Source: Paraspadella gotoi
Lineage: Eukaryota; Animalia; Chaetognatha
Direction: 5' to 3'
Length of the DNA: 64,000 nt
NCBI GenBank assembly: GCA_051294375.1
Contig: CM119267.1
Coordinates: 19,216,773-19,280,772, forward strand
This document shows positions 1 to 64,000 of the stretch, piece after piece (within the stretch, counting starts at the first letter, position 1; every line of letters starts with the position of its first letter). Under the pieces are notes generated by a model. That model saw only the letters and a list, made by a program, of their open reading frames with translations, was not told the origin of the DNA and searched no databases. The position numbers were made by a program, and so were the translations under genes.

Positions 1-14767: not shown

Positions 14768-15147
14768 GACGAAGAAGCCTACTACGCCTTCAAACTCCGC
14801 CAGGAGTACAAACGCTCCTTCGCGTCGCCCGAGGCCAAAGAGTCGCCGTCGCTAGGGGCGCCTCTTTCGACGCCGCTTTCGACGCCGCTAGGACAAAAGA
14901 TTCGCCATCATCTCCGTATCTCGCCGCTCGTCAGTTGTTCCGGTTCCGAGAGGGCGCCAGAGGCCGACGAGGAGACGGCGCCGTTGGCGCGGCCGGACTC
15001 CGTTGTCGAGGACCGTGGCGCCAAGAAGAAATTCCCGCCGCCGCAGCCGGGAGTTCCGGAGGAGAAGCGCCGGAAATGCCGGACGCTGCCGCAGAGAGGA
15101 AGTGGCGGAGGAGGAGAAGGAGAAAACGATGAGGAACGCGTCTCAAG
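14768..15147 (+). CDS. Shroom: Shroom-like gene internal exon (DEEAYYAFKLRQEYKRSF...ENDEERVS)
   Basis: tttcgtcag| acceptor, AAG|GTGAAT donor, 380 nt open, phase 0-2. Confidence 0.6.
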
Positions 15148-15600
15148 GTGAATAGTTGTTTCGTTTTATATCGTTTGGGTTTCTTTGCTTTATTTTGCTT
15201 GTTTTGTTTGTGTTTTATGAGTTTTGTTTTTAACTTGTTTATTTTCTTAATTTTTGGTTTATTTTGTTTGTTTCGTTTCTTTTATTTGCTTGTCTAGGTC
15301 CTCGATCCGCTTTTATGAGCGAAATTGTTTTTGGCTTTGTAAACTTATATTAATTTGTTATCAATGATCCTGAGTTGTTATTGCGATATCCATAAAACAA
15401 TGAAATGTACCACAGGTCCTTCGATGGTGACCCTCAACAAAATTCGATCACCCTGTATCGTTCCCCCTAAGTCGAAATGAGAAAGCCTTTTCTTTCGAGG
15501 GCAAAAACAGAAATGTTTCGGTTGTTGGGCGACATCTCGTAAAGGAGACGACGGGCATTTGTCGCGAGAAGAGAAGGAGAGCTGTGAGAGAGGAGAGAGA

Positions 15601-15654
<54 letters not shown>

Positions 15655-16484
15655 CGAGAGAGAGAGAGATGAGAGGTGTCGTGCCAATGATAAGAATTTC
15701 AGGATGGAGAGAGGGACGGATGAGAGAGAGAGCAGAGAAGAGAAATACGGCAATAAAAAGAAATGTTCGGTGATAAAAAAAATAACAGTAAACGCTTCTC
15801 TTTCTATTACAGAAGTTTTTTTGTTATTGTTGTTGTTGTTGTTTAAGTCGTCGTCGTCTTTTTAAAAACCGGGACTCGTGGTTTCTCCCTACTGAGTTTC
15901 GTTTAACCTGAAAGCGAAATTCCAAGGCGGTTGTTTCGCCGCTAATTCGAGGCGCCTCAGCCATTGCAACGGAAACAGCGCTTCGACTGCGAATGCACCG
16001 CAAAGTTACAGCAAATTTACGATGACAACGTTAACCGCAGCGCCGTTTCAGAGCCGCCGCTGCTTTCTCGTGGGCGTGGCCCCGCTCACGACTCGAAAGT
16101 CCCGGGTCGAGGTCGAGTTTTATCGGCGCGCGGATGTGACGGAGAGACGAGATGACAGACGGTCACGTGACTGTGAGTCGAATCGTCGTGAGGGTACAAA
16201 TTGTACAAATTGTGAGAGACGGTTCCGATGACGTGTCATAACAGTCAAGACTCACGAGCTAAGCAATTCGTCATTTCACTTGTAGAGAACATTTTTGTAA
16301 ATTTTGTTAATCATAAAACTGACTCCGCGGACCTCATTCATCTCTCGACGATTCTAATCTGTTCATTGTTTTGCACAATTTTTTTAACAAAATATATTTT
16401 TTAACATCAGAATAAAATACCATAATAAAATATCAGACCAAGATGAGTTCTCGTAATTTTACTTTATTTTACTTTATTGTACAG

Positions 16485-16622
16485 ACGTAACTCAACGGGC
16501 TACTCTCGAACTGCATCGGATTCAGTCGAAGAAGACGACGAGCTTCCTCCTTCCCCTCCTCCTCCTCCTCCTCCTCTTTTTCCTCCGCCTCATTCGACTG
16601 CCTCACCCGGTTTCGGGCAAAG
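16485..16622 (+). CDS. Shroom: Shroom-like gene internal exon (RNSTGYSRTASDSVEEDDELPPSPPPPPPPLFPPP...GFGQ)
   Basis: ttgtacag| acceptor, AAG|GTAAGT donor, 138 nt, phase 2-2. Has LPPSPPPP/FPPP EVH1-type proline motifs. Confidence 0.65.
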
Positions 16623-19600
16623 GTAAGTCTTTTATTTCCCTCGTGACGTCGTTTTCTCTCGGCCCGAGATGGCGCGCTCGGAGTCTCCCTCTCTCTCTCT
16701 CTCTCTCCCTCTCTCTCTCTCTCAAAGTCTCGCGAGCTTTTCTTTTTTTTATTAGATTCCCTTTTCGGTCTCGTGTTTCGCTTACTTTTCTCTTACCTCT
16801 CTTTCCGCTTTCATCTTACCCCTCTCTCTTTCTTCACTTCCGCTAGCGAGCGGCCGATTCGCAGGGTGGTAGTTTTTGCAAGGTCCTTTCGGTTGATTTT
16901 ACGTTAATAGAGTTTCAAAACTGTTCTATACTTGTTATGTAAGTCGAATTAAGAAAAATGTTGAGATCGGCGTTCAGTCTTGTGAGTGGGGTTTGTTGAA
17001 ACGAAAAAAGATTCTAGTATTTGAAGGTTTAGTTATTTCGAGACTATGAAATTGGTACAACCTGTATAAAAGTATCCATTCATCCATCAAATTAGCTATC
17101 TCGCCCCTGACTTTGGACACGAACAGGCTATAGTGGTAGTATTGAAGGAATAGGAAGGGTTAATAGTTGTAGTAGCGTTTTTTTTGTTTTTTTTTAATTT
17201 GAGAGAGTTTCGAACCAGATCGATGTCCCGCGGCAAGATGAGGGGATTGGAAGAGGGTGTCTGTCGGGAGAGACGAGTGTGATGGAGAGGTGGCCGAGGA
17301 GAATATCGGAAGTACTGAAGGAATGAATGAAAGAGACGAGAGGGAGTCGGAGAGATGGCGAGATCTGCCGGGAGATGAGAGGAGGAGAAAAGAGGATGCT
17401 GTCGAGGAGGCAGAGGCGACAGAGATACGAAGAGAGTCAGGTAGAGAGAGGAGAGAGAGAGAGAGAGAGAATCAATATAAATTTGTTTCGAATTCGGGAC
17501 TCCTTTGGGTATCTCTCTCTTCTTCTCTCTTTCCTTCTCTCTTTAATTCCTCTGCGACGCCCAACTTGTTGCTATCCATATAGATTATGAGTAATGTGAA
17601 AAGCACTATTTACGCAGAGAAAGATTGATGAAGTAGGAAGATGACCGGATAGGAGGTAACAGAGAGAGCAGAAGAAAGAGAGAGAGAGACGGCTCAGAGG
17701 GATGACGAGAAGAGAGAATTAAATAGCTCTTCGAAAACAGTACCGCGTTACTTGATATTTGACCGCTTGCGCTCTAGCCTTAGAGAAGCCACGTTCTAAA
17801 TCTAAAGTTAATGAAATTGCTACGTTTATTATGTATTTTGTAAGGCTCGCCGGCCTATTGCACCAGTCGAGAACCAAAAGCCTTATCGCATTTGTCAATT
17901 CGACTCCCGGGCTCTCTGATTTCACATCAAATGTTTATCTTACTTGCACCAGTGTACACTTCTGTGAAAACATCAAAGAGCCACTTTAGATTCACCAGAA
18001 CACCTTCTATAAAAACAATTTCGAAAGCAATTATATAAAGCCTGTCCAAAAGTCCAGGGACAAGATAGCTGATAGTTGAACGATGAATGAGATAATTTTA
18101 TATTGGTTGTACTCCAATTTCATAACCACAAATAAAATATAAAAAAACGGGATAAGAATCAATTTCAAGTCTAAAAGTTTTATTATTAATCCCGCGTCAA
18201 GTAGGTTTAGGAGATATAGTTTTTTATAAACTTGATCAACTTCACAATGATGTTTCCAAATCTAAATTTGGTCGTTAACTGGCTATTATATTTCGCGGTT
18301 TTCTCGTTGTACAATAGACTATTTAACACTTCAGACGTCCCCATACTACTAATTCCCAATTATTCTAGTAAGTCTTTATATATTTGTACATCAAGTAAAT
18401 TATAAACCAAAATATTTAAAAAACATTTGCATTTTCTTTTTTATAAAAATATATCTTTATAAACATAGGAATGGAGTTCTATTTATAATCAAAAAAAATT
18501 AATTGAAATTCGTCCCAGCCTATTTTGATTTGATTTTGATTTGATTTATTCTCGCTTCCTTATAATGTCTACTAAAACCACATTTCTACATACCCAGGAG
18601 GGCTCCGTATTAGCTAGGCCGTACATGCGACTATACATGCTACACTCTCACTCACATGTAAAAATACGCTACTACATTCCCCATAACCACCAATTAAAAA
18701 TTCAACTAATATTATACATCAACACGGGAGAGATTGTAAATTATAATAAGAGCAAGTAATACATTATATATACTTACCAAATCATTTCTTAAGTTCTGTT
18801 TGATTTGACACCTTTCCCAAATGCTTTATTAACTTAATTACACATTAGACCACTCAATCAACGGTTACAAACGTTCGCCGATATACCAATTTATTTTTCA
18901 CATCAGCTTTTGAAGTATCTTCTAGTAATAAATTCTGGCTCCTGAATGTCGCATTTATGCGTTCTATCTAGAATTTAAGTCCATTTCAGGAGGTTTCATA
19001 TACAGGTTAGCTAAAGAAAGTATATGCTCAAGCTTGGACACTGGGAATTGAATAAATAAAAAACGTCGGGCCAATTTTTTTTGATCAAGGCGTTCTACAA
19101 AATCTCGATAAGTCGCTATTTAATCATGGAATAATTTAGCCCCCCAGTATTTGATCATTTTATTTCTCATCTATCCCATGTTGAAATCCGTTCGGTAAAA
19201 GCTTCAGAATCAATGGGATCTGTTTGTTCCAAGTAAACCCTAAGATTATATAGTGGCAATCCAATAATCGCAGCTTTCTACGTTCTAGAATCGTTCAATA
19301 TCCTCCGCTGGTAACTTTTTTCTTTTTCCCATTCTCATACAAGGGTGCATACTTAAAGTATTGTAAAATATACCTAGAAATTAAAAAATAGTTTAAAGTC
19401 CTAATTCTAAGAATCTATCATTATTTGTTTTATTATGGTAGGTATAATAGTCACAACCTCTTAACTTTAACAAAATTCATTTGCTCCTCCCGTTAAACGG
19501 TGATAGGCCGCGGTTTGTCTTCCGTCAGGGCAACTGTCGCACTCCGTGTAAGGCCAATTTTTTCTATATGCATAGCGTGGGTCACGAGCCCCGCCTGCCG

Positions 19601-19639
19601 GTAGAACATGAGATACTAACTTTCAGTTGGTGTGCACCC

Positions 19640-20570
19640 CGGTGACGCTCATTGAGTAAAAAGCCATCTAGCTCATGTAGCCAACTATTACTGGTACTGG
19701 TCCGAACCCGCGAACCCCCTGATAGCCGTTACATACAGTCGAGCGTGTGGATAATCTATCTTTCCTTTGTCGTATATTATTCCTTTGCTCTCTTCGATTC
19801 ACAGCCCCTTGGGGGAAGCGTATATAGCGTACGGGTCAAAGCTTTCGCTTCTTTGGTGCGGGGCATGTGAGCGGAGAGCACTCGCCTAGCCTTTAGGTAT
19901 ATCGGAAGCGGGTAGCGCGCCAAGGGGGTACCCGTTCCAATGGCTGACTAGAGAGAGGCGGAGGTTTGTGTCTTTTTATATATAATAGAAGAATTACGAA
20001 GACACAAGTCATCTTGGCGGAGGACCCAACGTAAGTGATATCCGCGCCTTTTTATCCACGTACCTGTCGTGAGCGCCATCCTGTCGAAGCGTATTCCAAG
20101 GCAACATCCATTGATTAAAACAGACGCACAGGCATTCGGTGGGCTAGACTGAACGGGATGATTAGGATTTCCCTCCCTTCACTGGCGGGAAGCACTAGCG
20201 TTGCCAGTTGTTTGATGGTTTGAGGGTTACCATCTGCGGGGGCATGTAGTCGGGCATTGTGCCTAGGTTTCACCCCGCCTAGAATTTACCACGGGTTACA
20301 CTTTACAGTTGTTGACCCTCGGTGGCTCATTGGAGTAAAGCCATCAGCTCATGACCACTACGTACCGAGGTTCAATCCCAACCCCTTGGTTACCTACCCT
20401 TGCGGGAAGCGTCGATGGATCGCGCCTTCGCCGGTAAGCGCTTCTTGGGGCTCATGCAACCCTCAAGCCTGTTCCAAGCCCGGAGGACCCGTTCCTTATG
20501 GCTGACTAGCAGGGTGTATAGAATTTAACGGACAGTTCATCTTCAGCCCCGTACGCGTCCTTATCCACGC
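19640..20570 (+). mobile_element. Two degenerate copies of a tRNA-derived SINE-like element (~19640-20060 and ~20320-20570)
   Basis: Copy 2 has A-box-like TGGCTCATTGG and B-box-like GGTTCAATCCC. The copies share gctcatt(g)gagtaaa..gccatc(t)agctcatg, cccgttcc..atggctgactag and ttatccacg in the same order. Confidence 0.45.
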
Positions 20571-23500
20571 CTAATCTTTAATAAAATTTATGTGATTTTT
20601 AAAAGTCTGAAATAATAGTGGGCTGCGACTTTTCTTTGCAACAGGACTGTATGTGTGTATTGCCTAAAGTTATTATAATGATAATCCTCTTTCCGTTTTT
20701 CCGTATTGCGATTTACTTTATTGGGGAGGTAGTAGATGAGTGTAGGCAGGGTTGGAGCATGAGGAGCGGAGGATGATTTGATGGAGTGAGGTGGATGGAT
20801 TGGGTGTTGATGGACGATTGAGATGAGGATAGTAGATGCAGATGGATTGAGGAGGTGAGATGAGAGAGGGAGAAGACGTGATGAGAAAGACTGTAAGTAA
20901 TACTTAACTCAATGGGCTGTGAAAATCCCATTGGAGAGTAAAAAAAAGTCAGAACGAAAGGAAAGTTAAAGGAGGATTAATCATGTAGAAAAAATGTGCG
21001 TAAAAAAGAAAGGAAAAAAAAAATAGAGAAAGAGATAAATAACGTTAAAAAAGGTGAGCTGTGTTTTTCGTGTTCTCTTTTAGTAGCGGATGATTTGGAT
21101 GGGGAAGGTAAATAAAGTGTTTGTGTCTGTGTGTAAGAGAGTAATGTTTGGTGTTGGATAGAGAGGGAAGAAGAGAANNNNNNNNNNNNNNNNNNNNNNN
21201 NNGAGGGTTTAAAAAAAGCACGAACTCGGAAAGGAAAAACCTGAGAGAGCTTGTTAACGCCGCCCACTTTTCCACTTTTCTACTTTTTTTTCGTTCATTT
21301 ACTTTTTTTTTATCGTTTTTCGCGAGTTTTGCCTTTCGCTTCCCTGTTCCTCGACCCTCCTCGTTCTTCAACCCCCCCGTTCTGTGATTCACCGTTCTTT
21401 GACCCCCATTCTCGACTCACTGTTGTATTCTCAGTTGTTTTCGACTGATAATTTTGAATCCGCGTTCGACACTCGTTCGTTCAATCCTTATTCTTTGACC
21501 CCAATTTACATCCCCCGCTTATTCAACCTTCGTTCTTCAAATCCTATTACTCAAACCCNNNNNNNNNNNNNNNNNNNNNNNNNTAGTTTGAGAGGATATT
21601 GAGTTCTCAGTGGAAACGTACCAGGTGGATATATAGAGTTTAAAATGAAAAAATATAGTCACATTTAACTTGAAATCTTTTTATTCTATTTTACCGCATG
21701 ATAGGATTGGAGGGATGAAATTTATTGAAGAGAGAGACGAGAGAGAGAGAGAGTGAGGAGAGAAAAAGAGAAGAAGTAAGTAGAGAGAGAGAGAGAGAGG
21801 AGAACATATCTTTTTTTTTTCTGTTGAGGATTAATATTAAAAAAATTCTAAAAGAGCTCTTCTCAGAGGTCTGAGCTTTTCATTTTCTTGATAGTTTATT
21901 GTATGTTTCACGTAGAACCTTGCTCCACTATTCATCACTCACCCCACACAATCAAAAAAAACGACCAGAAAAAAAATATACGATAAGATGAATCAATTGC
22001 AGATTCATTATCTACGAATTGTTTGTGATTTTCGTATTCTAGTAATTTGGGAGATTGATTAAGTAATACTTAATTGATTGAATGTAGAATAGTAATTTAT
22101 TGATGGTAATAGGAATTGATTATTGGATTTAGATGATACATTCATATTTCATTGATTGCTGACCCTGATTAGTTACCAATTCAACTGCTAGTGAATGAGA
22201 TAGTTCATCTTCAGTACTGAATTTCGCGTATTGATAGTTCTAATAAAATAACTAAACAAATTGCGGAGTTATGTTAGTGAAATATGGAGATAAGAGTGAG
22301 AGACGTAGAGTATTGGAGAGTATGAGGTATGAGTTTTGAGGAGAGAAATAAGAGATGAGAGAGATTGAGAGAAATAGTGTAAAGGAAGAGAAGAGAGAAA
22401 GAGAGGAGAGAGATGAGAGAGAAAGAAATGTAGAATAATGCCACGAAAAATTCTCTGATGAAAATATGTGGATTTTTTATTATTGAAAAAAAGCGCGGAA
22501 TATATAATTGGTCTAAATGTATTAAATATATAGTTATATTTTTGTTTATTAAGTTTTATTTAGGAGGGAGAAAAAAAGATATATAATAAATTCAGTAATA
22601 TTTTTTTTTCTTAATTTCTGAATAATGGAAAAAAATAAATAAACAATAATCAAGTTAATAAATAATCGTTGTTTTAATCTCTTTTTCATCTTTATTTTAG
22701 TTAGTTTTTTTCGTTTTATAATTATCCATTTTAATTTTGTTTCATTATATTATGATGTGCGTATTTTGAGGTCCGAGAATTAGAAGATGTTATTTATTTT
22801 GAAATTCACTCTATGTACTCTGTGATATCCTTTCACGAGCTCTCGCTTTTTGGTGACGGTCATCTCTTCCTCCAATAATCTGTCTCTTTATTTAATGCTA
22901 ACAATCATCAGAGTGAAATTGGTGTAGAGAGAGAGGAGAATCAAAACGGAGGTATTGCGCAATATTATTCCTCTCTATTACAGTTCCGCCCATCATGTAT
23001 GTACTGCCACGCTATTATGTGTAAAACACTCTTGTACTTCGACGAAGAGTAGATCGAGCGAGAAGATAAATTCCATGAGAGTATAGACAGCACCATGCGG
23101 AGAGCATAGTGTGAGAGCTTACAGCTCTACATCCGTGACAAGTAAAACTAGGAGGAGGAGACAAGTATCACACCGAGTATGAGAGACTATAGAGACGTAT
23201 ACCATCCAGGAGATATTATGAGGGAAAAAGAAATGGCCACAAGAGAGAAGAGAGAGAAAAGAGGACTGTGATGGTAGGAGTAAACACCATAGTTGATGCA
23301 GATCGGAGACGGAGCTCGGTCAAGCTGCCTGCGAGCCGCTCGCGCTTGACACTCGCGACGCCCTACTACATCTTTATTCTCAGTAATTATTGCGAGCGAC
23401 GTGGATTGATTCTTAAGACGTTGAGATTACAAGACTAAAGAGGAAGGATGGGTTGAAACGGCACGCGATATCATGAGGAATATAATATAGAAACAGCGGA

Positions 23501-25929
23501 TAGTCAAAAGAGAGCCAAGCAGTACGGAGATGAGAAGCAGCCTCGCGGTTCGGGTAGCAGCCTCTGGATAGCGCTGTCCACCTCCCGGATACGGCGTGGG
23601 TTGAACCTGAGAGAAAGCGCGTCGAGAATTTGCCCCAGCAGCGGCTCTCGCGGACGCATACCGGACCGATTCGGAGCTTGCCCACAAACGTCTCAAGGAG
23701 TTCCGAGTGGAGAGTTGTTACTTGGGCGCGGTATTCGGTGGTAGGTACAGTCGGGGAGGCGGGGTGGACGCGATCGGAAGGGGGGCTTTCGGAGTGCCCA
23801 ACTGGAATCTCTGGCGCGCATGGTGCACGTCTTTGGAATTCCACCATAGTCGAGCTATTCTATCACCATCTTTGAGGCAAAAAGAACACAAGGTTTCCTG
23901 ATATAACACACAATGATTAAACTTTTCTTCTCCGATGATGCCTTTAGACGAATTCTCGATCAGACCTCCTTTCGTATGCCTTTTTATTTGGAAAACAGCA
24001 ACAATAGTGTCGGCATTGTGGTTCCTTTTTGCGCGTAACTTCTGCATTTCTTTTCCAAAAACTGGGGTTCGAGCTCCGCAAGCGGCTGGATGGTTCACAC
24101 TCACCTTTCTGACGCACAATAATCCCAACATATGTGTCTAAGTCTGACCACATATCCTGTATCCCTTCAACCACTTTGTTGTGACCCGACAACTTTAACG
24201 TCTTTCGCTCCGTGCCGTTTCGTTCTCTTTGCTTACATTCCTTTATCCGCTGCATTCATCTGTACATTATGGATTCTTCTCTAAAATCGTTCTCTTTCAA
24301 TCTCTCGACAAATTAAGGACATCTGTGGGAACGAGTCGACTCCGACATTATAGTCCTCAGCCCCATTCAACACTCTGGACATTATCTCTCATCGCTACAT
24401 CATTCTCGGGGCAGATGGAGCATACATATTATTTTGTTATCTTCCACGACATATCTATTATCCATTCACATATACCACGCTACAAAGTCGTATCCTCCTA
24501 TAAGTCTGAGTAGATCGAATCCACGAGAGGCTTGGAAAAACGGCAGGATAAGTATGAGCGCGAGAGAAATCTATGAAACATGTCTGTAAAGTTTTCTGTT
24601 TTCCGCATATATAAAGCCAGTTCAAAGTCCAACAAAACAAAAAAACACATAAGAGAGTCAGATGAAGCTACGATGAGAGAGGTTCGAACCTTGAACAGTC
24701 CTGGACGAGGATCAGAGCTAGAGAAGAGTAGAGAGAGAAAGAGGGAGATGAGAGAGACAAATAAGGAAGCTCGGTTTTTAAACCATGAGCAGTTAATCTC
24801 TGTATTCTCGAGGAGAGCGAGACACCGATCTGCCAACTGAGGACGCCGCACGAGGGTGGTTTTCTCTGTGAGAGGGGGAGCGGTGGTGGGTGGGCAGAAA
24901 AACCCCGGAACACTCGCTCATGATTGTTTAGAAGAGCAGTAAGAGCGGAGAAAACAGAGAGAGAGCAAGGGCGCAGCCACATAATTAAAGAGACGAACAT
25001 ATTTTGTATTGAGAGAAAAGTAAATAGACAACATAAGCACAAAGCATACGTATGCATATGTAGAAGTTGGAATATGAAGAAGGACAATCGAGAACTTATT
25101 TATAGAGTGACATCTTGAGATTAGAAGCCCATCATATGGAAAATTCAAGCTCCCTATGATAGTCACACTCATTCGACAAGACTCTAGGCGAGGCTAGAAG
25201 ACGAAAAAAGATTTAGCCACGAGAGCAGCAAACAAAAGCGACGAGAAACAATACAACACGAAAGACAAATAACACAGACAACAGAGTGACGCAAGATTAA
25301 CGACAGGACTGAACCTACATAGAACGAATAACGAGAAGTCGTTTATGTGATGAGCAAAGCGACAAGGATTAATATTGTTGGGTAACAGTGGGGAACGAAC
25401 TCCGGAAGATATATAGAAGAACGAGAGAAGAGAGAAGAGAGAAGAGAGAAGAAGAGCAGAAGAGAAGAGAAAGAGAAGAGAGAAGAGAGAGGAGAGAGAG
25501 AGAGAGAGAGAGGAGAGAAGAGAGATCTCGAAAGAGAGAGAGAGTTACTCCAAGTGGGGACGGGTAACAACATGCTTCGGTCCTATGGAAACCGAATATC
25601 GAGAGAGCAAACCAGAAAAACGGAGGAATAACAACAAGGTTGGGTAATGTCAAGCTATTTAGAACGACGAAGACGACGACGAACCGACGACGGACGACGA
25701 GGTATAGGAAAGATATGGAAAAATTGGTCATCTGGCCCCTCAAAAAAAAAAAAAGATGTCATTTCACGATATTACGTTTCTTTTTTTGAGAGTAAAAACT
25801 GGTAGTCAAAAGGCAAAATACAGACCCACCGAAGAAGGAGCGGAGCTAAGAAAACAACAAGCGAAATAGAGAAAAGAGAGAGAAGACGGGAGAAGAGAAG
25901 GAGAGAGAGAGGAGGAGAGAAAGAGAAGA

Positions 25930-25970
<41 letters not shown>

Positions 25971-26574
25971 ATGTTTTTAATTTAAGAAGAAGCCAAATGC
26001 CGGAGGAGGCTGAATGGTTGATGGGTTGTGGGTTTGAGGTTGTGATAGTGGATAAGGGGAATGGTGTGTGGGAGGGTGGGGGGAATGGAAATTTGGGGGT
26101 GGGGGTGATCGAGGGTCGTGGACTCCGAGTATTATCTGGACACTGGGCACGGTATGAAGAGTATTTAAGATAGAAGTAAGAAGGATTATCGTGATGTTGA
26201 CTGGAAGAGGGGAATGAGAAGTAGGGATGAGACTAGGCGGAGGAAAGGGCTTGGAAAAAAGGGAAAGACGATGGCGAGAAAGTAGGCTGCTGGAGTAGAC
26301 GAAAAAAATTTGGAAAAAAAAGGGAAGGTGGGAAACTGAGACTCTTAGGAACGATATGAGAAAAACAGAGGTTTCAAGAAACGGACTTTAAAAAATGGGT
26401 GGGGAAAAAGAAGAGAGGGGTTTGACCAACGTTATTGTTGTTATCCTCGTTTTTCTGGTTGCTCTCTCGATATCGGTTTCCATGGGAACCGAACTTTGAC
26501 CCTCCCCACTTGTAACTCTCTCTCTCTCTCCTTCTCTCTCTCTCTCTCTCTCTCTCTCCCTCTCTCTCTCGTCT

Positions 26575-26614
<40 letters not shown>

Positions 26615-26887
26615 GTTTTCTAATTTATTTCCCCCACAATAATTTCTCATCAAAGACGACTTTTTTCTTTGTATTCTTCCCTCCTCTTCTTTCTCTTTTC
26701 TTTGCCATTCCCTCCCACCTTCCCTTTTCTCCCCCCCTTTCCCACCACGCCCCTCCAAAAACCCGTCCCTCCTTCATGGCAGATCTTGTGTTTTCTCTTT
26801 TCTCTCCATTAACGATATCTTTTGTTCAAATACGGATTAGTGTCTCCAACGAGGAGAGCGATTCACGACTTAGATCGACAAATCCTC

Positions 26888-27426
26888 CCCGGATGCGATT
26901 GCATTAGACTGAGAACGACTTGTTTACCCGGATGTAAATAGTGGGAGACAAAAAAGATTCTCTCCCCGGATGTAATGATTCGACTTGGAATGGGGCTGAG
27001 ACTAAATTCGAGTCGACTCGTTCCCACAGATGTCCTTAATGGTGACGATTCAGCGAAGAATGCCGGACCAGTAATCTGTACACATTTTTTTTTAATCTCC
27101 GTTCGATCGTACGACCAGTTTTACAAGGACATCGAAGAATATCTTTTCAATGGGAGAATGAATCCAAGGACGAAGGTGGACCTTCCGTCCGAACTCGGCA
27201 AATCGGCTTTCCACCGGCAATCCGGCGATCCGGCGATCCGGCTATCCGGCGATCCGGCTATCCGGCTATCCGGCAATCAGTCGATCCATATATCCGGATT
27301 TGTCAACGTTCAACGGCGAGCCTCCGACAGTTCTTGACTCATCCCTCGCGACCGGCCAAATCCGTCGGTATAAACCCGGATGTTAATGAGTAAAATTCCA
27401 AGGGATGTCTTTCATACCAGGATGTG
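26888..27426. promoter_or_regulatory. Homotypic cluster of ETS-type CC(G/A)GGATG motifs plus an 8-bp CCGGC(A/G/T)AT tandem array (27214-27277, 8 units)
   Basis: CCCGGATG at 26888, 26927, 26965 and 27375, CCAGGATGT at 27417. The array reads CCGGAT on the minus strand. Confidence 0.35.
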
Positions 27427-28689
27427 ATTGAAAAGTCCGGTCTCGGTCGGCGTCAGCGAACGTCACGATGAACCGAGACAAATATGTGTTTGATCTCAAA
27501 CCGAGCGTCACTGTGGCGGATCGATTGAAATATCTCGATTATTGACAACGGAGAGAGGGAGAGAGAGAGAGAGTGTAAAGAAAAGATAAAAAGTTTTTAA
27601 AAAAACGAACCCAAAAAAAAAAAAAAAAACTTAAAAAAAGATATAAAGAAAGATAGACAAAATGGAAAAAGAAAAATCCAAAAGAAAAAAAGGTCGTTTT
27701 AGGTTCATTTATTTTTCCTTTAAACTAATGAACTTATTTTTTGTTCCGAATTAGAATATTCTATTACCTTTGAAAAGAAAAAGGAAAAAAAAATTGTACG
27801 GATTTACCTCCTCCAATAAAAGGTCGCAAGTTTTTTTTTCCTTAACTTCTAGGAAGAGGTTTACTCTTCGAAAGAAAACGTTGTACTTCAGTTCGAAGAG
27901 ATGAGGATTCGAACCTTTAAACTTCGAGGCCTCAAATCAGAAAAAAAAAATAAGGCCATTGGCCTTTAAGTTGGCCTCCTGCCTGGCTTGGAGCCAAATT
28001 TCGGAGCCATGTCTTAAGACTGATTATAACCCATTAAGCAATCCTTTTTTTTTTCGACATGGCTTAAAGCATTTGTATCAAGCTACGGGCCAAGCTTATG
28101 ACCCAATCCTCAAGCCAGGCTTAATGCCAAACCTCCGGCCCTGGCTTCGAGCCAGGCGAGATAAATATTGTTTCCTCACGATCCTAATCTCATTTCGAGC
28201 TTCCGTTTTTGTCTCAAATTATCGGTTACATCTTTACTTCCCCGGAAAAAAAAAATCAAGATCGAAAAATATTTTGGAAAAAAATAACGAATAGGAAAAT
28301 TCGAATCTTTTTCTAAAGGAGTTTTCTTGTAGTCAAACCAAAAAATATGAAAAAAAAATGAAAGATTTTGAACTTAAAAAACATTTTTTTTTCTCATTTT
28401 TCTTTTTCTTTGAAATCACGAGAGAGAAATACGATAAACGTTATCTTTATTTTGTATCTTCGAGTAAAAAATTCGAGATGCTCGTTTTTTTTTCGACTAA
28501 TAATGGGATTAGATTTTTTTTTTCATTTCGTTTTTCGTTATTCGTGTCATATGTATCTGAAACTATTTGGTTGTCAATGATTAAACTCTGTACGATTTTG
28601 TTTGTCTCGAAGAGACAATAATAATTGTTATGAGTTAAGGACAGAACTGTTCGATATAAGGAGTCCCTGAGATTTGGATCAGGCTGTAA

Positions 28690-28808
28690 CACCGTGTTAC
28701 AGGCGGGATAAACGGCCCGTCCCTCTTAACTGCGAGGCGACGACCGGGCTAGAAACCCCGGACCTTTGAGTTGGGAGGCGAATGACTTGCCTCCTGCACC
28801 AATGGCCG
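28690..28808 (-). mobile_element. tRNA-derived SINE-like head
   Basis: Minus strand reads TGGTGCAGGAGG (A-box-like) ... GGGGTTTCTAGCCC (B-box-like) at tRNA-like spacing. Confidence 0.45.
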
Positions 28809-30048
28809 CTAATGAAGGGTTGCTGGATTTTAGTCCACCATAGTCTTCTCTTTTTCACCAGTTTTCACGATTACATATTTTCCACTTTATTGATAGCGAA
28901 GCCAGGTACTCTGGGAGTGAATAAACAAGACTGTGTCTTGATTGAAAGCTGCTATGTCATTATCTTGTAAGAGTGATGGAGGCCTTAAACCATCAAAGCC
29001 TGCCCAGAGTCAGGGGCAAGATAGCTCATTTATACACTGAATCGATAACTTTTTATATTGTTGTGCCAATTTCATAAACCATTTCGTGATGTTTTCCTCC
29101 CATTTTTTTTTTTTTTTTTTCAAATCGTCGCTTCGTCGCCGTTCCTCTCCCGCAACACGAGACACTCCAGTCGGAAAAAGACCAACCGCGAAATCAACGT
29201 TTATTCGTGGCACAATCCTTTCCTTTGTTCCTGGGAATCTTTTATCTCACAAGTCCTGGAATCTCTCTCTCCTCTCTCTTCTCTCTCTCTCCTTCTCTCT
29301 CTCTCGTCTCTCTCTCTCTCTCTCAGAAGGACAATTCTTCTTCATCGACTCATTGCAAATCTTCCTGGACTCTTTTTTTTTTTTCCTTTGGCCAAATTTC
29401 TTCCTCCCACCCAGATTCGGTTTTCCAGGTTTTCTTCCTTTTTTTTATTCCGCGAAATTTGACCCCCCCGACCACTCGGCGGGTGGGTTGGTAATTGTCT
29501 TGTGATCAATAGTAAATTTTTCTTTTGATCAATGCTGCCTTTACGATTCAAATATTAAGAGCTTCACAAATGGAAAGATTTTGAATGCGGGAAATCAGAA
29601 AAATTGGTACAATATTTAAGCCTTTCCGCTAATTATTCTAATGTAACAAAAATTAAATGGAAAAAAAGCTCTCGTGACTAATTTTCTAGCTCAATACGTG
29701 GTCACATCTTTCCTACCTTTTTTTGGTTTGTTTGTTTTTTTGTTGTTTTTTTTCTATTTTCCTTTGCCATATGTTTTAAACAACTTATGTCAGGATTTTA
29801 GAGGATTTTTCCTTTGCCCAGGTTTCTCCCCCAAAACAACCGGCGCTAGAATTTTTTCTTTTTTTTCATTTCTTTTTTTTATCTCCTATTGTTTTTCATA
29901 TTCTTTTGTATTTATTTAAGAATGAGTTTTCATCTTTTAATTCATTTAAATCTTAATCCTGCTAAATTTTAATGGCTAAATTTGTCTATAATTCCTGTCG
30001 CAATTTCAGCCAATGACGAAAGTTTTTCCCGCGATCTCAGATCCGATC

Positions 30049-30365
30049 CCATCCCCGATTCTGTATCTGACTCGATTCTGCATCTGATTCTATCCCCAAT
30101 TCTAAATCAAACTCGATTCAGCATCTGATTCCATCCCCGATTCTGCATCAAACTCGATTCTGTCTCTGATTCCATCCCCGATTCTGTATCAGACTCGATT
30201 CTGCATCTGATTCTATCCCCGATTCTGTATCAGACTCGATTCTGCATCTGATTCTATCCCAGATTTTGTGTCAGACTCGATTCTTCATCTGATTCCATCT
30301 CAGATTATGTATCAGACTCGATTCTGCATCTGATTCCATCCCAGATTCTCCATCTAATTCCATCC
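30049..30365. repeat. 41-bp minisatellite, ~7.7 copies (ccatccccgattctgtatcagactcgattctgcatctgatt)
   Basis: Directly visible periodic repeat with few substitutions. Confidence 0.95.
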
Positions 30366-30889
30366 TTTTCCTGATTTTTCTCGGGATTTTTCCTTACGAA
30401 TTTTCTCTGCCCACGAAAAGATTACCTCTCTCTCTCTTCTCTCTCTCCGATCTCTCTCTCTCTGCTCTCTCTCTCTCTCTCTCTCTCTCCCAGCTATTCA
30501 TAATAAGTTCATTTCTCCGAAACTTAGTTCCCCAAAAACCACCTGAAATTCGCTCAATGTTTCAGATCGAGTCACCCTCGTTTTAAGTTCCCTCATAAAC
30601 TGATAAGTTTTTTCGATCTTTCACCCGGCGAAGCCTAGGCTTCCTGATTTTAAGGTGAGTCATAGTCCAAACTTGGTGCAGTTTATATGTTCACAGGGCG
30701 AAAGCAAAAAAAGGAGTAATTAACCAAATAGTGTTTAATTAAAAAGAGTTTAAGAAATCAGGATGCCTCTTCAAAAGACAAACAAAAAATGTTTTTTTCC
30801 CTTCCGGTCATAAAATACAAAATTAAACGTTTACTGAAAGTGATTTTTGTCATCCCTGGAAATTGTCCAATCTGCGTCATGGTAACGAA

Positions 30890-30932
<43 letters not shown>

Positions 30933-31481
30933 CGAACATTCAAAGTCCTTTTCCCCCGACGAATTTTCATTTTATTTTCAAGTGAAGATTCTGAACGAAG
31001 ATAAGGATAAAGTGTTTGTTCGTCAGTTCACTCGTTCGCTTCGTTTCACTTATTCGCTGACGCCGACCGAAAAAAATACGGATTAAATTTTTTTTTTTTA
31101 AATTTCAACGATGACAAAAAAGGAAGTTAAAGTTATATTGTTTAATAATCAAAAGATTGTAATTCTTAAAAAAATAAAAAAAACTGTGTAATAACAAACC
31201 ATCGCTGTAAAAATTTAAAAAAAAACTTTCATTTTAAGTTTGACAACGCTCGCCATCGAGTTTTGAAGTATTATAAATATAAACATACTGAAATAATAAA
31301 AGACAAAAAGAACAAACGGTTTATTTACATATTAGAATTACTAAATGACCAATTGAACAAAGTTTTCAAAAAGGTTTTGATGCAACATTTCGCATAGAAA
31401 TCGTCAATTCAATGAGAGTTCTTGGACTGAGAGAGAAAGAGACAGAGAGAGAGACAGAGAGAGAGAGACAGAGAGAGAGAA

Positions 31482-31514
<33 letters not shown>

Positions 31515-31761
31515 GAGACAAAGAGACAGAGAGCGTGAACAACGATGAGACGCAGAATTCGTCAGGAAAGTTCGACTCAAAAAAATTTAAGCCGCAGAAA
31601 ATAAAAACCCGGCAAAATCACGAAAGAAGAGAAGGAGTAGGACGAGAAAAAAAAGGTGAGAGCTCGAAAAGTGAGTAAAAATGATGGAGATGGTGAATTT
31701 GCGATTAGGTGAGGTCGAAAATGTAGGTGAAGGCGAAAATTTGTGAGGAAGTCAAGGCCGC

Positions 31762-31839
<78 letters not shown>

Positions 31840-32405
31840 GAAATCAATTGAATTGAAATCAATTGAATTGAAATTATCGGTAAAACCGTGGAGGAATGCA
31901 ATGGTAAGATATCGCACTCAACGACCGAAAGTTTGGTCTCGGCAACAAAAAATCTCACTCCAGTGTCGTCGCCCACAATCGTCAACTTGTTCGTTCGTTT
32001 CTTCTCAACTCTCACCTCCCTTGTCCGATTCTACCCAATCCTTATTTTCTACCCGATCTTCAATCTCTGCTTTTGGTTTGGAATTTTTTCCTCTACTTTC
32101 TCAACGTCGATGGCGAACATGCGGTTTTTTTACTATTTTTAAAGCAAGGTGGTTCGAAAATTCTCAAAAAATATAGTAATATAAAATTACGTAAAATATT
32201 GTCGGAAATCGTTAAACGAGTTCCTTTTTTCCCCCTTGAATGTAAAACAATAAACTCTTCGGTCGCAGATCCCCATTAAAAAAAAAAAATTGGCAATAAA
32301 AAACGTTAAGTATTTTTCGAAACGAGTTTTGTAACTTTGGTGTTCTTGATTGCCTTCATTGCGATCGTCTTTCTGTTGGTCGTCGTCGTCGTCGTCGTCG
32401 TCATC

Positions 32406-32515
32406 ATGTTGCAATCGGATTTGGACGGAGATTGCTTGGAGTACACGGGTTTCTTGGCCACCAAACCACCGAGAAATGATCGAGATAAAATTTCAGCCTC
32501 TTTGTGGAGCCACAA
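32406..32515 (+). CDS. Candidate alternative first exon for a short Shroom isoform (MLQSDLDGDCLEYTGFLATKPPRNDRDKISASLWSH)
   Basis: ATG at 32406, open to CACAA|GTGAGT (consensus donor). Phase 2 matches the acceptor at 34325. Confidence 0.4.
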
Positions 32516-32529
32516 GTGAGTTTAAAAAT

Positions 32530-32599
<70 letters not shown>

Positions 32600-33362
32600 T
32601 TATAGCTTTCTCTCGAGTCAAGTATCGGGCGAAAATAAGAAAAACTTAATATCAGCAACAGAAAGAAAAAAAAAAGAAAAAGAAAAATGTAAAAGTACGA
32701 AAGTGATTTCGAAATTTTCCGCTCAGAGTTTTTATTGTGGTTATTTTCGTGGGTAAATTTATTCCCCAATTTTTCTGCTTCGTCGCACCTGTGGTTATTT
32801 TTTTTCTTTTTTTTTTTCTTTTTCTCTTTTTAATTCTTTTCTTTTCGCCCGAGCGAAAGAAAAAGGTGACGAATTTCTGGAATTTTATTCGATTTCACGA
32901 ACTCAATTGTCACAGAATTTCCACTGTTTTCTTCGCCGGTATTTTTTTCTCCCTTCGAGCGCATCTCTTATTCTCCTTAGTTTCTTTTCTTTTCTTTTTT
33001 TTTTTCATTTCAACCACTTTTTAACCATTTTTTTTTTCAAAAACGATTTAAATTCATTTTTTTCCGCTTAGGCGACTTGTGTTTATTTATGAAACGTTTT
33101 CGTGTGCATCCGGTTGTTTACTTGGGTGGCGCTCTGCCAAAGACGCTAAAACGTTATTTTATCGAGACTTTATCCGAGGGTATTTACAAACAAATTCTTT
33201 ATTCGTAAACAAAATGGTTGACGTATACTTTCCGAGTTAATTCCGATCGCTGTCTCGTTTCCTTCGTAGTCTTTTCCCGCCAAAGACAAAAGCAAACAAT
33301 TATTGCTTCATATGTCATTTTTTATTCTCTTTGGTCGATATTTTCGAATTCTTGAAAGTGAA

Positions 33363-33400
<38 letters not shown>

Positions 33401-33404
33401 AGAG

Positions 33405-33436
<32 letters not shown>

Positions 33437-33536
33437 GAGAAGAGAGAGGGACTGCAGGTGATCAATTGCTCTTTTTTCATGTCAATCTCAAACGCTCATT
33501 TTGTCACTTATTTTGCGACTGAGACTCTCTCTCTCC

Positions 33537-33591
<55 letters not shown>

Positions 33592-33595
33592 CTCT

Positions 33596-33634
<39 letters not shown>

Positions 33635-33954
33635 GTGGTCTCCAAAATCTTCACATGTCCGTCTACATTCTTCCACCTTTAAATCTGTCTTGTCTTCCTC
33701 TTTGTCTCCCTCCCTCGAATTTAATCAAAAAGTAAGACTCCTTCTCCACAAAGGTGGAACCGGTTTTTGTGCCAATGATTCGATTTCTCTCTCTGTTCTC
33801 TCTCTCTCTCTCTCTCTCTCTCTTTTCTCTCTTTTAATCAGGTGCGAGAGTCAGATTCGTTTTTTTCTTCTTTTTTCATTTTTCTTATTTTTTTTTTCCC
33901 ATTCGAAAGTAAAGATCAACAACCGACGACGACGACGAAGATTCGTCTCGCTCT

Positions 33955-34032
<78 letters not shown>

Positions 34033-34324
34033 TTCCTTCCTGTTAAACAGACAGGCAGCTGTCACGCGAGAAAAACGGAGAGAAGAGACAGTCCCGATCT
34101 CGCTCCCTCTTCCGGTCGTCGATCAGATCTCGTTCGCATGTTCCTCTTCAGCTTCATCGCTTCTCTCTCATTTTTCTCCACGACTCTTTCAAAATCCACT
34201 CATTCTCAAAAGTACGTCAATCCCTCCCGTCAAAACAACCCACTCTTTCCCCCTATCGTCGTAAACGTTGAAACCAAAACAAAACCTCGGCCATGTTCAT
34301 TTTTTATTCTCTCTTCGGTTCGAG

Positions 34325-35846
34325 GTTCCGCGAGGGGTCCTACATCTCCATGCGACCAAAGACGGGACGCCAAGGCTTCAACGGCTCCTACCATCGCGCC
34401 GACTCCGAGTGCGAACCCCAGGCCTCGGGCGTCTCTCCCTCTTCCTCTCTCTCCTCCTTCTCTCCCTCCTCCCTCTCCTCCTCTCCTTCTCCCCGCCGGG
34501 CCTCCTCTGTCACTCCCGCCCGGTCCCGCGCCTCGACACTCCCCGTCACTCCTGTCCAATCCTTGGCCGAATTCGCCACCGGATCCTCTTTCACTCCGCC
34601 GCCGACGCCGCCGACGCCGACGCCGCCGCGCCAGCCTCCATCGCCGCCGATTCTGATTCCGGCGCGCAGCAATGTCGTCGCGGAATCGTTTCCGGCGTCG
34701 ACTCCTTCCCCTAGTCATCTTCGTCGTCAGGAACCGCGCGGAGTGACGCCGTCGTCGCCTTCTTCTTCTTCTTCTTCTTCGTCGTCGTCCTCTGCGGCGA
34801 CGACGCCGGTCTCTGGCGTGTCGCCGCGAGGAACTCCGGAAGAATCCCAGACTTTAGGCGAAACGCCACAGACTGGTTCGTCGCTGACAACGGCGCCGAT
34901 AGAAAAACCTCCTACGCCGCCATCCCCACCGACGCAACTGGCGGTGCCAAAGCCGCCGACGCCTACGACGCCCGCCACTCCGACGGCGCTACCTATTGCG
35001 GTCGCCATTTCGACGCCGGTGTTAACCGCGACGCCGCAATCGCCACCGACGCCACCCACCGCCTCGCTACCGACGACTCCAGCTACCCCTCCGACGCCGA
35101 GAGGTGAGCGCGCCAAAATCGAGCGGACGACGTCGGCGCGGCGTCACTCGATTCCTTCAGTGTCGGCGTCGTCGTCGCAAGCGATGGATGGCGGCGACGG
35201 AAGTCAGCGAGTGACGTCGCGTCCCGTGGAGAACCGCGTTCTGGCGCAAAAGGCGATTCCCGTGCAGATGGCGCATCCGTTCTCTCACGACGGCAAGAAA
35301 CCCGAGCCGCAGTCGGCTCCCCAGCCGGCGCTGCAGCAGCAGCAGCTAGTCAAGAAGCCTGCCGCGGAGGAGGCGCCGCGCCGCGTCGTCGCTCATACGA
35401 AGGTCTCCTTCAACAACAACAAAAAACCGGAGCCTCTGGTTGCGGAGATTCCGCCAATCAGCGTCGTCGTCGTCGCCAAGAATCACCACAACAACGCCGT
35501 CAACAACATCCACAATAATAACAACAACAATCAGGCGGATTTCGTTTCCGCGAAAGACTTGATCGCCGCGGAGGCCGGCTCCAAGCCTTCGTCGATCTTG
35601 GTCGACGACGGCGACTGGACCTCCAAGGAGTCGCCGATCGAGGATCTCGAGGCCGACCTCAAGAAACCCGTCGACGTTCCGGAGGTGAAGACTACGACGA
35701 CGACGAAAACGACGACGAAGAAGACGACAGTGTCAACGTCGAAAAAGTCGATGCGAATTCCCCACCGGAGACAGAAATCCTGCGAGGAGTTGGAATACGA
35801 GGAGAAGGCGTCGGAACTCGTCCAGCACCTCAACGAGAAGGAAAAG
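34325..35846 (+). CDS. Shroom: Shroom-like large exon: S/T/P-rich disordered region ending in the ASD2 N-terminal segment (HRRQKSCEELEYEEKASELVQHLNEKEK)
   Basis: Lies within the 521-aa ORF, donor AAG|GTGAGG. The acceptor (tcttcggttcgag|) is inferred from phase and is less certain. Confidence 0.8.
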
Positions 35847-36288
35847 GTGAGGCAATAATGGAAGGTCCCGCGATCGAATCTAGTCTAGGGCAAGGTTTTT
35901 ATTTGAATATTATATTTTTGTTACTTTCAAAATCAGCCAGCTGATCCGATGCGATCGATAATTTTTACCTTTTATTTCTGATCATTTCACGTCGAAACAT
36001 TAAAAAATCTAATCTTGACAAATGACAAAAGATGACGTAAATTCAATTCTACTACGCAAAACGATTCTCCTTGATTTTCCAAGACCTTTTTTTATACATT
36101 TTTTTTAAAGTGCTAGCTATATTCGATTTAAATGAAAAAAGCAAAGAGAGCAAAAAGTAGAGAAACATTTTGTATTAAAATATGGCAAAGCCTAATCACC
36201 ACCCCACCCCTTCCACCCACACCACCCCTCAAATCACCTCCGCCCCCCTCTCCCCCCCTACCCATAACCCCCAATAAATCCCACACAG

Positions 36289-36642
36289 ATCCTCAAAGTC
36301 GTGATTTCTCCCAACGACCAACGTTCGGTTCACGACTACGTCACCGACTTGTTCCCCGACCTTCCCGCCGACACCTCTACTCCCGAACCGCCCGCCGACG
36401 GCCCGCTTCCCTCCACGGCCACGCCCACTTCCGCGACGCCGCCGACGACGCCGCCTCAGGCGCCGGCGCCGTCTCGCCTCAACGCCAAGCGCGCCAGCAT
36501 CTCGCCGCTCATTCCTCCGCTGATTCATTACACGACGCCGGAAGAGACGCTGAAGAGTCTGGAGAAGATGACCGAGGAACAGCAGGCGTTGATGGAGAGG
36601 CTGGACAACGAGGACGACGACGAGGAGTTGCATCGGCAAAAG
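36289..36642 (+). CDS. Shroom: Shroom ASD2 exon (ILKVVISPNDQRSVHDYVTDLFP...EELHRQK)
   Basis: cacacag| acceptor, AAG|GTGAGG donor, phase 0-0. The DY..dLFP motif is typical of ASD2. Confidence 0.85.
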
Positions 36643-36734
36643 GTGAGGGTCCCGGGGGGAAGAGGAGAGAGAGAGAAGGAAGAAAAAAGGAAGAAAAAAA
36701 AGAGAAAGAGAGTAATAATATGTGAAAGAGAGAG

Positions 36735-36857
<123 letters not shown>

Positions 36858-37477
36858 AGTTGTCCAACTAGTTCCATTTCCCGTCTGCATTGTCGTTCTC
36901 ATCTTGTCGGACCGGACGATCCAGATTCCGTTCCGGTCCCCTCTTGATCGTGTTCTGTAGAATCTATTTCTTGTTCTTTATTATATCTTTCTTTTCTTTT
37001 ATTTCTATATTTTTTTTTATTTCTTTCTCTTTTACTTTCTTTTTTCCTTGTTCTTTCCTTTTCGTTTTTTCTCTCTAACTTTTTCCTTTTTTTTTTAATT
37101 TTCTTTCTTTTTTTTTCCTTTCCTTTTTCTTTAGTGGTAATTTATTTGTTTCTTTTCTGTCGTTTTACTCAAACTTTTTGTTGACATAAAACAAAGTTTA
37201 CTTCACCTTTTTTACCCGTTTTTCGCTTCTTTTTTTTCCTTAATATTTTTTTCTCTTTTCTTTTTTTTTTCTTGTTGACGATCTCTCGCTTTTTCTGGTT
37301 GCCAACATTTTTTCCCTCGAAAACCAGTTTTTTTTTTTTCTATTGTTTTTTTTTTCTCAGTTCCTGTTTTCTTTTCCTCCCCTCGTTTTTCTATTTTTTA
37401 TTTTCATTCCGTTTCTTTCTTTTTTTTCCTCGCTCCTTTTTTCCTCGTCTTAATTCCGGGATTTTCCCTTCCGCCAG

Positions 37478-37588
37478 GAGGAACTGCTGGGCGTCATCAA
37501 CCGCAAACTGGGCTATCTTCGCGCCAGCGAAGAGAGGGTCAACGAGCAAATCAAGGCCAACGACGCTTACCATCAAAACATCGTTAGG
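37478..37588 (+). CDS. Shroom: Shroom ASD2 exon (EELLGVINRKLGYLRASEERVNEQIKANDAYHQNIVR)
   Basis: Aligns with the ASD2 ELI.SI.RKL..L......L...I.AN segment; canonical splice sites. Confidence 0.9.
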
Positions 37589-37958
37589 GTGAGTTGAAAA
37601 AAGGGAATGACAGTTTTCGTCGGTTGTCCGTTCGAGAGAAGGGCCTTTGGAAGAGGAAGCCTCGAAGCATTAAATTTGTTGCGTAATTAAATTCGTCCTT
37701 GGTCAACATTGGTTGTGACGATCTTTATTACGTGATTGGTTCACGCCTTTGCGAAAGATTGGACATTACCATCAGTCTGGTTAGAGTAGGGAAAGGTCCA
37801 TGGTAAGCTGTAAAGTGTATACTGTATACTGTGGCAATGATCGAGATAAGGTTCAAAGCAAGAATGAATGTATTCTTCAATAATAAGTAAAACGAGAGAA
37901 ACGGGAATAAAAGACTCTACGTCTGGTTTCACTAAGTGACCATTCGATATAACAATAC

Positions 37959-38033
<75 letters not shown>

Positions 38034-38232
38034 CTTGGTTGATACGGTTGTAACGGTTGCGTGAACAGTTCATTCGAGTTGCCACAATACTATATAATTG
38101 GGAGATATGTAACGGTTGACTGCCGGACTTTTTGACTTTTTGACCTTTTGAAGGTTTGACTGCTTGACTGCTGACTTTTTTTTTCCCCACAGAATGACTG
38201 GTTGATTAAAACGATTTGCTTTATTGGTCTTT

Positions 38233-38338
38233 CCGTCCCTCCCATGCCGTCCATCCCATGCCGTCCCTCCCATGCCTTCCCTCCCATGCCGTCCTTCCCA
38301 TGCCGTCCCTCCCATGCCTTCCCTCCCATGCCGTCCCC
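38233..38338. repeat. 14-bp minisatellite (ccgtccctcccatg) ~7.5 copies, intronic
   Basis: Directly visible repeat. Confidence 0.95.
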
Positions 38339-38775
38339 ACCGCCGTTATCATTTCTCGGACAAAAAAAAAGAGTTCATATCGTCCTTTCGAGAAATCTTA
38401 TGGATTTTTTTTTTCTTATCTTTCACTCGAGAGCCGAGGAGTCGAGACGAATCAAAGAAGTCGACCGGAAGCGAAAGAGATACCAGGCCACGCCCCATTT
38501 TTAGATTCGGCGCCATTCGACGCCGCTTTATGAATTTATAGACCGATGGTTCGGAATTGGTCATTCCTGTATTATGAGAGGTTTCGTAGCGATGCGCTTA
38601 ATCTGATGATCTTAACCCAAAATTTGGGCCAAATGCGTAATACCGAGCCTGACCAAACAGTCTGGAGTTCGCGGCCCGTTGATGACAGGGCCGAGATCCT
38701 TATTTCACTAGTTTTTCACAGTCTAAGGAGTTCTTTCAACAGTTCTGAGGCCCAACCCCCTCCAACTCCTTCCAG

Positions 38776-39021
38776 GATCTCGAAACGGCCTCCGTGAAAC
38801 CTCAAGAGGTGGAGCGCCTCCGCAACTTCGCCGACGACCTCAGCCGAGTCGTCCACACGATCGTCCTCCTCGCGGGATTCCTGGCCAAAGCCGAGAACGC
38901 CCGACTGAACTCCACCGGAGAGTCGGAGGGGGTGCTGCTGAAGAAACGCTGCGAGACGCTGCGGCGACAGCACGAGGACGCGTTGGAGCTCAAGGCCTCC
39001 ATCGACGGGCGGGGGAAGAAG
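38776..39021 (+). CDS. Shroom: Shroom ASD2 core exon (VKPQEVERLRNFADDLSRVVHTIVLLAGFLAKAENA...QHEDALELKASIDGRGKK)
   Basis: Matches the KP.E..K...FIGDLDKVV.LLLSLSGRLARVENA...QHEDAKELKENLDRR consensus; ccag| acceptor and AAG|GTGAGA donor. Confidence 0.92.
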
Positions 39022-39248
39022 GTGAGAACGGATGTGGTGAAAGGGGGGGAGGGGGTGGGTTTTTTAAATGGTGGTCAATGGGTTTTTGGAAATGAAGGTT
39101 ATGTCTACTCGAAATTTAAACTCGAATATCCTGTTAACGGACGTCACACGGAGCAACTCTATAAGTTACTTTGGAGTAGTCTGCAGTCTGTAGTCTGTCC
39201 GTCTATCTTTTTGTAACTCTTTCTATCTCTCTCTCTCTCTCTCTCCAG

Positions 39249-39368
39249 GTCCGCGAGTCCCTCTCCTCTTCCCTCTCACCATCCAAAGTCTCCGACTTCG
39301 ACGGTTTCGTCGTCAACGCGACGCGACTTCCGATTCTTCGCCACGAGCTTGTCGAGAAGATCCTTCAG
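39249..39368 (+). CDS. Shroom: Shroom ASD2 exon (VRESLSSSLSPSKVSDFDGFVVNATRLPILRHELVEKILQ)
   Basis: Matches the V...L...LS.E.L.DY.HFV.MK..L.....EL.DKI segment; canonical sites. Confidence 0.88.
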
Positions 39369-39809
39369 GTGAGGACTGAGGAGTCCATCTATGGATCGAG
39401 TGAAAAAAAAGACGTCAATAAATTATAACTTGTTTAATAAATAAATAAATTAATAGATAAATAAATGAATCACTCGCTCAACCTATAAGATGTTCAAAGT
39501 AAGAAATCAATCAATCAAATAAATAAAAAAAAACCGAATGAACGAAACGAACAATAAAAAAATTTAAAAAAACAAATAGATTAATCAAGTCACTCAACCT
39601 CTAGAAGATTCTTTAACGGAAAAGTTAATCAATCAAATAAATAGCTATATATAAATAAATGACTATAATTGTTTAATCAAGATTATTCAATCAAGATATA
39701 AAATTATCAATCAATCAAAAATCCACTAACTAATCGAATATAGAAGCCAATCAATCGATCACTTTTCGCGATAACGAAAAATGTTTTCCAAACGACTCCC
39801 TTTGCTCAG

Positions 39810-40004
39810 GCTGAGTCTCAACGCGACGCCCTGGAGGAGAGCTTGCGTCTGAGCGAGGTGGCGCGATTGAAACGACGCCGGGACGCCGACGAGGACGACG
39901 TGGCGACGTCGGCGCCGTCGACGCCGACGACGACGACGCCGGAGACGAGACGCCTGGAAGACGGCGTCGTCGTCAACGGTTCCGTCGGATATTCTCAACT
40001 GTGA
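39810..40004 (+). CDS. Shroom: Shroom terminal coding exon (AESQRDALEESL...SVGYSQL*)
   Basis: tttgctcag| acceptor. Completes the ASD2 (GEEQL..L..SL equivalent), ends TGA at 40002-40004 with a class I PDZ-ligand-like S-x-L. Confidence 0.85.
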   Translation, partial: AESQRDALEESLRLSEVARLKRRRDADEDDVATSAPSTPTTTTPETRRLEDGVVVNGSVGYSQL

Positions 40005-40303
40005 TCCTTTCTCCTTTTTTTTCTGGTTTTTTTTCCATATTTTTTATGAATATATTATATATATTTAGGTTGTTCTTTTTTTTTTAAACTAATAATTTTT
40101 TTTTCAAGATGACCAGCGACATCGCCCGGTAACTGCCCAAACTTTTCCCACACGAATTGCCTTAACGATAAATTTAAACCACTCATGTTTTCTAATTTTA
40201 CTAGATAACCGACTGTTTTTGTTATTGAACTTTTATATTTTAGGATTTAGTCAAAAACGAGAAAATTATACCGTGTTTATGTCGCTTTACTTAACAAATA
40301 GTG

Positions 40304-40394
<91 letters not shown>

Positions 40395-40767
40395 TAATAT
40401 AATTTTTAGAAGAGAGACTCTAACACTTTTAAGTTTTTCTCCCTCGCCTGTTTTTTTTTAATTTCTCAATTGTGATAATCAATTCTCATGTTCCTATCGA
40501 ACGAGGCCTTTCCGTGCGCGTAAATTTCTAAGTGTAAATTATGTCTAATTTGTCTATTTAATTATGCCTTAATATTTTTTTTTCCGCATGCAACGGAGGA
40601 AGCTCTCCCACGCTTTCCCAAGAAATATATTGTTAAATTTGAAATATTTGATCGAAGCTTGTGAATACGATGGAGTTTTGTTGATCCCCCCCGTATTTAA
40701 TTGAAATAATAAAAAGGTACTATTGATCTTGGCCAAATATTAACTATTCACGTGTCCTTTTTTTTTT

Positions 40768-40870
40768 AATAAACCTGCGATTCAATGATTATTATCTTAA
40801 TTTTTTTTTTGTAACTCGTCATCGTTTACTTCATATCAATTCTGTACATGACTGATACGAAGAAAATAAA
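40768..40870 (+). terminator. Candidate polyadenylation signals for Shroom (AATAAA at 40768 and 40865)
   Basis: AATAAA hexamers 0.8 kb after the stop with T-rich downstream sequence. The background is AT-rich, so support is weak. Confidence 0.3.
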
Positions 40871-41339
40871 ATCATACGACCAAAAGAAAATCCAACGGCT
40901 TTTTTTTTTTCTTACTATTGTTTTAGCTTACGTTTTAGAAAAGAATAAATAAATGAGATAGATTCTGTCTGAGCTGAAAAATACGAAAAAAAATTAAAAC
41001 GAGGAGTAATCCTTCAATTTTTTTTTTTTTTTAGTAATGTTACGTACATTATCGGGATGCAGTCAGGAATACATTAACAATTGTACAAACAAATTCGGAA
41101 ATAAACTTTTTTTTAGCGTTTTGCAACATTTAAAGAAACGAGAGTAAATTTCATAATTGGATTGGAGCATTTAAATTAGCTTTCGATTGCCCAAGTGCTT
41201 CGAACTGAAGGCCTAGCTTCTTTGTTTACGAACAATATTTTTTTAAAAAAATAATAATAAATGAAACGACACATCGTTACACTAAAAAACTTTGAGACTT
41301 AAAACTTTTGTTTATTAAAATTCTATCTTATCCATCGTA

Positions 41340-41412
<73 letters not shown>

Positions 41413-44400
41413 AAAAATGGTGAAAGGAGAAAAATTCGTGATATCTACAATATTTGTTTTTTTTTCCGGGAGGGTAATAGTTTAAAATGTAAATTCTTAC
41501 TCGATAACATTACTTTGTTACAAAGATACGAAAGCGTCCGTACTTTCCCGTTTTTCCCTGTACGGGACGAACGTGCCTCGCACGGACCGTTCGTACTGAG
41601 TATGTTGCAGGAAGGAACCCTCTTCTCTACGACGACAGGGTCACTCTTCGCCGATTTAGGTAATGTTAAATATTTACAATGTTTTATATTTGTTAATATA
41701 TATATTTCGTTTTCCACTTTTTTTTTGGGGGGCACGCTTTGGAAGATCCCGAATCTCCGCTTCTGTCGGAGCGACCGTCTCTTCAGGATCGTCCATACGT
41801 TTCGGATTGATGATAATTAATTCGTAATAATTTTAAAAAATAATTTTGCGTCATTTTATTTTTTAATGGACGAAGATCAACCTTCTGATCGTCTAGCAGT
41901 CCAGGGTCCGCCAGAAAAAAAATAAAAGGGCCTTTAACATTGACAACATTTATAAGTAGTAGGAATTCGCTTCTTTTTTTTGTAATAATTATACTAAGAC
42001 GTAACGTGGTGTAACGTAACCGGGAATTTGGATTCTTTTTTGTTTGCTGTTTTTTTTTCTATTAAGGAAAATTAATATAAAAAAGAAAAGGGGAAAAATA
42101 TCGTAGGTTTAGACGAGGGATGCACTCGTTCAAAAAAAAACCCTTTTTGAAAAGAGAGTCGGTAGTCAGACCGGCTTGGGACAATTTTCAGAAACTAGGC
42201 AATCATTTCCTTTATGACTACAATTTGACTATTTCTTTTATAATTCTAAGCAAGAGATGAAAACAATGTATTTACAATAAACCAAATTGAGTTTAATTAA
42301 CTTTTTTTTTTACGAAGCACGAAAGAAGAAAAAAAGAATTAAAGATAGACTGAGAGCTTTTTTTTAAAGTCGAAACGACTTTTATTGGAAGCAATAGAAT
42401 ACACGCGGCAAACGTCTCTTCCAATGGTTTCAAATGCATGCAACTTTAACAACGAGATATATGTATGTATATATATATATCCTAGAAAACAACGTGCTTG
42501 CTTCTCCATCCCTGCCAAAGCTTTAGTTGAAAAAAAAATTCTACTAATTTTTTTAGATTTTTTTCAACAAGGCGACTGGTGGAGTTATTTTTAATTTTCT
42601 TTTTTTTTTAAATAGATTAAAAATTCTCCCGGATAACTTATTAGGAATTTTATCTATTTATTATTTTTTTTCGACGTTGTTATGATCATTATTATTGTAT
42701 TAAATGCAACAGTTACTTTCTGGTATGGACACTTGTAATCGACCGTATCACCGGCCGTTGGATTAAGCAGAAAAAACGATAGTAAGAATAAATTTTGTTC
42801 CTAGGAAAATTGTCAAACCAAAAATCATCTTCATGTCAAGACGCAATATTATTTACTTTTTCAAAGGGAAATTGATTTAAAGGGAGCAGTGAAGATTTTT
42901 TAGGGTGAAGTGGGTGATGTGTGCAACGGTGAATTTTGTTTTACTTTTAAAATGACATTCGTGATACGTATAGCAGTCAAATGATTAGCTTCGAGCCGAG
43001 GGGGAAAGTCTTAGTGATTAATTTGTGTACTATCTCTTATATATGTACTTTTAAGGGGATAGAGAAACGGAAGAGTAAAATTTTGTTTGGCGAATTAAAA
43101 GGTCAAGAGTTGGTAAAAGGGTTCGAAGAAGTTTTTGAAGCATAGACTTTTGGTTCCAGGTCACCTAGCTATTCTTCTGTGACGATTACGATGTATAGCG
43201 ACGAATATGACTTTTTTTAACTTTCTCACTTTTTTTTTAAACTTACTCTGACGGGGGAAATATTTTTTCATGTATTCAAAACGATGATAATTTAAATATA
43301 GAGCTTGGAGGGACGGGAAGAAGAAAATTAAGAAAGGAAAAAGGAAAAAGGCAGGCATTTTCTATATTTTGGCACAATCCGGCCGAGCGTCTTTGTTTCA
43401 CAAAGTATTTGCACAGGTCAGCGACATTGTGTGAACGATTGCTTTTATTTTGTGAACGATTTTTTGTCTTTTTTTTTGTTTGTGAACGATTTTGGTGACT
43501 TGTGTGAACGTTACGAATTATTTTACGAATGCAGAAATGTGAGGGCAAAAAAAAGAATAAAATTGTTAAAAGTTTTAGTCTTTTTTTTTTAATTTTTGGG
43601 GGCGGGGGAAGGAGAGAGAGCGGGTCCGGAGGGCTGGCCGCTGCACCAAAAAAGTCAAAAAGCAAAGGACAGTCTGACCTCACCCTCGCGGAGCCGATTC
43701 TCTCATTTGGGATTCTTCCCCCGCTTCGTCTCCCTTCACTCAAATTAAATGCCTTTGTTCTCTTTATTATTTGTTTTTATGTTCAGTGTCCAATAATCTA
43801 CAATCCTTTCTCAACATTCTTTTTTTTTTTTGTAATAGAGAGAGGAGAAAAAAAAATCTGCCGTTGTTTTGACTATTTTTTTTTCCTTGTTTACAGAAAT
43901 ACAAACATGAAGTTTATTTTATAGCCACAAAACAACTCGGGGGTGTCGGCGACAAGAGTCTGTGTGCGTATATGCAATTATGCATCTTGGTTAAGATCTC
44001 GTGATAAAAAAAATACAGATCACGCCTTTTTCTGAGTTCCGACTATAAAATAACCTTGATGAAAATAATTCCTTGGCTCAAAAAAAAAAGTGCGTACACA
44101 CGGACGCGACGCGGACGATCGCCGCGCGACGCGTGCGCATGCGCGGCATCCAAAAAATAAAACACATATGCAAACAAATGAAACCAGAAGAAATTTATTT
44201 TGTGTATATAATAATCGATGGGATGTATTTCTTTTTTTCTTTTTTTGTTTTCGGGTAACCGAAATTTGAGCGATATGAGCGGTACTACAGGTTTTTATTT
44301 TATTTGTTTATTTTAAAAATCCATTTTCCATTACAAATTACCTTTTTTTTAAATTTACGATGATAGCAGTAAAAATTGCAAAACACACTGGTAACGAGTT

Positions 44401-45445
44401 TTTTTGTTTTTTTGTTTTTTTTGTTTCGGTTTTTTTTGGTTTTGTTTGTTTGTTGTTTTTGATTTAACATTTCACGCAAACATACACGGTAGTGTACATG
44501 GTGATTAGTTTTTGAAAACAACTAAACCATTTAGAAATACAGAACGCAAAAATAAAAGTTTATTAAACTGAGTCCGAAGTTTAGAAAAGAAACATAATAA
44601 CAGCGTTTTTTTATCGGTACAGGGAATTCGAATTCAACTCGAAGACAAAGCGTATTTCTGTCGCCGAACGAAAAAAAGAGGTTTTTTGTTTGTTTTTGGT
44701 TTTTTTTTTCATTCTTTGTTTTGTTTTTGGTTACACGAGACAAATTAAGATCGTTAAATTGAGACTGATTTTTTTTCTGTTAATAGCTACTCTAAGGTGA
44801 TCTATATAAACTATTTTTTTACATAATTTTGCGTGTGCGGCTCGTTTAGTTTTTTTTTTATTTAATTACATAGTTAAGTAAAAATAACACGATCTTTCCT
44901 AATACTAAAAGACAACTGGGATGTTTCTCTCTCAATTGGTATAAACTTGGAAAAGATTTGAGCGATTCTGAAAAGGGATGAATCGATACATAAATCGATG
45001 TATATTATACATTTTATAATCATCTTTTTTAACACATTTCTCTTTTTTTTTCCTTCTTTTTTTCGGCAGTTTAAAGCGGAAAATATCTACAATCTCTAAT
45101 CATCGATGAAAATTGTTTTGTTTTTGTTTTGTGAATAAAACGAGCGATCTGTAGTAAGATCCATATGAATACACACATATACACACACACGGCTACGCTA
45201 GTGCATGACGCTCTTAGAGAGAGAGATAGAGAGAGATAGACACATCGATTTTTAAAAAAATTTAAAAAACACGACTTGACGCTAGTCGTTTTTTGTTTTG
45301 TTTTTTATTGGTGGGGGGAGGGCGGTCTACACTCGACGCCGCGCCCATCGCGACCCGGGGATCCGCGCCTTCGACTTCCGGCGCCGACTTCAAAAACTCG
45401 CGACGGCGCCCGTCGAGATTACGGCGCGGACCCTCGCCCATGAGT

Positions 45446-45550
<105 letters not shown>

Positions 45551-46101
45551 AAGTCGATGGGCGAGGCCGTCGATCCACGTCTACAAGAATCGGGTTTTTT
45601 TCTATTTACGACAAAACAGCTCCACAGAACGTCCTCCATACACGAATACGATTAAAGCAAAAAAAGCTCATGGTTGTTTTTTGTTTTGGTTTTTTGTTTT
45701 GGGTTTAAAATGACACTTTTTTAAAAGGGGGTAAAGAGATGGTGTTAGACTCGAGAAGGATAAGAGGACGAAAGTTAGCGCCACCAAAGCAAAAAAAAAA
45801 TTGAAATATTTACGATTTACGGACAAAATGGGAAATGAGAAAAAAAAAGAAAAGAACACGTAAAGATTGAACGGAAACATGTCCGGGTGGGGGAAAACGC
45901 GGTTTTCAAATAGGGGAAACAAAAAATTCAATTGTTTTATAGTTCATGAAAACTTTTGTGGTTATTATTTATTTTTTCAACTTTAACTAAAAAGTGAATA
46001 CGTAATTCTACGGGCGCGATGGGGGAAGATGAAATTATTTTTGTTCTTTTTGTGTCTCCTTATTTTTTGTTGTCTTTTGTTCCTCTGTTGATTCCTTCTC
46101 T

Positions 46102-46188
46102 TCAAACTTGCGTGTGACTGCCACCTAGAGGTTCGTTGCCAAATCCTTCGAACCCCAGCATTTGCGGAGGCGTGCTGTAGCTCTGGTA
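46102..46188 (-). CDS. Gria: AMPA-type iGluR terminal exon (YQSYSTPPQMLGFEGFGNEPLGGSHTQV*)
   Basis: ccctaac branch point plus caacag| acceptor, phase 0. Ends in a class I PDZ ligand T-Q-V then TGA. Confidence 0.8.
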   Translation of the reverse strand, partial: YQSYSTPPQMLGFEGFGNEPLGGSHTQV

Positions 46189-48148
46189 CTGTTGATGGTG
46201 TTAGGGAACATGATGGGGAAAGAAAAAGCGTCTTTAGTTTATCCAAAGATATCAAAGATCCATAATTAATAAATATTTTTTCTCGCTTTGTTGCAGACTA
46301 CAAAATTTAAATATAAAAATTAATTTAACTTTGTTTATATCACGCTTCAAGATATTAAACATAGACTCTAATTCTTAACTCTGCAAATATGAAAAAAATG
46401 ATATAAAATAATAAACATATAAAACGATCGAAATTACGACGTAACTTCGACGGATACTTACAAAAAAATCACATGATCCCGTGAAACCAATGAAAAATTG
46501 AATAAAAATATGAAAAAGTTGAATAAAAATTTTTTCAGCAAATTTACACGACAATGTACAAAGAAACATCACTAAAACTAACATTGTACAACACTAACTG
46601 ACTCAGCAGTGTTCACGGTCATATCAAAGGTTTGAACAATCATCCACTGCTGTTTTCACAGCCAAATATTCAAAAATTCAAGGATTCAAGGAGACGACAA
46701 AAAGTCAAAAAAGAATGGAGATTGAAGAAATGTTTTTTTTTTCAAAATATACATGCAATCATCCAATTCGTCGTACAAACTTAAAATTTTTAAACTGGGT
46801 GAAATAAATAATCTTGGGAAAAGGTGAATAATGAATAATAATAGTATTGTACTGAATAACAAAACTTATTCAATGTAATCAACAAAATTTGGTTCGACGA
46901 TATGCACGATGGCAAACAAGAAAGGTTTCTAATTTTTTATATTTTATTTATTTTAATATTATATTTACATCTGATAACATTCTATATCAGTATATTTTCA
47001 TTTTTGGTTATTATGAACAGTTACTACCAAACGTGCAATAAAACACTAGACCCAACCACTTCTTAAGGTTTTTTTCATTCAAATACCATGTAATCCATAA
47101 TCAGAAAAGTTTTTGAAATTTCATTTTTTATCAAATTGTCTGCATACTATCCGGACATGCAGGCAAGCTGCAGCCTGGTTTTTATCTGTTTTTTTTTGTT
47201 TAACAATATTATGTTTATTTGGAGGAATATGCAAATTGGGATTTTAAAAACAGAGGATTAAGCCGCGGGTTTCAATAGATGAGAAGTAAAAGAATTTTGA
47301 GAAGAGGCAAATTAAGAAAGAAATAATGGAAACTAACACTTAAGGTGTATGAAACAAAGAACATTTCCCGAACTGAGGTTAAATTTTTCCATATTTTATC
47401 GGCAGAAAAACGTTGTTTTTTTTGTTTTGTTTTTTATGAACTGTCTTAAAACTTTCTTGAATACCATTTTAAGCGATCACAACCATAAATCAATAAAGCT
47501 AAATGATTGCATTGAATGATAAATAATCATTGTAACCAAGCTCGCTATGGTACATACTCGAGAAAACATATACATTTATAATGAAAACAGTGCAGATAAA
47601 TCAGTTTTGTAGTTGAGAAATAAAATTCAGAGAGAAAGGCGGAAATTCGTAGTGTTAGCGACCGGTTATCTGACTCATCTATAAAAATTTCTCAAAAGAG
47701 GATCCGTGCAAAATTTCAATTACTAGTAGTATGAATGAAAATCAATGCGGGACCATGAAAGACATCTCTGACTGGCCACTGGCTTCAACGTTAGGTAATC
47801 ATTGTTGAGTCTGTAGATTGCGATCTTTTCAAAGTTTTTGGAACATTGGCATTGCTTGTATTTATATTGGGAATTTCAGCAAATTGATTCTTTTAGAAAT
47901 TTAAATTCATTCTTTGTTTCCCATGACGCATCAATAGGAACCAAACCATAAAGTAAGAGAACATGGCACAGTTCTCAATGTGGATGACTTTTGTGAAAAA
48001 ATTACTAGAATTAATTGATTTATCTGTACTGTTATTTAATGGGTCGTATTGAATTTTTTAAAAAAATGTTTAGAAAATTTTTTTTAGGATAATAAGGAGC
48101 AGAAAAACACATATGAATGGAGCCGGACGAGCAAAACTTTCTTTCTAC

Positions 48149-48250
48149 CGGAAGTCTTGGCGGAGAATTGAGACGCCCGTTTTCTCGTTCGGGCGTGGCA
48201 CTACGCACGGACATGCGCGCCTTCTCCCTCATCGCCGATGAAAACGACGT
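48149..48250 (-). CDS. Gria: iGluR C-tail exon (TSFSSAMREKARMSVRSATPERENGRLNSPPRLP)
   Basis: Resembles the long tail of vertebrate GluA4/GluA2L ([13 protein letters not shown]..ENGRV); ttgtaag| acceptor, CCG|GTAGAA donor. Confidence 0.8.
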
Positions 48251-48512
48251 CTTACAATGAGAAAATTTCAGTAGAAAAAAAAAAAGTTGACAATGGGGTA
48301 AGAGTAACTTTTTTCATGTATATGCATTTATTTTTTTATTATTATTATAAAAATAGGGTCGACTTGGTCGTCCTAATAGCTTCTCATACGTTTATGAATG
48401 TTTTATTTTGAATTACACAGCTGGCAATTGTAAAATCATTAAATTCTAATATTACCCTTACAAAATAAAAAATCATAATTTCTACTATTCCACGAAAATA
48501 AGCTTTGATTAC

Positions 48513-48542
48513 CTCCTTGGGATGAGTCAAATAATCAGCAGT
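48513..48542 (-). CDS. Gria: 30-nt in-frame microexon (TADYLTHPKE) in the iGluR C-tail
   Basis: Long pyrimidine tract plus TTGCAG| acceptor, GAG|GTAATC donor, phase 0-0, no stop. Confidence 0.6.
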
Positions 48543-49009
48543 CTGCAACAAGGGAGCAAAAAGAAAGAAGGAATTTTTACTTAAAGGTTAATTTTAATTA
48601 TTTAAAGCAGTATGATTTAAAAAAATTTCAAAGCTTTGAAAAATAGCTTTGAAAATCTTTTAAGTTGTGAGTGATGTCGGTGTCATGACTAATCTAACAG
48701 GTGTTCTGTGTAAAATTCAAAATTATGGAAGTACTTATCTTCTCTTAATTTTATCAATTTAGAAAGTAAATTAATACTGAAGAAAACGCGACATTATAAT
48801 ACTCAAAGTGAAAAGTTTGTGACCATGATAGAAACAGATGTATGAGGAGGATGAGCAAAATCAAGAAGGAATATATTAATGGATTTACAATAAAAAAAAT
48901 GATTTTAAGATGTTTTAACGCAAAAAAACAGGAACAGAGAACATCTTTAAATAGCCACGAAAGTAAGTATGTGCCACAAGACCAAGTACCGACATATTTC
49001 TTAACTGAC

Positions 49010-49165
49010 CTGCAGTCCACCTCTGACTTTTGACCTCCGGTTCTCGAGGCGAGATTTGTAGCAGAACTCAAGCAGAGCCATCACCATCGCCAGAGTGAGT
49101 CCCCCGATTAAGATGTAAAATACGCCGGCAACGTTACTCAGGGAGAGGGCATTCTGGGAGCCGTC
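49010..49165 (-). CDS. Gria: iGluR M4 exon ([46 protein letters not shown][VRGGLQ])
   Basis: AMPA-receptor signature [17 protein letters not shown]...EFCYKSR. Donors at 49028 (AAA|GTCAGA) and 49010 (CAG|GTCAGT). Confidence 0.95.
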
Positions 49166-50299
49166 CTGAGTTGGGGGCAAAAGTTGGGGAAATTATTAAA
49201 TTTTCTGCTTTTTTTAATTCGAATGTGAGACAATTTAACTTAAAAACAATAAAAGCGTTAAAGAACGTCAAATGCTTAACTAAATATTACCTGTTTTGTT
49301 TGAAGTTTTTTTTTTTATTTTATCACAAAAAAAAAAGAACAAGAAGAAAATGATGAATTAATGATTGCGCTGAATAGATTAAATGGATACGCATGCAACG
49401 AGAAGATAGGATTTCGAGTGCTAAACATTTGTTAGGCTCCTTGCAAGGAATTTTGAACAGAATTTTCTATTTTGGTTGTAACTACGGTTGATTGTTGAAC
49501 ATCAAACTAGTAGAGTATCCTAACAATATGCGTTTCATATTGTTTTTGATAAGGATTAATATTGACTAAGTACTCGTAACCATTAATTCTTTTCCAAAAA
49601 TTAAAGTTTAGGAGATGTTAAAATTTTTTTTTTGTTGGATATCAGACGCGATTTTAATCTAATGATTAATTTCTAATTTCTAAATTTTATGGCACTCAAA
49701 ATATACCAACCTTCTGTAAAATTGGAATTTAAAGTTGAAATTGTCAATAAAATGTTTTGATTGAGTTTTGATAGTTTTAGTATAGCTTGTGGCATGCTGA
49801 TATTCTAAAAATAGCATATTTGAAAATACAAAGGATGTAAATGTCAAGACTTATTAATACTGATGATCACAAGTAAATATCACTAAAAGCAACATACATC
49901 CTTTGTGTATTATTTACAAAGATAGCGACATGCTTGTTAGATTGTGTTAAGAATTCTCAGTGGCATTTTAGTATTGACTAAAGTCTTTTTTTTTAAATTC
50001 TGCAGCCATAACAATGTTGAAGGGTACCAATTTTTATGAATATTCCTTAAATTTATACCAGAGGCAAAATACTGACTCTATTTTGATCCCTTCCTTTGCG
50101 AGAGGGATTTGGCTATTTAATTCCCAAGTTAGTCAGTAAACCAAAAATTAATTCCTACGCAGCAAAAAAAACTACAGGAAATTTCACGTGAGAAAAAATG
50201 GTGCCTTTGAGTGTCATTTCACAAAGTGCCGCCAGATCGAAATTGTGTAGTGCGCCAAAAACGTGCCCGTGACAGTTTCAAAATTGAAAAGTAAAATAC

Positions 50300-50408
50300 C
50301 TGCATTTCCCCTTTGCCGCACTCAGATCGGTCATACCACCACTTTGTCTTTAATTTTGTTAGGTCACCCCCCTCCAGTAATAGGAGTACAGTGTATGACA
50401 AACAGTCC
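50300..50408 (-). CDS. Gria: Flip/flop-position cassette exon E (DCLSYTVLLLLEGGDLTKLKTKWWYDRSECGKGEMQ)
   Basis: ttgttag|G acceptor, CAG|GTATTT donor, 109 nt, phase 2-0, KWWYDRSEC motif. Confidence 0.9.
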
Positions 50409-51230
50409 CTAACAAGAATAGAATGTAGTTTAAATATTTCTCTCATGACACCTTATAGCTGTTTTTCATTTCAGAGTTTGTTTTTTTTTTAAGGATGATT
50501 TGTTGGTCATCATAGATGGAGAAGGTTTAAAAGCGAAAATGGTGCAAGTGCGCTGTGTTTTAAATTTGATAGAAAAAGGGACAGCGTTTATTTCATGCAC
50601 GTAGCAAAATTTGGCTTTAAAAATTAAACGCGCAACAAAAAACTTTTTCGCAAAGAGGTCAATGTTAAAAAAAATTTATGTTGATATCTTAATTTGTTTA
50701 AAACTTCCATTGGAATGTTTCTTATACGAAAACACTGATTAACCTCACATGGCGTTACAGTGACATAAAATGAAGAAGAAAACATTTAAAGCAGACATCA
50801 CAATCCTGAACCATGCAAACCAAAGTTCTGTTTGCCGAAACAAACAAAGTTTGCTTAAACTTAAAAACGCCCAAAGCTATCTCTTTACATGGCTTGAATA
50901 ATGGAATGATTTAACTACTGAGCTGATAATAAAGAATAGTTTAATGAGGTTTTCTCAAACAATTTTCTGTTTTGTTTTTTTAATCCCTGCTTGGATTTCT
51001 TCAAAAATTAATTGTGCTCTTAGTATTTAAAACCATTTTTTCTTAAAAAAAGAAAACCTCACTTTCCAACTGTGAAAGCTCGAAAAACTACTCTTGGGGG
51101 GAATGACATCCAATAAAAATTCCTAATTTTCCAATCAAGATTCACATGGATTAAAAACGAAAAAAAATTTTAGGAGAAAGAGGAAGAGAGCGAGATATAG
51201 ACGAAAAACTATTTAAGCAAAAGCTAGTAC

Positions 51231-51345
51231 CTTGGTACCATCGTTTTGGCCACACTCAGATCTATCATGCCACCATTTCTTCTTCAGATTATGCAATTCA
51301 CCATCTTCTTGCAATGATAATACAGCTAGCGAGATGCAACTTTTG
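51231..51345 (-). CDS. Gria: Flip/flop-position cassette exon D (SCISLAVLSLQEDGELHNLKKKWWHDRSECGQNDGTK)
   Basis: AAG|GTACTA donor. Phase-2 AG acceptors are possible at 51348, 51345 or 51339. Confidence 0.88.
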
Positions 51346-51447
51346 CTGCTGTTGTGTGTAAAAAAATAACGGGTGGGAGCGAAGGAAAAAAAAAAACCGG
51401 GATTTTGTTTTAGACAGCTAAAGTGGATCGGTTCCGTCGGGTCGTAC

Positions 51448-51556
51448 CTTGGCCTTGTCCTGGCCGCACTCGCTGCGGTCATGCCACCACTTTTTCTTGA
51501 GGCGGTGCAGCTGACCGTCCTCTTGAAGCGACAACACACTCAACGAAATGCACGAC
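51448..51556 (-). CDS. Gria: Flip/flop-position cassette exon C (SCISLSVLSLQEDGQLHRLKKKWWHDRSECGQDKAK)
   Basis: AAG|GTACGA donor, intact frame. The acceptor is uncertain: the nearest phase-2 AG gives a start at 51580. Confidence 0.82.
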
Positions 51557-53735
51557 TTCAACTCCTCCTCTCCTCCATTGCTTCCGTTTTAGAGAATCAA
51601 GCATAAAGAATCTGGTTCAATTCCTACTCTATAAGGTAGTATTTTTATCCGCTATTTAATGCCTATCTAACTTAGGATTGTGGTAAAAGCAGACTCATTT
51701 GCATGTATTTCAAAAAGAAAGAGAAAAAATAGGGTGTCATTCTTAAAAATAGACCTAAAGAAATTGAAATTTGTATCAGTCTGTTTATCCAGTAATCATA
51801 ACATAATAAACAACTTATGGAAATATTGGAAAATGTTGGCAAGAGTCTAGTTTTGTCTAGCTTCAGCTTAGCAGGGTAGCAGGCCAAAATCTTATCTTAT
51901 CTTTTGAAAATATCATCAAAGAGAAGCATTTTAATATATTTAATTCAAAGATTCTGCCCTTCAGCTTTTCAAAGGCTCTTTTCACCTGAAGAAGGAAAAA
52001 ATTATCAAGCATGGAAACTCTAAAATGAACAAAAACATTTGACATTAGGGTTGACAAAAAGAAAAAGAATAGAAAATTTAACATACGGTTAGAACAACAA
52101 ATCGTATTTCCTTTCTTTTTATTTAAAAGATTAAATTAAACCAGCTGTTGATTTAAAAAATATCTTTACAACGTAAAATAAAGCAGAGGAAAATAGAAAG
52201 CTACCTCACAAAACACTAGTTTTAAAGTTTGAAAATGAGAGACAAATAAAACCGATTTATTGTTTCAACCAATTTAAAACCAGTATTTTATTTCTTTTAA
52301 AATTATATACTTAAGTCATTAAAATTCTTCCATAAAAAATCATGCGATAATGTTACTAAGTCTCCAAGAGTTTTCATGTTTGATTTGTTCTTTTTGCAAT
52401 AGTCAGGGATAAAGTGGTTTTGTTTTAAAGCCAAAGAATTGAAGACACATTTAAAGAAGTAAGGTAAATGAAAAAAATACTAGAAAAGAACAGCCCAAAA
52501 ACACATTGAAGAAGAGGTTCATGCAAATTTCCTAACATAAATAGGTCCGATATTGTATTTGGTGTTTTTCAACCAAACTGGGCGAATATATTAACTTTCT
52601 TTCCAGTTGGAATTGAGAAAAATATTTTAACGACACTGAAGTAATAATCCAAGCAAATTTTGTCAGGTAACCCAAATGAAACTAACTATTCTAAGTTGAA
52701 AAATTATTAACACTATCTGAAGGAAATACAATGGTCTTAATATTTACACTCTTTTTAAACACTCGAGGTTTTTCAATTTTAGAAGAAGGTACAATAATCA
52801 CGTCACGGACATCTTCTCGAGGTCAGAGGCGTTTTTCACGCAAAAATATTTTTTTCCGAAAGCCAAAAAGTCACTTTGGTGCATATTTAGTATGTTACCT
52901 CTGGTATTCGACACAAAAAGAAACGTATATCATGCTTAAAATATCATGCAATCCATAAACCAATGTTGTATCATGGTTCTACTGATTCGGATAGGAAGGA
53001 GACATGCATTAAGTCTCCAAAGGGAGACAAAGTCTCAATTTTCCGACAATAGCATCAAAAGAAGGAATGCTTCATTGAAGATAGAAACTTGCCAACTGTT
53101 TGAACAAAATAATTCTTTTAAAACAACGAAGGTCACTAAAAAGTTGCTTTAGTTCATTTCATTTCCTTGCTTCTGCTGTCTTTTATCAAGTGGATCCATG
53201 AAATTCAAAAAGTAATATATGTTAGTTGATGTGTTCTAGGAAAATCAAAGTGCTTGGTTAGTCTTTGGTGAAGGAGTGAGTATGGTGTGATGAACTGAAA
53301 CCTCGCTTAGTGGATATTGAAATATGAAATAGTTTTATTTTATTACTTTTGGTTGAAAGTTTAGTAGTAAAAGTGATGAGAATTTGGTTATATTGCAATG
53401 TTTTTTTTCTTATATGATAAAAATTAATACAAGCTTTTCAAGCAGCAATTGAGTTTTGTATTTCGTTCATTAGTAAGCATTTTGTATCATTCGGAATTTT
53501 AGTAATGTAGTATCAATGTTTTTTTTTTCAATCTCTTTATTATTCAGGAGGCAAACAATATCTTTTGTTAGTAAGCATTGCTTAGCCATTCTATTTAAAC
53601 ATTGACATATGAATTTCAAACTTATGAGTCGGAATTTCTCATTCGATTAATGAGATCGTACCAACAAATCTATGGCAAGATCTATGAACGAAATCCTTTT
53701 TTTTTTTCAAAAAAGTTGTTCTGAAGGTTCAATAC

Positions 53736-53850
53736 CTTTGAGCCTTTTTCTCCTTGTCCACACTCAGATCGGTCATACCACCATTTCGTTTTTAGCTTTT
53801 GACAGTCGCCACTTTCTAGCAGTTCTAGAGTAGTTAGAGACAGGCACGTC
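53736..53850 (-). CDS. Gria: Flip/flop-position cassette exon B (TCLSLTTLELLESGDCQKLKTKWWYDRSECGQGEKGSK)
   Basis: tttatag|G acceptor, AAG|GTATTG donor, 115 nt (the same length as vertebrate flip/flop exons), phase 2-0. Confidence 0.92.
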
Positions 53851-54657
53851 CTATAAAGGTGGAATTTAATTTTCACGCACAGTAGAAGCTTAAGCCAGTA
53901 GAATTTTTTTTTTTTGCATAATTTATTTAACTGCCTAAAAATTAGATAATTAGAGAAAAGCGCGCGCTTAACCTCTGCAATTAAAAAAAAATTATTTTCA
54001 TGAAAAGAATTTAAATTTAATGTTGGTAGCATGCAGGTTTCAATTGGTTTCATGACCATGGTGAAAGCGTTATTCTCTTGCGGCTCGTTGCTGGATTAGC
54101 GTTTGCAGTATTTCTCTTTTGGCTGAATGCAGTGGACAGTATGGATAGTACTCTTGGTTTTAAGTTACTCCCCCTATATTCGCTAAATCTTCGAGGAAAT
54201 GACATGAATTTAAAAATTAAAAAAAAAAATTCTTTGATACAGATTTAAAAAAACTAAACAATCACACAAGATGAGATCGCTGATAACGAGAACATTGGTG
54301 AAAAATCAAGACAAAATAGATGAGCGTATTCGAAATTTAAGATAAGAAAAGTAATGTTTGCTAATAAAAATATGCTTAAGTTGCAATCGCTATCTATTTC
54401 TTTTAAAATTTTTTTTTTCGGCTAGAAAAGAGAAAAAGAGTAGCAACCAAAAAAATTACTAATGATTACACTTATTCAATTTCTAAAAAAAAAACAGAAC
54501 CAAAATCGAGTTTTCTAAAAATTTCCCCGAGAAATCGCGGGGGAGAAATGTGGGGGGAATTTGTAGAAAAACCGAAAAAAAGCGAATAAAAAAAAAAAAA
54601 AAAAAAAAAAAACAAACGAACAATCGGGAGTTGAGTTTTTTTGTGATCTTTTCTTAC

Positions 54658-54765
54658 TTTGGCGGATTCCTGTCCGCACTCGCTCCGGTCACGCCACCAC
54701 TTTTTTTAACCTAAAACGCTTCCCCGTCCTCTTGTAGCTTAAGAATCTGGAGTGATATGCAACTC
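54658..54765 (-). CDS. Gria: Flip/flop-position cassette exon A (SCISLQILKLQEDGEAF[R]LK[K]KWWRDRSECGQESAK), frameshifted as assembled
   Basis: ccaag|G acceptor, AAA|GTAAGA donor. 108 nt rather than 3n+1; the disruption lies in the T4/A7 homopolymers (GCGTTTTAGGTTAAAAAAAGTGG). Confidence 0.75.
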
Positions 54766-56212
54766 CTTGGGTTTTTTTTTTTTTTTTGGTTGTGGAAAAA
54801 GTCGGTGGTGCGGGAGAAATCATGGTCAAGGTTTGTGTTAATTAGAATGACACCCATGTTAGAGCCGTTAGTTTTGAAAAAGAGAGAGAGAGAGAGAGAG
54901 ATATGAGAAATTTGAAAAAAAAATTGAGGTTAGGAAAAAAAGATGTATATATATGAATTTTTCGATACAGAGTATGACTAAAAACAATAAATAAAAATGC
55001 AAAAGATTATTTCTATTTTTTTTTGTTCGTTTTTTTCTTTTGAAAACATGCAAGTGAGTTAGTAGCGAGGAAAATTTTGATCGTAAAAGAAATCGGTTTG
55101 TGGAGGCCTAACTCATTGAGCTCGTTAACTGATTCGTCTTCATGATTCTGGTTAGTTAGCGATGACAAGTTAGTAGCGGATGAAAAATTAATGCAAAGAA
55201 ACTAAAATATAATAATGCAAGTTGACAGCATTAAATGTTACGTATAACTCATGTAAAGTAATTTAAAACTTTTAAAACTTAAAACTTTACGCAAACATTC
55301 AATGTTGAGAACTATGCAAAATAAAAAAATATACCCATCATCAGTTTATTTTAAGAACTTTCTAGCTTAAATATTAGTTAATTCAAGAACTTTATATAAA
55401 AATTTTGAGTTTGTTAATAAAAATAAAAAACTATAGAGTTGCACTAACTTTACCAATTATCTATGTATAAAACAAAGGTAAAAAATTAACTTAAAAATTA
55501 AAAAAAAATAATAATAACGCAACCGAAACTCGATCGCGTCCTCATTAATTCTACATCGGCAAAAGTTTAGTCATTCAGAGTCACCAAACGAAAGCAAAAC
55601 TAACGATGAGAAGAGAAAACAAATGAACAGTCCAATTAGTGATTCGTTTTTTGTGTGAATTTGAAAAAAAAAAAAGAATTTTTTTTTGCATCATGCAATT
55701 TCCATCTATGACGCCTCGTGTAGTTCGGCGGAAATAAAAATAACTGTCTCAAATTTTGATTAAAAAAAAAAAACCAAAAGATAAAGAATCCTCGCTCGAA
55801 TAATGCGTTAAAAGTAAAAAAATTAATTAGAAATAGTTTTGTATAGGGCGATAAAAAACGGTTAAAATTATTAAAATTATTATTAAAATTAATATATTTT
55901 TTGGACTTGTGTTTATTTATGTTCGAATGAAATATTTATATTAACCCAACAAATATTTATATTAACCCAACCTTAACGTTATATGGCTGTCTACTTTTTT
56001 AATAAACTATAATTAACTAATTCCAAAAAATTGTCCTTATTAACATTCGTATTCTTAACTTATTTATTTTTTATTTATTATTTATTTATTATTTATATTT
56101 ATTTATTATTTATATTTATTTATTATTTATATTTACTTATATTTATTTTTATTTATTTTTATTTATATTTATTTATTTATTTATTTATTNNNNNNNNNNN
56201 NNNNNNNNNTAT

Positions 56213-56243
<31 letters not shown>

Positions 56244-56275
56244 TTATTAATTACAATATCAGTTTAAGTTTTCTA

Positions 56276-56452
<177 letters not shown>

Positions 56453-56867
56453 TTATAATTTATTCAATGAAATGATTAATTTGTACTAATTTTATATTCC
56501 TCAGCTCCTTATATTTTGATGCCAAGTGCGTACAATGATTTTTCCGTCTTATACATAAGAATAACAGGGTGAATATTTTTCCAACAGCATTTATGAGAAA
56601 GCAAAGCACTCCGGAGAATCTTGATGAACGTTTGCTGGGCTAAAATAATGGAGGGAATTTGAGGCCCTAAGCTACCACAGCTTGACAACTGTCCAGTTTA
56701 TTTATATTATTATTATTTATCGAATAAAAGGATAATTTCTGATATTGATAATTTCACATACTGCTAAACTACGTAATTGTTCAAATCTTCGCAACAACAA
56801 AATCAAAATCCACCACCACATCGGCATCGCCTTCGACAGCAAGCATTCCTCCCAAACCAAAACTGAC

Positions 56868-56999
56868 CGAGAAGAAAGGCATATTTTCCCTTGGACCTCC
56901 GCACACGTTCAACGCCTTCGTCGGTAGACTGTACAAAAACGTTCGGCTGGGCGTGCTCATGAAGGCCCACATGCGTTCGTAGACGGCGATCTTCGACGT
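56868..56999 (-). CDS. Gria: iGluR S2 exon ([42 protein letters not shown]), 1-nt frameshift near 56952
   Basis: The two halves sit in adjacent frames (ORFs 56781..56972 and 56803..57087); canonical splice sites. Confidence 0.9.
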
Positions 57000-57340
57000 C
57001 TATTAGCGGGAGCAGGGACATGGGTTGGGGGGGGACAAGGAAGAGAAAGTGCGTTTGCTGTGAATTTATTGGTGATTGAGTTTGCAATTATTTTATCACA
57101 TTTAACACATTGATTGATTTGAGTTTTTTTTCTCCCTTTTTACTCATTGATAGTTTTTTTTTTTTTAATTCCAATGATTATTAGTTTTATTTATTCATGG
57201 ATTCTTTGTTTTATTTGTGGATCGATTGATTAAATAATTTGTCTATTTATTAACTCGGTAAATAGAATTTTTTTGATTGTGTAACAAATTAAAACCTCAC
57301 TTAGTTAAAAATTTATAATAAATAATTGAGAGTCTCTCAC

Positions 57341-57444
57341 CTTGAAGAATTCCTTGGTTGAGCCTGAGTCTAAGGATCCGTAACGGATTTCAGTCTGTTT
57401 GGCCAGATCGTCTGCCCCTTCGATGGGCGTCAACATTCTCTCGA
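57341..57444 (-). CDS. Gria: iGluR S2 start exon ([35 protein letters not shown])
   Basis: AMPA-like [20 protein letters not shown]; ctcag| acceptor and AAG|GTGAGA donor. Confidence 0.96.
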
Positions 57445-57599
57445 CTGAGAAACGGAGGTGGGGGGCGTAAGGGTGGGCAGGGTGGGGAAGGTAAAGAAGG
57501 AGGGACAATTGGGAAAGGGGGGTCGGGGAAAGTTTGTGGGCGTTGGGGAAATGGGATTAGAAATCTCGTTTCAATCGGAGATTAAACCATTAGGCAATA

Positions 57600-58206
<607 letters not shown>

Positions 58207-59495
58207 TTAAAAATCCCCTCGGTCGGTTCACATCAATGGTATCGCTTAATGAATATTTTTTCCTTATGAAAAAAAAAAATTTTTTTTCTTCGATAAAAAA
58301 AATAAAGGGAAAGATAATTGAATGGAAGGAATTAACGATTGTCTTATGCAAGCAACAAGCAAGTGAAAATATCTTTCGTATAGAAAGTAATCATATAAAA
58401 AGATGGAAAAAAATGGACGGATATACGGAACGACGGAAGATCGAACTTCCAACGTCGTTTTTGTTTTTTTTTATTTTAATTATTTCAAAGTTTAACTTTT
58501 TGGTTAAATCGAGAGAGTTTTTATTTTTTTCTTTTTAGGGAGGGAATTTTATGTATATGTATATTAAAATTTTTCTTCTTTTAAAATATTAAAACTATTT
58601 CGAAAACCGAACATGCTACCACAAATTTCTTTTTATCGAATTGACTACGAAATTCATGCCTTAAAAATGGTTCTATAGAGGAGAATAAAATATAAAATTA
58701 TATTTAATTATAAAAAATAATTTTCTATAATTTTCAGCCATGGTTGTGACGTTATCTTTTATTTTTAGGGATATAATATAAAGTTAGAATAAGGGAGACG
58801 ATTTGTTAACGACGCACTGGACTTCACCAAAGAGCCTTTTTTCGTTTAATCGTTTTTGTTTTGTCTAATTGTAGTATAACGGTACTACTTTTTTTTTGGA
58901 GGTGCCTAAATTTCATTACCATTACCACAACGACAAGAAATTCGTCATGCTTTTTCTATAAAACACAAATGTGCCGTGAAATACACTGTGCTACAGTTCT
59001 ATATTCATCGTGAAATGTAATTACGATGCGATCTTGGGCTTTAAAATGTTTACAATTTGAGGACTGTTTTTTTTTCTAAAAAAAAACCCTGATTTTTCTA
59101 AAAATAAATAATGATTCTGAATTAAACAGCTTTAGACAAAAGTAATACTTAAAAAAAATGTATTGCTGAGAATTGCGTGCAAGATTCATGCTGCTGTCCT
59201 CGTTTGAATGTAATTTCTTCCATTTGCTCTAATAATACTGTATTACAAAAACTTTTAAATTTTAAAGTAATACAAGTAAAGAAAGAGGCGAAATCGCCTG
59301 GCATAATAAAATAAATCAATTCCGTTTTATAACAAATAGTAAAACACCTCAACGAAGCACGAGCCGATATGTTATTGTGTGTAATGATAATAAGCCAACT
59401 GTCATGCTCAAAATACGAACTTTTATTTTAAAAGCTCACTCAAAAAAAGAAAAAAAAAACACTTTATGTGCTCTCTCGTTTCTGCGTGGATCACG

Positions 59496-59548
<53 letters not shown>

Positions 59549-59575
59549 GAAAGAGAAAGAGAGAAGAAAACGTAC

Positions 59576-59939
59576 CGGGGCGAGAGTTCGACCCCTTGTC
59601 GCATGAGAGCCCCAAAGTTAAACCAAAAACTGTTGAAAATAGTAAAGTCGTTGGTGGGTCTGGGCGGGCCCCGTTTGACGGTCTTTTTTTTCTTCCTTCC
59701 TAGGGTTCCGGGGCGATCGTCGGCCCCGGGATCAAATCCTGGGTCGCCCCTACGGACGTCGAAGAGTCGGGGGTTGACCGAGGCGTCGGCGGGTCTCAGG
59801 GGAACGCCACGATAGCGCAACTCTGGTTGAGGTTCCCCGCGGAAACCATAGCTGTATTTGTGCTGCGGAGAATTAGGCGCGGAATGCGTGGCGGCTGTCT
59901 GCGGCGGCGGCGGCGGCAGAGGTAATTCATCGAAACTCG
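59576..59939 (-). CDS. Gria: Alternative M2 pore-loop exon with genomic Arg at the Q/R site (...[41 protein letters not shown])
   Basis: Paralogous to the 62000-62160 exon, open frame, phase-2 donor CCCCG|GTACGT matches the M3 exon. The 5' boundary is uncertain. Confidence 0.8.
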
Positions 59940-61999
59940 CTGCAGCCAAAAACCCAGGGTTTTTTGGGGTTGTTGTTGTTTTCGAGGTCGGAGGTTAAGA
60001 AATTCACATGGCTTGAAATTTTTTTTTCATATTTATTTTCTGTGAATTTAACCAAGGTAGAAAAACATAAAATTTACTTTTGTGCCAAAAAAGATGATAC
60101 TATTAGACTTTAAAAAAAAATATAATGTTAAATAGGCTTATCAATAATATAAAAACAATCTTCATGAATACACTTAGGCCATGGAATTTCTCAACCCCCG
60201 CCCCCTGTCCGTCTCTCCCTCCCCCATAAATTTTCGTACGTTCCACATTTTGACGGGATACAGTTTTGGAAGGGAACAAAGGTTGGTTAACGGGACTGTT
60301 TCGACTGTGAATGTTAGCTGAAAGGTTCGAGGCCCTCTGTCCTCTTTATTGTAATATGCATGAGGGAAATAAAAAAGAGAGAAAACATACATGAAAAAGG
60401 TTGGAATCGGAAAAAGAATTCATCAAATATGGTGCGTGTCTTCTTCTTTGTTAATTTTTAAAAAAGCAAAGATTTACGAAGCGAGGATGGCTTATTTATA
60501 TATTTTATTTGCGTCTTGACTAGGCATAAACTAGACTTTTTTTTACAGTATTTTATTTATAGAAAATCAAAAAGCCAGATAAACATTTTTTTCTTATTTA
60601 GGTTGACGTTTACACTTAAAGTCACTTCCATGGCTGAAACGAAAAAGCGATTACTGAATCTAATGATGAATTCTTTGTCGGAAAAAAGTCACTACTGAAA
60701 AACCACGAGTAAGGCGCGGGCCGGTTAAAATCAACCCAAAAAAAAAGTCAACATAAACAATCGGCCAAAGAAAAGAGCAACAACAAAAAATCCGTTGACA
60801 GAAAGCAGAAAAAAAAATCAAAAGAAAAGCAATGGCGTTTGTCATCGCATGCAGTCGATGAAGCGAAAGTTCTAACGTCAAACCCCAATTTTTTGTTTTG
60901 GTCACACGTTGCCATGACTACCTATATGTTTGCAATCATCTCGTACTACTCTAAACTTATTATATAAAAAAATATTCAAATTTATAATTTTAAAATGTTT
61001 TGATTTTAGTTTTTCAGTAGGTTTTAGCCAGATCATCAAAAACATTTTATTTTTTGATATCATTTTAAGCCATGAAAGTGACTATAAAATATTTATTTTG
61101 ACATATTTTTTTATGACGAAACTTTTATTTTCAATTCTTATTCTCGATGGTTGAAATTTTTCTCCCACCAAAGGTGCAGTAAGATTTAACTAGCCTAGGA
61201 TATATCGAGTATGATTATTTCTAACAAAAATGCTAAATTGCTTACATAAGGATGTGCTGTGCCGAATTTCGTATAGTAAATTTCGTATAGAAAGGCAACT
61301 GTGCCATGCTCATAAGGCATAGAGGCATAGAGGCTTCTGTGCCATGCTGGTAAAGTGCGCGCTCCCGATATCGTTGGGGCCAATTAACGATTATATCTAA
61401 AAGTTTACTCTCAGATTTATAGAGTAATACAAAAATTTATAACAATTTCTTTTTTTATTCGAGCGCTTGCTGTTTCACCAAATAATCGCCTAGGTAAGCA
61501 ATATCTCGTATACTTGATAATTAACATTTTTTAAATATTATATAATACCAAAAAATTTTAAAAAACGGATCATTTTGTAATCGTTTTGCTAAGTATTGAT
61601 AAAAAGTTATCTCTTTAAATGACCTTACCCCTCCCCCCATCCTTTTTTTTTAATTTTCGTTACAATAAAAATATTTTGATTATATATTATCTCTTTTTGT
61701 TTTTCCTTCTCACTTCATATTTTTTTTAACTCTCTCAAATCTCAATGTTGCAACCTTTTTTTAAAATTAAATTTTTAATAGTTCTGAAACGTTTTCTCAA
61801 TTCTAAAAAAGTATCTTAAATATATCTTCACCTCTTAACATCGTCTAAAAACATAATCAGATCAAGCTTTTTAAAAAAAATATCAAGCGCTCATAGTTAA
61901 ACATAGTATCCGCAATATGAAGCGCAATTGTCGCCGGCGCCTTGATCGAGGATAAACAAACAAAGCTCTCGGAGTCCGGGGTTGCCAATGGCGACTGAC

Positions 62000-62160
62000 C
62001 TGGGCGAGATGTCCGTGCCTTGTTGCATGAAGGCTCCCAACGAGAACCAGAAGCTGTTGAAGATTGTGAAGTCGTTGGTGACGCTGGGGCCGTCGATCGT
62101 CTCCTCCACCCGCCATTCGTAGGGAGAGAATCGACTCACCAGAAACAGCACCACCGACAC
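62000..62160 (-). CDS. Gria: iGluR M1-end/M2 exon, Q form ([54 protein letters not shown])
   Basis: AMPA-type M2 signature; ttcag| acceptor, CCCAG|GTCAGT donor. Confidence 0.97.
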
Positions 62161-62714
62161 CTGAAGGTCACGGTTTTCGTTTCCTTGTTTATTATTTGCT
62201 TTCCTTGTTTCGTTGTCTGTTTTACGACAAATCGCGGAATTTCTTTTTTCCAAAAAAACAAAAAAATTAAATCCCAGTGGTGTCTTTGATTTAATCCACC
62301 GACCAATTTTCGTAATACCGCGGGGATTGAACGCGTGACCTTAAGTTAAGCTTTTGAAAAGGGAAAAAAACAATATCATTTCTATTTTTTCGGGTCGTCA
62401 GTGAAAAAATTTTAAGAGTTTTTACTTTTCTTTTTCACGATGTTTTTTTTTGTTTTTTTTTCTTTTTTTTTTTTAATAAAAAAGCAATTTTAAGTCTTTT
62501 AAGCCCCGACCCCAGCTGGCACACGCGGAAGCATTTTTGTCTTGGAAAAAATTGTTAGCCTCAATATACATCCGATCGACAATAACTTGAAATATAGATA
62601 TTGTTTTTGTCCTTGAACCCACAAATTTCGCCCCCCCCTCTCTATCCTCAAACTCTCTCTCACTCTCTCCTCTCATCTTCTCTCTCTCTCTCTCTCTCCT
62701 CTCTCCTCTCTCTC

Positions 62715-62746
<32 letters not shown>

Positions 62747-63160
62747 CAACGCGAAAGAAAAAGTGTCTGCAAGATCGATGCTTTTTTCCTCGTCTTCTCA
62801 TTCTCTCTCCTTTTTCGAGTTTTTTTTTTTCGCGGGAAAGGGTTTTTCGCCCACCATCCCAACAAAACTACGAATAACAACCAAAATTTTAAGAAAAAAA
62901 ATAGCCTCGAAAATTTAAAAAAAAAAAAACAACCAAACTAATCAACCAAACACCATAAAATTAACAAACCCTCGGCCCAATGAATCGACTAACACAAACA
63001 ATCACACGATCTCGCATACAAACCAACAAACCAGTCAGCCTACCAAGGAGCCGACCGGAACCCAACAAACGAGTTAGCAATTAATCAATAAACAAACCAA
63101 CCATTTATTAACCAAGCGAACCCCCGAACCAATCAAAGAAATCAACATACCCATCAATTA

Positions 63161-63508
<348 letters not shown>

Positions 63509-64000
63509 TTATTAACGGTTTGGAAAGAGTAATGGTGATCGTCGTACGTCTCGTCGTCTGTCCGTCGATTCAATCCTCCTTTCTTACGATCGTTATGCTA
63601 TTTCTTTTTTCTTTTCTTCCTCTTATTTTCTTTTCGTTCTCCTGCTCATCCGTTCTTTCCGCTTTAAAACAAGGAAAAAAGAAAGGAAACCAATGATGAT
63701 GTTTCCTCTCTCTTCGCTCGGGTATAGGTGCGAATTGAAAAACGAGAACGCCGGGGTCCGAACGGCTGCCGCTCCGAAAACCCAACCCGCCCCTCCCTCT
63801 TTCCCGTCGACCCCCCTCAACCTCCTGCTGCAGCCGCCCCGCTCGCCTCCGCTCCGTTCCGCTGGCTGGTCTCATATAGACAAAAAAGCGTAAATTTTTT
63901 CCCTTTCCATCTTCCATCTTTATTTCGGTTAATCTAATCTGAAACGGGACAAAGAGAATAGGCGGAGTCCGGCTGCGTTTCGCAGCTTCTGGCGTTGGCG

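What the first reader, a model, noticed from the sequence alone, without database searches (positions are those of the whole stretch)
50300..54765. Five tandem flip/flop-like mutually exclusive exons in an invertebrate AMPA-type receptor
Seen: five paralogous ~109-115-nt exons (A 54658-54765, B 53736-53850, C 51448-51556, D 51231-51345, E 50300-50408), each encoding S2 helices J-K (..L.E.G....LK.KWW.DRSECG). They lie between one upstream exon ending GSDL-AG| and one M4 exon. All end in phase 0 and A, B, D and E can start in phase 2, so double inclusion shifts the frame. Established: vertebrate GRIA1-4 have two such exons (flop, flip; 115 nt) with these same boundaries, and they tune desensitization. 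Inference: an expanded five-way kinetic switch, either convergent with vertebrate flip/flop or evidence of a deeper origin.
Basis: partly seen in the sequence, partly recalled or inferred. Interest (0 to 1): 0.92.

Follow-up and report, generated by a model that had tools for sequence, protein, structure and literature searches.

The report
Five-way flip/flop in invertebrate AMPA receptor
An invertebrate gene for a fast glutamate (AMPA-type) receptor carries five diverged copies of the exon that vertebrates have as two ("flip" and "flop"); one spliced contig uses only one of them, and the set likely arose independently of vertebrates and likely tunes how fast the channel desensitizes.

Summary
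The finding is real. Five paralogous helix J-K exons lie on the minus strand between one S2 exon and one M4 exon. There are two corrections. Exon A's frameshift is an assembly error (3 of 3 DNA runs restore the frame), and exon C starts at 51580, not 51556. All 10 exon pairs show protein-level constraint. Unnamed metagenome ORFs with unrelated flanks hold exon-specific orthologues of A, C, D and E (36/36, 34/36, 37/37, 31/36 residues); none was found for B. One spliced contig joins the upstream exon to E alone to M4; use of A-D was not seen. All 26 multi-exon combinations and skipping all five break the frame. The introns are rich in Rbfox and STAR motifs. Trees keep vertebrate flip+flop as their own clade, so this is most likely convergent. 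Ten literature searches found no invertebrate case; three look-ups found no earlier scan note of it on other DNA. The phylum is undetermined and the kinetic function is inferred.

The parts
63184..63379 (-). S1-to-M1 exon (constitutive; several indels in the assembly, probably errors; donor position uncertain). Exons for the ATD and the start of S1 lie beyond the window end.
62000..62160 (-). M1-end plus pore-loop exon, Q form (MQQG, codon CAA); internal phase-0 GT sites at 62140 and 62110
59576..59935 (-). Second pore-loop exon, R form (MRQG, genomic CGA), preceded by about 90 codons of Pro/Arg-rich loop; same phase-2 donor position as the Q exon; start uncertain (59935, 59898 or 59862); splicing not shown
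   Evidence: 19/26 residues identical to the Q copy; pS 0.68, pN 0.15, p=5e-5
57967..58060 (-). M3 exon (SYTANLAAF), constitutive
57341..57444 (-). S2 exon 1, constitutive
56868..56999 (-). S2 exon 2, constitutive (frameshift in the assembly, probably an error; not checked with reads)
56316..56430 (-). S2 exon 3, the common upstream exon; ends in phase 2 with AG of the codon at the vertebrate R/G position
   Evidence: its last 30 nt are the loose end of the X9 contig
54658..54765 (-). Cassette A (109 nt after read-supported correction; subtype A/C/D; Gln at position 754)
   Evidence: orthologue P0130 36/36
53736..53850 (-). Cassette B (115 nt; subtype B/E; Leu at 754)
   Evidence: no B-specific orthologue among 150 listed hits
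51448..51580 (-). Cassette C (133 nt from the upstream acceptor; subtype A/C/D; Gln at 754; 8 extra N-terminal residues)
   Evidence: orthologues P0122-P0124, P0271, P0272 34/36
51231..51345 (-). Cassette D (115 nt, or 118 from the tandem acceptor at 51348; subtype A/C/D; Gln at 754); only 102 nt downstream of C
   Evidence: orthologue P0121 37/37
50300..50408 (-). Cassette E (109 nt; subtype B/E; Leu at 754); the only one seen spliced
   Evidence: contig of X9, both junctions; orthologues P0125, P0127, P0128 31/36
49166..56315 (-). Cassette region with sense-strand enrichment of TGCATG (Rbfox motif, 9 copies) and ACTAAC (STAR/branch-point motif, 8 copies)
49010..49165 (-). M4 exon, the common downstream exon; donor at 49010 used in X9; a second GT donor at 49028 is in frame with the exon at 48250
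48149..48250 (-). Candidate alternative C-terminal exon (similar to vertebrate GluA2 tail), skipped in X9
46102..46188 (-). Last coding exon, ending in HTQV-stop (class I PDZ-type end, T-x-V; motif class recalled)

Best explanation
This AMPA-type receptor gene holds five tandem copies of the helix J-K exon, of which the reading frame permits exactly one per mRNA; they likely arose by duplication within this animal lineage, independently of vertebrate flip/flop, and likely give subunits with different desensitization kinetics. Shown: the five copies, their phases, constraint on all five, conservation of four in other organisms, and one transcript with E alone. Inferred, step by step. (1) An ancestral single exon duplicated into subtypes A/C/D and B/E, then again, giving the order A-B-C-D-E. 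(2) Cell-type splicing factors, likely Rbfox and a STAR protein, choose the exon. (3) Double inclusion or skipping gives an early stop before M4 and would be removed by nonsense-mediated decay, as proposed for vertebrate flip/flop; C-to-D joining may also be blocked sterically. (4) The exons differ at ligand-binding-domain dimer-interface positions that also separate flip from flop (744, 754, 758, 775-779, GluA2 numbering) and at further ones (748-752, 759-761, 768), so the isoforms would differ in desensitization, recovery and assembly.
For: Anatomy. Frame: 26 of 26 multi-exon combinations and skip-all give a frameshift or stop, and each single exon gives an open frame. RNA: a 3219-nt contig of run X9 (depth 12) joins the upstream exon to E and E to M4 over a 1134-nt GT-AG intron. 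Selection: pS 0.53-1.23 against pN 0.15-0.36, pS>pN in 10 of 10 pairs, Fisher p 0.019 to 4e-12. Conservation: orthologues of A 36/36, C 34/36, D 37/37, E 31/36 residues, while translated downstream flanks match at only 1-4 of 15 or 1-3 of 6 positions. Independent origin: Cys745 with Ser747 occurs in all five exons and in 10 of 191 stored J-K segments, all 10 being these orthologues; flip+flop form one clade at 96/96; AU p=0.030 for A/C/D+flip and 0.022 for B/E+flip. Controls: 18 of 18 JGI invertebrate loci have one J-K exon, 5 spanning from the upstream exon to M4; the stored octopus, locust, spider and odonate isoforms do not differ at J-K. Motifs: TGCATG 9 against 1.1 expected (maximum 4 in 300 shuffles), reverse complement 1; ACTAAC 8 against 1.9 (maximum 7). 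Residue 754 controls modulator selectivity and desensitization in GluA2 (PMC12250081, PMC6754398, passages).
Against: Only 1 of 5 exons was seen spliced, in one contig of one low-depth run whose RNA status is the tool's guess. No B-specific orthologue was found. Support for one clade of all five exons was unstable on 31 columns: 82/89, 31/32. AU tests did not reject B/E+flop (p=0.12) and were borderline for A/C/D+flop (p=0.050). The orthologues are separate short ORFs, so their linkage in one cluster is not shown. The two motifs were noticed by eye first and then tested (TGCATG ranks 8th and ACTAAC 10th of 4096 hexamers, behind mostly AT-rich words). The JGI control loci are largely near-identical proteins and so not independent. 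No functional data exist.
Confidence: 0.8

Rival explanations
1. Only E is used; A-D are decayed or silent duplicates.
For: E is the only exon seen in RNA. A is broken in the assembly, A's acceptor is A-rich, and C lacks the canonical acceptor.
Against: A's break is absent from 3 of 3 DNA runs. A and D are identical in protein to orthologues with unrelated flanks, and C is 34/36. C and D are 90% identical in protein but 66% in DNA. The constitutive M3 exon also has an A-rich acceptor. B alone lacks an orthologue and is the best candidate for a young or dispensable copy.
Confidence: 0.06
2. The duplication is ancient: the two subtypes (A/C/D and B/E) descend from the same event as vertebrate flip and flop, and other invertebrates lost one copy.
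For: Same segment and same splice phases as flip/flop (PMC8257547 passages). There are two subtypes. B/E+flop is not rejected (p=0.12).
Against: Either pairing needs one subtype with flip, and both are rejected (p=0.030 and 0.022). The boundaries are shared with single-exon invertebrate genes. Cys745+Ser747 unites the five exons. Published work places flip/flop in the earliest vertebrates (PMC13520880 section 23, PMC4494069 passages). Gene conversion between tandem exons could hide an old origin and was not tested.
Confidence: 0.05
3. The exons are spliced one at a time, but their main effect is on subunit assembly, trafficking or auxiliary-subunit coupling, not on desensitization rate.
For: Vertebrate flip/flop also affects assembly, trafficking and TARP regulation (PMC8257547 passages). 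The cassettes differ most in the tail toward M4 and, for C and D, in extra N-terminal residues.
Against: They also differ at 754, where a single change accelerates GluA2 desensitization nearly 20-fold (PMC6754398 passages), and at 758.
Confidence: 0.08
4. The cluster is an assembly artefact (haplotypes or paralogous genes merged).
For: The assembly has indel errors in several exons and an N gap in the first intron.
Against: One DNA contig of run X1 spans 50481-54574 and so joins D, C and B with their introns; one of X3 spans 50235-53196 and joins E, D and C. The RNA contig joins the flanking exons across the whole cluster. The copies are only 54-69% identical in DNA.
Confidence: 0.01

Closest known systems
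Vertebrate GRIA1-4 flip/flop exons (exons 14/15; exon numbers recalled)
   Same: Same protein segment (end of S2 to the S2-M4 linker), same phase-2 start at the R/G codon and phase-0 end, 3n+1 length, frameshift on double inclusion or skipping; variation at positions 744, 754, 758 and 775-779.
   Different: Five exons, not two; 109-133 nt, not 115; cores 55-90% identical in protein with 15 of 32 positions variable (flip and flop differ at 9 of 39 in the stored lizard GluA2 pair); Gln or Leu at 754 instead of Ser/Asn; separate origin by tree and AU tests.
Invertebrate multi-exon mutually exclusive clusters (Drosophila Dscam; C. elegans unc-32 4a-4c, egl-15 5A/5B, let-2 9/10)
   Same: More than two tandem homologous exons; UGCAUG in flanking introns as in 11 of 29 C. 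elegans clusters; RBFOX and STAR (ASD-2) proteins regulate such clusters (PMC4165533 passages).
   Different: Different gene family; no docking-site/selector pairing above shuffled controls here.
Genomically encoded pore arginine in AMPA receptors (acoel Hofstenia R at Q2; some fishes; Schistocerca GluR1-like)
   Same: An Arg in the pore loop encoded in DNA instead of made by ADAR editing (PMC13520880 sections 16 and 23; P0195/P0286 and several metagenome fragments).
   Different: In those cases Q and R forms are separate genes. Here both pore loops lie as two exons within one gene, which would make Q/R a splicing choice; that step is not shown.

Membership tests
AMPA-type ionotropic glutamate receptor | Domain order S1-M1-pore loop-M3 (SYTANLAAF)-S2-M4 | tested here: met
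AMPA-type ionotropic glutamate receptor | Closest relatives are AMPA subunits rather than kainate, delta or NMDA | tested here: met
   The 60 best PDB matches shown in each are GluA subunits; named hits among the best 120 are GluA/GluR1-like, generic glutamate receptor or hypothetical; 63-79% identity to 21 AMPA-type proteins over up to 307 columns
AMPA-type ionotropic glutamate receptor | Falls inside the AMPA clade in a tree with kainate outgroups | not tested
   No kainate sequence was among the stored proteins used; the tree has AMPA-type rows only
AMPA-type ionotropic glutamate receptor | Amino-terminal domain; glutamate-gated fast current | not testable with these tools
   The 5' part of the gene lies beyond position 64000 and no genome is held
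Mutually exclusive homologous exon cluster | Tandem homologous exons of compatible phase between two common exons | tested here: met
Mutually exclusive homologous exon cluster | Only one exon per transcript | tested here: inconclusive
   One contig has E alone; 26 of 26 combinations are out of frame; no read counts
Mutually exclusive homologous exon cluster | Each member is actually spliced in | tested here: inconclusive
   1 of 5 seen, in one run; indirect support from selection and orthologues
Vertebrate flip/flop pair (as a homologous duplication) | Same segment and boundaries | tested here: met
   also met by single-exon invertebrate genes, so not diagnostic
Vertebrate flip/flop pair (as a homologous duplication) | Two exons of 115 nt with Ser or Asn at 754 | tested here: not met
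   Five exons of 109-133 nt with Gln or Leu at 754
Vertebrate flip/flop pair (as a homologous duplication) | Descent from the same duplication as flip and flop | tested here: not met
   flip+flop clade 96/96; AU p=0.030 and 0.022 against pairing with flip; 31 columns only
Vertebrate flip/flop pair (as a homologous duplication) | R/G editing site two bases before the upstream donor | tested here: inconclusive
   The AG is present; the X9 contig reads the unedited base; no clear exon-intron hairpin in three folded stretches
Vertebrate flip/flop pair (as a homologous duplication) | Isoforms differ in desensitization kinetics | not testable with these tools
   Needs electrophysiology
Dscam-type docking-site/selector control | One intronic element that pairs with a selector beside each exon | tested here: not met
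   Best scores lie within 12 shuffles in 3 of 3 scans; best long duplex -29.0 against -26.3 to -32.8 in 6 shuffles; no comparative DNA was available

The most novel reading that the evidence does not exclude
One invertebrate AMPA receptor gene rebuilds both vertebrate post-transcriptional switches by exon duplication alone: a five-way flip/flop cassette for gating kinetics, and a Q-or-R pore chosen by splicing in a second pore-loop exon with a genomic arginine in place of ADAR editing. Together with alternative tails this would give ten or more channel types from one gene.
Probability: 0.45. Interest if true: 0.92.

Novelty: new variant of a known kind. Interest (0 to 1): 0.78.

Why it matters
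A 2026 survey of AMPA receptor evolution treats flip/flop as a vertebrate innovation and says that alternative splicing of the invertebrate receptors it studied remains to be examined (PMC13520880, section 23). An independent, larger expansion of the very same exon would show that this short segment is a repeated evolutionary target for tuning synaptic kinetics. It supplies five natural variants of the dimer interface on one constant background, which can be tested directly by expression and fast perfusion. If the second pore exon is used, calcium permeability would be set by splicing rather than by editing or gene duplication, a route that my searches did not find described.

Tried and rejected
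No genome is held for the window, so the 5' part of the gene and paralogues could not be examined. The run search listed 9 holders, none on record as RNA; X9 was a guess that proved to hold a spliced contig. Absence of A-D junctions in that one run is no evidence of silence. Reads were laid only on 45500-55400, so the upstream S2 exons, the N gap and both pore exons are unchecked by reads. Word-index protein searches with cassette B and with the R exon found nothing; both are weak tests. The ESM Atlas search with the R exon gave Lig_chan clusters only, with a low recognition value. The metagenome scan returned 18 loci from other invertebrates and none from this lineage. Docking-site scans and inverted-repeat listing gave nothing beyond shuffles; the one eye-catching pair (55023-55059 with 51693-51729, -26 kcal/mol) is within the null range. 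No R/G-type hairpin was evident. A second M1-end exon for the R copy was sought and not found. Cassette C starting at 51556 was rejected because there is no AG. The phylum could not be fixed: the gene lies outside the arthropod (100/99), annelid (95/97) and vertebrate (100/100) clades and is unresolved beside the priapulid and octopus rows. Structure prediction was not run, because the ligand-binding domain is split over many exons. Bowie 2026 is not held and Chen 2006 was seen only as cited by others.
Full report
Observation. The minus strand of 46.1-63.4 kb carries the 3' half of an ionotropic glutamate receptor gene: an S1-M1 exon, a pore-loop exon, M3, three S2 exons, then M4 and tail exons. 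Between the last constitutive S2 exon (56430-56316) and M4 (49165-49010) the helix J-K exon occurs five times. A six-frame motif scan of the whole window gives five copies, and low-stringency tblastn with priapulid, annelid, insect and lizard receptors gives no sixth. A 20-N gap in the first intron was not covered by reads, so five is a minimum. All five end in phase 0 at GT. A, B, D and E have a phase-2 AG at the stated starts; C does not, and its nearest phase-2 AG is at 51580.

Assembly errors. In the assembly A is 108 nt and hits a stop. Contigs from 3 of 3 DNA runs laid (X1 and X3 of study P1, X5 of study P2) show two bases added near 54700 and one removed at 54713, which restores a 109-nt open exon. 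The best DNA holders may be the source of the assembly, but they disagree with it here, which is the point. No difference was listed inside B, C, D or E, though that table left 3 indel rows unshown. Single DNA contigs join D-C-B (X1, 50481-54574) and E-D-C (X3, 50235-53196), so the array is physical. Frameshifts in two constitutive exons look like the same kind of error but were not checked.

Exclusivity. Lengths are 109, 115, 133, 115 or 118, and 109 nt, all 3n+1. Each alone gives an open frame into M4; all 26 combinations of two to five, and skipping all, give a frameshift or stop. The same holds for human flip/flop, where double inclusion is thought to be cleared by nonsense-mediated decay (PMC8257547, passages). 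Run X9, which the tool only guessed to be RNA, holds a 3219-nt contig at depth 12 that joins E to M4 over a 1134-nt GT-AG intron and M4 to the last exon. Its loose end beyond E is the last 30 nt of the upstream exon. So one transcript with E alone, skipping A-D, is shown. A-D junctions were not seen in this single low-depth run; that says nothing against them.

Selection and conservation. Over the 31-codon core, nucleotide identity is 54-69% and protein identity 55-90%. pS exceeds pN in 10 of 10 pairs (0.53-1.23 against 0.15-0.36; Fisher p 0.019 to 4e-12). A profile of B-E searched against 1.84 billion proteins gave 529 hits at E<=0.001, 150 listed. Eight of the top ten are unnamed ENA ORFs and two are bird GluA4. 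The eight, with two cluster members, are exon-specific orthologues: A 36/36 (P0130, matching the X1-type correction), C 34/36 (five ORFs), D 37/37 (P0121), E 31/36 (three ORFs). Their translated downstream flanks match the window at only 1-4 of 15 or 1-3 of 6 positions, so they likely come from other species. Four of the five C orthologues extend upstream with an R-N-G-x-(E/K)-L-K lead-in like the window's C from 51580, which supports that acceptor. No B-specific orthologue was found. These ORFs are separate records, so their linkage is not shown.

Origin. On 31 columns and 35 rows, A/C/D (87/81) and B/E (97/92) are two subtypes, and flip with flop form one group (96/96). A shared ancient duplication would need one subtype with flip and the other with flop. 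AU tests reject A/C/D+flip (p=0.030) and B/E+flip (p=0.022), so both pairings fail, although A/C/D+flop (0.050) and B/E+flop (0.12) are not clearly rejected alone. Support for all five as one group was unstable (82/89, 31/32). A character argues for it: Cys745 with Ser747 is in all five exons and in 10 of 191 stored J-K segments, all 10 being the orthologues. The boundaries shared with vertebrates are ancestral: 18 of 18 JGI invertebrate loci have one J-K hit, 5 span from the upstream exon to M4, and those read show the same phases; many are near-identical proteins and count as few independent cases. Stored isoform sets of octopus, locust, spiders and odonates do not differ at J-K. The constitutive part places the gene outside the arthropod, annelid and vertebrate clades; the phylum is not determined.

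Likely mechanism. Using GluA2 numbering (alignment, 21-residue signal peptide recalled), the five exons vary at 15 of 32 positions from 743 to 774 and in the tail. These include 744, 754, 758 and 775-779, where flip and flop differ. Position 754 is Gln in A, C and D and Leu in B and E. In GluA2 it is Ser in flip and Asn in flop, sets modulator selectivity (PMC12250081, passages), and S754D weakens the dimer interface and speeds desensitization nearly 20-fold (PMC6754398, passages). A kinetic role is therefore likely but untested. For exon choice, the cassette region has TGCATG 9 times (shuffles: mean 1.1, maximum 4 of 300) against 1 for its reverse complement, and ACTAAC 8 times (mean 1.9, maximum 7); both are far rarer in the first 40 kb of the window. 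I noticed these by eye before testing. RBFOX and the STAR protein ASD-2 regulate mutually exclusive exons in C. elegans (PMC4165533, passages); that ACTAAC is the STAR element is recalled. The C-D intron is 102 nt with its only CTAA about 37 nt from C's donor, which could block C-to-D joining (inference). Docking-site scans gave nothing beyond shuffles.

The pore loop is also duplicated. The copy at 62160-62000 has MQQG (CAA); a second ending at 59576 has MRQG (CGA), the same phase-2 donor, 19 of 26 residues identical, pS 0.68 against pN 0.15 (p=5e-5), and about 90 upstream codons of open, GC-rich loop. It lacks the end of M1, so it is not a plain swap. It fits in frame either as a 360-nt cassette after the Q exon (acceptor 59935), which would put the R loop next to M3, or through GT sites inside the Q exon (62140, 62110). 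No RNA was laid there and no orthologue was found, so its use is unproven; I put it at about 0.55. An Arg at this site removes rectification and calcium dependence in rat, hemichordate, brachiopod and acoel receptors, and genomic pore arginines are known as separate genes (PMC13520880, sections 16 and 23).

Comparison with what is known. It works like vertebrate flip/flop but is not a member of that duplication. PMC13520880 (outline, sections 13, 16, 23 and passages read) states that flip and flop arose in the earliest vertebrates and that splicing in the invertebrate receptors studied remains to be examined. PMC4494069 and PMC5740500 (passages) treat flip/flop as vertebrate. Chen 2006 was seen only as cited; Bowie 2026 is not held. 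Ten full-text searches found no invertebrate J-K or pore-loop exon cluster. Eight were aimed at prior art: flip/flop/mutually exclusive exons/invertebrate/AMPA receptor; flip and flop/vertebrate lineage/exon duplication/protostome (23); flip flop/alternative splicing/invertebrate/AMPA/evolution (42); flop/glutamate receptor/mutually exclusive/chaetognath, the last term a guess from no call (44); amphioxus/Drosophila (68); genomically encoded arginine/alternative exon (69); Aplysia/mollusc (81); duplicated exons/pore loop (82, whose one hit concerns Dscam). Searches were for motifs and residue 754. Most results were seen as listings only, no supplements were opened, and subscription journals are not covered, so a prior mention in a genome annotation cannot be excluded. 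Earlier notes of this scan gave no look-alike and one unrelated note on a vertebrate intron.

Verdict. A real, conserved, five-member exon cluster at the flip/flop position of an invertebrate AMPA-type receptor, most likely mutually exclusive and convergent with vertebrates: a new variant of a known kind. Confidence 0.8; interest 0.78, limited by one transcript, an unknown phylum and no physiology, and raised by the possible splice-made Q/R switch in the same gene.

Noticed in passing
window 59576-59935 (-), with 62000-62160 (-): Duplicated pore-loop exon: Q form and a genomically encoded R form with a long Pro/Arg-rich loop; possible splice-based Q/R switch.
   Followed up: partly
window 49028, 49010, 48149-48250, about 48512-48540, 46102-46188 (-): Alternative C-terminal splicing: two donors in the M4 exon, a GluA2-like tail exon and a possible short exon, both skipped in X9; the last exon ends in HTQV-stop.
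   Followed up: partly
cassettes A-E, second residue: An invariant cysteine at position 745, at the start of helix J, in all five exons and their orthologues; B has a further cysteine at 759. Partner or role unknown.
   Followed up: no
window 34272-39216 (+): Shroom-family gene convergent with the receptor gene; ASD2 domain at 38749-39213, E=1.5e-15.
   Followed up: partly
window 63184-63379 and 56868-56999 (-): Indels that break constitutive exons, probably assembly errors like the one in A.
   Followed up: no
window 58061-58080 and 54766-54785: A-rich acceptor regions without a pyrimidine tract before the constitutive M3 exon and before cassette A.
   Followed up: no
P0053 (Priapulus caudatus model): The predicted protein has two tandem M4-like segments, which may be duplicated alternative M4 exons fused by the gene model.
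   Followed up: no
L003, L008, L016; P0195, P0283, P0286, P0287 (Schistocerca); several of P0044-P0094: Other invertebrate AMPA-type genes with a genomic MRQG pore as their only pore loop seen; the locust ones also have a long M1-M2 loop.
   Followed up: no
window 56190-56209: 20-N gap inside an AT-rich microsatellite in the intron before cassette A; could hide more sequence.
   Followed up: no

What the first reader, a model, noticed from the sequence alone, without database searches (positions are those of the whole stretch)
59576..62160. Duplicated pore-loop exons give an AMPA-type receptor a genomically hard-wired Q/R switch
Seen: two tandem paralogous M2 segments, [26 protein letters not shown] (Q codon CAA, 62023-62025) and [26 protein letters not shown] (R codon CGA, 59599-59601). 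Both end in a phase-2 donor at the identical SP-R codon and both fit the single M3 exon. Divergence includes many synonymous changes with the frame intact. Established: in vertebrate GluA2 the MQQG to MRQG change is made by ADAR2 editing and removes Ca2+ permeability and polyamine block. Inference: this lineage may obtain Ca2+-permeable and Ca2+-impermeable subunits from one gene by alternative splicing, a convergent replacement for RNA editing. I am not aware of this being described.
Basis: partly seen in the sequence, partly recalled or inferred. Interest (0 to 1): 0.95.

Follow-up and report, generated by a model that had tools for sequence, protein, structure and literature searches.

The report
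Splice-selected Q/R pore in AMPA receptor
An invertebrate AMPA-type glutamate receptor gene carries two versions of its channel-pore segment, one with glutamine and one with arginine, and likely picks between them by splicing, which would give calcium-permeable and calcium-blocked receptors from one gene without the RNA editing that vertebrates use.

Summary
Observation confirmed. The Q (CAA 62025-62023) and R (CGA 59601-59599) pore segments, their phase-2 donors and the single M3 exon lie where stated. The R copy looks selected: dN/dS 0.09 against the Q copy. An unnamed relative keeps all 26 M2 residues, the donor context and an open loop upstream. It is not a simple duplicate exon. Only about 91 nt are shared; the R exon lacks the end of M1 and carries a new 69-94 residue loop. 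It most likely joins through a strong internal donor of the Q exon (62140), but that junction is unproven. One public contig splices Q to M3 and skips R; no R junction was seen. The same gene holds five flip/flop-like exons, three with clean splice sites. Precedents: genomic pore arginines in paralogous AMPA genes (PMC13520880), and tandem R/Q pore copies in a crustacean kainate receptor. This scan noted the kainate case before on other DNA (e1-7595656). Ten literature searches listed no AMPA-class case. Verdict: new variant of a known kind; a functional R isoform is about 60% likely.

The parts
63185..63379 (-). S1 end to first half of M1 exon ([12 protein letters not shown]...[13 protein letters not shown]); frameshifted in this assembly
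   Evidence: tblastn pieces in three frames; one G short at the join to the Q exon
62000..62160 (-). Q exon: second half of M1, loop, M2 with Q codon CAA at 62025-62023; phase 0 in, phase 2 out
   Evidence: covered with no differences and joined to M3 by a contig of run X1
62134..62142 (-). internal phase-0 donor CTG|GTGAGT after VSVVLFL (last exon base 62140), the likely entry to the R isoform
   Evidence: 8 of 9 consensus matches, equal to the Q donor itself; p about 0.025 from the gene's codon use; use not shown
59576..59939 (-). R exon: GC-rich open frame with a new 69-94 aa loop, then M2 with R codon CGA at 59601-59599; candidate acceptors 59939 (phase 1), 59898 and 59862 (phase 0); phase-2 donor
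   Evidence: conserved in P0001
57966..58060 (-). single M3 exon ([14 protein letters not shown]...[11 protein letters not shown])
   Evidence: joint and loose end to the next exon in X1
57341..57444 (-). S2 exon a (VERMLTP...KEFFK)
   Evidence: loose end of the X1 contig matches its start
56866..56999 (-). S2 exon b (SKIAVYERM...GKYAFLL), one frameshift in the assembly; ends approximate
56316..56430 (-). S2 exon c, ending in a phase-2 donor just before the flip/flop-like array
54658..54765 (-). flip/flop-like copy A, frameshifted in the assembly
53736..53850 (-). flip/flop-like copy B, 115 nt, clean phase 2/0 sites
51448..51580 (-). flip/flop-like copy C, open frame and donor, only a weak in-phase acceptor (51580)
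51231..51345 (-). flip/flop-like copy D, 115 nt, clean phase 2/0 sites
50300..50408 (-). flip/flop-like copy E, 109 nt, clean phase 2/0 sites
49010..49165 (-). single M4 exon
   Evidence: 96% identical in two unnamed ENA proteins, P0139 and P0140

Best explanation
This AMPA-class receptor gene has a Q pore exon that is spliced to M3 and a second, conserved R-type pore exon downstream, and it likely makes two subunit types by alternative splicing, the R type being predicted to lower Ca2+ permeability and polyamine block. Shown: both segments, their shared phase-2 exit to one M3 exon, and the Q-to-M3 junction. Inferred: the R mRNA leaves the Q exon early at CTG|GTGAGT (62140), which keeps the hydrophobic core of M1, enters the R exon at a phase-0 acceptor (59898 or 59862) and exits at 59576. 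The choice of 5' splice site makes the two pores mutually exclusive. The R subunit would also swap the conserved VSRFSPYEW loop for a 69-81 aa basic, proline-rich cytoplasmic loop, so trafficking or assembly would likely change along with ion selectivity. Predicted from vertebrate and Lingula data: R subunits in heteromers give linear I-V and low Ca2+ flux. The R exon arose by an old partial duplication of the Q exon (silent sites near saturation).
For: dN/dS 0.09, pS 0.68, Fisher p 5e-5. Relative P0001 has 26 of 26 M2 residues identical, the same SPR|YV donor context, an open frame and conserved loop blocks; BLASTP gives 75 of 141 identical over the ORF. GC is 0.59 in the R frame, 0.33 just upstream of 59940 and 0.31-0.32 in the flanking introns. 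The internal donor matches 8 of 9 consensus positions, tying the real Q donor, while the other 18 GT/GC sites listed in the exon score 6 or less. It falls at the end of the M1 core: best 19-residue hydropathy stays 2.43, against 0.84-1.26 if the whole Q exon is skipped. R sits at Q1 and the +4 acidic residue is kept as E (role of both sites per PMC6307864 passage). Q1R abolishes rectification and the Ca2+ effect in Lingula and acoel AMPA receptors. No editing-type duplex for the Q site: best -22.4 against shuffled mean -22.6, 18 of 40 shuffles as low.
Against: The only spliced contig laid uses Q and skips the R exon (table 5). The upstream junction is unresolved. The GC step and the acceptor that could be shared with P0001 (judged from its protein only) point to 59939, which is phase 1, and the Q exon has no good phase-1 GT donor (3 of 9). 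THSAP, upstream of 59862, is conserved in P0001, which argues against 59862. P0001 has no Q, K or E just before its TTHSAP, so it lacks an AG at the position of 59898. A VSRFSPxEW motif is present in all 120 sequences P0002-P0121 (they were found with that segment as query) and would be lost. Four R-exon residues (N, F, L, and R aside) depart from the homolog columns: N, F and L occur in 0 of 120. Only one relative carries the R exon, as a protein from a 1008-nt contig, so its linkage to a Q exon is untested. In one acoel background Q1R did not restore linearity.
Confidence: 0.6

Rival explanations
1. The R exon is translated but in a non-conducting or regulatory product: it is entered at the phase-1 acceptor 59939 from an unseen upstream exon or internal promoter, or with a broken M1. 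The product would act as a dominant-negative or trafficking partner, not as a Ca2+-impermeable channel subunit.
For: GC step exactly at 59940; P0001 allows a phase-1 acceptor at the same place (inferred from its protein); no good phase-1 donor in the Q exon; the assembly has indel errors nearby that could hide an exon; three M2 residues unseen in 120 homologs.
Against: Complete conservation of a pore helix and selectivity loop in P0001 is what a working pore predicts. No in-frame ATG lies in the loop. No hidden copy of the M1 end lies between Q and R (p 0.85). A strong, well-placed phase-0 donor exists.
Confidence: 0.22
2. The R segment is a left-over partial duplicate (pseudo-exon) that is not spliced into mRNA.
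For: The one spliced contig skips it; it lacks half of the exon it copies; no acceptor is clearly shared with P0001 in a usable phase.
Against: dN/dS 0.09. The M2 and donor context are identical in a relative whose loop has diverged by roughly half, with in-frame indels only. The frame is open over 120 codons with exon-like GC.
Confidence: 0.1
3. The R isoform is a functional channel subunit, but what selection maintains is the new cytoplasmic loop or altered assembly and conductance; Ca2+ selectivity is not switched in this background.
For: The loop is 69-94 aa against 20 and has conserved blocks; six other M2 changes accompany R; Q1R was not enough in one acoel receptor.
Against: Q1R worked in rat, Saccoglossus (partly), Lingula and one acoel heteromer; KaiR1D Q604R loses philanthotoxin block (bioRxiv 10.1101/2025.10.06.680643, passage).
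Confidence: 0.08

Closest known systems
ADAR2 Q/R editing of vertebrate GluA2 (also GluK1, GluK2)
   Same: Same residue (Q1), same Q-to-R change, two pore forms from one gene.
   Different: R is encoded in a second exon, not made by editing; no editing-type duplex found; the R form also changes six other M2 residues and the M1-M2 loop.
Tandem R/Q pore exons of a pancrustacean kainate receptor (Hyalella azteca XP_047737935.1; scan note e1-7595656)
   Same: One gene, two neighbouring pore copies, one LLRQG and one LMQQG.
   Different: Kainate class. There each copy is a full M1-to-M2 duplicate with R first; here it is AMPA class, Q first, and the R copy lacks M1 and has a novel loop. An independent origin is inferred. 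That Drosophila CG11155 has such splice forms in Li et al. 2016 is recalled only; the paper was not held.
Genomically encoded pore arginine in paralogous AMPA genes (acoel Hof-98014323 Q2R; some fishes Q1R)
   Same: Hard-wired arginine giving linear, Ca2+-insensitive currents in the acoel (PMC13520880 sections 16, 23). 19 of 120 retrieved homologs have MRQG (whether genomic or edited was not checked for each).
   Different: Those use whole-gene duplication; here both forms share one ATD, ligand-binding domain and promoter.
Vertebrate AMPA flip/flop exons
   Same: Duplicated exon at the end of S2 before M4, 115 nt in vertebrates (PMC8257547 passage) and in copies B and D here.
   Different: Five copies, not two, in a non-vertebrate gene; the literature places the flip/flop duplication in the earliest vertebrates.

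Membership tests
AMPA-class ionotropic glutamate receptor | M1-M2-M3-S2-M4 layout with SYTANLAAF and an M2 GAFMQQG loop | tested here: met
   Pfam Lig_chan 5e-13
AMPA-class ionotropic glutamate receptor | closer to GluA than to kainate receptors | tested here: met
   The 60 PDB hits shown for the Q exon are GluA or unnumbered 'Glutamate receptor' chains, none named kainate. In a 21-row tree the nearest rows are AMPA-type at 0.63-0.70 and the single kainate row has a 1.77 branch (one outgroup only)
AMPA-class ionotropic glutamate receptor | glutamate-gated cation current, AMPA pharmacology | not testable with these tools
   needs expression
Mutually exclusive homologous exons | tandem homologous exons | tested here: met
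   91 nt at 74% identity
Mutually exclusive homologous exons | whole-exon interchangeability (same length class, same content) | tested here: not met
   R exon lacks [16 protein letters not shown]; 287-364 nt against 161 nt; skipping the whole Q exon destroys M1 hydropathy
Mutually exclusive homologous exons | compatible phases at both ends | tested here: inconclusive
   3' end met (phase 2 both); 5' end met only through the internal donor and a phase-0 acceptor
Mutually exclusive homologous exons | each form found in transcripts, never both | tested here: inconclusive
   Q form found in one contig; contigs cannot show absence of the R form
ADAR Q/R editing system | single genomic Q codon paired with an intronic complementary sequence | tested here: not met
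   R is genomic in a second exon; duplex no better than shuffles, 18 of 40 as low
Flip/flop-type exons | duplicated about 115-nt exon between the S2 exon and the M4 exon, phases 2/0 | tested here: met
   copies B, D (115 nt) and E (109 nt) met; A frameshifted; C weak acceptor
Flip/flop-type exons | mutually exclusive use with different gating | not tested
   no transcript data obtained for the array

The most novel reading that the evidence does not exclude
One invertebrate AMPA receptor gene has independently rebuilt both vertebrate tuning systems by exon duplication alone: a splice-selected Ca2+-impermeable R pore with its own cytoplasmic loop, and a three-to-five-way flip/flop array. That yields 6-10 combinatorial subunits from a single locus.
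Probability: 0.5. Interest if true: 0.8.

Novelty: new variant of a known kind. Interest (0 to 1): 0.62.

Why it matters
Editing, gene duplication and now possibly splicing would be three separate routes to the same pore arginine in AMPA receptors, evidence that a switchable Ca2+ permeability is repeatedly selected. Splicing gives cell-by-cell control like editing, but couples the pore residue to a new intracellular loop. A 2026 survey says alternative splicing in invertebrate AMPA receptors remains to be studied in detail (PMC13520880 section 23). This gene makes that directly testable for both the pore and the flip/flop region.

Tried and rejected
RNA: the run search listed no holder on record as RNA; 1 run (X1, RNA by guess) held 0.18 of the words. 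Laid on 57930-62640 it gave 7 records and one joint (Q to M3). No R junction appeared; contigs drop rare forms, so this is not absence. A 167-nt unspliced piece lies inside the R exon, but a 283-nt intronic piece was laid too, so it does not show exonic expression. Transcript use of the flip/flop array and the M1-to-Q join were not obtained and stay open. No whole genome is held for the window. Two metagenome scans for R-exon relatives confirmed none (595 and 148 pattern matches, 0 confirmed). The representative search gave 5 hits, only P0001 matching the loop. The ESM Atlas gave no hit at 0.9 or more for the R exon. Rejected: HKYSYGFRGE as a diverged [11 protein letters not shown] (shuffle p 0.84 window, 0.997 P0001). 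Rejected: a hidden M1-end copy between Q and R (p 0.85); an upstream-intron match at p 0.04 was one of two tests and was not followed up. One phase 0-to-1 candidate, 62585-62525, has a weak donor and is not M1-like. Rejected: allelic or assembly duplicate (pS 0.68; R type present in a relative). Inverted repeats in 57900-63300: the 25 longest of 162 are low-complexity, none reads as a docking/selector pair. Literature: 10 full-text searches listed no paper whose title or abstract start describes Q/R pore exons in an AMPA gene or flip/flop-like arrays outside vertebrates. The library lacks most subscription papers. The window's motifs were absent from the 13 supplements of PMC13520880.

Full report
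The gene. The minus strand from about 63.4 kb to 48 kb encodes the 3' half of an ionotropic glutamate receptor. tblastn with four homologs recovers S1-M1, the Q exon, M3, three S2 exons and M4 in order. The Q exon's best structure hits are GluA2. In a 21-row tree the window protein lies among AMPA-type rows, outside the supported vertebrate, annelid and arthropod groups, in no starred set. The tree held no molluscs, nematodes or gnathiferans, so the lineage is unresolved. A chaetognath is only my guess, from 25-N gaps and indel errors that resemble long-read gap filling, which that genome paper used (PMC12460157, passage). Two exons (S1-M1 and S2b) are frameshifted in the assembly. I read these as assembly errors because a 3219-nt contig runs through the gene, but I did not check them base by base.

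The observation. The copies share 91 nt at 74%. Over 26 codons there are about 10.6 silent and 9.4 replacement changes; pS 0.68, pN 0.15, dN/dS 0.09, Fisher p 5e-5. This is neither chance nor an allelic duplicate.

Is the R copy coding? Its frame is open for 120 codons upstream of the donor. GC is 0.59, with a sharp step from 0.33 at 59940. One relative, P0001 (unnamed ENA protein, 1008-nt contig), was the only hit among 301 candidates and the only one of 5 representative hits to match the loop. It has all 26 M2 residues, VKRGP.RP before them, SPR|YV after them, and blocks such as THSAP..PQH.YSYGF.G, with in-frame indels only. That pattern indicates protein-level selection. Whether P0001 lies beside a Q exon could not be seen.

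The R exon is not a full duplicate. It has no [16 protein letters not shown], in the window or in P0001. Replacing the whole Q exon would halve M1 (hydropathy 0.84-1.26 against 2.43). The Q exon, however, has an internal donor CTG|GTGAGT right after VSVVLFL. It matches 8 of 9 consensus positions, like the exon's real donor; the other 18 listed sites reach 6 at most. The chance of that spelling is about 0.025 from the gene's codon use (a post hoc figure). Phase-0 acceptors at 59898 and 59862 would give an intact M1 core, a 69-81 aa loop instead of 20, and the R pore. Against this, the GC step and P0001's protein favour the phase-1 acceptor at 59939, for which the Q exon offers only a 3-of-9 GT donor. 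Conserved THSAP lies upstream of 59862. So the 5' junction is the weak point. My idea that HKYSYGFRGE is a remnant of [11 protein letters not shown] failed its shuffle test.

Transcripts. One run, X1, RNA by guess, held 0.18 of the words. A contig covers the Q exon and M3 with no differing letters and joins them across 3939 nt with GT-AG ends, skipping the R exon; its loose end continues into the next S2 exon. So the Q form is real. The R junction was not seen, which contigs cannot rule out. The Q codon shows no edited base in that contig, and the site forms no better duplex with its intron than shuffles.

Function. R stands at Q1 and the +4 position stays acidic (PMC6307864 passages). In PMC13520880 (outline, passages, sections 16 and 23, and 13 supplements searched) engineered Q1R abolishes rectification and the Ca2+ effect in Lingula and in one acoel heteromer, acts less fully in Saccoglossus, and fails in one acoel background. 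KaiR1D Q604R is not blocked by philanthotoxin (bioRxiv 10.1101/2025.10.06.680643, passages). A Ca2+-poor R subunit is therefore the best prediction. The R exon also carries N, F and L at columns where none of 120 homologs has them. GALMRQG.EL.P resembling kainate GluK2 is recalled, not from a call.

A second array. Between the last S2 exon and M4 lie five homologous exons ending KWW.DRSECG. B, D and E have clean phase 2/0 sites (115, 115, 109 nt); C has only a weak acceptor; A is frameshifted. Identities over 31 residues are 18-28, pairing B with E (24) and C with D (28). This is the exon that vertebrates duplicated as flip and flop, 115 nt each (PMC8257547 passages). The literature dates that duplication to early vertebrates (PMC4494069 passages). 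Their use in transcripts is untested.

Comparison and novelty. Hard-wired pore arginines in paralogous genes are known, and 19 of 120 retrieved homologs read MRQG. Duplicated, alternatively spliced exons in an insect ligand-gated channel are described for nAChR alpha6 (PMC1919356, abstract and passages). PMC5225553 and PMC3167634 (passages) gave nothing on invertebrate Q/R exons; the other papers were seen as search listings only. Li et al. 2016 was not held, so its possible report of CG11155 pore splice forms is recall only. Ten searches listed no AMPA-class case and no invertebrate flip/flop array; subscription papers and bioRxiv supplements were out of reach.

Verdict. Real feature, new variant of a known kind. 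A functional splice-selected R subunit is about 60% likely. The finding fails the test for a classic whole-exon mutually exclusive pair but probably works like one. Interest 0.62; with the flip/flop array confirmed it would deserve about 0.8.

Noticed in passing
window 54765-50300, minus strand: Five tandem flip/flop-like exons in the same receptor gene, three with clean splice sites; apparently convergent with vertebrate flip/flop and expanded.
   Followed up: partly
window 63379-63185 and 56999-56866: Single-base indels in otherwise conserved exons, plus 25-N gaps elsewhere, suggest uncorrected long-read gap filling.
   Followed up: partly
window 37454-39213, plus strand: Neighbouring gene with an Apx/Shroom ASD2 domain (Pfam 1.5e-15; Atlas), convergent with the receptor gene's 3' end.
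   Followed up: partly
P0126 / P0122 (Hyalella azteca kainate receptor): Gene model strings together two M1-M2 copies, LLRQG then LMQQG.
   Followed up: partly
P0123 / P0127 (Artemia franciscana glutamate receptor 1-like): AMPA-like model with two tandem post-M1/M2 segments, the first with LLKAG (lysine at the Q/R position) and the second MQQG, which lacks its own M1 end; a possible parallel to this locus.
   Followed up: no
P0124 (Dryococelus australis), P0125 (Megaselia): Kainate-like models with two tandem Q-type pore segments.
   Followed up: no
P0057 (Priapulus caudatus): Gene model holds two tandem M4 segments, possibly duplicated exons.
   Followed up: no
window 49028 and 49010: Two possible donors at the end of the M4 exon (after RSK or after VRGGLQ); VRGGLQ is kept in P0139 and P0140.
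   Followed up: no
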